64,000 nucleotides of DNA from Squalus acanthias (Eukaryota). How positions within the stretch are numbered: position 1 is the stretch's first letter; each line of letters starts with the position of its first letter. A program made the position numbers and the translations under genes. The stretch covers positions 18,974,001 through 19,038,000 of the forward strand of contig CM059432.1 in assembly GCA_030390025.1 (NCBI GenBank), read 5' to 3'. The notes under the pieces are model-generated. The model was not told where the DNA came from. It was given only the letters and a program-made list of their open reading frames with translations, and did not search any database. Of the stretch, positions 1-64,000 are shown piece by piece.

Positions 1-1176
1 ATGAGGGTTTCAGCAGCGGATGAGCTGAGGCAAGGGCAGAGATGTTTGATGTTACGGAGGTGGAAATAGGCAGTCTTAGTTATGCTGTGGATATGTGGTT
101 GGAAGCTCATTTCAGGGTCAAATATGACACCAAGGTTGCGAACAGTGTGGTTCAGCCTCAGACAGATGTTAGGGAGAGGGATGGAGTCAGTGGTTAGGGA
201 ACGGAGTTTGTGGCGGGGTCCACAAACAATGGCTTCGGTCTTTCCAATATTTAAATGGAGAAAACTTTTGCTCATCCAGAACTGGATGTCGAACAAGCAG
301 TCTGACAATTTAGAGAAGGTGGAGGTGTCGAGAGAAGTGGTGGTGAGGTAGAGCTGGGTGTCGTCAGCATACATGTGGAAACTGACACTGTGTTTTCGGA
401 TGATGTCGCCCCTTGGTGACATATAGATGAGAAATAGGAGGGAGCCAAGGATGGATCCTTGGGGGACACCAGAGGTAACAATGCCGGAGCGGGAAGAGAA
501 GCCATTGCAGGTGATTCTGTGGCTGCGATAAGATAGATAAGAATGGAACCAGGCGAGTGCAGTCTCACCCAGCTGGACGACGGTGGAGAGGCGTTGGAGA
601 AGGATGGAGTGGTCAAACGTGTCAAAGGCTGCAGACAAGTCAAGAAGGACGAGGAGGGATAGTTTACCTTTGTCACAGTCACAAAGGATGTCATTTGTGA
701 CTTTGCTGAGAGCCGTTTTGTTACTGTGGTAAGGGCAGAAACCTGATTGAAGGGATTCAAACATGGAATAGCGGGAAAGATGCGCATGGATATGGGAGGG
801 CAACAACACGTTCAAGGACTTTGGAGAGGAAAGGGAGGTTAGAGATGGGGCGGTAGTTTGCAAGGACGGAGAGGTCAAGGGTAATTTTTTTGAGGAGAGG
901 GGTGATGACGGCGATTTGAGGGAGAGGGGGACAGTACCTGAGGAGAGAGAACCGTTAACAATGTCAGCTAACGTGGGAGCCAGAAAAGGAAGTTGGGTGG
1001 TCAGCAGTTTGGTGAGAATAGAGTCGAGGGAGCAGGAGGTAGGTCTCATGGACAAGATAAGCGCAGAGAGATCATGAGGGGAGATTGGAGAGAACCTGGA
1101 GAAAGATGTGAGTTCAGTGCTAGGGCAGGGGGGAACCTTAGAGGAAGTTTGGCCCGGTGGGCTAGGGAATGAAGGG

Positions 1177-1904
1177 TGTAAGAATAAAAATATTTTGTCA
1201 AAATTATGTTGTGTGATGGACTCGAGACTATTAATATAAGATGTATGTAATAAAGATGAATTTAACGTGTAAGGATCTCCCCTGGGTGGGTGGAGCTCAA
1301 GGCAACGGAGTGAAACTTAACAAAAGAAATCTGCATAACAAGGTAACCCCCACAGAGACAGCAGGACTTTAAGGGTAAACAAACCCATCGAAAACCCATC
1401 AAAACTCACCATCGAAACTCAGAGCCATTAAAAGGTGTTAACAAAACGATTAACTTAATAAAGAAATGGCACCAGCCGCTGCCGACAGACACATGGGTGA
1501 GGAAAGCCAATCAAGAACTGCCATGAAACTAAGACCCAATACTGGGTTTTAGCAATTTATACTGGAGACAATGGAATTTAAAAGATACAAAAGAAGGAAC
1601 CCAAAGGCTCTCGCTCTCTCTCTCTCTTGATGACCACACGGAAAAGCAGGAAGACCCCCTCTACAGACCAGACAGAAGCATGGAAGAAGGCCGCGTGCAT
1701 TGCTTGACTCAAAGGAAAGTATAAGTCTGTTTGAATCTGTAACCCATTACCTTACCTGTTGTAATCAAGTAGAGTCCATAGGATACCAGTAGACTGATTG
1801 TTTGGATGTGCATGTGTGTGTGTGTTAAATAAACTTATTCCAAATTGTTTCAAAACAATTGGTCCTGCTGTCAATTTAATGCCAGTCAAAATAAAAAGCT
1901 TACA
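1177..1904 (+). mobile_element. Solo LTR (728 bp) inserted in the L2
   Basis: Termini TGTAAG...CTTACA, 4-bp TSD AGGG (1173-1176, 1905-1908), AATAAA near 1828. Strand is inferred from the polyA signal only. Confidence 0.8.
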
Positions 1905-1955
1905 AGGGAAGTGGCAGAAGCAGCTGAATGGATGGTCTCAATCTCAGAGACAAAG

Positions 1956-3418
1956 ATTGGAGGATAGCAAATGTAACCCCGCTATTAAAGAAAGGAGGGA
2001 GAGAGAAAACGGGGAACCACTGACCTGTTAGCCTCACATCAGTAGTTGGGAAAATGCTGGAATCTATTATAAAGATGTATTACTGGGCTAAAAACTAATA
2101 GTAAGATTGGGCAGAGTCAACATGGATTTATGAAAGGGAAATCCTGTTTGACAAACCTATTGGAGTTCTTTGAGTATGTAACTAGTGGAGTAGACAAAGG
2201 GGAACTGGTAGATGTGGTGTATTTGGATTTTCAGAAGGCCTTCGATAAGGTCCCACACAAGATGTTGGTGAACAAAATTAGGGCACATGGAATTGGGGGT
2301 AATATACAAGCATGGATTGAGAATTGGTTAACAGACAGAAAACAAAGAGCAGGGATAAACGGGTCTTTTTCAGGATGGCAGGCTGTGACTAGTGGGGTGC
2401 CGCAAGGATCGGTGCTTAGGCCCCAGCTATTCACAATCTATATCAATGATTTGGATGAGGGGACTAAATGTAACATTTCCAAATTTGCTGATGGTACAAA
2501 GCTAGGTGGCAGTGTCAGTTGTGAAGAAGATGTGAAGAGGCTTCAAGGGGATCTCGACAGGCTCAGTGAGTGGGCGAGAACATGGCAGATGGAATATATT
2601 GCGGCTAAATGTGAAGTTATCCACTTTGGTAGAAAAAACAGAAAGACAGAGTATTTCCTAAATGGTGAAAGATTGGGGAATGCAGATGCTCAAAGGGACC
2701 TGGGTGTCCTTGTACATGAGTCACTGAAAGTGAATGTGCAGGTGCAGCAAGCCATTAGGAAGGCAAATGGTATGCTGGCCCTCATTACAAGAGGATTTGA
2801 GTACAGGAGTAAAGAAGTCTTACTCCAATTATATAGGGCCTTGGTGAGACCACACCTGGAGTACTGTGTACAATTTTGGTCTCCTTACCTAAGGAAGGAT
2901 ATACTTGCCATAGAGGGAGTGCAACGAAGGTTCACGAGATTGATTCCTGGGATGGCGGGACTGTGGTATGAGAAGAGATTGAGTAAACTAGGCCTGTATT
3001 CTCTTGAATTCAGAAGAATGAGAGGGGATCTCATTGAAGCATACAAAATTATTACAGGGCTTGATAGGGTGGATGCTGGGAGAATGTTTCCATTGGCTGG
3101 GGAGTCTAGAACCAGGGGCCACAGCTTCAGGATAAAGGGTAGGCCATTCAGGACTGAGATGAGAAGAAATTTCTTCACACAGAGGGTGGTGAATCTTTGG
3201 AATTCTCTACCCCAGATGGCTTGGAAGCTCAGTCATTGGGTATATTCAAAACAGAAGTCAATAGATTTCTGACTAGTAAGGGCATCAAGGGATATGGCGA
3301 TAGAGCCAGTGAATGGAGTTGAGACAGAAGATCAGCCATGATCTCATTGAATGGCGGAGCAGGCTCGAAGGGCTGAATGGCCTACTCCTGCTCCTATTTC
3401 TTATGTTCTTATGTTCTT
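1956..3418 (+). mobile_element. 5'-truncated CR1 LINE (RT + 3'UTR)
   Basis: ORF 2130-3272 with [42 protein letters not shown]; (TTATGTTC)n tail. Confidence 0.95.
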
Positions 3419-4589
3419 AAAGAAGTCCATGAGCTTGTTGTTGGAGGTGAGGGTGGAGGAGACAGGGGAGAGGGGTTTAAGAAGACAGTTAGCAGTAGAG
3501 AATAGGAGCCGGGACTTATCTTTGCATTCCAGAATGATTCTGAAATAGTGATCAATTTTGGCAGACGAGAACAGGACCTGATAATGCTTTATGTGGTCCA
3601 GCCAGATCTGGCTGCGAATGGCTAGACCAGTTGTCCGCCATATCCGTTCAAGTCTGCGTCCCTTGGACTTAAGGGAGCGAAGATGCGGACCGTATCAGGG
3701 GGAATGGCCAGGGTGAGAGAGAGTAATTGTTTTAATAGGGACTAGGGCATCAAAGGTGGTGGTGAGGGTGTGGTTGAGCAGATCGGTATCTGCAGAAATG
3801 TCATAGTGAATGGAGGGCCAAAGGCTGGACAGTTGGGATTTCATAAGTGCAGTTGTAAGAGAGTTTTTTCCAGGGGTGGACACAGAAGGAAGTAGGGTTG
3901 GGGGTGGGGGGATCGGTGGAAGGGGGATGTGGGTGGAGTGCGATAAGAGGAAGTGGTCAGAGATGCCTTAGCTGCGATTGACACGATGGGAGTAGCGAGG
4001 CCATGAGAGATGGCAAGGTCGAGGGGGTGGCCGTGAATATGGGTTGGGGCATTTACATGGAGGGAGAGATTAAGGGAGGATAGAAGGCTAGTGAACTCAG
4101 AGGAGAGAGAGCATGATGAATTGAGATGGAGATTGAAATCACCGATGAGAAGTCATTCGGTGCAGAGGCTGAGGGAGGAGAGCAGTGAAGATATCTCGGT
4201 ATTAAAATTTTTATCGTACTTGAGTGGGCAGTAGAGAACTAGAATTTTAAATGAGAGGTGAGAGGGGTGGAATAAGGTGAGATGTTCAAAGGAGGAGAAG
4301 GTGCCGGAGGGCTAGGGGGGACAGACCAAGGTGTGACTTGGTGATGAGAGCCACACCACCACCACGGCGGTCTGAGCGGGGCAAGTGGTAGAAGGTATAG
4401 CCAGGCAGGGAGCTTCATGGATGGCAAGGGCCTTGTTCGCAATTGAATGGACATTCTGGAGGGAGATGCGGAGAGGGTCGGTGATGGCTGCTCCACTGCC
4501 AGCGTCCACAGGGTCAGCACTGGGGGTGGCATGAGTTAGATGGGGAGGAGATTAGCAAATACTTGACCTCCACCACCCAGAAGAACAAG

Positions 4590-4830
4590 GTCAGCAGGTG
4601 CATAAGAACACCATCACCTCAAGTTCCCTATCAGGTCACTCACCATCCTGACAGATATATATCGCCATTCCTTCATCATCGCTGAGTCTAAATTCTGGAA
4701 CTCCCTACCTAACAGCACTGTGGGAGTACCTTCACCACACGGACTCAAGAAGAAAGCCCACCACCTCCTTCTCAAGGGCAATGTGGGATGGACAATAAAA
4801 TGCTGGAATTGCTAGCAATGCCCACATAGA
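4590..4830 (+). mobile_element. 3' end fragment of a second LINE family (same family as 32690-33700)
   Basis: Shares tggaactccctacc...ctgtgggagtaccttcacca...gggcaat...aaatgctgg with 33540-33690. Confidence 0.7.
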
Positions 4831-5271
4831 CAAGGCTCTGTTTAATACTTTTAGGAGTTGCAGAAATATATCTTGGACTGCTCAGAAAAGGTGAATTAGG
4901 GAGTTATAGACCAATCAGCGGTGAGGAACATTCTTAATTTAAAAAAACTCTGTCACTTTATTTTAACATTGGTGCCACAAAATGGAAGGTCCCTGGTCAA
5001 TTTTCCTTTTGTAACGCAGGGCACTGCGGCCAATTGTAACATCACTACTGCCACCGTTAACTTAGCACAAACTGTGGATCAGGTCTGGGGTCACCATGGT
5101 CTATTTGGTTTACCTATTCATCTGCCCTTCGAGGTGCCTCAAAGATTGATCACATGATGTTCAGGGGGTCTCTGTATCTCATTCTACGTCCTTCATTTCC
5201 CTCCAGTGGTGTAATCCAAATCAAATCATTGGACAAATGCTTCACCTGATGTCAGATAAGTAGTAATCTGT

Positions 5272-5411
5272 AAAAAAGCCAAAAACTGCCAATGCTGGAA
5301 TTCTGAAATAAAAACAGAAAATGTTGGAAATACTCAGCAGGTCAGGCAGCATCTGTGGAGAGAAACAAAGTTAACGTTTCAGGTCGATGACCAGCATTTA
5401 CTGTTTTTAAT
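5272..5411 (-). mobile_element. Short Penelope-like terminal-repeat fragment with a partial hammerhead and a small inverted end piece
   Basis: 15-bp TSD TAAGTAGTAATCTGT (5257-5271, 5412-5426). Near-identical to 27672-27810, but truncated before the CTGATGA core. Confidence 0.7.
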
Positions 5412-5472
5412 TAAGTAGTAATCTGTGTCTAAGTTATGTCTGCACCACACATTATTTTATGTTAATTAATTA

Positions 5473-6189
5473 GGGGTAGAGTTTCTGCTTTTGGCACAAT
5501 CAGGAAATTGCGCCCAAAATGTGTTTGAAATTGCACTGGTTAATTTAGGCTTCAGGTTTACGCTAAAATTCATTCGCTGATCACAAACGTCAAATCTTCC
5601 ATAAACCAGCGCAATCGGGCAGCGTAATAGAACACAATTTTTTTCCACTAGAAAATATTCCTTGATGTACTTAAGAGTGGCAACCTGGTGCAGTTTTATT
5701 AATAAAATTGGTTTGTCACCAATAATAAACATTTTTAATAAGTGTCCAGTCCTCCACCTGTGAGTAACATGAATTAAAATCACTGAAAATGACTTAAAAA
5801 ACTATACTGAACAATTTAATAGTTTCATCGTGTACACTAGTGACTTTCTTAGTAAATTAAATAACTTTTGGTATGAAAATTTTTTAAACGTGCCTACTAG
5901 TGCCATTGCGTCTAAGAAAATGAACGCGATTTGAACAGCCTTCCCAAACCAGTGCAATCGGAGGAATCTCGCAGTTTTGCCCTGGGGGTGGGGCCAGTTT
6001 TGTGGGCGGGGTCTGAGTCGGGCGAACTGAATCATGAACCAGTGTGAAAGGTCAGGTAAAACACGAGCCTACGTGGTTTTGGGTCTAACTCACTTAACGT
6101 TTAACGGTCCTTGATCTTTTGCGGCGGTTTGGACGATTCCGCCCGGATTGCGCGGATATAACTAGCGCAAACTAGCGGAAACTCGACCT
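5473..6189. mobile_element. Non-autonomous DNA transposon (Harbinger-like MITE), copy A
   Basis: TIR GGGGTAGAGTTTC at 5473, preceded by TTA; degenerate inverted end GAAACTCGACCTC at ~6177-6189. Confidence 0.65.
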
Positions 6190-7239
6190 CTTTTTTCGGC
6201 GCAATTTACCCCAATATCGGCGTAACCGGCACAAAATATTGCAAAATTTTAAGCGCAAATTGCGTTCTGCGCTGCTCGAGTTTCTGCCATCTTTTGCGCT
6301 AGTTTTAAAAACATCGTGCTAGAAGCAGGCCCCGCCCACAAAACTGGCCACACCCCCAGATCAATTAATCACCAGTGGGAATTTCTGCAAATTGCGCTCG
6401 TTTGCGGGCCTTCGAGGGGGCTCCAAACATTAAGCTGGAACTTTTGGGTGCAAGGGCACTACTAGGTACATTTTGAAAGATTGTGAATTTAACTACAGTA
6501 CCCTAATCTAACTAGAAAATAGTTTTGTATATTTTTTTAAAAGTCATTTTCAATCATTTAAAATCAGGTTACTCACAGGTGGTGGATTGGAGCTGTGATT
6601 AAAAATGCTTATTTTTTGCGATAAATGGGTAGATGCAGGGAGGATGGTTCCCCTGGCTGGGGAGTCTAGAACCAGGGGTCACAGTCTCAGAATAAGGGGT
6701 CGGCCATTTAGGACTGAGATGAGGAGAAAATTCTTCAGTCAGAGGGGGGTGAATCTCTGGAATTCTCTACCCCAGAGGGCTGTGGAGGCTCAGTCGTTGA
6801 GTATATTCAAGACAGAGATCGATAGATTTTTGAATATTAAGGGAATCAAGGGATATGGGGATAGTGCAGGAAAGTGGAGATGAGGTAGAAGATCAGCCAT
6901 GATCTTATTGAATGGCGGAGCAGCCTCAAGGGGCCGAATGGCCTACTCCTGCTCCTATTTCTTATGTTCTTAAACCTATTTTCAGCTGTATTAATCAAGC
7001 TTTACCAAATTAAATATATCAAGGAAATTTTTTTAAAGCAACATTTTATTTTTTTTAAAAATTATGTTTTAAAATGCTGCCCAGTTGCGCTGGTTCATGG
7101 CAGATTTTGCATTCGGCAATAAGCAAATGAGCTTGAGCTGAAACTCGGGAGGAAAAGAAACACTTCTCAAAATGGGAGCAATTTAGGGCACAATTTGCGC
7201 CGGAATCGCCGATCGCGCCCAAAGCGGAAACTCTACCCC
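6190..7239. mobile_element. Related MITE, copy B, inverted relative to copy A and carrying a CR1 3' fragment
   Basis: Ends GAAACTCTACCCC at 7239. Internal blocks are reverse complements of copy A and of 20240-20548. Confidence 0.65.
6620..6972 (+). mobile_element. CR1 3' fragment
   Basis: ESRTRGHSL...FFSQRGVNLWNSLP followed by the CR1 3'UTR and tail. Confidence 0.9.
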
Positions 7240-7411
7240 ATAATCTTTAATCATTCTTCATTTAATTTCAGTATAGACTATTAAAAATGTGGAAGGCACC
7301 TTAACACTCCCACAGTCAGCCTATCTTGAGAAGATTTTGCTCACCATTGAATTTGATGGGCCTGATGATCTTTTCTCGTCCTTACTTTCATAAAGAATTG
7401 CAAATTTCAAT

Positions 7412-7620
7412 AACTTGCATTTATATAGGACCTTTAATATAGTTAAACGTCCCAAGGTGCTTCACAGGTGCGTTATCAGAAAAAAATTGACACTGAGCCA
7501 CATGAGGTGACATTAAGACATGTGACCAAATGCTTGGTCAAAGTGGTAGGATTTAAGGAACATCTTAAAGGAGGAGAGAGGTGGAGGGGTTTGGGGAGGG
7601 AATTCAAGCACAGCCGCCTT
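7412..7620 (-). mobile_element. L2-type 3' tail fragment
   Basis: aacttgcatttatatag...ccaaggtgcttcacag...tgacactgagccaca; same as 51520-51650. Confidence 0.6.
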
Positions 7621-8079
7621 CTTCTGAGATTTATTTAGGTGCGCTATACATCTCTGATGTTCATTACAGCCACACAGCTACTGAAAATGTTCCACCCCCA
7701 AGCCAAAAGAATGCACCGAACCAGCCTCCCTGCTTGCTTAGTAGCTGAATACAGTCACATGATAATGGTACTAAGCCTTGCAGACCAGGATGATTCCCGG
7801 TTCCATCCCTAGTCTGTGCTGAGCTGGTTGATCTCAGTTGGGGCAGTGTTACAATTGGGCTTATCCACAGCCCAAAAAATTTCTCTGTGCGTTCTTTTGA
7901 AAAGACAAACACACATCTGATCCAAATACAGTATGGGTATGCTGTACTCAGTTCCTCTTGGTGTGTAGTGCTATTAATCCAAACACAAAACATCCCAAAT
8001 TCGCCTTTTGATTATACACTCATCACATTAACAATGATCAATCCTCTGCCAAATTTCAGCTGGAGGCAGTGGCACATTT

Positions 8080-10770
8080 CAGAAATATGATAGAATTCTT
8101 CATTAAGATGGAGAGTGAAGTAGTTGACTCAGAGACTAGGGTCCTGAATTTAAATAAAGGAAACTACGATGGTATGAGGCGCGAGTTGGCTAGGATAGAT
8201 TGGGGAATGTTACTTAAAGGGTTGATGATGGTGGATAGGCAATGGCAAATATTTAAAGATCGCATGGATGAACTACAGAATTTGTTCATCCCTGTTTGGC
8301 ATAAAAATAAAACAAAAAAGGTGACTCAACCGTGGCTAAAAAGGGAAATTAGGGATAGCATAAGATCCAAGGAGAGGTCATATAAATTGGCCAAAAAATG
8401 CAGCAAACCTGAGGATTGGGAGCAGTTTAGGATTCAGCAAAGGAGGACAAAGGGATTAATTAAGAGAGGGAAAATAGAGTATGAGAGTAAGCTTGCAGGG
8501 AACATAAAAACTGATTGTAAAAGCTTCTATAGATATGTGAAGAGAAAAACATTGGTGAAGTCAAGCGTAGGTCCCTTACAGTCAGAATCAGGGGAATTTA
8601 TATTGGGGAACAAAGAAATGGCAGACCAATTAAATACATACTTTGGCTCTGTCTTCACAAAGGAGGACACAAATAATCTCCCAGGGATGTCGGGGAACAT
8701 AGGGTCTAATGAGAGGGAGGAACTGAATGAAATCAGTATTTGTAGGGAAATGGTGTTAGGGAAATTGACGGGATTGAAGGCCGATAAATCCCCCAGGGCC
8801 TGATAATCTACATCCTATGGTACTTAAGGAAGTGACCCTAGAAATAGTAGATGCATTGCTGGTCATCTTCCAAAATTCTATAGACTCTGGAACAGTTCCC
8901 ATGGATTGCAGGGTAGCTAATGTAACCCCACTATTTAAAAAAGGTGGTAGAGAGAAAACGGGTAATTTTAGACCGGTAAGCCTGACATCGGTAGTGGGGA
9001 AAATGCTAGAGTCCATTCTAAAAGATGTAATAGCAGAGCACTTGGAAAACAGTGACAGGATCGGACAAAGTCAACATGGATTTACAAAAGTTAAATCATG
9101 CTTGACTAATCTACTGGAATTTTTTGAGGATGTAGCTGGTAGAATAGATAAGGGAGAACCAGTGGATGTGGTGTATTTGGACTTTCAGAAGGCTTTCGAT
9201 AAGGTCCCACGTAACAGATTAGCGTGCAAAGGTAAAGCACATGGGATTGAGGGTAAGGTACTGACTTGGATAGAAAACTGGTTGGCAGACAGGAAGCAAA
9301 GAGTTGGAATAAACGGGTCTTTTTCCGAGTGGCAGGCAGTGACTAGTGGGGTACCGCAGGGATCGGTGCTAGGACCTCAGTTATTCATAATATATATTAA
9401 TGATCTAGACAAGGGAACTAGATGTTTGCAGACGACACAAAGCTGGGTGGGCGTGTGTGCTGTGAGGAGGATGCCGAGAAACTCCAGTATGATTTGGACA
9501 GGTTGGGTGATTGGGCAGATGCATCGCAGATGCAGTATAATGTGGATAAATGCGAGGTTATCCACTTTGGTGGCAAAAACAGGAAGACAGATTATTATCT
9601 GAACGGCAATAGATTGGGAAAAGGGGAAGTGCAATGAGACCTAGGTGATCTTGTGCACCAGTTGCTGAAGGTAAGCATGCAGGTGCAGCAGGCGGTTAAG
9701 AAGGCAAATGGTATGTTGGCCTTCATAGCGAGAGGATTCGAGTACAGGAGCAAGGATGTCTTGCTGCAGTTGTACAGGGCCTTGGTGAGACCACACCTTG
9801 AGTATTGTGTGCAGTTTTGGTCGCCTTATCTGAGGAAGGATGTTCTTGCCATGGAGGGAGTGCAGCGAAGATTCACCAGACTGATACCTGGGATGGTAGG
9901 AATGACGTATGAAGAGAGATTGGGTTGATTGGGCTTGTATTCGCTAGAGTTTAGAAGAATGAGAGGGGATCTCATTGAAACTTATAAAATTCTAACAGGA
10001 CTAGACAGACAGGATGTTCCCGATGGCGGGGGAGTCCAGAACCAGAGGTCACAGTCTAAAGATAAGGGGAAAGCCATTTAGGACTGAGATGAGGAGGAAT
10101 TTCTTCACCCAGAGAGTGGTGAACCTGTGGAATTCTCTACCACAGAAGACAGTTGAGTCCAATTCATTAAATTTATTCAAGAAGGAGTTAGATATATTAC
10201 TTAAGGCAAAGGGGATCAAGGGGAGAAAGCAGGGACAGGGTACTGAATTTGGAAGATCAGCCATGATCGCATTGAATGGCGGAGCAGGCTCGAGGGGCTT
10301 AGAAACATAGAAACTAGGGGCAGGAGTAGGCCATTCGGCCCGTCGAGCCTGCTCCACCATTCAATACGATCATGGCTGATCATCCAAATCCAGTACCCGC
10401 TTTCTCACACAGAATCCCCATCGAGCCTGCACCGACACATATCCCACCCTATCCCCGTATTTAATTCCCCCTAACACATCCCATCCTATCCCCGTAACCC
10501 CACATATTTAATCCCCCCCTAACACTAATGGTCAATTTATCATAGCCAAATCAACCTAACCCGCACATTTTTGGACTGTGGGAGGAAACCGGAGCACCCG
10601 GAGGAAACCCACGCAGACATGGGGAGAATGTGCAAACTCCACACAGACAGTCACCCGAGGCCTGATTCGAACCCGGGTCCCTGGCGCTGTGAGGCACCAG
10701 TGCTAACCACTATGCCACCGTGTTGCCCGGGCTGAATGGCCTACTCCTGCTCCTATCTTCTATGTTTCTA
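8080..10770 (+). mobile_element. CR1 LINE, 5'-truncated, frameshifted ORF2, with a SINE in its 3'UTR
   Basis: ORFs 8069-8803, 8817-9602, 9422-9637, 9653-9928 and 10014-10310 tile CR1 ORF2 ([23 protein letters not shown]). Confidence 0.95.
10300..10728 (-). mobile_element. HE1-like V-SINE (tRNA head, V-domain, CR1-derived tail)
   Basis: Minus strand: A box GGTGGCATAGTGG, B box GGTTCGAATC, V-core tgtggagtttgcacattctcccc...gtgggtttcctccgggtgctccggtttcctcccac, CR1 3' tail. TSD GGGCT (10295-10299, 10729-10733). Confidence 0.9.
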
Positions 10771-10836
10771 AATCTGTCCACTTTTATATGATTTTCTTAG
10801 GTTTAATTTTCATAAATGTTTCCTATTTTAATGTCA

Positions 10837-11090
10837 GTGTCAGCTGTGGCTCAGTTGGTAGCATGTTCGCCTTTGAGTCAGAAGGTTGTGGATTCAAGTC
10901 CCACTCCAGAGATTTGAGCACAAAAATCTAGCTGACACTCCAATGCAGAGCTGAGGGAGTGCTGCATTGTCGGAGGTGCCGTCTTTCGGATGAGACGTTA
11001 AACCGAGGCCCCATCTACTCTCTCAGGTGGACGTAAAAGATCCCATCGCACTATTTCAAAGAGTTATCCCTGGTGTCCTAGCCAATATAA
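10837..11090 (+). mobile_element. DeuSINE/SacSINE1-like tRNA-derived SINE (3' truncated)
   Basis: A box tggctcagttgg, B box ggattcaagtcc, Deu-like core gaggtgccgtctttcggatgagacgttaaaccgagg. Confidence 0.8.
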
Positions 11091-12041
11091 ACCATCCCTA
11101 CAATGCCCAAGCTATTCCTTTCACACTCATCATCATTGCGGGGAGTGCCGTTACGATCCCACCATTCACTGCAACTCACTAAGCCACTTTCAAAAGTGCA
11201 CACAAATCTGTCCAAGATAGGAAAGTGTTGAAAATAAAGATTTCAATGTTTGACAGCACATTAATAGAAACTTTACATAAACATTGGATAAAACACCCAA
11301 GTGCCTACCCTTGTGTGTTGTTAGTTGGTATGTTTGCACTAGGGTCAGCGTGAGTGTGAGGGGTGCCTAGTGAGATGGGGAAGTGATAATGTAGATAGAG
11401 AGGGATGGGTCTAGGTGCAAGGTAAGTTGATGTGAGTAAGGATGTGCTGGAGTAGGGTAGGGAAGGCAGAGTGATGGGGATGTGATGAGAGGCACAGTAG
11501 GATGAGGTTGAGTGTGGTTTTGTACGAACGTTTCGTGATCTATTGAGATCATTGAAAGGATGGCGCCACTGCAACCAGGTCCTCCTGACCACATCCCTGC
11601 TTGTGCCCTCCTGTGCAATGTGCAACCAGGCTATGTTGGTCTCCTGGGGAGGTCTCTTCCGCCCATGGGAAGAGAAGAGGACCTCCCTGCATGCTGTGAC
11701 TCCCTATATAAGCATATGGAGGGAGTCATGGGAGAACCTGGGTGCAGCCCTGCACCTCTGTGCAGTGATTGTCAGTGTTTGCAACACTTCAATGCTGCAG
11801 AACACTGATGGTACAAATGTCAAAAGAAAGTTGGTGATGGTCCCTTTAAGGTAACCGGCTGATGGCACGTCATGAATGACGTCACCAGACCCGCTTCCTC
11901 CAATTGGACCGGGAAACACGCTGGGCGGGCTTAATGAGCACCATCAACGTAAATTCATTTTAGACTGCGGGGATGGAGCCAGCAGCAGGGCCGCGACCCA
12001 CCACCAACGCCGGACCCGCCGAGGTAGGGTAAATCGCGGCC
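11090..12041 (-). mobile_element. PIF/Harbinger remnant with a decayed Myb/SANT-like ORF
   Basis: Minus strand reads RAAPRFSHDSLHMLI*GVTACREVLF...RRTWLQWRHPFNDL, resembling the Myb/SANT trihelix protein of Harbingers. TIR-like end GGCCGCGATTTACCC at 12041. Confidence 0.7.
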
Positions 12042-12892
12042 TTTCTTTCTCTATTTATTGAATTGCTGAATTAATATGAGAGCCTGCCATACATTGAATT
12101 TTCAACTTAAAAAAAATAATGAAGCTGATCCAAAGGATAATCCTGATCCCGGCACAGTGATTGCACACGTTGATCGGCCTGAGTGACACGCTGTAGAACT
12201 GGAAATCAGTAGCCAAACACCATCGACACTCTTTGTAGCATCTGCTCGTATTCCCATTACTCAGTGAAAGTCACAGAGAACAAATCCTGTCAGAACGCTG
12301 TCTGCCAGGAGAGATTAGACTCTGATGGAACTCCATCTTTTTCATGATAGAGTGCTGCAAGGGGGGGAAAAAAACAACAACCATCCATCCAATTGCAATT
12401 TCATGAGATCCATGACAAATTGCACTTAACACACACACACACCGTGCACTGTTGTGGAGGCACGAGTTGACTAGCAGAAGTTATTTGAGAAAGAATAACC
12501 CTGAGGAGCTAAGTAACTCAGACTCGATCAGTAAAGTCCTCCAAACATTAAACATCTTCCAGTCTTTACAAATATTCTTAGAAAGAACCTTTAGAGATGA
12601 CAGCTGTTAGTTTATTTTAAGCAAGAGGGGATGGTGTCTATGTCAGAAGCAAATGGCATACTGTTTTCTTGAAGTTAAAAATAAAGGTTATTTCCCATTG
12701 CTATATGATTGATAGTTCGCAAATAAATTTCCTTTCAAAATTATTTCTAAACTGTGGGAACATGCAGACGTAAATCATAATGCAATGATGGAATTACTGT
12801 TTCCGTATTTAAAAATGAATTGGAGAGTATGTTAATAGAGAGTTTACTTTCACATATCTGCTTTGATGCAAAGCAGCGTGATGTTGAGCGTA

Positions 12893-14170
12893 CATAGAAA
12901 CATAGAAACATAGAAAGATAGGAGCAGGAGTAGGCCATTCGGCCCCTCGAGCCTGCTCCGCCATTCGATGAGATCATGGCTGATCATCCAAACTCAGTAC
13001 CCTGTACCTGCCTTCTCCCCATATCACTTGATACCTTTAGCTTTAAGAAATATATCTAACTCATTCTTGAATATATTTAATGACTTGGCCTCAACTACCT
13101 TCTGTGGTAAAGAATTCCACAGGTTCACCACTCTCTGGGTGAAGAAATTCTTCCTCATTTCTGTCCTAAATGGCTTACCCGTTATCCTTAGATTATGATC
13201 CCTGGTTCTGGACTCTCCGACCATCGGGAACATTCTTCCTGCATCTAGTTTGTCCAGACCTGTCAGAATGTTATATGTTTCGATGAGATCCCCTCTAATT
13301 CTTCTATACTCCAGCGAGTATAAGCCCAATCGACCCAATCTCTCCTCATATGTCATTCCTGCCATCCCAGGTATCAGCCTTGTGAATCTTCGCTGAACTC
13401 CTTCCATGGCAAGAACATCCTTCCTCAGAAAAGGCTACAAAATTGCACACAGTACTCAAGGTGTGGTCTCACCAAGGCCCTGTACAACTGCAGCAGGACA
13501 TCCCTGTTCCTATACTCAAACCCTTTCGCTATGAAGGCCAACATACCATTTGCCTTCTTCACCGCCTGCTGCACCTGCATGCTTACCTTCAGCGACTGGT
13601 GCACAAAGACACCCAGGTCTCGTTGCACTTCCCCTTCTCCCAATCTATTGCCATTCAGATAATAGTCTGCCTTTCTGTTTTTGACACCAAAGTGGATAAC
13701 CTCGCATTTATCCACATTATATTGCATCTGCCACACTTCTGCCCACTCATCCAACCTGTCCAAATCATCCTGGAGTTTCTCGGTATCCTCCTCGCAGCAC
13801 ACACGCCCACCCAGCTTTGTGTCATCTGCAAACTTGGAGATATTACATTTAGTTCCCTTATCTAGATCATTAATGTATATTGTGAATAGTTGGGGTCCAA
13901 GGACCGATCCCTGCGGTACCCCACTAGTCACTGCCTGCCACTCGGAAAAAGACCCATTAATTCCTACTCTCTGCTTTCTGTCTGCCAACCAGTTCTCTAT
14001 CCAAGTCAATACCTTGCCCCCAATCCCATGTGCCTTAACTTTACACGCTAATCTCTTATGCGGGACCTTATCGAAAGCCTTTTGAAAGTCCAAATACACC
14101 ACATCGACTGGTTCTCCCTTATCTATTCTATCAGTTACATCCTCAAAAAATTCCAGTAGATTAGTCAAGC
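12893..14170 (-). mobile_element. 5'-truncated CR1 LINE
   Basis: ORFs 13425-14168 and 13024-13407 (RT with KFADDTK); (CTATGTTT)n tail. Confidence 0.95.
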
Positions 14171-14507
14171 GTAAGTTGGTTTTTGATTAAGTTAGTTCAG
14201 AAATGCTCCAACATTTCCGATACCTCAATGAGCAGCTAAGTTGTCGTTCAGAATGTAGATGACCAAGTTATTTAAGTTGAACAAATATTTGAGCCATCGG
14301 GTCAGATAAGTATTAACCTGGAACTAGTCGCCTTCACTCGACTGTTAGGGAGCATGTCAGATATTCTTTAAACATTAAAAAAATGCCTTTATTTTCCCAG
14401 GAGCCTACCACAGGGTCAGGGGATTGCAGCCGCAGAAACTATCAATCTGTGGAGCAATGACTTAGACTGCAAGAATTTCATTGCTATACACTTTCTTTTT
14501 TGGAAAA

Positions 14508-14965
14508 AAGAAAGACTTGCATTTATATAGCACCTTTCACGACCACCGGACGTCCCAAAGCACTTTACAGTCAATGGAGTACTTTTTGGAGTGCAGTCAC
14601 TGTTGTAATGTAGGAAACGCGGCAGCCAATTTGCGCACAGCAAGATCACACAAACAGCAATGTGATAATAACCAGATAATCTGTTTTTTGATTGAGGGAT
14701 AAATATTGGCCAGGACACCGGGGAGAACTCCCCTGCTCTTCTTCGAAATAGTGCCATGGGATCTTTTACATCCACTTGAGAGAGCCGACGGGGCCTCGGT
14801 TTAACGTCTCATCCGAAAGACAGCACCTCCGACAGTGCAGCACTCCCTCAGTACTGCACTGGAGTGTCAGCCTAGATTTTTGTGCTCAAGTTCTGGAGTG
14901 GGACTTGAACCCACAACCTTCTGACTCAGAGGCGAGGGTGCTACCCACGTAGCCACGGCTGACAC
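14508..14965 (-). mobile_element. Near full-length DeuSINE/SacSINE1-like SINE
   Basis: tRNA head with B box gggttcaagtccc, Deu core, L2-like tail ending tataaatgcaagtctttcttt. Confidence 0.85.
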
Positions 14966-15229
14966 TAAAAGGAATAAAAGACAACTATGCAGCTTTCTTC
15001 TGCAGAACATTTCAGGGACTGAAGTGTGTATCATGCAAGAGACTTTACTGCCATATTTGTCTATGACTTAGTTTGAACAATCTCTAATCAATCTATCATC
15101 ATTCTGATCTAATTTATTATACACTCAAAAGCAACATTACTATTAGATGAACGCATGAAAAGAGGCCCATCTATGCTCAAGCTATCCATTAGACAGGGAA
15201 ACCTCACATCACTGTTTCCAATCAGTGGT

Positions 15230-15580
15230 TACCTCTGACACATTGCTAATTGAATTGATAGGTTAGATAGAGAAAAACTATTTCCTCTGGTGGGGAGTCC
15301 AGAACAAAGGGGCATAACCTTAAAATTAGAGCTAGGCCGCTCAGGAGTGATGTCAGGAACCACTTCTTCACACACAGTGTAGTAGAAATCTGGAACTCTA
15401 TGCCCCAAAATGCTGTTGAGGCTGAGGGTCAATTGAAAATGTCAGTACTGAGATTGATAGATTTTTGTTAGGCAAGGGTATTAAGGGTTACAGAACCAAG
15501 GCGGGTAGATCATGATCTAATTGAATAGAGGAACTGACTAGAGGGGCTGAATGACCTACTCCTGTTCCTATGTTCCTAAA
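15230..15580 (+). mobile_element. Old CR1 3' fragment
   Basis: ttcctctggtggggagtccagaac...tggaactct...(CTATGTTC) tail. Confidence 0.75.
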
Positions 15581-15699
15581 TGTACTTAACTAACCCGCCC
15601 CATCTCTCCAATATGACCTGAGATTTGTAGGACCACACAAAACTGGAAAAGACCATGGGCATACAGCATGATGGCGGACACCCGCTCCCTGTATTAACA

Positions 15700-18600
15700 G
15701 GCGTGGAGGCCTGAGGTATATTGAAGAACTAGGCATCTACAGTATCTATGCCATTAGCGGCAATGCAAGCAGTTGTGAGAAAGACTTCCATACAAAACTT
15801 TTGATCAATGACCAATATATTGATATGTGTATCGACACGGCGGTGGACTGCTCTATCATGAGCAAGGACACATATGAGAGTAAGTTTAATCAAGTACCAC
15901 TTACAAAGAGTACCGTAGAGTTAAAAACCTACTCCGGAGAAATCCAAGAAACATGTGGACAAATGGAATGTACAGAACAACAGAATGGCCAGTCAGTAAA
16001 GCTGCCTATTATTGTAGTGAGCTACAACAACAGGCCAACTCTCATGGGCAAAGACTTGTTGAGAAAGTTAAAATGGGACTGGAAAAACATCTTCAGTGTA
16101 AATGCTTCAAAGAAGTGACGCGACACAATGCTGAACAAGTATGAAAGCATGTTCTCAGACAGTTATGAGGGCATCACTGGGTATGACACATATATCCGCA
16201 TCAAGTCCAATGCGAAGCCTGTCTATTATAAGGCAAGGCTGGTCCCCTATGCGTTGAAAAGTCAGGTGGAGGAAGAGCTAGAGAAGCTCAGAGAGAACAT
16301 AGTGCTAGTAAAAACTGACAAAAGTGAATGGGCTACCCCGATCGTGGTAGTGTCCAAAGCAGACAAAACTGTACGCTTGTGCGGTGACTACAAAGTTACT
16401 ATCAACCAAGCAGTTGACGATGAGCAGTACCTGCTACCTACATGGCAAGATTTGTATGCAGCCCTCTCGGGTCAAAGGTTTTCTCCAAGCTTGATCTATC
16501 GCATCCTTACGCTCAGCTGAATATTGAGAAAGAGAGTCAACAGTATCTCACCATCAACATGCACAAGGGACTGTACTCATACACCAAGCTGCCGTATGGT
16601 GTAAAGTCCTCCCCCAAAATCTTCCAGGCTACGATGGATTAGATTTTGCAAGGAGTTCCAAATTGCTTATGCAATCAAGATGATGTGCTGATCGCTACAA
16701 GCAGCGAGGAAGAACATCTAGAAGTGTTAGATTTAGTGCTTCAAAGGTTGAATTCCCACAATGTCAAATTGAAAAGGAGCAAATGTGCTTTTGTGCAGCC
16801 CGAGGTTGTGTATCTTGGTCTGAAAGTTGATGCAAATGGCTTGCAACCAGTGAAGGAAAAGGTTGATGCTGTCATCAATGCTCCAAAGCCACAGAACGTG
16901 TCTGAGTTAAGATCTTTCCTTGGAATGGTCCAGTACTGCACATGTTTCTTACCTGAGTTAGCGACCATGTTCGCTCCATTGCACGAGCTCCTCAAGAAGG
17001 ATGTCCAGTGGAAGTGGATGAAAGCACAACAGGAAGCTTACGACGCTTGTAAGAGAAGTTTCTCTTGCGATGCTCTACTTGTGCACTACGACACAGAGCT
17101 TGAGCTTAAGTTAGCGTGTGATTCTTCAAGCTATGTTTTGGGAGCTGTCATAAACCACGTAATGGATGACGGCCAAGAGAAACCAATCGCGTTCGCATCG
17201 CGAACCCTCACAAAGAGCGAAAGAAACTACGTGCAAATTGAAAAGGACGCACTCGCCATAGTGTTTGGAATCAAGAAAATTCAACAGTTCCTCATCGGCA
17301 GAAAGTTTACCCTGATAACTGATCACAAACCGCTCCTAGTAATATTGGAGCCCAAATCTGCCATCCCTGCAATGGCCGAATCAAGAATGCAACGTTAGGC
17401 AGTGTTGTTGTCACAATATGACTACACGATTGAATATCGTACTTCAAAGCAAAATGCAATCACAGATGCCTTGTCTAGGTTGCCACATGAGGACTCGTGT
17501 GTTGGGAGTGAAGGTGCGATTTTCAAATAGGTGCAGTTGACAAAGACTTTCCCGTGAATGCAACTGAGATTGCAGATGAGACTCAAAAGGACTCATTACT
17601 GAAAAGAGTGTATGAAAACACCTTGAATGGATGGACTGATCAGTGTCTGGACACAGAATTGAAACCATCCCATAACCGTCGTGCTGAATTGTCTTGTGAG
17701 CAAGGTTGTATCAAGTGGGGAAACAGAGTGGTGGTACCTACTTCCTTGAGAGATAGAATTCTGGCCGAACTTCATCCTGAACATCCTGTGATCGTCAGCA
17801 TGAAATCAATTGCAAGAAGCTTTGTTTACTGGCCTGGATTGGACAGTGATCTTGAATCACTTGTTCGCAAATGCAACGTTCGCCAAAATTGCAGAAGCAA
17901 ACCACCCAAAACTCCACTACAACCCTGGTCATGGCCAAGTAGACCTTTTCAGAGAGTACATGTAGACTTCTGTGAGAAAGCAAATGATTATTTCCTGGTA
18001 CTTGTAGATAGTCACTCAAAATGAATTGAAGTGTAACACATGGGTTCAAGTACTATAACTGAACGTACCATAGATGAGTTGAGGTCTATCTTTGCATGTC
18101 ATGGCTTACCCGAAAAGCTTGTTTCTGACAATGGCCCTCAGTTCCATTCTGCTCTATTCCAAGAATTCATGAAATGGAACAATATCAAACACACTCTCGT
18201 TCCACCATATCATCCAGCTTCAAACGGAGCAGCCGAAAGGTCAGTCAGAATAGTGAAAGAAGCTCTCAAAAAGCAAGTGTTTCAGGGTTGTTCAGGACTC
18301 AGCATGAAGCAACATTTGGCAAATGTTTGGCTGAAGTGCAGAGCTACTCCGCACACTACAACTGGATATACCCCAGCAGAACTCTTGATGAAGAGGAGAT
18401 TGAGAACACGATGGAGTCTTGTTCAACCAAATTTGAACAGAAACAGTTGAGTCAGAAACGTTATAATGACACCAATCAGAAAAAACGCAGTTTAAAAAAA
18501 AAACGAGAGTGTTCGTGTTCTCAGTCCCCCTGGAAAGTCAAGGTCACACAAGTGGGATGTAGGAACTATAGTAGAGGTTGGTGGAACTAAGATATTTGGT

Positions 18601-18886
18601 TGAAATTGGTGACAAAATCCAAAGTGTTCATGGAGATCAAATGATCTTTGCTAGAGATGAACCAAGACGTGATCTTGAACCACTTGATCATGAACACATT
18701 CATGAGTTTGACTCCGTTCAGACCTCAGTAACTGAAGTACCAGGTTCAAACAAGTCTGAGATAGAAACAGGATCATCTTTGAGTTCGGAACCAAAACAAA
18801 ACAGCCCAAAAATTGGTTCAACACCAAAACCTTCTGAAAGGAGATCAGGAAGGCTCCGCAAACCTGTTATTAAACTGGATTTGTAG
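15700..18886 (+). pseudogene. Decayed Ty3/Gypsy retrotransposon pol (PR-RT-RNaseH-IN)
   Basis: PR CIDTAVDCSI; RT WATPIVVV, LCGDYKVTIN, LPYGV, NQDDVLI; RH LACDSSSY, TDHKPL; IN HPEHP..C, VHVDF, SDNGPQF, SNGAAERSV. Many stops and frameshifts. Confidence 0.92.
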
Positions 18887-18988
18887 TTCATTTAAAATAA
18901 AAAAAGCCAGGAGTTTTTGTTATGTGGTGCATGTAATGCTGGGAAAGGTGGGACCATAGTTTTGTTGTATTTGAGAGGGAAACATGTA

Positions 18989-19881
18989 GGGGTAAAAATT
19001 CAGTTGGTTGCGCCTCCCGTTAGCGCCTTAAGAGGGCGCTAATGGGGCGCAAAGCCGCTAACGCCCGGGTGCAGCGATGTTTGCGCCGCTCGGGAACTTA
19101 ACTTGACATTGTGCGGCGGCGCTAAACTTTACCGCTGCGACCACCTGCGCGCGCAGATTGTGACGTCATTCCATGGTGCAACGCCCTTGTGGCGCCCCGG
19201 AGCGGAAATTGAGTGGCGCCCCCTGCCTTACCGCCTGGCGCATCCAACGACCAGCAGACTGGAACGCTATCAATCGCTGTGGGGCTGGGGGGGGCGCTAT
19301 TTAAAGGGGGCCTCTTCCTGCCTTTTATTGTTGGTGGCATTTTTGAACTACGCATTCTGAGAGAGAGAGGGAGAGACTTCTGGAGAGATTCAACGTTGTG
19401 TGAAGGAGTTTTGGGTACTGAGCAGCACTTTGCAGGTTCATTTTGATTTGCCATTCCTTGTATCGATTTAGCAGAGACTGTGGGAGCTGCACTCTGCGCT
19501 CTTTTCCTGGTACTCTCCATTGTTCTTTCCAGCACATTTGATGTGCAAGTCTCTCCAGGCCGAGATTCAAGGCTGCAATGAACAGGATGTGGATGGAAAG
19601 CAAGATTAACCATCCCCTTTAAGAACTGGCCCGTGCCATTGTGTGTGTGTTCCATTGCTGACTGACATTACATGAGCTTCACCAGCGCTCTGAGTTAGCG
19701 CCTCACTCCTTGGCCTTTGCGCCTTAAGACAGGTGTGCAGCGCCTGATTTAGAGCTCCACTCACCTCCCGGGGCGGTAAAAGTGAAGTTTCCAGTCAGTG
19801 CCGATAATTAGCGCCAGGCGCTAATATTTGCGTCCAGACGATATTTGCGCCCCAAATGGGGCGCGACCTAATTTTTACCCC
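18989..19881. mobile_element. Non-autonomous PIF/Harbinger-like element (893 bp)
   Basis: TIRs GGGGTAAAAATT...AATTTTTACCCC, 3-bp TSD GTA; colinear with 37940-38841. Confidence 0.85.
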
Positions 19882-19893
19882 GTACTTTTTTTT

Positions 19894-20032
19894 AAAGGGG
19901 AAAGTAGCATAATGTATTATCTCATGATTTGGTATGAGCATGCTCAGTTCGCTCTGGCCTAATAAAGCAAGCACATGGACTCGCAACTCATCCTGTCGCT
20001 GTCCTTCAATTGTTCTACCCAAGTATATTACA
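19894..20032 (+). mobile_element. Probable polypurine tract and short 3' LTR of the Gypsy element
   Basis: AAAGGGGAAAG (19894-19904), AATAAA at 19961, end ...ATTACA. I found no matching 5' LTR. Confidence 0.45.
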
Positions 20033-20239
20033 CCCTTCAATCGACACGCCTTCCCACTTGAAATTTACAACATTCTGCGCTTCAGTTCATGAACAATCGG
20101 TGAGTGGTAAAATATTTCTTGAAGTGTACTGGCACCAAGCTGCACAGGGAATCCAGAACACATCCATTCTATCAAAAATAGCCTTTAAAATAAATTCAGC
20201 AAATAAACTTTTACTGATAACATATTTTCTACATGCACC

Positions 20240-20548
20240 GTTAAAGTCTCCGCTTTGGGCGCAATCGACGATCCGGGCTCAGATTGCACCTAAAATTGCA
20301 CCCATTTTGAGAAGTGTTTTTTTTCCCCCGCGAGTCCCCACTCAAATGCATTTGCATATTGCAAGTTTTGTGGGCAGGCCAGGCTCCTAGCGCGATGTTA
20401 TTTAAACTAGCGCAAACGATTGCGGAAATTCGATTTGCACTGAACATAATTTGCGTTTAAAATTCCACAAATCTTTTGCGCGGGTTATGCCGATTTCGGG
20501 CAAATGGCGCCGAAAAAACCAGCCCAACCGAGCAGAATCGCTACCCCA
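20240..20548. mobile_element. Internally deleted copy of the 6190-7239 MITE family
   Basis: The left part is the reverse complement of 7140-7235 and the right part of 6190-6350; ends ...CTACCCC. Confidence 0.7.
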
Positions 20549-21384
20549 TAAAAGTTACCTAAACTCTCAGCTGTATTGTTCTCCCTTTGAAAAACTGAAA
20601 GTGTCGCAAAATCATAAACATGTTTATAAAGGACCGGTGTATAATTTTGCCACAGCCAGTGAACAGCAGAAATCTCCCAATTGAGTAAATGATAGCATTC
20701 CCATTGCAAAATAATTTTGTTTAATTTTAAAATATAACACATGTAGTTATCATTCCTTTCCATATTTAATATCATATAAGCTTTGCCATTTGCTGTGGAT
20801 CATGTAAGAGTGTCCTGTATTTTTCAATCTATCATTCAAATCAAATAGTCAGGGTGAATGAATCAGAGCTGCTGTAATAATCTTTTTGATTGAATTCGAA
20901 TAAAATTTGATGAGTGAGGAGATTTTGAGGCCTCCTGGCCTGGTGGAAACGGAACAGTACCACCTCAAAAATGGTGGGGTGTGACTTACTGTCCCATTCC
21001 TGCCGATGCTATCTTCCCACGGGCCTACCGTGGGGTGGCTGGAGCACCTGCCTGAGCCCTTTTAAAATGAAAAGTTGAGTCCTGTGATATACAGCGGAGC
21101 AGGTTGTTTTTGTGGAGCCCGGAAGAACAATCTTGCTCCTCCAGGCCCCGCGAAAATAAATTAAAACCTACCCTCTTGGCCGCACCAGCAGCTGAAACTG
21201 GGCATGGCCTGCACGGCGCACATTGTATCCGAAAATGGCAATCGGAGTCCTATGTATGTTATTAAAAGGGCCTACCGCCTGGAGATGGAGAAAGGTAGGT
21301 TGAAGGGGTTTTTGAATGATGGGCACATGTGGGCCTGCATCAGGCAAGATCCAGAGTTCAGGTGCTGCCTAGTCAGCAGAGTAT

Positions 21385-22070
21385 CACCGGACATACAAAC
21401 ATATGAACAATGACAGGCAGAAGAAAACCCACTGGTCTATACAGCCCGTCCCACACAAATGTGATGTCTTGAGCATAACAATACATACGCTCTCCACCCC
21501 TTCCCGAAAGCCATGTAATTTCCTGGGAGAGGTGAAAAGTCAGATAAAAACCCAGGCCAGTTAGGGAAAAGGATCTGGAAAATTCCTCTCCAACCCCCTT
21601 AGATGATCGAAACTAGTCCAGGAGACCACTCTGGTTCTGATTAATGTTATACAGTACCTACTTCTGGTCCGAGGTGATCTCCGCCGCAGTCAGAAACAAG
21701 TCCAACTCTTGCTTGAAGGAACTCAGCGAAACAGCGTTCATCACACGAGCTGGCAGCCTGTTTCACTACTCTCTGGAAAAGAACCTCCTACTAACATCTA
21801 ACCTAGTTCTGTATTTACATAACTTGAGATTGTGACTCTTCTACACAAACACAATCTAGTTCCTTCATTGTCTTATAAACCTCGATCAAATCAATCCTAA
21901 GTCTACGCTTCTCCAAACTGTAGAGCCCCAGATCTTTGAACCTATCTTGGTAAGTAAGATGCATTAAACTGGGAATTAATCTTGTGGCCCTCCTCTGTAC
22001 CCTTTTCAAAGTGTCAATATTACCCCTCATGTGAGGAGGCCAAAACTGTATTCTAACTGAGGTCTAACCA
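21385..22070 (-). mobile_element. Old CR1-type LINE 3' fragment
   Basis: LKRVQRRATRLIP...LGLYSLEKRRLRIDLIEVYK. Confidence 0.8.
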
Positions 22071-22937
22071 ATAGGCATATCTAGGACAAGCATAGAACAA
22101 CAGTTATAATGTTTTTGAACTGCCAACAACCAGAAGCAAAAAGGATGGGGTGAATTAGGTGCAGACAGCCTGTTATTATAAGAATGCTCATATTTTTGCA
22201 AGGATTATAAGGCACTTGATAGAATAGAGAAAGTAAACCAAAAAATTACTTCCAAGAACTTATATATTCAGGTTCAGGGTTGTGAAGGCAAATTTAGGGC
22301 AGATATCAGGAAGTAGTTTCTTTTTACATTGAAGGTGATCAACAGCTGGAACTGGTTGCTAGGGAGGATGGTTGAGGCTGGGATACTGGACTGATTTAAG
22401 AAACATCTGGATGCTGTGTGGTAAGACTGTAGAGTTGGTATTCTAGCAGGATGAGATCAAATGCACTGAAAGGCCCAGTTCATCCAACTCTGCCGGATGA
22501 ATTGGTGACATCCTGGAGAAACGTTGCTGCTGTCCGCAGTGACTTCTCTGCTTCTACAGGCTAATCATCGTCGGCCTCTTTGTTTTCCTCCTGGATCATG
22601 GCTTCTGGCTGTTCTTATCCACAGTCAAGCATATGCCACTTTTCATGGCTATGCTCTACATCGTGCAGCACACCATATGTTGCAAAGCATCCCTGGTATG
22701 GTCCTGACATCTGGCTGTTGTTTAAACAACAGCATGTGTTGTGCTCCGGGTGCGGATTTTGATTTATTGGGCTTTTCCTACACTCTGTGGCGAGCAGATG
22801 GAACATTATAAGTACTTAAGTTTACTTTGGTTTCTCTGTCAATATATACACTCTTATGCATTTGTGTATGAACACGTTGATGTAACATATCTTGCAAATC
22901 ATTACATTTATGATTAATATCGTACACGTCACTCATT

Positions 22938-23107
22938 GCGGTAGATTTTGATTTTGCGCGATAGTGTGAAACAGGTGACAGCGAATCGGCAGCCCGTTTT
23001 ATATCTCTCCCGATATTTCTCTCTCAATAGTAACGAAAATCTGGAGAGATGTATAATGGGCGATATCGCCCGGTTTACACTATTGCCCAAAGTCAAAATT
23101 ACCCCCA
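22938..23107. mobile_element. Small palindromic MITE
   Basis: Imperfect arms ggtagattttgattttgcgcgatagtgtgaaac / gtttacactattgcccaaagtcaaaattacc. Confidence 0.6.
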
Positions 23108-23460
23108 CAATGTGTGCACAATTTATCCTCCTGCGCTGTGCTCATTTTTCCTTAAATACATGGACTGGGGCAGAGTGATTTGGCCCACGTTCCTTCCTGT
23201 AGTTATTCTCTCTCCCATTTATGTACTTTATAAGATAATTTGTATGTGTTATTTTCACTTCGAATGCATTAGTTGCAATCTCTTTGCTAACATTTTTATG
23301 TGCATTGCTTTTTGTACGTATTTTGTAAAACTTTCCTTCCTGTCCATATACATCTTGTACTGATGCGTCACAGCGGTATCTGTGCTTACTTTTGTGCTGT
23401 CTCTTAAGGCAAACAACTTTGTCCAGACCTCCAACCAGATCCTCTCAAGTGCTGACATGG

Positions 23461-23952
23461 TGGAGTCGATTTTAACCCCGAACGGGTTCCGGGCAGGAGG
23501 AAAGTGGGGCAAGTGTAAAAACACACTACCTGGAAGTTTGAAGCCTGGGGTATTTGAACTCATTAACATGCCGCCAGTCATGTGGGAGGGAAGTGGGGGC
23601 AGGGGGAGTCCAGGATAGGAGAGGCCGCAACCTTCATTCTGCTCCTCCTGGCCCCACAATGGACAATTTTACATTTAGCTTGGAAGGCCTCTTCTGACTG
23701 AGAACCAGGTGCTTCAGCCTGGTAGGAAAGGTTCCCCGCTTAGACCCCAGTCTAAGTTCAATCAGTTTTCTTTTGTGCAATAAGACCCAGATTTGCATAA
23801 CTTCACCTCACCTGCCTGCAGAACCCTGCAGGTTAAAATGGGAAATGGAGCGACAGAGTCGGGTTTCGAGCAGGTAAGTGCAGTTCGAGCTCATTTTTAA
23901 CTGCCCGGCAGCCCGGTTTGCGCTGGGTGGGTAGGGTTAAAAATCGACCCCA
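23461..23952. mobile_element. MITE with ~18-bp TIRs
   Basis: TGGAGTCGATTTTAACCC ... GGGTTAAAAATCGACCCCA. Confidence 0.65.
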
Positions 23953-24779
23953 ATATTTACTTCTGCCAGTGAGAATTTGTCAACCTTGACACCTTCTTTA
24001 TTTATTTGAACTGATCAGCTCCTGCAGAATATCATCATTAATTCGGCTTTTACTCAGTTGCCACTCAGCCATTTTCAGCCAAAAACTGCTGCACTAACAA
24101 CTTTTTGACCATTCATTTGATTAAGTGGCTCATTAGCTACTTGAGAAGTGTGAAAGGATCATTACTGCTTATGCATAGTGATGAGCTCCTTTTTTATTTT
24201 GGTTACGAATAAAATAGCTTTCTCAGGAACTGCGCATGTGTCCCTATGATTTCACGAGTGGTTCATTTTAGTCAGTGGAAAAAACTGTAATTTCTCACAG
24301 TTTTTGTGGAAGAAGGAATATTGGACCCCTAGTTCTTTACACAGAACCAAGAAAATATATTCACCTCTTATCAACATCCTCCTCGGGGACTAAACTATAT
24401 TGGTCAAGTTGCCAATCCCATTTTTCTGAAGAAATGGCAGTGAAGTGATATCAGTGAATTTTTCTGGTTCAGTCATGACACCACGAAGTACTTCAATTAA
24501 GAGTTGAGCAACGAGGTAGCTTTATACTAAGAGTCACAGTCAGAAATGTGTAGGCAGATTTTTTTTTTTAAAAAGCAATAATGAAGCAGTCAGTGGATTT
24601 ACCTTTTACAATCTTTCTTTTCTCTTTTTTTTCCTAAGCCAAGCAGCATGTTGCCGAATCCAGGGGCATGCTTCATGCGGGATAATATTAGAGTTTGAAA
24701 TGCATTCATGTTATTGTCATTTGTCGTTGCCCCCTGATCCAAAAAATATAAGGGGTCATTTTGTGAGGTTTGCTAGATC

Positions 24780-26431
24780 CAAGGAAATCACTATCACTAA
24801 GGAAATAGTACTTGGTAAAATAATGGGACTAAAAGACGACAAGTCCCCCGGACCAGATGGCCTGCATCCCAGGGTCGTAAAAGAAGTGGCTGCAGAGATA
24901 GTGGATGCATTGGTTGCAATATACCAAAATTCCCTGGACTCTGGAGAGGTCCCAGCAGATTGGAAAACCGCAAATGTAACACCCCTATTTAAGAAAGGAG
25001 GGAGACAGAAAGCAGGAAACTATAGACCAGTTAGCCTAACATCTGTCGTTGGGAAAATGCTGCAGTCTTTCATTAAGGAAGCAATAGCAGGGCATTTGGA
25101 AAATCATAATGCAGTCAAGCAGAGTCAGCATGGTTTTATGAAAGGAAATCATGTTTAATAAATTTGCTAGAGTTCTTTGAGGATGTAACGAGCAGGGTGG
25201 ACAAAGGTGAGCCAGTGGATGTGGTGTATTTGGATTTCCAGAAGGCATTCGATAAGGTGCCACATAAAAGGTTACTGCATAAGATAAGAGCTCACGGAAT
25301 TGGGGGTAATATATTAGCATGGATAGAGAATTGGCTAACTAACAGAAAGCAGAGAGTCGGGATAAATGGGTCATTTTCCGGTTGGCAAACGGTAACTAGT
25401 GGGGTGCCACAGGGATCGGTGCTGGGGCCTCAACTATTTACAATCTACATTAATGACTTGGATGAAGGGACCGAGTGTAATGTAGCCAAGTTTGCGGATG
25501 ATACAAAGATGGGTGGGAAAGCAAGTTGTGCAGAGGACTCAAAGAATCTGCAAAGGGATACAGACAGATTAAGTGAGTGGGCAAACATTTGGCAGATGGA
25601 GTATAATGTGGGAAAGTACAAGGTTATCCACTTTGGCAGGAAAAATAAAAAAGCAAACTATTATTTAAATGGAGAGAGATTACAAAATGCTACAGTTCAG
25701 AGGGATCTGGGGGTCCTTGTGCATGAAACACAAAAAGTTAGCATGCAGGTACAGCAAGTAATCAAAAAGGCAAATGGAATGTTGGCCTTTATTGCAAGGG
25801 GATTGGAGTATAAAAGCAGGGAAGTCCTGCTACAACTGTACAGGGTATTGGTGAGACCACACCTTGAGTACTGTGTACAATTTTGGTCTCCTTATTTAAG
25901 GAAGAATATACTTGCATTGGAGGCAGTTCAGAGACAATTCACTAGGTTAATTCCAGAGATGAGGGGGTTGACTTATGAGGAAAGGTTGAGCAGGCTGGGC
26001 CTAAACTCATTGGAATTTAGAAGAATGAGAGGTGATCTTATTGAAACATATAAGTTACTGAGAGGGCTCAACAAGGTAGATGCAGAGAGGATGTTTCCCC
26101 TCGTGGGGAAATCTAGAACTCGGGGGCACAGTTTCAGAATAAAGGGTCGCCCTTTTAGAACTGAGATGAGGAGGAATTTCTTCTCTCAGAGAGTCGTAAA
26201 TTTGTGGAATTCTCTGCCCCAGAGAGCTGTGGAGGCTGGGTCATTAAATACATTTAAGGTGGAGATAGACAGATTTTTGCAAGATAAGGGAGTGAAGAAT
26301 TATGGGGAGCGGGCAGGGAAGTGGCTTTGAGCCCAAGATCAGCCATGATCTTATTGAATGGCGGAGCAGGCTCGAGGGCCAAGTGGCCTATTCCTGCTCC
26401 TATTTCTTATGTTCTTATGTTCTTATGTTCT
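24780..26431 (+). mobile_element. 5'-truncated, well-preserved CR1 LINE
   Basis: ORFs 24700-25158 and 25164-26330 (one break) with full RT motifs; (TTATGTTC)3 tail. Confidence 0.95.
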
Positions 26432-26754
26432 AAGCACAGGTCCAAGAATTAGGACTGCAGCCTTATATTCCTATCTCCGATTTGCATTTTCACCAAGCAA
26501 GGCTGCACACCCGCAGTGGTGATGTTGTTCATGGGTAGTTTGGGACCTAAAGTACTTCTTACATTTACCACTGTAGCCTAAATGTGGCAGAATTCACCCA
26601 TCACCGCAATATATCACATGACTGACGCAAGGCAAAAGAATGACGCACCTGACTGGTACTGAAAGATTCGAGACCTCACAGATATATTTATAATACCATT
26701 TACCCATCATTTTACAAAACTTGCTTAAGATCCAACTATCGACGTATGATCTTC

Positions 26755-27015
26755 CCTCGTCACTATTTCAAAGAAAAGCAGGGCAGTTATCCCCAGTGTC
26801 CTAGTAATTAACTATTCTTCAATCAAGATCACTAAAACGGATCAACTGGTCATTATCACATTGCTGTTTGTGGGAGCTTGCTGTGTGCAAATTGGCTGCC
26901 GCATTTCCTATATTACAACAGTGACCACAGTTCAAAAGTACTTCATTGGCTGTAAAGCACTTTGGGGCGTCCTGAGGTCGTTAAGCGCGCCATACAAATG
27001 CGAGTCTTTCTTTTT
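26755..27015 (+). mobile_element. 3' half of a DeuSINE-like SINE
   Basis: cattgctgtttgtgggagcttgctgtgtgcaaattggctgcc...ggctgtaaagcactttggg. Confidence 0.75.
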
Positions 27016-27367
27016 CTTTCTTTCCTCTAAATTTCCAATTATTAAAAAAAAAAATTTACGCTATCTCACATGGTGGATTTGGACTATTTGTTTAAGAAGC
27101 AAGTACCTTATTTATTTATTTGCTTGCTCTTCCGTTTCCAAAACTTTAATTTTCTGTTGTTTAATTTATTATATATATATATTTTTCTCCTCCTTCATGA
27201 TGAATTTTGTTATTCAAGCAGCTTCTCGAGCCTGGAGCAAATTATGATCTCAAATAGATATGAAGCTTCTGGGGAAAAGGAGGACTTTGAGCAGATCCAT
27301 TAAATAAATATCAATGGCACCAACAAACAATTCAAAGAGGGGAAATTATTAACACAGTTAAAAATTC

Positions 27368-27455
27368 AGTAGTGATAGGAGATTCAATCGTTAAAGGCTC
27401 TGACAAGCTCTTTTGCAGTCCAGACTGACAGTCCTGGATGCGTCGTTACCTCCTA
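27368..27455 (+). mobile_element. CR1 ORF1 SGNH-esterase fragment
   Basis: Translates VVIGDSIVKGSDKLFC (GDS motif). Confidence 0.55.
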
Positions 27456-27671
27456 TGGTGCCAGCCTTGGCTCAGTGGTAGCACTCCCAACTCAGTCACA
27501 AGGTTGTGGGCCCAGCCCAGAGATATGAGCACATAATCTAGACTGGCACTTCAGTGCAGTACTGAGGTAATGCTGCACTGTTGGAGGTGCCAACCTTCAG
27601 ATGTGACTTTAAAGCGAGGCCCCATCTGTTCTCTCAGGTGGGTGGAAAAGATTCCATGACACTATGCAAAG

Positions 27672-27810
27672 ACGAAAGCCAAATACTGCGGATGCTGGAA
27701 ATCTGAAATAAAAATCAGAAAATGCTGGAAGCACTCAGCAGGTCAGGCAGCATCTGTGGAGAGAGAAACAATGTTAACGTTTCAGATCGATGACCTTTCA
27801 TCAGAACATC
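27672..27810 (-). mobile_element. Penelope-like terminal repeat fragment carrying a hammerhead motif
   Basis: Imperfect 15-bp TSD tgacactatgcaaag / tggcactattcaaag (27657-27671, 27811-27825). Confidence 0.7.
27771..27809 (-). ncRNA. Minimal type I hammerhead ribozyme motif
   Basis: Minus strand AUGUU-CUGAUGA-A-AGGUC-AUC-GAUCU-GAAA-CG-UU-AACAU: stem I 5 bp, stem II 5 bp, palindromic stem III. Confidence 0.75.
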
Positions 27811-28387
27811 TGGCACTATTCAAAGGGTTGGTTTCTTGGCCAATATTTATCCCTCAACCAACATCACTAAAACAAATTATCTGGTCATTATTTCATTGCT
27901 GTTTGTGGGATCTTGCCGTGTGCAAATTGGCTGCCCTGTTTACATTACAACAATGACAACATTTCAAAAAGTACACTGTTGGCTGTAAAACACTTTGGAA
28001 TGTCCTGAGGTTGTGAAAGGTGCTATATAAATGCAAGTTCTTTCTTTCTTTCAACTACTTCAGGATTCACCTCCTGCCTGATATCCTTCTTTTTAGTAAA
28101 GACTGATGCAAAGTATTTATTAAATACCTCCATCATTTTTTGGTCATTATCTGCAAATTGACATTCCTCTCCTCTTAGGTACCAATACCCAACAAGATCG
28201 AGTCCCTCTTGCTGACAGCACACCTTGAGTCATGTATGATTTCCCTAACCTTCCTGTCCTTTCCTATTCTAGAGCATGGCTAGGGAAGTAATCCTGACAT
28301 TGCTAATTGTGAAGTTCCACTCCTAAGCTTGTTCTCAAATCTCCTAAATTTGTTTTGTAAGATATCAGGCCTTTCTTTAACTACATC

Positions 28388-28920
28388 AGCCCGGAATTTG
28401 TGGTAGGTAATGACGGCGAACTGTCAGGGTTCACCAAGTACCCCTCTGAAACTGACCGCAACTTCAGGATTTAACGCACGCAATGCGGAAATCCTGAAGT
28501 CGCGGTCAGTTATTTACTGTTCCGACACTGGTTGTGCTGTGGAAATCCCCTCCACCACCACCACCCCCTCCCGCCCCGCCCCATAGCCGGCAATCAGTGA
28601 AATCAGTAAAATCAGTGAAATCAGTGAAACTGACGAAAACTTGGGCTTTTCCGCGGTAATATCTCGGTCAAATACTCCATTAATGTTAGGCCTTGTTGGA
28701 ATAGGTGTAACTGGAGTTTTAACAGCATATTGACTGCTAAACAAACATTATGGTCCTGAAAAACTAATTTTTATATTTGTGGAGTGTCAGATTTCTCCAT
28801 TATGATATAACTTACAATTTGTTAAAAAAAAAAATTTTAATTTAAAGTTTGTTCATTATATTTCAGCTTCTACCTTATTCCCATGTGAAAGTCACAATCC
28901 TTAATTCACCCTCTGTTTTC
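28388..28920. mobile_element. Probable non-autonomous DNA transposon fragment, truncated by CR1
   Basis: CpG-rich start gcccggaatttg; internal inverted repeat tgaccgcaacttcaggattt / aaatcctgaagtcgcggtca; (AATCAGTGA)n. Confidence 0.45.
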
Positions 28921-29601
28921 AGGACTATAATGGACTTCATCCTAGGGTCTTAAAAGAAGTGGCTAGTGAGATAGTTGATGCGTTGGTTTTAATTTTCTAA
29001 AATTCCCTAGATTCGGGGAAGGTTCCATTAGATTGGAAAATAATGAATGTAACTCCTTTATTCAAAAAGGGAGGGAAACAGAAAGCAGGAAACTACAAGC
29101 CAGTTAGCTTAACATCTGTCATAGGGAAGATGTTAGAAGCTATTATTAAAGGCGTTATAGCAGGGCACTTAGAAAAGTTTAAAGTAATCAGGCAGAGTCA
29201 ATATGGTTTTGTGCAAGGGAAATCATGTTTAACCAATTTATTGGAGTTCTTTGAGGAAGTAAAATGTGCTGTGGATAAAGGGGAACCAGTGGATGTACCG
29301 TACTTAGATTTCCAGAAGGCATTTGATAAGGTGCCACATCAAAGGTTATTGTGGAAAATAAAAGCCCATGGTGTAGGGGGCAACATATTGGCATGGATAG
29401 AAGATTGGCTAGCTAACAGGAAACAGAGAGTAGGCATAAATGGGTAATATTCTGATTGGCAAGATGTAACGAGTGGTGTGCCACAGGGATCAGTGCTGGG
29501 GCCTCAACTTTTTACAATTTATATAAATGACTTAGATGAAGGGACCGAAGGTATGGTTGCTAAATTTGCTGATGACACAAAGATAGGTAGGAGAGTAAAT
29601 T

Positions 29602-31602
29602 GTGAAGAGGGCAAGGAGTCTACAAAGGGATATAGATAGGTTAAGTGAGTGGGCAAAGATCTGGCAAATGGAGTATAATGTGGGAAAATGTGAAGTTGTC
29701 CATTTTGGCAGGAAGAATAAAAAAGAAGCATATTATCTAAATGGTGAGAGATTGCAGAGCTCTGAGATGCAGAGGGATCTGGGTGTCCTAGTGCATGAAT
29801 CGCAAAAGGTTACTGTTACTATGCAGGTACAGCAAGTAATTAGGAAAGTTAATAGAATGTTATCATTTATTGCGAGGGGAATTGAATACAAAAGTAGGGA
29901 GGTTATGCTTCAGTTATACACAGATCCGACCAAAGAACACACCCGCCAACTCAATAGACTGATCAAGACCTTCGATCCAGACCTTCAAAACATCCTACGC
30001 ACTCTCATCCCATGTACTCCCCGCGTAGGAGACTTTTACTGCCTCCCAAAGATACACAAAGCCAACACACCCGGACGTCCTATCGTATCAGGCAACGGAA
30101 CCTTGTGTGAGAACCTCTCTGGGTACGTCGAGGGCATCCTGAAACCCATCATACAGGGATCCCCCAGCTTCTGTCGCGACACCACAGACTTCTTGCAGAA
30201 ACTCAGCACCCATGGACCAGTTGAACCAGGAACACTCCTCGCCACGATGGACGTATCGGCACTCTACACCAATATCCCCCACAATGACGGGATCGCTGCG
30301 ACAGCCTCAGTACTCAACACCAACAACAGCCAATCTCCAGACGCCATCCTACAACTCATCCGCTTCATCCTTGACCACAATGTCTTCACCTTCGACAACC
30401 AGTTTTTTACCCAAACACACAGAACAGCCATAGGGACCAAATTCGCACCCCAATACGCCAACATCTTCATGCACAAGTTCGAGCAAGACTTCTTCGCTGC
30501 ACAGGACCTCCAACCAACGCTGTACACCAGATACATCGATGACATCTTCTTCCTTTGGACCCACGGCGAAGGATCACTGAAAGGATTACATGATAACATC
30601 AATAGGTTCCATCCCACCATCAAACTCACCATGGACTACTCCTCAGAATCGGTTTCATTCTTGGACACACGAATCTCCATCAAAGACGGACACCTCAGCA
30701 CTTCACTCTACCGCAAGCCCACGGACAACCTCACGATGCTCCACTTCTCCAGCTTCCACCCTAACCACGTTAAAGAAGCCATCCCCTATGGACAAGGCTT
30801 GCGAATACACAGGATCTGCTCAGACGAGGAGGAACGCGATGGACACCTACGGACACTGAAAGACGCCCTCGTAAGAACGGGATATGACGCTCGACTCGTC
30901 AATCGACAGTTCCGACGGGCCACAGCGAAAAACCGCATAGACCTCCTCAGAAGGCGAACACGGGACACAACCAACAGAGTACCCTACGTCGTCCAGTACT
31001 TCCCCGGAGCGGCGAAACTACGCCATGTTCTTCGCAGCCTTCAACATGTCATCGATGACGACGAACACCTTGCTAAGGCCATCCCCACGCCTCCACTACT
31101 CGCCTTCAAGCAGCCGCCTAACCTCAAAAGTACCATCGTTGGCAGCAAATTACCCAGCTGTCAGGAGAACAGCGACCACGACACCACACAACCCTGCCAT
31201 GGCAACCTCTGCAAGACATGCCAGATCATGAACACAGATACCGTCATCACACGTGAGGACACTACCCACCAGGTACATGGTACATACTCATGTGACTCGG
31301 CCAACGTTGTCTACCTGATACGTTGCAGGAAAGGATGCCCCAGAGCATGGTACATCGGCGAGACCATGCAGACACTGAGACAACGTATGAACGGACACCG
31401 CACAACAATCGCCAGGCAGGATAGTTACCTCCCAGTCGGGGAACACTTCAGCAGTCAAGGACATTCAGCCTCGGATCTGCGGGTTAGCGTTCTCCAAGGC
31501 GGCCTTCGAGACACACGACAACGCAAAATCATCGAGCAGAAACTGATAGCCAAGTTCCGCACCCATGAGGACGGCTTCAATAGGGATAGCTACAGAACGT
31601 AA
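29602..31602 (+). CDS. 666-aa chimeric ORF: CR1 RT C-terminal part fused in frame to Penelope RT/GIY-YIG; expression not shown
   Basis: Junction ...[14 protein letters not shown]... coincides with the TSD. Confidence 0.5.
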
Positions 31603-31961
31603 CTTGACATCGTTGTCTGTCTTTCCAGTTTAAAAAAAAACACTAAAAAAAACAAACCCAAAAAAAACCCCACTGCAGACAGCAGGATTTGACACATTGG
31701 ATCCCCTGTGACACATCTCATTATCTTGGCTGTGCTCTGGTGTGTCTTTGATGTAAGGACACCTTCCCTGAAAGATTGTATCTCTGCAGTTTCTGTTTTT
31801 ATATACTGTGTAATATTGTAGATTCACTCACTGTACCTTTACCTGACGAAGGGGCGACAGCTCCGAAAGCTTGTAATTTTAAATAAATCTGTTGGACTAT
31901 AACTTGGTGTTGTGCGACTTCTCATTTTTGTCCACCCCAGTCCAACACCGGCATCTCCGCA
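29921..31961 (+). mobile_element. 5'-truncated Penelope-like element (Neptune type): RT + Cys linker + GIY-YIG endonuclease + 3' repeat
   Basis: [54 protein letters not shown]...WYIGET, GFNRD. 11-bp TSD TCAGTTATACA (29910-29920, 31962-31972). Confidence 0.95.
31839..31876 (+). ncRNA. Minimal type I hammerhead ribozyme motif in the Penelope 3' repeat
   Basis: UUAC-CUGACGA-A-GGGGC-GACA-GCUCC-GAAA-GC-UU-GUAA. Confidence 0.8.
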
Positions 31962-32689
31962 TCAGTTATACAGGGCATTGGTGAGACCACATCTGGAGTA
32001 CTGTGTACAATATTGGTCTCCTTATTTAAGGAAGGATGTAAATGTGTTGGAAGCAGTTCAGAGAAGGTTTACTGGACTAATACCTGGAATGGGTGGGTTG
32101 TCTTAAAAGGAAAGGTTGAACAGGCTAGGCTTGTATCCGCTGAAGTTTAGAAGAGTAAGAGGTGATTTGATTGAAACATATAAGATCCTGAGGGGTCTGG
32201 ACAGGGTGGATGTGGAGAGGATGTTTCCTCTTGTGGGAGAATCTAGAACTAGGGGTCACTGTTTAAAAATAAGGGGTCGCCCATTTAAGACAGAGATGAG
32301 GAGAAATATTTTCTCTCAGAGGGTCGTGAGTCTTTGGAACTCTTTTCCTCAGAGGGCGGTAGAATCAGAGTCTTTGAATATTTTTAAGGCAGAGGTCAAT
32401 AGATTCTTGGTAAGCAAGGGGGTGAAAAGTTATCGGGGGTAGGCGGGAATTTGGAGTAATCAGATCAGCCATGATCTTATTGAATGGTGGAGCAGGTTCG
32501 AAGGGCCGAATGGTCTACTCCTGCTCCTAATTCGCATGTTCGTATGTACGTATGTTCGTATGTTCGTAACATTTTTAAAAGTCTGGATAAAAGCAACTTC
32601 TCATTTCCTGGTTTCCTGTCTGTGAGAATTCTTCAATGTAATTGGCTGCTAAGGCTGCTTGTTGATGTCACTGCAGCATCGCCAAAGGA

Positions 32690-33700
32690 ATTCCCATGAC
32701 AGAGCGCTGCAATCAATTGAACGTCAAAAAAGGCAAACTTCTCGCCACAGATATCTCAAGCGGTATTTACTCACCAATAACATGCTCACTGATGCTCAGT
32801 TTGGGTTCCGCCAGAACCACAGCTCCAGACCTCATTACAGCCTTGGTCCAAACATGGACAAAAGAGCTGAATTCCAGAGGTGAAGTGAGAGTGATTGCCC
32901 TTGACATTAAGGCAGCATTTGATCGAGTGTGGCATCAAGGAGCCCTAGTAAAACTGAAGTCAATAGGAATCAGGGGGAATCATATCTAGCACAAAGGAAA
33001 ATGGTTGTGGTTGATGGAGGCTAATCATCTAAGCCCCAGGACAGCGCTGCAGGAGTTCCTCAGGGCAGTGTCCTAGGCCCAACCATTTTCAACTACTTCA
33101 TCAATGACCTTCCCTCCATCATAAGGTCAGAAGTGGGGATGTTCGCTGATGATTGCAGAGTGTTCAGTTCCAGTCACAATTCCTGCAATCCATGTCTGCA
33201 TGCAGCAAGTTAAGTACAGCTCCAACAACACTCAAGAAGCTTGACACCATCATGGACAAAGCAGCCCGCTTGATCGACGCCCCATCCACCACCTTAAACA
33301 TTCACTCCCTCCAACACCGGTGCACTGTGGCTGCAGTGCGTACCATCTACAAAATGCACTGCAACAACTCGCCAAGGCTTCTTCGGCAGCACCTCCCAAA
33401 CCCGCGACCTCTACCACCTAGAAGGACGAAAGCAGTTCCCCACTTGGGAACGCCACTACCTCCAATTTCCTCTGCAAGTCATACACTATCCTGACTTGGA
33501 AATATATCGGCGTTCCTTCATCATCAATGTGTCAAAATCCTGGAACTCCCTACCGATCAGTACTGTGGGAGTACCTTCACCAACGGATTGTAGTGGTTCA
33601 AGGAGGCGGCTCACCACCACCTACTGAAGGGCAATTAGGGTTGGGCAATAAATGCTGGCCTTGCCAGCAACACCCACATCCCATAAATGAATTTAAAAAA
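32690..33700 (+). mobile_element. Decayed LINE of a distinct CR1/Jockey-group family
   Basis: [38 protein letters not shown]; internal deletions. Confidence 0.85.
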
Positions 33701-35029
33701 AGAAATCATTATTTTCATGAAGAACTTCTTGATATTTTTCCTAAATTTGTCTCTCTCCCCTGTCCTACTGAAGTAGTGCTACGAATTTATCTGTTCCATG
33801 TGTTTACTATTTTAAACACCTCTATAAGGACCCCTCTTAGTTACTCTCTTTTGATGCTGAATACTATTACAGGGGAGAAAACCCATATCTTTCAGGCTTA
33901 TAGTGCAATCTAAGCTATTTTCAAAATTGAGGCCAGCAGCAACAAAATGAGTCAACATCAGTCAAATATTCTCCGAACACATGAGGCCAGAAGCTCACTG
34001 GAAAAGCATCGTCCCTCCTCCTGTGTTAAGTTTTGGACTTTATTTTAATGTTCAGAGACAGCCCAATCAACATTTGACTGCAGGATGTTTTAGTCTATAA
34101 AATAACACAAGAGTGATGAATACAAATGTGTTCTCGCTGAATGCTTTAGTAAGCCTATCAGGCAAAAAAAAATCTATAGCTTCTGCGGCCCTTCAATTAA
34201 CCTAACAAAAAGAAATTCCAAAAGTGGTTCATGCAGCTCCATCTAGCTCAAGCCACCATGAAGGAAGAATTTGAAATCTGTGGAAACTGGGTTTAACAGC
34301 ATTGCAAATCACCGTTCTGTAATCCATTATAAGATTAAATTATTTTCTAATACACTTCAAAGAGGCTCAAAAGGGTGATTAATGTCTCAAAATGTAAGTC
34401 GGAGCCATAACTGAGGCAATTTAATGGAGTCTAATTTTTTTTTAAACTTTAAAGGAATTTATTCAGCAAAAACGAATCAGTTTTATTTTAGGGACAAGTC
34501 AAGGAATATGTGTGTGGACATGAGTTTTATTAGGTTTACTTAGTGAAATGACTTTGAAGTTTACCCTTTAGTATTTAGACTTAAGAAAGTCACTTTAACA
34601 TGATTTTCCATTCCGTCTCTTACTATATCAAATGACATTCATTTGGAGCATTTTTAAGGCGCGTTAGACACCTGGTGCCATTCTCTATGGTACTAGATAG
34701 TGACAATTAAAAGCGACAATTAAAAGTCTATGTTACATGAGTGACATCACATGACATTACCCAACAGATCAGGCTTTGTATTTTAGAAAAGTGCATCTTT
34801 TCCCTGATGTTTGCTTGAATAACGTTCTGAACAATGGTTTGTGTCTCAGTGGTTCTGTGAACCATTGCAGCAAAAAAGCTTACCGCAATGTCATTTAATG
34901 GTTGACTGAACGAAAAACAATTTGCAATTAAAAACTTCCCTCTGATTCTTTTTCCTAGTTTACCTGAAGTGAATTTGAGGAATGTGCAACAGTTTCAATA
35001 CATTGAAAGTCACTTAGAGATTGATTTCT

Positions 35030-37305
35030 GGTTGGAATGTTGGCCTTTATTGCAGGGGAGCTGGAATACAAAGAGGAGGAAGTTATGCTTCAGTTGTACA
35101 GAGCCTTGGTCAGACTTCACTGCAGGAAGGATATATTGGCCTTGGAGGGGGCACAGCGCAGATTCACCAGAATGATACTGCGGCTTAAAGGGTTAAATTG
35201 TATGGACAGGTTGCATAAACTTGCCTTGTATTCCTTTGAGTTTAGAAGATTGAGGGGTGATTTAATGGGCATCTTTAAAACAATTTACAGATTCTATAGA
35301 GTAGATACAGAGAAGCTATTTTCTCTGGTTGGGGAACAGGCTCGAGGGGCTGAATGGCTATCTCCTGTTCCTATGTTCCTATAGCTAGAAATATACCAAG
35401 AGCTAAAAACTAAATACTAAGGATTGAGAACTGAAGACTGACAGTACAGTGTAAATAAAACATCTTATATATGCTAATTTCTAAAGAAACCTCCTAAAGT
35501 TACAGATGTTATGTTAAACTTATATAGAGCCTTGGTTAGACCAAGTACTTAAGAGTACTGTGCACAGTTCTGCTCTCCATATTACAAAAAGGATGTACTG
35601 GAGGAAGTGAAAAAAAGATTTACAAGGATGATACCAGAAATTAAAGGGTACAACTATCAGGAAGGACTGAGAGGTTGGGGCTCTTTTCTCTAGAAAAGAG
35701 AAGACTGAGAGGTGATCTGTCTTTAAAATTATGAAAGGGCTTGATAGGGTAGACATAGAGAAGATGTTTCCACTTGTTGGGGAGTCCAAAACTAGGGGAC
35801 ATCCATATAAGGTAGTCACTAATAAATCCAATAAGGAATTCAGGAGAAACTTCTTTACTCAGGGAGTGGTGAGAATGCGTATCTTGCTACCAGATAGAAT
35901 GGTTGAGGCAAATAGCATAGATGATTTAAGGAGAAGCTAGATAAGTATGGGAGGGAGAAAGGAATAGAAGGATAAGTTGACAGAATGAGATAAGGTAAGG
36001 TGGGAGGTGGCTCGTATGGAGCATAGACCAGTTGGGCTGAATGGCCTGTTTCTGTGCTGTAAAATTCTATGTAATACTTTGTAAATTCTATTGCCCAATC
36101 TGAATTACTCATGTGTCAGAAGAGTTCTGCCTTTTTGGTGTGCATCACCTCACTCAGCCATGTTGGTACCCTGACAACTTCTAAATCAATGAAACACCGA
36201 CACCTAGACATGCCAGGTCACTCGTTTACTCCCTAGCTTCTCAGGTATTTGCTAGTACAGGGTCTTACACAGGTCCAGATAAGGCAAGGCAGCTTTCTGT
36301 TCCCCTTAAATGAGATCTCTCCAGGCCTGTGGACTTGATGGCTTGTCTTCAATCACTAGTTAGGAATGTTTTGTTTGTACAAGCCTTCATGTCTTAATTA
36401 GCATTAGCCCTTTTCTTCCCTATGTATGACTACTGACTCCATTTTGAGGTCACATTTAAGCCAATTCTTAGGGCATTTGTCTTACAGAGTTCCGCTAGAA
36501 AAGGCTGTATAAAGGCAAATGGGATTCTGAGTTTTATATGCAGGGACATTAGGGCAATTTTGTGAGGCTCCTCAAGATCAGCAGGGTGGAACTTCGTACT
36601 CTGTGGGTTAGAAAATCCAGCACTGGCACTTGAATGCCAAAAAATTGGGACTTTTTTCACTGGAAAAGAGCAGGTTAAGGGGGATCTAGTGGAGGGTTTC
36701 AAAATCATGAAAGGATTTGAGAGGATAATATGTAAAAAAAAATATTTCCGTTTTGGTAGGAAGAATAAGGAGCAGCAATGGTACAATTTTAAAGGGGGTG
36801 CAGGAACAGAGAGACCTGGGGGTGTACGGAAACAAGTCTTTGAAGGTGGCAGGACAAGTTGAGAATGCTGTTAAAAAGGCATATGGGACCCTTGGCTTTA
36901 TTAATAGAGGAATAGAGTACAAAAGCTGGGAAGTTATGCTAAACCTTTATAAAACACTGGATAGGCCCGAGCTGGAGAACCATTTCCAATTCTGGGCAAC
37001 ACACTTTAGGAAGGATGTCAAGGCCTCGGAGAGGGTGGAGAGGAGATTTACTAGAATGGTACCAGGAATGAAAGACTTCAGTTACGTGGAGAGGCTAGAG
37101 AAACTGGAGTTGTTCTCCTTAGAGCAGAGAAGGTTAAGGGAAGATTTGATAGAGATGTTCAAGATCATGAATGGTTTTGATTGAGTAAATAAGGAGAAAT
37201 CGTTTCCTGTGGCAGAAGGGTCGATAACCAGAGGACACAGATTTAAGGTAATTAACAAAAGAATCAGAGGCAACATGAGGAAACATTGTGTACTGGCAAA
37301 GGCAT
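35030..37305 (+). mobile_element. Cluster of four old CR1 3' fragments (~35030-35380, 35500-36070, 36490-36740, 36745-37305)
   Basis: Repeated LYRALVR / RRLRGDL / TRGH motifs with stops. Confidence 0.8.
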
Positions 37306-37487
37306 GAAATGCTGAATGGTCTCTTTATAAAAGAAAGACTTGCATTCATATGAAGGGATTTTTACTAGTCCTAGCCCCTTTAGGGCTACCCCAGATCAGG
37401 CGTATTTCTCAGACGTTCACTTTCAACTAAAGTTTGAGGTAGCCGGATCCTAAAGACGCTTAATTGGGTCTAAAGGTCCGGGCTATC

Positions 37488-37785
37488 CTCTTTTACAATA
37501 GTCACTATCTGTACAGATTAATGTGGGTTTCATAGGGTCTGCCTTTTCTAAAGCATATCGTAATGCTGCGGCTTCAGCATATTGCGCTGTCTTATGGTCA
37601 AGGTGTATTGGCAGTAATTCTTCTGGATAAAAAGAATAGGAATCTCGAAAAGTCCCGACTACTATCACCATCCCAGCTGAGGATTGTTGGGATGTCCCTT
37701 TTTTAATCATGATTGTCGATCCAACACAGTAAATGACTCGATGGTAGCAACTGTTTGTATTTCCTAATAAAAAAGACTTGGCCAA
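37488..37785 (-). pseudogene. Retroviral RNase H fragment
   Basis: VIYCVGS...HKTAQYAEAAALRYALEKA...LICTDSDY. Confidence 0.8.
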
Positions 37786-37939
37786 TTCCGACAGGGTTTG
37801 TCATTTCGTCAGGACCTAACCCCGATTAGGATTTAATATGAACATTATAAGAAATTTCTAGACCTCAATGGTATATTGAGGGAGTTCTGATTTAAGTTCT
37901 ACAAGGCCTGATCAGGAACTTGTCGTCTATAGAGACTTA

Positions 37940-38841
37940 GGGGGAAAAATTCAGTTGGTTGCGCCTCCCGTTAGCGCCTTAAGAGGGCGCTAATGGGGCG
38001 CAAAGCAACTAGCGCCCGGGCGCGGCGATGTGTGCGCCGCTCGCGAAATTAACTAGACTTTTGCGGTGGCACTAAACACTACCGCCACCATCTCCTGCGC
38101 CGTCAGATCGTGACATCAGTCGAGTGCGCAACGCCCCGGTAACGCCCCGGTAACGCCCCGGAGCGGATATTGAGTGGCGCCCCCTGCCTTACCGCCTGCC
38201 GCTAGCAATGACAGGTTGAGGGGAGCGTTTTGCAGTCGGGAAGGGACTGGGGGAGCGCTATTTAAAGGTGACCGCTTCCTGCCTTTTTTTGTTGATGACA
38301 TTTTTGAACCACGCATTCTGAGAGAGAGAGAGAGACTTCTGGAGAGATTCAACGCTGTGTGAAGGAGTTTTGGTTATTGAGCAGCACTTTGCAGGTTCAT
38401 TTTGATTTGCCCTTCCTTGTATCGATTTAGAAGAGACTGTGGGGGTTGCACTCTGAGCCCTTTCCCTGGTTATCTCCATTGTTCTTTCCAGCAGATTTGA
38501 TGTACAGGTCTCTCCAGGCCGAGATTCAAGGCTGCAATGAACAGGATGTGGATGGAAAGCAAGATTAACCATCCCCTTTAAGAACTGGCCGGTGCCAGTG
38601 TGTCTGTGTTCCATTGCTGACTGACATCACCTGAGCTTCGCCAGCGTTCTGAGTTAGCGCGTCGCTCCTCGGCCTTTGCACCTTAAGACAGATGTGTAGC
38701 GCCTGATTTAGCGCTCCAATCACCTCCAGGGGCGATAAAAGTCAAGTTTGCAGTCGGAGGCGATAATTAGCGGCAGGCGCTAATCTTTGCGCCAGGCTGA
38801 TAATTGCGCCCCAAACTGGGGCGATACTGAATTTTTCCCCC
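37940..38841. mobile_element. Non-autonomous PIF/Harbinger-like element (902 bp), second copy
   Basis: TIRs GGGGGAAAAATTCAG...CTGAATTTTTCCCCC, TSD TTA. Confidence 0.88.
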
Positions 38842-38953
38842 TTAAATCTTGGTCTTAGCACCACTGTCAGTAAAACACTCCTTCTATACTTAACAATCTA
38901 TGAGATGGATATAGATCTAAATATAAATATAGGGTTCTGTATCAACTCGTTAA

Positions 38954-38971
38954 CACACACGTTGGTCGCCA
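38954..38971 (-). promoter_or_regulatory. Primer-binding site, tRNA-Lys1,2-like
   Basis: TGGCGACCAACGTGTGTG, 2 nt downstream of the LTR CA; 14/18 match to TGGCGCCCAACGTGGGGC. Confidence 0.75.
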
Positions 38972-40086
38972 ACTGAAGGGATTTTTACTAGTCCTAGCCC
39001 CTTTAGGGCTACCCCGGATCAGGCGTATTTCTCAGACGTTCACTTTCAACTAAAGTTTGAGGTAGCCGAATCCTAAAGACACTTAATTGGGTCTAAAGGT
39101 CCAGGCTATCTCTCCCTAAAGGAAAGGAACAACCCGAGAATGTTACCGTCCTCCAGAGAGCACTTTTAATAAGTTTAGCTAGACTATAACGTCCCGGATA
39201 TTATGAGGGTCCGGAAAACTCCCTCAGAATTCTGCAACTCCTCACCAAAGAATGTACAGAGATTGAGTTTGCGAGTTTTTGATACAGAAGTCTTATGTGA
39301 GAGAATTCTAAAAATATATAGATTTATTGAAGAACCGACATGCAATTTACAATTGGTGAATCAGTCAATCGCAACATTAACCATTCTAAAAAGAGAAAAA
39401 ATGCTATCTTATTATTAACAGGGAATCTTACTTTTAAATCTTAACTTCGCTACAGTATTACAGTTCTTAAAGGTTCTCTATACAGGATATCCATCAATAT
39501 CAAATACCTTTGATCCCTGAGGTACAAAGAGTTGGAGACTACAGAGCTGCCTCTGAAGCCGAGAATCGCTTTGCCCGATTAAAGCGAGTCTGTTATCCCA
39601 TTTGAGAGTTCAATATTTATACCCTTTTCCAGTGGTATTTCCTTTAAGGATTTCTGCTGATGCAAGCTAATTATCTCTAGTCATTTTACTGCCGACCTCT
39701 GCAACTGCCACCTCAGCCAGAATCTTGTCTCATCTCTAGGTGTTCTAAGTTTACCATATAAATACAGTGTGATGGCAGGTGTTACGAGGGCAGATGTTCC
39801 TTATCTTACATGCTATCTTTACGAAGTTTAAATTAGAGCACCTTTTACAGGGTGAACCATTGTTTTTTTTTCCCAAAAGGTCAGCCTGTCAGAGCCCTTC
39901 ACCTTCTGTTTCAATAAGGTTATTTATTCAGGGTCAACAAGTGTCTTATCTCAATAGCCAGAATGCTTTCATAGCTATTTCATAGGTTTCTAAATTTCCA
40001 AACCTAGTTTGTCATGTTTTAATAAGGCCAGAATTCTTTCATAAGATAGTGTATTTTTCTAAATAGTTATATGGCTTATTCCTTCA

Positions 40087-40525
40087 CATATACAGCGCCT
40101 TTCTTGACCACCAGATGTCCCAAAGTGCTTTACAACCAATGAAGTACTTTTTGAAGCGCAGTCACTGTTTTAATGTAGGAACAGCAGCAGCAAATTTGCA
40201 CACAGCTAGCTCCCATAAACAGCAATGTGATAATGACCAGATAATCTGTTTTAGTGATGTTGATTGAGGGGTAAATATTGGCCAGGACACCAGGGAGAAC
40301 TCCCCTGCTCTTCTTCGAAATAGTGCGATGGGATCTTTTACGTCCACCTGAGAGAGCAGACGGAGCCTTGGTTTAACGTCTCATCCGAAAGACGGCACCT
40401 CCGACAGTGCAGCACTCCCTCAGCACTGCACTGAGTTCCAGCCTAGATTTTTGTGCTCAAGACTCTTGAACCCACAACCTTCTGACTCACAGGCGATGGT
40501 GCTACCAACTGAGCCACAGCTGATA
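40087..40525 (-). mobile_element. DeuSINE-like SINE whose tail (continuing at 37330-37350) was the ERV target
   Basis: Matches 14508-14965; aaagacttgcattcata|...|catatacagcgcc rejoins across the ERV. Confidence 0.85.
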
Positions 40526-41849
40526 CTTTATGTGCTATATATCTATGATTCCAATGGGGTAAAATTCAATTACAATGGGAGAGGAAAGCGGGCGATAGCG
40601 GATCAGCTGCCCGTTATACACCTCACACGATTTAATTTTCCATTAAAGTCTCATCCAGCTTCAAGTAAGACCAACTATGACAAAATGGTTAAGTTGATAC
40701 TTAATTGTTGCTGGTGTTTAATGAATAATTATACCAAGCTTCAGTTGTTAGTGGGAATTTCAGGTTACTTCTAATTTGGAAGCAGAAAGCATGAAACTTG
40801 ATTCTTCAAAGTGAAAATGTATCTGAATATCAAAACGAGTTCAACATAGCAGTGGGTATTATCTTCATCTCCTTAGCATAGATGAAACTGTTTTTGTGTG
40901 GCTATGGAATCTCAGTCCCCTACAGCATACCTTTCAATTAGAGATAGGAGTTTGCTAATTAAATGACTCAGTAAAGAAAGTTGCTCCACCCCTCTCATCA
41001 ATGATTTCCACTGTGTCATCACCATATAAATAGCCCGAAAGGGATAATGTTTAAATCACTTAGTGCTTCTTTATTACAAGTAGTCACTATTAACTGCACC
41101 AATGACATGCTTGATCCAAATCAGAATTTGAGAAATCACTGGTAGAGTTTCCATTAAACTTTCAGGTTATTACATTCACATTCATTTTTGCCCACTATTA
41201 TTAGAACTGCATGTCACTCCCTGGGGGTTATAATGAGGGGCCCTCAGAGTCTATTTAATCAGGAAAAAATATTAGATTAACTGCATGATGCAGGCAATTA
41301 CTTTTAATTTACAATTTAATCCACCTGGGACTTGGATCATGCAGTTATAGGATGAAAATCTCCTGCTCCACTGTCCACGGCAAAACCTTGGAGAGAAAGT
41401 TGGAGTTTCTGCGCTCAAATTGTTCCCGGCTATTTGTGCCTTTTTTAGTTGTTGCAATAGTGCTGCAATTTAGTAACAATATGAACTTGTTGCACATTTT
41501 AAAAGCAATTCTTAAAATAATGTGTTGTCAGCACTGTAAAATCTTTCACCAGGTAACGCACCGGGGGTGACTCTCATCTCACTACCACCCACTTATGCCA
41601 AAAATGGAGCAGTAGCAGGACCAAAATTGCTTCGAGGATTGACCCACTGACAATGCTGTTTGTCCACCGGCACGGATTTCAATTTAGGCGATCAGAGCTC
41701 CCGCTGGAAACATGCAGTGGCCCCCATTAATATGTGCAACTTTGGGGGTCACATGAAGCAGTTAAGGCGCCATCGTTATTTGCATCTCTAGCTACGTATG
41801 TACCACCAGTTTCTGATCATAGGCCGCGACTTCCTGTGGTATTTAAAGG

Positions 41850-44717
41850 GAGTATGGCAAGGCTGGATGGCATTTATTTCAATGCAAGGAGTCTTGCGAG
41901 TAAGGCAGATGAATCGAAGGTGTTGATGAACACATGGGAGTATGATATTGTTGCTATCACAGAGACATGGTTGAGGGAGGGGCAGGAGTGGCAGCTCAAG
42001 ATTCCGGGGTATAGAATCTTCAGGCGCGACAGAGGGGGGTGTAAAAGAGGAGCGGGTGTCGTAGTATTAATCAAGGAGTCCATTACTGCTGTAAGGAGGG
42101 ATGATATCTTAGCAGGTTCCTCTAATGAGGCCATATGGGTAGAACTTCAAAACAAAAAGGGGGCAAGCACTTTGCTGGGAGTGTACTATATGGCCCCAAA
42201 CAGTCAGGGGGAGATAGAGGAACAGATATGTAGGCAAATCTCAGAGAAGTGTAGAAATAATAGGGTAATAATAGTAGGAGATTTCAACTTCCCCAATATT
42301 AACTGGGATTGTCAGTGTGTGAAAGGCTTAGAGGGTGCGGAATTCTTAAAGTGTATCCAGGAGAGCTTTTTGAGCCAGCATGTAGAAAGTCCTACAAGTG
42401 AGGGATCTAATTCTAGGGAATGTAGCTGGGCAAGTGGTAGAAGTGTCAGTAGGAGAGCATTTTGGTGACAGTGACCATAATTCGGTGAGATTTAAGGTAG
42501 TCATGGAAAAGGACAAAGATGGACCGGAAACAAAGGTTCTAAATTGGGGGGAAAGCCGATTTTAATATGATAAGGCAGGATCTGGCCAAAGTAGACTGGG
42601 ATCAGCTACTTGTAGGAAAATCCAAATCAGAGCAGTGGGAGTCTCTCAGAAAGGAAAGAGAGAGAGTACAACGCCAATATGTTTCCGTAAAGGTCAACAA
42701 GCCCAGGGAATGCTGGATGTCAAGGGATATACGAGAATGGATTAGGAAAAAAAGGGAGGCTTTTGGCAGATACAAAGGACTAAAAACAGTGGAAGCCCTA
42801 GAGGAGTATAGAAAGTGCAGGGGGATACTTAAAAATTAAATTAGAAGAGCGAAGAGGGGGCATGAAAAAACACTGGAGGGCAAAATAAAGGAAAATCCCA
42901 AGGTGTTTTATAAGTATATTAAGGGCAAGAGGATAACCAAGGAAAGAGTAGGGCCCATTAGGGACCAAAGTGGCAATCTGTGTGTAGAGCCGAAAGATGT
43001 GGGTGAGGTTTTAAAAGAATATTTTGCATCTGTGTTCAGTATGGAGAAGGACGATGTAGGCATAGAAATCAGGCAGGGGGATTGTGATATACTTGAACAA
43101 ATTAGTATTGAGAGGGAGGAGGTACTAGCGGTTTTAGCGGGCTTAAAAGTGGATAAATCCCCAGGCCCAGACGAGATGTATCCCAGGCTGCTGTGTGAGG
43201 CAAGGGAGGAGATTGCAGGGGCTCTGACACAAATTTTCAGATCCTCTCTGGCCACAGGGGAGGTGCCAGAGGACTGGAGGACAGCTAACGTAGTACCATT
43301 ATTCAAGAAGGGTAGTAGGGATAAACCAGGGAATTACAGTCCAGTGAGCCTAACATCAGTGGCAGGGAAATTATTGGAAAAAATTCTGAGGGACAGAATT
43401 AGTCTCCACTTGGAGAGGCAAGGATTAATCAAGGATAGTCAGCATGGCTTTGTCAGGGGGAGATCATGTCTGACCAATTTGATTGACTTTTTTGAGGGGG
43501 TGACTGGATGAGGGTAGTGCAGTTGATGTAATCTACATGGACTTCAGTAAGGCTTTTGACAAAGTCCCGCATGGGAGACTGGTCAAGAAGGTAAGAGCCC
43601 ATGGGATCCAGGGCAATTAGGCACATTGGATCCAAAATAGGCTTAGTGGCAGGAGGCAGAGGGTGATGGTCGAAGGTTGTTTTTGTGACTGGAAGCCTGT
43701 GTCCAGTGGTATACCGCAGGGATCGGTGCTGGGTCCTTTGCTGTTTGTAGTGTACATTAATGATTTAGATATGAATGTAGGAGGTATGATCAGTAAGTTC
43801 GCAGATGACACGAAAATTGGTGGAGTGGTAAATAGTGAGGAGGGAAGCCCCAGGCTACAGGACGATCTAGACGGGTTGGTCAGATGGGCAGAACAGTGGC
43901 AAATGAAATTTAAACCTGAAAAGTGTGAGTTGATGCATTTTGGGAGGACTAACAAGGCAAGGGAATACACAATGAATGGTAGGATCCTAGGAAGGACAGA
44001 GGATCAGAGGGACCTTGGTGTGCATGTACATAGATCCCTGAAGGCAGCAGGACAGGTAGATAATGTGGTTAAAAAGGCATATGGGATATTTGCCTTCATT
44101 AGCCGAGGCATAGAATATAAGAGCAGGGAGGTTATGATGGAGCTGTACAAAACGCTAGTTAGGCCACAGCTAGAATACTGCGTGCAGTTCTGGTCACCAC
44201 ACTATAGGAAGGATGTGATTGCATTGGAGAGGGTGCAGAGGAGATTCACCAGGATGTTACCTGGGCTGCAGCGCTTCAGCTATGAAGAGAGACTGGACAG
44301 GCTGGGGTTGTTTTCCTTTGAGCAGAAAAGGCTGAGGGGGGACCTGATTGAGGGGTACAAAATTATGAGGGGCATAGATAGGGTAGATAGAAAGGAACTT
44401 TTCCCCTTAGTCGAGGGGTCAATAACCAGAGGGCATAGTTTCAAGGTAAGGGGCAGGAGGTTTAGAGGGGATTTGAGGAAAAACTTTTTCACCCAGAGGG
44501 TGGTTGGAATCTGGAACTCACTGCCTGAAAGGGTGGTAGAGGCAGGAACCCTCACAACATTCAAGAAGCATTTAGATGAGCACTTGAAACGCCATAGCAT
44601 ACAAGACTACGGACCAAGTGCTGGAAAATGGGATTAGAATAGACAGGGCTTGATGGCCGGCGAGGACACGATGGGCTGAAGGGCCTCTTTCTATGCTGTA
44701 TAACTCTATGACTCTAT
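41850..44717 (+). mobile_element. CR1 LINE with nearly complete but broken ORF2 (APE endonuclease + RT)
   Basis: YFNARS, AITETW, VGDFNFPNINW, then RT ORFs 42903-43511 and 43663-44637; (CTATGACT) tail. Confidence 0.95.
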
Positions 44718-45265
44718 GGATCCTCAGCTGCAGTGAGGATGCATGACCTTTGAATGGTGTCGAGCTAGCTAAAGGTGGAGCTGATAGAGATCCATGGGTG
44801 TCAGTATACTTTCCAATCGTGGCATAGAATGGACAGTCAGGCATCATGGGATTGGGAGGAGAACTTGACTACCGAGGGGGTGGGTGTAATTTTCCGTGAT
44901 TGTCGGCAGGAACGTGATATACATTACTGTCACTAGTATAAAGCAAGCATTTCAGAGAAGGCCATTCTGTGCTGTTAGCAGACTGGTTATTTTCAATTGC
45001 TGCAAATGAAACCAGATAATTAAGTAATTTTGCCGCAGGGTATTTTGGCAACTCTTTTTTTTTAATCAAATTATTTTTGCTAAGGTTTTTAGCCAGAAGT
45101 TTTGGTACGGTTATTTTCTGTTTTTGCAATTATAATTTGCAATTCTCATGGGGATCCTATAATTTATCTGTTATTCGAAGGAGGAAGAAGAGGAGGGATG
45201 CCAGGCAAGTGAGATTCCACCCGAGATGGACTGCTCACACCCAATGTTAGCTAGAGACCCATATC

Positions 45266-45640
45266 TACAGGCAGAGGCACACCTGGCTTGGCATGTCTGA
45301 GGAAAACTATTTTCATTGGCTGTGCTTCATTTGAGAGTCGGTGATCGAGTTGTGCTATCTGCTGGAAAACCTACCTCCACAAGAGCATGCACAACCACTG
45401 GTTACCAAGATCACCACAGGCCTGATTTTTTATGCGTCTAGCTGCCACTGGGGATATCAGCAATCAATCTGCAGTTCACAAGTGCATCAAGACTATTATT
45501 AAGTGTTGATTGGCAGAGCGAGCAGTTTCATCCCTTTCCTTGTGGACACCCTGCACCATGGTGGGAGAGCACTTCATTCTTTCTGATAGGAGGATTTCCC
45601 CAAAGTCAAGGCATCATTGATGACACCCATGTGACCCTAT
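45266..45640 (+). pseudogene. Decayed Harbinger (HARBI1-like) DDE transposase fragment within a larger remnant (~44875-45962)
   Basis: Pieces read YRQRHTWLGMSEE, VIELCYLL, KITTGLIFYAS, QSAVHKCIK, GFPQSQGIIDDTHV (cf. GFP.V.GAIDCTHV). Confidence 0.75.
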
Positions 45641-47164
45641 GGACTCAGTGGTAGCACCCTGACCTCTGAAGATTTTAGGTTCAAGTCCTCCTGATCTCGG
45701 ACTCCGCCCCGCCTGATCGCCGCTACCCTCCCACCTGGCCACCGTTACCCTTTCGACCTGATCACCCCCTTCCCAGTCACCCCCTGCCCAGTGCCCTTTA
45801 ACGACTTAGCTGGCATTGCAGCACCTAATCTTTGACTCTTTTTCGTCAGCTCCATGATAATGAAGCCCGAGGCCCAATATCATGTGCGACTTGGGCCTAA
45901 CCATTCAGGCATGGGGATAAATCCTGACGCCCCATTTTTGGGCAAGCTCGAATTTCTAGGCCGTCCTGTCTTCCTCTGTGATTAGGTGAAACAGCATGAT
46001 TATCTTTTCCTGCCAGTAAAAGGAATTGTTTGGGTGGGAAGGCCTTAAATCTTAGGGCCTGCTTTCTTCTACAACTTCTTTTGCATCATTTTGTAGTTTT
46101 GTTCACCCCTTCTGATGTGGACATTTGATATGGGTCATTTTGCTCAGAAATTTCGGTGTCCACTTCATTTTGTGCAAGTATAAAGTTTTGTGCTTATAAT
46201 TGTTTCCTTTTTTGAATTTTCCTAAATTATTTAATATATCAGTACCATAGTCCCAAAAATGTTCTTACGTTTCTGTGGAATTTGGAATGGTTTTGCATTG
46301 CTCACTATCAGGGAACTTAAGCCTGGCTCATTATCAAAAGCTGTTGTTTAATCGGAATGATTACATCAAACATTCTAACGGATGGCTAATTTACTGATGA
46401 CATCAAATTAAAATGGGGAAAAGGGAGTCAAACTGATGTTAGTACTGGGATATTAATTGCAGGGAATTACCGCACATTTCCTGCTTAAGTAGCCTCAACA
46501 GCTATACATGAAATTATTCCGCTAATAATCTTTAGCAATCTTTAGAAGTAACAAGTCATGCGGCAGTGCAGTAAAATAAACAAGTTGGGACTACCACACC
46601 TAAAGCAAGATAAAACAGAATTAGAGTTGCAGTCATAGGTTGCCATGTTTGACATAATAACCAAGTGTTTATGGCTGATTATGTTTATTTCAGTACCTTG
46701 TGTAAAAGAGAAGCTTGTGTACAGCAGCATCGATACTGTAATATAGTCATTGCAAATCCTACATTTCATTTTCTGCTGATGAATTCATCTTGTTTCAGTC
46801 AGTCTCCCTCTATTTTAAGGCTCCACACTGCAATCTCAAATGACACCTTCACTAAATTCCCATCCTATTAAATTAGGATAATCACATGGCTCCAATATTT
46901 ACACGTTGAATCAGAGAAGGATTTAATAGAAATGGGTGTCATTTAAGTGTCACTGGATGTAGTTTCTGTTATGTAGATTGAAGGTTACAGTAATGTACTT
47001 TTCACTATTTATATCAAGCAATTGAGACTTTATATTGTACGAGTGCAAAATGTAAACAGTTTTGAGGTTTAAACTAATTTGTTTCATGAGAACCTTCAAT
47101 GTTTATAAAGTTAGGTGCCGTTCATCCCATTTGTGGGAATGGAATGAGCAAGCAAATATTTTTT

Positions 47165-49195
47165 AAAGAAAAAAGGTGGGACTAACAAATCTAGAGCCCC
47201 CTGAATGTCTAGGGACATACAGGGTAGGATAAAGAAAAAAAGGGAGGCGTATGACAGATACCGAGGGCTAAATACTGCAGAATCTTTAGAGGAGTACAGA
47301 AAGTGCATGGGTGCAATTAAAAAGGATATTAGGAAAGCAAAGAGAGAGCATGAAAAATTCTTGGCAAGTAAAATCAAGGAAAATCCAAAGATGTTTTATA
47401 AATATATTAAGAGTAAGAGGATAACTAAAGAAAGGGTAGGGAGTATTAGAGATCATAAGGGTAAACTGTGTGCGGAGGTGGGAGCTGTCGGTAGGGTTCT
47501 TAATGAATACTTTGCGTCTGTTTTCACAAAGGAGAGGGGCGAAGCAGACATTGCTATCCGGGGAGAAGATGTGAAATATTAGATGAAATAAACATAGTGA
47601 GAGAGGAAGTACTAAGGGGTTTAGCAGCTTTAAAAGTGGATAAATCCCCAGGCCCAGATGAAATGTATCCCAGGCTGTTAAGCGAAGCAAAAGAGGAAAT
47701 AGCAGAGGCCCTGACAATCATTTTTCAATCCTCTCTGGCTTCAGGTGTGGTGCCGGAGGACTGGAGGACTGCTAATGTGGTACCCTTGTTTAAAAAGAGA
47801 GAAAAGGATAGACCGAGTAATTATAGGTCAGTCAGCCTAACCTCGGTGATGGGAAAATTATTGGAAGGAATTCTGAAGGACAGGATAAATCTTCATTTAG
47901 AAAGACATGGATTAATCAAAGATAGTCAGCACGGATTTGTTAAGGGAAGGTCATGTCTGACAAACTTGATAGAATTTTTAGAGGAGATAACAAGGAGGGT
48001 AGATGAGGGTAGTGTATTAGATGTAGTGTATATGGACTTTAGCAAGGCTTTTGATAAGGTTCCACATGGCAGACTGGTCACAAAGTTAAAAGCCCATGGG
48101 ATCCAGGGCAAAGTGTCAAGTTGCATTCAAAACTGGCTCGGAGGGTAATGGTTGATGGGTGTTTTTGTGACTGGAAGGCTGTTTCCAGTGGGGTTCCGCA
48201 GGGCTCAGTACTAGGTCCCTTGCTTTTTGTGGTATATATCAATGATCTAGACTTGAATATAGGGGGTATGATTAAGAAGTTTGCAGATGATACTAAAATC
48301 GGCTGTGTGGTTGATACTGAAGAAGGAAGCTGTAGACTGCAGGAAGATATCAATAAATTGGTCAGGTGGGCAGAACAGTGGCTAATGGAATTCAATCTGG
48401 AGAAGTATGAGGTAATGCATTTGGGGAGGGCTAACAAGGAAAGGGAATACACATTAAATGGTAGGACACTGAGTAGTGTAGAGGAACAAAGGGACCTTGG
48501 AGTGCACGTCCACAGATCCCTGAAGGTAGCAGGCCAGGTAGATAAGATGGTTAAGAAGGCATACGGAATGCTTGCCCTTATTAGCCGTGGCATAGAATAT
48601 AAGAGCAGGGGGTTATGCTTCAACTGTATAAAACACTAGTTAGGCCTCAGCTAGAGTACTGCGTGCAGTTCTGGTCACCACATTACAGGAAAGATGTGAT
48701 TGTACTAGAGAGGGTACAGAGGAGATTTACAAGGATGTTGCCGGGAGTAGAGAATCTTAGCTATGAGGAAAGACTGGATGGCTGGGTCTGTTTTCCTTGG
48801 AACAGAAGAGGCTGAGGGGAGACCTTATTGAGGTGTATAAAATTATGAGAGGCATAGATAAAGTGGATAGAAAGGACCTATTTCCCTTAGCAGAGGGGTC
48901 AAAAACCAGGGGGCACAGATTTAAAGTAATTGGGGGAAGGTTTAGAGGGGATTTGAGGGGAAGTTTCTTCACCCAGAGGTTTGTGGGGGTCTGAAACTCA
49001 CTGCCTGAAAAGATGGTAGAGGCAGGAACCCTAACCTCATTTAAAAAGTACTTGGATGTGCACTTGGGATGCTCTAACCTGCAGGGGTACAGACCTAGAG
49101 CTGGGAAGTGGGATTAGGCTGGATAGCTCTTTGTTGGCCGGCGCGGACACGATGGGCTGAAATGGCCTCCTTTCTATGATTCTATGATTCTATGA
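47165..49195 (+). mobile_element. 5'-truncated CR1 LINE
   Basis: ORFs 47205-48994 tile the RT; (CTATGATT)n tail. Confidence 0.93.
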
Positions 49196-49714
49196 ACTAT
49201 TTCCCCATTGATACATTCAGTATTAGGGTAACATTTATGATATCTTTCATTCAAATCAATACTTCACATATAATTTTAGATATTATTGTTCGCACTATCA
49301 CAAATGCTGAATTAGTTCATATAACATGACTGTTTGCTATTTTAATGGATTAACATCCACTAGTACTGCCAACAGCAATTTCTAGCCTATTTTTTTCCAC
49401 TCAAAGTTGTATATCATTCTATGTAAACAATCTCCTCTGTTATTGTAAATGTTATATTTTCTGTGCTGAAGAAACTGAAGTATTGCAGTGCTGGGAAGCA
49501 GAATACTTTTTTGCTTTTCATTGCTCGTAACAACATCAGGTGCTCCCAGATTAATTATAGCATAGACCGGATGCAAGGTTAGGTTCCCTCTGCTCTTGTG
49601 ATCTACCTGAGCCTCAACCTCAGAAGGTCACCTCCTTCTGCGCCAGTGTAAACTATCCCATTTCCCACGCCAGCCATTTTTATGGTGTCTCTGAGTGAGA
49701 CTTCTAATTTATGA

Positions 49715-51240
49715 CAGAATCATAGAAATTTCAGTACAGAAGGAGGCCATTCAGCCCCGAGATCATTGTGCCAGTGTGGGCTGTACTGTAATCCCATATC
49801 CCTGTAACCTTTAGCATCCTTTTCCTTCATCAAGTGTTAATTTAATTTCCTCTTAAGTGTTCTGATTATGACTTCAATAGCCACTTGTGACGAAGCATTT
49901 CCTATCCCAATGACCCTTTTGTATAAAATAAACCATCTAACTTTCTTCTTTATACGCATTGTATTAAACTTGAGTTTATGCCACATTTAAAAAAATTAAT
50001 TGACCAATGGAAATAATGTTATACTCTGCACTCTGACAAAGCCTTTCATAAGTTTGAACACTTCTAGAATCATAGAATGATACAGCACAGAAGGAGGCCA
50101 TTCAGCCCATCTTGCCTGTGCCGGCTCTTTGGTGCAACTGTCCAATTAATCCCACTCCCCTGCTCTTTCCCCATAGCCCTGTAATTTTTTCCCACTTCAA
50201 GTATTTATCCAGTTCTCTTTTGAATGCTACTATTGAATGTGCTTCCACCGCCCTTTCAGGCAGTGCATCCTAGATCTCAACAACTCGCTGTGTAAAAAAA
50301 TGTTTCCTCATGTCGCCTCTGGTTCTTCTGCCAATCACCTCAAATCTGTGTCCTCTGGTTACCGACCCTTCAGCCACTGGAAACAGTTTCTCCTTATTTA
50401 CATTATCAGAACCGTTCATGATTCAGAACACCTCTATCAAATCTCCTCTTAACCTTCTCTGCTCTAAGGAGAACAACCCCAGCTTCTCCAGTCTCACCAC
50501 ATAACTGAAGTCTTTTATCCCTGGTACCATTCCAGTAAATCTCTACTGCACCCTCTCCAAGGCCTTGACATCCTTCCTGAAGTGTGGTGCCCAGAATTGA
50601 ACACAATACTCCAGCTGGGGCCTATCCAGTGTTTTATAAAGGTTTAGTACAATGTCCTTGCTTTTTCACTCTATTCCTGTATTAAAAAAGCCAAGGACCC
50701 CGTATGCTTTTTCAACAGCCTTCTCAACTTGTCCTGCCACCTTCAAAGATTTGTGTACATACACCCCCAGGTCTCTCTGTTCTTGCACCCCCTTTAATAT
50801 TGTACCATTTAGTGTGTATGGTAACTCCTCATTCTACCTACCAAAATGCATCACTTCACACTTCTCTGCGTTAAATTTCATCTGCCTACCTCACCAGTCT
50901 GTCTATGTCTTCTCGAAGTGTGTTACTATCCTCTTCATTTTTTACTACTTTCTATTAGATCTTCCCTTAAGCCTCTCTGCTCTACCTTATAAGTTACTGA
51001 TCATAAATGTATCCATCTATATCTGTCTGTTCCGAGTAAATCTATGTTGCACCTTTCCCATGGCTTTCATATCCTTTCTGTAATAAGTTACCCAAAATTG
51101 CACACAACTCTCCAAACATACCTGAGCAATATCTTTCACAGACTCATAATCACCTTCTTGCTTCTGTATTTCATGCTTTATATAAAATCTAAAATCCAAT
51201 TGTCCTTTTTGTGGCTTTGTCCACATGGAATCCAGTTTCC
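49715..51240 (-). mobile_element. Nested CR1 3' fragments (younger 50065-50950 among older ones)
   Basis: Tails agaatcataga at 49717 and 50066; minus-strand RT C-terminal motifs. Confidence 0.8.
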
Positions 51241-51517
51241 TTTTTTTGGTCAGCTGGGTGTCGAACATGCAGAAACACATCACCATGTTTAAGAACCTCT
51301 GAAGCAATCTACTGAGAAATTTCCTGCGTATAGTGCGTACAATCTCCACTTACCTAAATTCAGAGAGATTTGGCATCTCCAGAGCCAAGGGGTAGGATCC
51401 GATTAGTGTATACTGTGCTAATCTGTAATGTGATTAGGGATACTGCTAACATTTTAGCAGCTAAAAAACTTGCAATTTACCCGTACAGAATATTGGTAAG
51501 CTTCTTGCAGCTTGTAC

Positions 51518-52775
51518 AACAACAACAACCTGCATTTATATTGCACCTTTCACATTGTAAAATGTCTCAAGGCACTTCACAGGAGCATTATCCAACACAA
51601 TTTGACACCGAGCCACATAAGGAGATATTAGGGCAGGTGACCAAAAGCTTAAGAACATAAGAGATAGGAGCAGGAGTAGGCCATTCGGCCCCTCAAGCTT
51701 GCTCTGCCATTCAATAAGATCATGGCTGATCTTCTACCTCATCTCCACTTTCCTGCATTATCCCCATATCCCTTGATTCCCTTAATATCCGAAAATCTAT
51801 CGATCTCTGTCTTGAATATCCTCAATGACTGAACCTCCACAGTCCGCTGGGATAGAGAATTTCAAAGATTCACCACCCTCTGAGTGAAGAAATTTCTCCT
51901 CATCTCAGTCCTAAATGGCCGACCCCTTATTCTGAGACTGTGACCCCTGGTTCTAGACTCCCCAGCCAGGGGAAACATCCTCCCTGCATCTACCATGTCA
52001 AGCCCTGTAAGAATTTTGTATGTTTCAATGAGATCGCCTCTCATTCTTCTAAACTCTAGAGAATATAGGCCTAGTCTACTCAATCTCTCCTCATAGGACA
52101 ATCCCCCCATCCCAGGAACCAGTCTGGTGAACCTTCGTTGCACTCCCTCTATGGCAATTATATCCTTCCTTAGGTAAGGAGACCAAAACTGTACACAATA
52201 CTCCAGGTGTGGTCTCACCGGGGCCCTATATAAGTCTAAGAGGTAGGTTTCAAGGAGCTCCTTAAAGGAGGAGAGAGAGGTAGAGGTGGAGAGGTTTAGG
52301 AAGGAAATTCCAGACCTTAGGGCCTAAGCAGCTGAAGGCACGGCCACCAATGGTGGAGCGATGAAAATTGGGGATGCTCAAGAGGCCAGAATTGGAAGAT
52401 TGCAGAGATCACGAATGGTTGTAGGGCTGGAGGAGGTTACAGAGATAGGGAGGGGTGAGGCATGGAGGGATTTGAAAACAAGGATGAGAATTTTAAAATC
52501 TAGGTGTTGCCGGACCGGCCAATGTAGGTCAGTGAGCACAGGTGTGATGGGTGAACGGAACTTGGTACAACTTAGGATATGGGCAGTCGTGTTTCGGATG
52601 AGCTCAAGCTCATGGAGAGTGCAAGGTGGAAGACCAGCCGGGAGAGAATTGGAATAGTCAAGTATAGAAGTAACAAAGCATGGATGAGCGTCTTAGCATC
52701 AGGTGAGCTGCGGCAGGGCGGAGGCAGGCAATGTTACGGAGGTGGAAATCGGCGGTCTTTGTGGATATGTGGAGC
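51518..52775 (-). mobile_element. L2 3' fragment interrupted by a CR1 3' fragment (51650-52232)
   Basis: (CAA)n tail then L2 3' end. CR1 ORF 51862-52218 [14 protein letters not shown]2 resumes at ~52235. Confidence 0.8.
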
Positions 52776-52794
52776 TGAATTCCAACCTTTAGTG

Positions 52795-53030
52795 ACCTTT
52801 ACCCAGAGAGTGGTGAGAATGTGGAACTCGCTACCACAGGGAATAGTTGAGGTGTATAGTATAGATGCATTTAAGGGAAAGCTAGATAAGCATATGAGGG
52901 AGAAGAGAATAGAAGGTTATGCTGATAGAGTTAGATGAGGAAAGACGGGAGGAGGCTTGAAGGGAGCATAAACGCCAGCATGGACTGGCTGGGCAGAATG
53001 ACCTGTGTCTGTGCTGTATATTCTATGTTC
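52795..53030 (+). mobile_element. CR1 3' fragment
   Basis: FTQRVVRMWNSLP...FKGKLDKHM. Confidence 0.8.
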
Positions 53031-54594
53031 CATTAGTGGACAAGACTGGCTGGTCAATTATCAGCAGTGCTTAAAACCTGTCTGGTTCAGGTACTGGATT
53101 GCTGCCTCTGCCACAAAAGATTTACATAGTTCTGACATTATAACACTAGCTATGTCATCTTGGAGCCATTTTGGGCCCAAAGAGACCCCATTTCCCTCCT
53201 CTCAAGAAAGACTCTACAACTACCAAACACAGGTTTAAACCCTCAGTATTGGACGCACCTTACGAGCATGGTAGGCAGCAGCACCAATCATGTGTAAGCT
53301 TTTTAAATTTGTTCTTGGAACAACATTTCTGGTTGATCCCTAGTTGCCCTAACAACCATTCCTAGTTGCCCGCAACAACCATCCCTAATTGCCCCCAACA
53401 AACAAATGGCTTGGTAGACCACCTTAGAAGGCATTAAGAATCAACCACATATTGTGGGACTGAAGTGATGTGTAGTAACTGATTAGCAGTTGGAGATCAA
53501 TTCCCTTCCCTGAAGGACTTAGTGAACCAACTGGGTTTTTTGTGGCAATCTATTGGCCTTCGTGGCCAGTTTTGTGGTTATAGCCCTCAAATTCCCAGGT
53601 TTATTTAATTCAATTTCACTATTTGGTGAGATTTAGAACTCACAACCTTTACGTTATTAGTCTAGTACCATAACCACTACGCTACCATCCTCCTGACCAC
53701 AGTGTGGACACACATCATACAGCCTGTTGAACCTGAAGCAGAGTTTCAGCAGCAGCTGCTGCTTGCCTCCCTGCAACCCAATTAGGTTAGGCACTGAGCT
53801 TTGGCTATAATAGCCCATGTTCTCATACTTAGCCTCTAGTTAATGCATTCCAGCCACAGTTATCTCAATTAACAGCGTTTCTTGATGAGCTATGCAATAG
53901 ATACCTGCCTTCAATGTGGTGAAAGTTTGTAACGACCCAAATTTTAAAGAGCTGTGTAACTGTAACCCTAAACCTCCCTCTTCCTCTACTGCATTGAGAA
54001 CTTTTGCTGAACTGTGGTCAGGTTCGTGTTGTGAGCCCCCAAGCGCTAGGAACTAGTTTGACACAGCCCCAACAGAAACACAATACCCCGAGGCAAGGAA
54101 GTCTTACCTGGGGAAAATAAACATGACGGTACTACTGAATAGTTGAATTCCTGGTTTGCAATGCATTTTGAATGGTAATACCTTTTTTTCTTCATTGATA
54201 TACTTCATTCCAAATTAGCCTTTGTTAAGTTCAGCAGATTGGTTCCACATAAAGTACAGAATGGAGCTTTTTAAATGAGTCAACACTGAGAACTGATCAA
54301 TAAACCTTGCTTCCCCAAAGGACAGCTGAATTTGCAACTATTAACCAGGAAAAGCATCAAAAATGCAGGGTTTGATTAAAAGGTAACAGGCAAGGTTCAA
54401 AATTAATTAAGAAATTCCACAGCTGCTTAAAAATGATAAACATGATAAATCATAATGGTAGATTTGCAGCTTACTGCCCAGGTGTAAAATTTGCGTTGTG
54501 GTTTGGCTGCTGTTAAAGAACCCGCCATATTTTCACTTCCATTGAAGTCTATGACTAATGTTCGTCCTACGTATATGTGACACCCTGAGGTATG

Positions 54595-54897
54595 ATGTCC
54601 TTCAATTCTGACCTTCAATTCTGGCCTCTTTTAGTCTCCTCAATTTTAATTGCTCCATCATTGGTGGCCGTGCCTTCAGCTACCTCATCCTTAAGCTCTG
54701 GAACTCCCTCCCTAAACCTCTCCACCTCTCTCCCCACCTTTAAGACGCTCCTTAAAACCTACCTCTGTGACCAACCTGTCCTAATATCTCATTAAGTGGC
54801 TTGGTGTCAAATTTTGTTTGATAACACTCCTACAAAGCGCCTTGAGACGTCTTACTACGTTAAAGGCGCTTTTTTATGAATGCAAGTTGTTGTTGTT
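54595..54897 (+). mobile_element. L2 3' end fragment
   Basis: ggtggccgtgccttcagc...ctctggaactccctccct...(GTT)n tail. Confidence 0.7.
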
Positions 54898-55089
54898 TGA
54901 TGCCCTGTATTGTGACCCTTTTAGGTGTGAAGCCTTTGAAAGGCATGATGCGATGGACACATGCAAGACTTTTAAATATTTATTGTATAATCCACAGTTT
55001 TTAAACAGTGGGTTGACTGCCTCATGTTTTGTTTCCTTAAAACATAATTTCTATTAAAAAGTATTCTCTATGCATGGTATTCTCCCTTT

Positions 55090-55115
55090 CTATGTATGTA
55101 TGTATGTATGTATGT
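55090..55115. repeat. (TATG)n microsatellite
   Basis: About six TATG units read directly. Confidence 0.9.
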
Positions 55116-55136
55116 GGGTTCTGATTTATCTTAACT

Positions 55137-56525
55137 AATCATAGAATGATACAGCACAGAACATTCTGCCTATGCCGGCTCTTTGGTAGAGCTATCCAAT
55201 TAATTCCACTCCCCTGCTCTTTCCTCATAGCTCTGTAAACTTTTTTGCTTCAAATATGTGTCCAATTCTCTTTTGAAAGTTACTATTGAATCTGCTTCCA
55301 CCGCCCTTTCAGGCAGCGCGTTCCAGAACACAACAACTCGCTGTGTAAAAAAATGTTTCCTCATGTCGCCTCTGGTTCGTATGCCAATCACCTTAAATCT
55401 GTGTTCACTGGTTACCGACCCTTCTGCCACTGGAAATAGTTTCTACTTAATTACTCTGTCAAAACCATTCATGATTTTGAACACTTCTATCAAATCTCGT
55501 CTTAACTTTCTCTGCTCTAAGAGAAGAACTCCAACTTCTCCAGCCTCTCCACATAACTGAAGTCCCTCATCCCTGGTACCATTCTAGTAAATCTCCTCTG
55601 CACCCTCTACAAGGCCTTGACATCCGTGCTAGAGTGCGGTGCCCAGAATTGAACACAATACTCAGTTGAGGCCGAACCAGTATTTTATAAAGGTTTAGTA
55701 TAACTTCCTTGCTTTTGTACACTATTCCTCTATTAATAAGGATTCCCATATGCCTTTTTAACTTGTCCTGCCAAATGCTTTTGTTCCCCAAATGCTTTCC
55801 CACTGAAACTTGCTCCACTTCATTGCCCAGAACTAGATCCAGCATGGCTTCCTTCTCGTTAGGCTGGAAACAAGAAAGTTCTCTTGTACACATTTCAGGA
55901 ATTGCCCCCCCTCTTTGCCCATTACTCTGTTACTATCCCAGTCTATATTAGGAAAATTGAAGTCCCCCATTATCACTACTCTGTAGTTCTTGCATCTTTC
56001 TGTAATTTGCCTGCAAATTTGCTCCTCTATCTCCTTCCCACTATTTGGTGGCCTATACTATACACCCAGTAGCGTAACAGCTCCTCTATTACTTAATTCT
56101 AACCAAGTAGACTCTGTCCTTAACCCCTCATCTACATCATCCCTCTCCAGTGCTATAATAGTTTCTTTGATCAATTCTGCCACACCCCCTCCTTTTTTTC
56201 CTTCCCTATCTTTCCTGAATACCTTGTTGCCAGGAATATTAAGTTCCCAATCCTGCCTTCTTTGAGCCAGGTCTCTGTTATTGCCACTATATCATAGTCC
56301 CATGTGGCGACTTGTGCCTGCAGCTCACCAATCTTATTTACCACACGACATGCATTTACGTACATGCACTCCAAATGCATCTCAGACTGCCTTGCATTTG
56401 CCTCCCGTCTGATCCCTCCTATTTCTGAACTATTCTTTACTCTAGTGCTATTTGCTTCTCCAGTCCTCTGTGCACCTCATTTCTCCTCTGTAATGTTTTA
56501 TCCTGGTGCCCATCGCCCTGCCAAA
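55137..56525 (-). mobile_element. CR1 with a large internal deletion (endonuclease joined to the 3' end)
   Basis: YVNACR, AITETW, LDLVLGN joined to the RT C-terminus near 55770. Confidence 0.85.
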
Positions 56526-56934
56526 TGAGAGATGATTTTCTGACTGAAACCCACAGCTCAAATGGATCCCAATCAGGATCTGAAAGATAAATGATATAAG
56601 AAGATATAAGGAATGCTGGAAACACACAGCAGGCTAGTCAGAGTCATCTGCAAATAATTCCTGCTGCTTTAACAACACTAGGAATCCTTTCACTTCTCTC
56701 CAATCTTTGAATACTTAAATCCTCAGAAGGGAATTTACATTTTCTTTCTTGCATAATACAGCAAGGGGTTGAAATCAGGAACATGAAAGGAATTTGAACG
56801 AGGGCAGCTACAGTGAGCTTACTAAAACATTTCAGAGACAATTTCCAGGAAGGCTTTTGAAACGTAAAAGGTCATTTTTTTGGCTTTGCACTGTCAGCAG
56901 GGAAAAAGAAAGAAAAGAAAAGGAAAGAAAGTCA

Positions 56935-57205
56935 GAAATGCATTTGTATAGCACCTTTCACAACCTCAGGATGTTCCAACCAATGAAGTATTTTTGAAGT
57001 ATCGTCACTGTTGTAATGTAGGAAACGCGGCAGCCAATTTATATACAGTAAAATAAGCAATGAAAAATGACCAGATAAATCTGTTTTAGTGATGTTGGTT
57101 GAGAGATAAATGTTGGGGAGAACTCCTCTGCTCTTCTTCGAATAGCATCATGAGATCTTTTGCATCCTCCTGAGAGGGCAGAGGGGCCTCGGATTAACGT
57201 CTCAT
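56935..57205 (-). mobile_element. DeuSINE-like SINE 3' part (target of the CR1 at 57206)
   Basis: Matches 14515-14812; short continuation at 60324. Confidence 0.75.
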
Positions 57206-60200
57206 AAGAACATAAGAAATAAGAGCAGGAGTCGGCCATACGGCCCCTCGAGCCTGCTCCGCCATTCAATAAGATCATGGCTGATCATCGACCTCAACTC
57301 CACTTTCCCGCCCGATCTCCATATCCCTTGATTCCCCTAGAGTCCAAAAATCTATCTATCGCAGCCTTGAATATACTCAAAGACTCAGCATTCACAGCCC
57401 TCTGGGACAGAGAATTCCAAAAATTCACAATCCTCTGAGTGAAGAAATTCCTCCTCATCTCAGTCTTAAATGGCCGACTGTTTATCCTGAGACTATGCCC
57501 CCTAGTTCTAGACACTCCAGCCAAGGGAAACAACCTCTCAGCATCTACCCTGTCAATCCCCTTCAGAATATTGTATATTTCAATGAGATCACCTCTCATT
57601 CTTCTAAACTACAGACAGTATAGGCCCATTCTACACAATTTCTCATCATAGGCCATCCCTCTCATCCCAGAAATCAATCTAGTGAACCTTCGTTGCACCG
57701 CCTCCAAGGCAAGTATATCCTTCCTTAGATAAGGAGACCAAAACTGTGCACAGTACTCCAGGTGTGGTCTCACCAAGGCCCTGTACAATTGTAGCAAGAC
57801 TTCCTTACTCTTATACTCCAACCCCCTCGCAATAAAGGCCAACATGTAATTTGCCTTCCTTATTGCTTGCTGTACCTGCATGCTAACTTTCTGTGTTTCT
57901 TGCATGAGGACACCCAAATCTCTCTGAACACCAACATTTGAAAGTTTCTCAGCATTTAAAAAATATTCTGTTTTTCTATTCTTCCTACCGAAGTGAATAA
58001 CCTCACATTTCCCTACATTATACTCCATCTTCCACCTTACTGCCCATTCACTTAGTCTATCTATATCCCTTTGCAGACTCTGTGTTCTCCTCACAGCTTA
58101 CTATCCTACCTAGCTTTGTATCATCAGCAAACTTGGATGCATTACACTCGGTCCCTTCATCTAGGTCCTTAATATAGATTGTAAATAGCTGAGGCCCCAA
58201 CACTGATCCCCACTAGTTATAGCCTGCCAACCGGAAAAAGATCCATTTATCCCTACTCTTTATTTTCTGTCCGTTAACCAATCCTCTATCCATACTACAT
58301 ATTACCCCCAACCCAGTGAGCCCCAATCTTGTGTAATAACCTTTTATGTGGCACCTTATCGAATGACTTTTGGAAATCCAAATATACTACATCCACTGGG
58401 TCCCCTTTATCTACCCTGCTAGTTACATCCTCAAAAAACTCTAATAAATTTGTCAAACACGATTTCCCTTTCATAAAACCATGTTGACTCTGCCTAATTA
58501 TGTTATGATTTTCTAAGTGCCCTGATACCACTTTCTTAGCAATGAATTCCAGCATTTTCCTGACGACTGATGTCAAGCTAACTGGCCTGTAGTTCCCTGT
58601 TTTCTCTCTCCCTCCTTTCTTGAATAGCGGTGTTACATTTGCGACCTTCCAATCCGCTGGAACCATTCTAGAATCTAGGGAATTTTGGAAGATCAAAACC
58701 AATGCATTCACTATCTCTTCAGCCACCTCTTTTCGAACCCTAGGATGTAGGCCATCAGGTCATGGGGATTTGTCGGCTTTTAGTCCTATTAGTTTCTCTC
58801 GTACTTTTTCTCTACTTATATTAATTACGTTAAGTTCCTCACCCTCATTAGACCCTTGGTTCCCCACCATTTTTGGTATGCTTTTTGTGTCTTCTACTGT
58901 GAAGACAGATACAAAATATTTGTTTAACATTTCTGCCATTTCATTATTCCCCATAATAATTTCTCCTGTCTCAGCCTCTAAGGGACCAACATTTACTTTT
59001 GCTACTCTCTTCCTTTTTACATACTTATAGAAGCTCTTACAATCTGCTTTTATATTTCTTGCTAGTCTTCTCTCATATTCTATTTTTTCCCTTTTTATCA
59101 ATTTTTTGATCAACCTTTGCTGATTTCTGAAACTCTCCCAATCGTCAGGCTTACTATTATTCTTTGCAACATTATAAGCTTCTTCTTTCAATCCAATGCT
59201 ATCCTTAACTTCTTTAGTTAGCCACGGTTGGATCACTTTTCCCGTGGAGTTTTTGTTTCTCAATGGAATGTATTTTTGTTGAGAATTATGAAATATTTCT
59301 TTAAATGTTAGCTACTGCTTATCTACCGCCATACTTTTTAATCTATTTTTCCAATCTACCTTAGCCAACTCACCCCTCATACCTATGTAATTGGCTTATT
59401 TAAGTTTAAGACTCTAGTTTCAGACTTAAGCAAGTCACTCTCAAAATTAATGTGAAATTCTATCATATTATGATCACTCTGCCCCAGAGGATCCTTTACT
59501 ATGAGATTGCTAATTAACCCTGTCTCATTAACCCTGTCTACAGTAGAAGATCTAAAATCTAGTCTGTTCCCTGGTTTGTTCCATGACACATTGTTCTAGG
59601 AAACTGTCCCAAATGCATTCCATTAACTCATCCTCCAGACTACCTTTGCCAATTTGATTTGTCCAGTCTATATGAAGATTAAAGTCCCCCAAGATTATTG
59701 CATTACCTTTGTTGCAAGCTCCTACTCTTTCTTGATTAATATTCTGTCCAACGGTACAGCTACCATTAGGGGGCCTATATACTACTCCTACCAGTGTTTT
59801 CTGCCCCTTGTTATTCCGTATCTCCACCCATACTGATTCTACTTCCTGATCTTTCAAGCCGAGATCCTTTCTCGCTATTGTCCTTATGTCATCCTTTATT
59901 ATCAGGGCTATTCCCCCTCCTTTTCCATTCTGCCTGTCTTTTCGAAACGTCAAGTACCCTGGAACTTTTAGTTCCCAACCTTGGTCACCTTGCAACCACG
60001 TCTCTGTAATGGCTATTAGATCAAACCCATTTATCTCTATTTGTGCTACGAGTTCATCTATCTTGTTACGAATGCTTCGTGCATTCAGATAAAGTGCCTT
60101 TAATTTAAATTTTTTACCATTATTCCCTGCTTTGACCTTATTTACTGTTACTGTTAAGCTCTCTGTCCCTTCCTGTCACACTCTGCTTATTTTTACCCAA

Positions 60201-60323
60201 ATCGCTACACTGCTCTATTGCCTTGACCTTTCCCTTTACATTTCTAAATTTCCCCTCACCTGACCCCTCCCCCCCTTTTTTAGTTTAAAACCCTATCTAC
60301 TGCCCGAACTATTGGATTCGCCA
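57206..60323 (-). mobile_element. CR1 LINE: end of ORF1 + whole broken ORF2 + 3'UTR
   Basis: LNARS (~60075), GDFNLHIDW, SDHNMIEF, RT motifs; 7-bp TSD GTCTCAT (57199-57205, 60324-60330). Confidence 0.95.
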
Positions 60324-60457
60324 GTCTCATCCAAAAGAGCTGTACTCTTTTGCGAGGCATATCAGAAATTAGGGCCATACGGCACATGATTTTCCAACCA
60401 TTAATTTAAGTCATCAGAACATTGTGAAGTACCCCAGATTAAGAGAGGTGTACTTAC

Positions 60458-60478
60458 TGGCTGAATCCTCGTGGAATC
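60458..60478 (-). other. Candidate 21-nt microexon of an unidentified host gene
   Basis: ctgctttattttattttactatgtccAG | GATTCCACGAGGATTCAGCCA | GTAAGT. Confidence 0.45.
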
Positions 60479-61257
60479 CTGGACATAGTAAAATAAAATA
60501 AAGCAGTTTATGTAGAACCAGCAATAGGTTAGCAGGCAAGTTCCATTCTTCATACAGTGAAGTAAGGTTCAAAACAAACAACTAACATCAGACAAATACT
60601 ATTATTTGTAATCTGGTATGGTATTGTATCATATCATATCGTATTATACTGTTTCTCATTCAGTAGCTTTTCAGACCAGGCATTATACACCTTACAGAGT
60701 GCTACATCTGCTAACAATGGAGAGAGACCGAGAGAAATATTGAGTTTAGGATGTGAGAAAATCTAAAAGAATACAGAGAAATACCAGGGTTTATTCTAAA
60801 TTTATGCTTTAGGGCTGTAAAACATCAATTGAAATTTAACGGGACTGCCCACAAGATGGTTTATTTTTTCTTAGCACATCTCTCCAACAACAAGGTTTAG
60901 AGTTGAAAGACCTTTAGAACCACAATTAATGGCTCTACAATTGTCACGTGTGAATCGCAGATGTAGGGATTTGTGTGCTTAATAACTTTATCACTACCGA
61001 GCTCCTTGACAGTCTTACAAACTCAACATTTACTTCACACAGCATTGTGTAATGCTATTTTATTAATCCAACCAAGCTGTTACATTCACTGAACCACAAA
61101 GAGTATCTTGAATTAGATTTTGTTATTTCATATATTTTTCCCTGAAGTCCCTTTGATGATTCCTTCAGAAGTGACTCTCAGATAAATTCTGCCTGCAGGC
61201 AAGCAGATTTCCTCCTGTGCCAGTACTAAAAGCAACTTGTATTTATATAGCACCTTT

Positions 61258-62090
61258 AGGAACATAGGAACATGAATATAGGAACATAGGAACAGGAGTA
61301 GGCCATTCAGCTCCTCGAACCTCTTCCGTCATTCAAGTAGATCATGGATGATCTGTATCTTAACTTCATTCACCCACCTTGGTTTCATAAACCTTAATAC
61401 CCTTTCCTAACAAAATTCTATCAATCTCAATTTTTAAATTTTCCTATTGACCTAGAATCATAGAATGATACAGTACAGATGGAGGTCATTCGCCCATCGT
61501 ACCTCTGCCAGCTCTTTGAAAGAGCTAGCCTCAACAGCTCTTCGGTGGAGAACGTATCAGATTTCCACCACCGTGTGTGTGAAGAAGTGCTTCCTAGCAT
61601 CACGCTTGAATTGCCTAGCTCTAATTTTAAGGTTATGCCCCCTTGTTCTGGACTTCCCAACCAGAGGAAATACCCCATCAAATACACAAATCACCAAAGT
61701 AGCGACACATGATAATAAGACCATAAAAAAAAGCATACAGAGCACTGGGGTTCATTTCTAGAGGAATAGAATTGAAAAGCAGAGAAGTTATGCTAAGCTT
61801 ATAAAGAACCTTGGTTAGACCACACTTAGAGTACTGTGCTCAGTTCTGGTCTCCATATTATAAAAAGGATATAGAAGCACTGGTGAAGGTGCAAAAAAGA
61901 TTTACATGGATGATACCAGAACTGAGAGGTTATACCCATCAGGAAAGATTGAACAGGCTGGGGCTCTTTTTTCTAGAATAGAGAATGCTGAGGGATGACC
62001 TGATATAGATCTTTAAGGTTGTGAAAGGGTTTGATAGGTTCTCTTATGTGGAACCTTATCGAATGCCTTCTGGAAGTCCGTATAAATAAC
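61258..62090. mobile_element. Old CR1 fragments in both orientations (61258-61680 minus, 61740-62040 plus)
   Basis: Tail aggaacat repeats; [27 protein letters not shown]. Confidence 0.75.
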
Positions 62091-62750
62091 GGGGGAGAAA
62101 TTCGGTATCGCCCAGGAAGGGGCACTAACTTTTGAGAAGTTGGAAATTTAGCGTCAGGCGCTAATCAATCTCGCTGCCCGCTAAATTCAGTCTCCACGCT
62201 CAAAGAATGCAGAGGGGCGCTAATGGCGCAGGTGAGTGGCGTTAGGCTCCAAGCGATAACGAATGAGGTGTTGTGTAATCGGGAGTGAGCATTGGCGCAG
62301 GCGCCTTCCAGCCATTAAAGGGGAGGGTCACTGGAGTCTGCACACCAGCCCCCAATGATTCGGGGAGTGCAGAACGGCGATATGCTGTCAGATGAAATGC
62401 AAAGTGCTTTGACGACCCACAACACTCTGGGGACTACGCAGCCTTTATTTGGCTGCAGATACATCCTGCGCTCTCTGCCACTCATATCTATCCTTTGGAA
62501 CGGAAGTTCCTTGACAGCTGGGGTGCATCCCTTTAAGTAGCGTCCGCCAGCCAGCTGGTTCACGCCTCCGCTCCCTGGTGCTGTCGGCGCGAGGTGGTAA
62601 GGCAGGGGGGCGCTACTGAAGTTTGCAGATCGGGCGCCCAGCGAGCGTTGCACACTCGCTGACATCACGATCTGCATAGCGAAAGGAACAGAGGCGCTAA
62701 CTGTTATTGCCGGCACTAACTGGGGCGCTAACCTATTGAATTTTGCCTCC
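62091..62750. mobile_element. Harbinger-like non-autonomous element related to the 18989 and 37940 copies
   Basis: TIRs GGGGGAGAAATTC...GAATTTTGCCTCC, 3-bp TSD AAC, many TTAGCGCC/GGCGCTAA motifs. Confidence 0.7.
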
Positions 62751-63323
62751 AACATCCCTCATCTAGGGTTACTGAAAGCTTGGTCAAAGAGATTTTTTTC
62801 TGAGGTTTTAATAGATGCAGAGGTTCTTTAGGACAGGATTCCACCACCTCTCCTGCTGCCTCTCGCCCCACCAACATGTTTTCCAAGTCCTGCTCCCATT
62901 TTCTGCTCCTTCATCGTCAACCCTTACGTTTAGGCCTTTCCCCTCTCTAACATGCTTGGCTGTGTTTTGGCTGTTCCAAGTTCATCCAAACCCAGATAGC
63001 AGAAGGAAGCCAACCATTGAAGGGAGTTGGTAAGCTGATGGAGCATATCAACAGCTCACAACTGAGGACAAACAGCACTATGGGCACTGAAATTATGTCA
63101 CAGCCATGGTGTGCTGAATTCTACAAGAAGTAAGACACATCCCACAGGATCAAGGCACTGCAAATCATGCTAGTTGTGAACCATTCAGATGACCCATGTC
63201 TTTCAACACCTGATATCAACTCTCTCCACTCACCAGGAAACTCACCCTGATAAACATGTTATCGTGCAGTCCTGAGTCACTGTCTGCCTGGTAATTCTCA
63301 CCACTTCCTCTCACAGAGACCTT

Positions 63324-63620
63324 GGGGGGAATTTTGCCGGTGCTCAGGGGGCAGGTTTGGAGGCGGGACTGCTGGCAAAATTGCAAAGATTGACAGCGGG
63401 TCCCGAACCCGCTGTAAACCCGCCTCCATACAATCTTCCCAAGTGTCGGGTCCCCGACTTGCGCAGGGATCTGACACCTAGCGTCGGGAAGAGGATTATA
63501 GGCACTTAACTGCCTGTTAACAGGTAGTTAACAGGCAGTTAAGAGGCTTTTTTCAATTTTGCCAGGTCGACTGCGGGCTTCCCGACAACTGGACACCACG
63601 CCAGGTAAGTGTGGCGTGCA
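63324..63620. mobile_element. Probable DNA transposon end with a perfect internal hairpin
   Basis: GGGGGAATTTT start, CpG-rich; 17-bp perfect inverted repeat 63505-63543. The other end was not found. Confidence 0.4.
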
Positions 63621-64000
63621 GTGGATCTACTGTAATGTTTCTTCATGGATGACAGCTGCAGGAGTTGTGTGAAGGATCCAATGGTACACTGGTGAGTTTT
63701 AGAGGTAAGAAAATGTTGGGAAAATAATTTTAAATGTATTTAGACTTTTCTGTAGGTAATAAGGTTTGAAGTGTTTGTGTAGTCCCACCTCATTGGGAGA
63801 ACCTCTCTCACCAGTGACAGATCGCTTCTGTAACCTCACCTGCAGCTGCCATCTGTTTTATCCTAAGGAGAGAGTCTCTGGATAGCCCGGGGGCAAGGGC
63901 TCACCTTTTTACAGTGATTGGCAGTGTTTGCAGCACCTCAATGCCGTCAAACACTGAAAAACCATCTGTCAAAAAAAAAATGAGTGTGTCCCCTTTGAGA

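What the first reader, a model, noticed from the sequence alone, without database searches (positions are those of the whole stretch)
37351..40086. Foamy/spuma-like endogenous retrovirus remnant in an elasmobranch-type genome
Seen (minus strand): a 1113-bp LTR bounded by TGAAGG...CCTTCA with a TATA (GGTATAAAT, ~39615-39622) and ATTAAA (~39164-39169). A GT spacer is followed by the PBS TGGCGACCAACGTG, then a leader, an RNase H piece (HKTAQYAEAAAL...LICTDSDY) and the last 137 bp of the 3' LTR. A 4-bp TSD CATA flanks it inside a SINE tail. Known: foamy viruses have long LTRs, prime on tRNA-Lys1,2 (TGGCGCCCAACGTGGGGC) and make 4-bp TSDs; from memory, their RNase H reads roughly HTAQMAEIAA...LVITDS. 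Inference: this is a spuma-related or other basal (e.g. loki-like) retroviral lineage, which is sparsely sampled in cartilaginous fish and may be an undescribed family.
Basis: partly seen in the sequence, partly recalled or inferred. Interest (0 to 1): 0.75.

Follow-up and report, generated by a model that had tools for sequence, protein, structure and literature searches.

The report
Gutted foamy-like retrovirus fossil, shark-type genome
This is a dead, twice-deleted copy of a retrovirus whose surviving enzyme fragment most resembles foamy viruses, likely from a shark genome; it belongs to an abundant repeat family, and foamy-like fossils in cartilaginous fish are already known, so it is fairly ordinary.

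Summary
Most of the 'leader' is a later 902-bp MITE insertion. The RNase H piece hits only foamy Pol in the PDB (5 of 5 hits). Its one real hit among 1.84 billion representatives is a salamander foamy-like Pol. Gypsy, gamma and epsilon RNase H score far lower. Contigs from five organism codes show an abundant family. They also place three junctions that no listed contig bridges: leader/probable gag start to RNase H (about 37746), mid-RNase H to LTR tail (37487, 4-bp microhomology), and the MITE. Other copies run on past all three. RT, env and accessory genes are gone, so formal membership cannot be tested, and loki and snakehead-like relatives were not compared. Foamy-like ERVs are published for elephant shark and catshark. 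This scan already noted several foamy-like families in the same genome. Verdict: a new, inert member of a known kind; low interest.

The parts
40087..40090 (-). Left target-site duplication (TATG on minus)
38974..40086 (-). Complete 5' LTR, 1113 bp, TG...CA, 6-bp terminal inverted repeat
   Evidence: held by many public runs
39614..39621 (-). TATA box candidate (TATAAATA); function not tested
39323..39328 (-).
39165..39170 (-). ATTAAA, alternative poly(A) signal candidate
38955..38971 (-). Primer-binding site, tRNA-Lys1,2-like, after a 2-nt spacer
   Evidence: 14 of 17 matches to the PBS printed in PMC3386198
38845..38954 (-). True leader, first part
   Evidence: joined to about 37935 in MITE-free contigs of 4 of 4 runs
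37940..38841 (.). Later 902-bp MITE with terminal inverted repeats, flanked by a TTA duplication (37937-37939 and 38842-38844); PIF/Harbinger-like label is recalled
   Evidence: second copy 18987-19884 at 86%; joint skipping 905 bases
37747..37936 (-). Leader, second part, and probable first codons of gag (ATG at 37804-37802, about 260 nt after the PBS without the MITE); gag identity is inferred from position only
37486..37746 (-). N-terminal 87 codons of a foamy-type RNase H; valine stands where foamy Pol has the first catalytic aspartate; cut off after the DSDY motif
37351..37487 (-). Last 137 bp of the 3' LTR; its first 4 bases also fit the RNase H side (microhomology)
37347..37350 (-). Right target-site duplication, followed by the rest of the SINE tail
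40087..40300 (-). 3' part of the host SINE into whose tail the provirus inserted
   Evidence: 84% to a copy at 14524-14728

Best explanation
This is one integration of a likely foamy-like endogenous retrovirus that later lost most of its genes in two inferred deletions and took up a MITE, leaving an inert remnant of an abundant family. Shown: the LTR, primer site, 4-bp duplication in a SINE tail, foamy-type RNase H piece, LTR tail and MITE. Inferred steps: (1) the parent primed reverse transcription on tRNA-Lys1,2 and integrated with a 4-bp stagger, as foamy viruses do. (2) One deletion joined the leader and probable gag start to the start of RNase H at about 37746; it may predate or follow integration. 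(3) A second deletion joined mid-RNase H to the end of the 3' LTR across a 4-bp microhomology. It most likely happened in DNA after reverse transcription, because a genome lacking the 3' polypurine tract, U3 and R could not have produced the complete 5' LTR seen here. (4) The MITE inserted independently. The copy encodes no working enzyme and would not be able to replicate. The only activity it could retain is untested promoter or poly(A) activity of the 5' LTR.
For: PDB sequence search: 5 of 5 hits up to E 10 are foamy Pol or RNase H. Fold search, viral library: the four named targets among the six at E<1e-3 are foamy Pol, 35-42% identity across the six. HERV-W (28%, E 3e-3), walleye dermal sarcoma virus (26%) and MLV (24%) rank lower. 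Fold search, PDB: 5 of 5 at E<1e-3 are foamy. Of 3 hits among 1.84 billion representatives, two are bacterial repeat proteins. The third is an RNase H fragment of 40% identity whose 76 relatives are all salamander proteins. One of these full Pols scores E 5e-103 to foamy Pol, 1e-29 to MLV and 7e-24 to Ty3. Homology begins at 37746, where listed contigs also stop from both sides (X1 record 6 and X16 record 22). Depth dips at all three junctions in 3 of 3 runs with cover. Loose ends at 37484 in X1 (10 contigs), X13 (3) and X16 (1) show other copies running on. A 4-nt duplication and a Lys PBS are the norm in fish foamy-like ERVs (PMC5210030, section 3.4 read).
Against: Placement rests on 87 residues of RNase H. 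Retroviruses replaced this domain several times and its trees are unreliable (PMC9040795 and PMC8922424, passages). No tree was built, because only salamander reference sequences could be fetched. The structure model used a salamander foamy-like alignment, so the fold ranking leans that way. The PBS has 3 mismatches in 17. A 4-bp duplication is shared with gammaretroviruses (PMC5210030). The read laying tables are cut (127 loose ends and 5770 pieces not shown), so rare bridging contigs could be hidden. About a tenth of the depth remains at junction 1 in X1. The window's own genome is not held.
Confidence: 0.85

Rival explanations
1. The first junction is not private: it marks an amplified non-autonomous subfamily that kept the 5' packaging region and the 3' pol region (like foamy CAS-I and CAS-II) and was mobilised by helper copies. 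Only the second deletion and the MITE are private to this locus. This is compatible with the foamy placement.
For: What is kept upstream of the second deletion (R-U5, PBS, leader, gag start, then pol from RNase H onward) resembles CAS-I and the C-terminal pol CAS-II described in PMC5035957 (passages). Some depth remains at 37731-37750. An earlier scan note describes such a pattern in this genome (e1-7805515, unchecked).
Against: No listed contig bridges 37746, and depth there falls roughly tenfold in X1 (2,637 against 10,000-73,000 in nearby bins), like the dips at the two other junctions. Look-ups by sequence found no link to that note. Whether CAS-II starts at RNase H was not shown in the passages read.
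Confidence: 0.2
2. The element belongs to another basal lineage (lokiretrovirus, snakehead/ERV-L clade) that carries a foamy-like RNase H by domain exchange or convergence.
For: RNase H was acquired several times in retroviruses (PMC9040795, passages). Earlier scan notes report snakehead-like families with 4-bp duplications in this genome (unchecked).
Against: PBS, duplication length and RNase H all point to foamy together. The review lists lokiretroviruses from lampreys, bony fishes, amphibians and reptiles, not cartilaginous fish (PMC8922424, passages).
Confidence: 0.1
3. It is a Ty3/Gypsy retrotransposon or a gamma/epsilon ERV remnant.
For: LTR with TG...CA ends and a 4-bp duplication fit these too.
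Against: The piece matches PF00075, not the Gypsy-type RT_RNaseH families. It shows no similarity to the window's own Gypsy RNase H (E 4.2). MLV, XMRV and Ty3 are absent from the PDB sequence hits up to E 10.
Confidence: 0.03
4. The structure is a chance assembly: a solo LTR plus unrelated fragments, or a misassembly.
For: The family is very repetitive, and no run laid here holds this exact locus (best word share 0.52).
Against: Identical 4-bp flanks restore a SINE tail. The two LTR copies differ at 4 of 137 bases, so they are not an assembly duplicate. Leader and LTR are collinear in other copies.
Confidence: 0.02

Closest known systems
Salamander foamy-like ERVs (Pleurodeles waltl and Lissotriton helveticus Pol proteins; PwaFLERV and NviFLERV are named in PMC5512871)
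   Same: Best real sequence relatives of the RNase H piece, 40-44% identity over 84-89 residues for the top four. NviFLERV-1 has LTRs of 960-974 nt and a 4-nt duplication (supplement passages).
   Different: Different host class. NviFLERV is annotated with a tRNA-Asn PBS. That these proteins are PwaFLERV itself was not checked.
Exogenous foamy viruses (Spumaretrovirinae: prototype, simian, equine; PDB 2LSN, 7KSE, 7KSF, 7O24)
   Same: RNase H 35-42% identical; Lys1,2-like PBS; 4-bp duplication; long LTR.
   Different: RT, integrase, env, accessory genes and the polypurine tract are absent here. No convincing splice donor in R. Endogenous and present in many copies.
Cartilaginous-fish foamy-like ERVs: CmiFLERV (elephant shark, PMC5512871), ERV-Spuma.0-Sca (catshark, PMC10699275), and the element of Wang, Chen and Cui 2023 (PMC9972966, reference line only)
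   Same: Same kind of element in the same likely host group. The catshark study reports 293 retroviral elements.
   Different: ERV-Spuma.0-Sca is annotated with 866-869-bp LTRs and gag 670 nt after the LTR, against 1113 bp and about 260 nt here. Short motifs of this copy were not found in its supplements (stored cells may be cut). It is probably another family. Identity with CmiFLERV or the 2023 element could not be tested.
PIF/Harbinger-type MITE (label recalled)
   Same: Terminal inverted repeats starting GGG, 3-bp TTA duplication, no coding frame, very high depth.
   Different: No autonomous partner was sought; it is a passenger, not part of the virus.

Membership tests
Foamy-like ERVs (FLERV) / Spumaretrovirinae | RT clusters with foamy viruses (definition used in PMC5512871) | not testable with these tools
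   RT is deleted in this copy and the own genome is not held
Foamy-like ERVs (FLERV) / Spumaretrovirinae | Pol RNase H closest to foamy Pol | tested here: met
   no tree built
Foamy-like ERVs (FLERV) / Spumaretrovirinae | tRNA-Lys1,2-type PBS next to the 5' LTR | tested here: met
   14 of 17 matches, best site in the window; not exclusive to the family
Foamy-like ERVs (FLERV) / Spumaretrovirinae | 4-nt target-site duplication | tested here: met
   shared with gammaretroviruses (PMC5210030)
Foamy-like ERVs (FLERV) / Spumaretrovirinae | GGGTG motif at the polypurine tract / 3' LTR border | not testable with these tools
   that region is deleted
Foamy-like ERVs (FLERV) / Spumaretrovirinae | Gag without Cys-His boxes, foamy-type env, internal promoter, accessory genes | not testable with these tools
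   deleted in this copy
Foamy-like ERVs (FLERV) / Spumaretrovirinae | Major splice donor in R upstream of the poly(A) signal (PMC3694450) | tested here: inconclusive
   best donor-like site has 7 of 11 matches; 914 of 1000 shuffles reach that
Ty3/Gypsy retrotransposons | Gypsy-type RNase H (RT_RNaseH families) | tested here: not met
Gamma/epsilon (class I) ERVs | RNase H closest to MLV, XMRV or WDSV | tested here: not met
   24-28% identity and much weaker E-values than foamy; absent
Lokiretroviruses | RT sister to canonical retroviruses, loki-type RNase H, Mononegavirales-like env | not testable with these tools
   no loki sequence was available; RT and env are deleted here
Snakehead retrovirus / ERV-L (clade Huo) | Pol groups with SnRV or ERV-L | not tested
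   none named among the top 50; their presence in that library is unknown

The most novel reading that the evidence does not exclude
An unnamed foamy lineage amplified to roughly a thousand internal copies and far more LTRs across several related shark species, partly through a natural 'foamy vector': a non-autonomous form that kept only the 5' packaging region and the 3' pol region and was carried by helper copies. That would show the two-part foamy packaging signal is as old as jawed vertebrates.
Probability: 0.15. Interest if true: 0.55.

Novelty: new member of a known kind. Interest (0 to 1): 0.2.

Why it matters
Foamy fossils are described as rare in amniotes and commoner in fish and amphibians (PMC8922424 and PMC10581153, passages). 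A high-copy family shared by several related species would be good material for dating and for host-virus co-divergence tests in cartilaginous fish. That value lies in the longer copies elsewhere in the genome. This remnant adds a marker LTR and a clear example of how such copies decay. If the first junction proved to be shared by many copies, it would bear on how old the foamy packaging signals are.

Tried and rejected
Own-genome search: no genome held. Word-based protein search with the RNase H piece: 0 of 19 candidates significant, weak evidence. P0002 and P0003 rejected as bacterial repeat proteins. Viral contig scan with salamander Pol: 1 pattern match, 0 confirmed. RT-region search for tree references returned 14 proteins, all salamander, so no tree was built. 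ESM Atlas gave unnamed and generic RNase H clusters only. My first idea, that leader joined to RNase H is the family's usual layout, lost support and is kept only as a rival. Splice-donor scan was at chance level. ARAGORN found 0 tRNAs in the window. Expression: no RNA holder listed; X16 is only guessed to be RNA, so its cover is not used as evidence. X22 gave 0 laid reads, which is no test. Joints that skip the whole element come from a very high-copy SINE and do not show an empty orthologous site. Summed contig depth is not a copy number by the tool's own warning and is used only as an order of magnitude. Look-ups of earlier findings by sequence and relatives returned nothing. PMC8227577, PMC6001957, PMC4422223, bioRxiv 2020.12.18.423569 and 2021.11.23.469661 gave no description of this family in the passages read; bioRxiv supplements are closed and could bear on it. 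PMC9972966 is not held. Paper searches for a non-autonomous foamy-like family and for cartilaginous-fish foamy elements listed no description of it, but the library lacks most subscription papers.

Full report
Observation. The LTR runs 40086-38974 (1113 bp) with a 6-bp terminal inverted repeat. A 2-nt spacer precedes the primer site at 38971. A second copy of the last 137 bp of the LTR lies at 37487-37351 and differs at 4 of 137 bases. The same four bases flank both ends, and the two flanks map end to end onto another SINE tail in the window, so this is one integration into a SINE tail. The primer site matches the human foamy virus PBS printed in PMC3386198 (passage) at 14 of 17 bases, the best match on either strand of the window.

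About 900 bp of the supposed leader is a MITE at 37940-38841, with terminal inverted repeats and a TTA duplication. A second copy lies at 18987-19884 (86%), and contigs that skip exactly these 905 bases occur in 4 of 4 runs laid. Without it the internal part is about 580 bp (my arithmetic from these coordinates). The PIF/Harbinger label is recalled, not tested. A canonical AATAAA at 39328 competes with the ATTAAA at 39170; which one was used is untested.

The RNase H piece. Pfam gives PF00075 at E 1e-3, below the curated cut-off. In the PDB, 5 of 5 sequence hits up to E 10 are foamy Pol or RNase H. Among 1.84 billion representatives there were 3 hits. Two are bacterial repeat proteins. The third is an RNase H fragment at 40% identity whose 76 relatives are all salamander proteins. 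A full-length one has the retroviral tether plus RNase H layout and scores E 5e-103 to foamy Pol, 1e-29 to MLV and 7e-24 to Ty3. A profile of 52 of 79 fetched salamander proteins hits the window only here (42.8 bits; under 1 bit elsewhere) and starts at 37746. A model of the piece (mean pLDDT 75) ranks foamy Pol first in both libraries, ahead of HERV-W, HIV/SIV, walleye dermal sarcoma virus and MLV; the model was built on a salamander alignment, so this leans toward foamy. The window's own Gypsy RNase H shows no similarity. In this copy valine stands where foamy Pol has the first catalytic aspartate, and the domain stops after the DSDY motif.

The family. The genome is not held, so I used public runs. 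Of 24 listed runs, 20 hold part of the LTR and leader, 4 of them half the words or more; the best share is 0.52. I laid 7 runs; 6 gave cover, from five organism codes and five studies. At an RNase H position the summed contig depth is about 26,000 in X1, 5,200 in X5 and 11,800 in X10, against 14, 5 and 11 at a flank position covered by about one contig. The tool warns that this is no copy number, and overlapping contigs inflate it, so I read it only as hundreds to low thousands of copies. The LTR tail is deeper again by well over tenfold, though one U3 segment is no deeper than the internal part. This suggests many solo or related LTRs. The window's copy differs from nearly all laid contigs at about 16 places and by one length difference near 37770 over about 450 internal bases (my count). 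So none of these runs appears to hold this locus.

Three junctions. Depth falls at 37491-37510, 37731-37750 and 37931-37950 in 3 of 3 runs with cover. At 37746, listed contigs stop from both sides and run on with other letters, at the place where Pol homology begins. At 37484-37487, RNase H contigs run on without entering the LTR, and four bases fit both sides. No listed piece bridges any of the three, but the tables are cut (127 loose ends and 5770 pieces not shown), and about a tenth of the depth remains at the first junction in X1. An ATG at 37804, about 260 nt after the PBS without the MITE, is a probable gag start by position only.

Mechanism. Inferred from established foamy biology (PMC5210030 section 3.4; PMC5035957 and PMC3694450, passages): the parent primed on tRNA-Lys1,2 and integrated with a 4-bp stagger. 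The deletion from RNase H to the LTR tail removed the 3' polypurine tract, U3 and R. A genome lacking these could not have produced the complete 5' LTR, so this deletion most likely occurred in DNA afterwards, by repair across microhomology. The other deletion may be older. The copy is inert. The LTR difference of 2.9% (95% interval 0.8-7.3%) gives 29 Myr (8-73) at the rate assumed in PMC10699275, or about 66 Myr at the rate assumed in PMC4422223 (my arithmetic); this is a weak date.

Rivals. A non-autonomous subfamily keeping CAS-I-like and CAS-II-like parts is not excluded (0.2), since the own genome could not be searched, but the related runs do not show the junction as common. An earlier scan note (e1-7805515) prompted the CAS comparison and is unchecked. 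A loki or snakehead-like element with a foamy-type RNase H gets 0.1, because retroviruses replaced this domain repeatedly (PMC9040795 and PMC8922424, passages) and I had no such references. Gypsy, gamma or epsilon get 0.03.

Known context. Foamy-like ERVs are published from elephant shark (PMC5512871: passages, section 6, supplement hits) and catshark (PMC10699275: parts 1-2 of 4, supplement tables). The catshark element is annotated with 866-869-bp LTRs and a longer leader, so it is probably another family. Wang, Chen and Cui 2023 is devoted to a cartilaginous-fish endogenous foamy virus; I saw only its reference line and cannot say whether it covers this family. Searches listed no description of this family, in a library that lacks most subscription papers. 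Earlier notes of this scan report several foamy-like families in the same genome, one with a 1.1-kb solo LTR; sequence look-ups did not link them to this copy. The shark host is inferred from the repeat landscape as I recall it and from those notes; no call names it.

Verdict. It works like, and very probably is, a foamy-like ERV remnant; the defining RT test could not be run. It is a new member of a known kind. Interest 0.2.

Noticed in passing
window 15672-18590 (+): Decayed Ty3/Gypsy-like pol in several frames; used only as a control for the RNase H type.
   Followed up: partly
window 29599-31602 (+): A 667-residue open frame in which a CR1-like piece runs into a different RT with a GIY-YIG-like end (Penelope-like by recall; not scanned).
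   Followed up: no
window 18987-19884: Second copy of the MITE, 86% identical, with less regular ends.
   Followed up: partly
window 39752-39875: This U3 segment has about the depth of the internal region, while R-U5 is up to about 20 times deeper, which hints at several LTR subfamilies sharing R-U5.
   Followed up: no
P0005-P0082: Dozens of salamander proteins that databases label 'Gypsy retrotransposon integrase-like' or hypothetical belong to a family whose tested member is a foamy-like Pol.
   Followed up: partly
window 37845 (-): A second ATG upstream of the probable gag start, in the leader; short upstream frames occur in foamy leaders (PMC5035957 legend).
   Followed up: no
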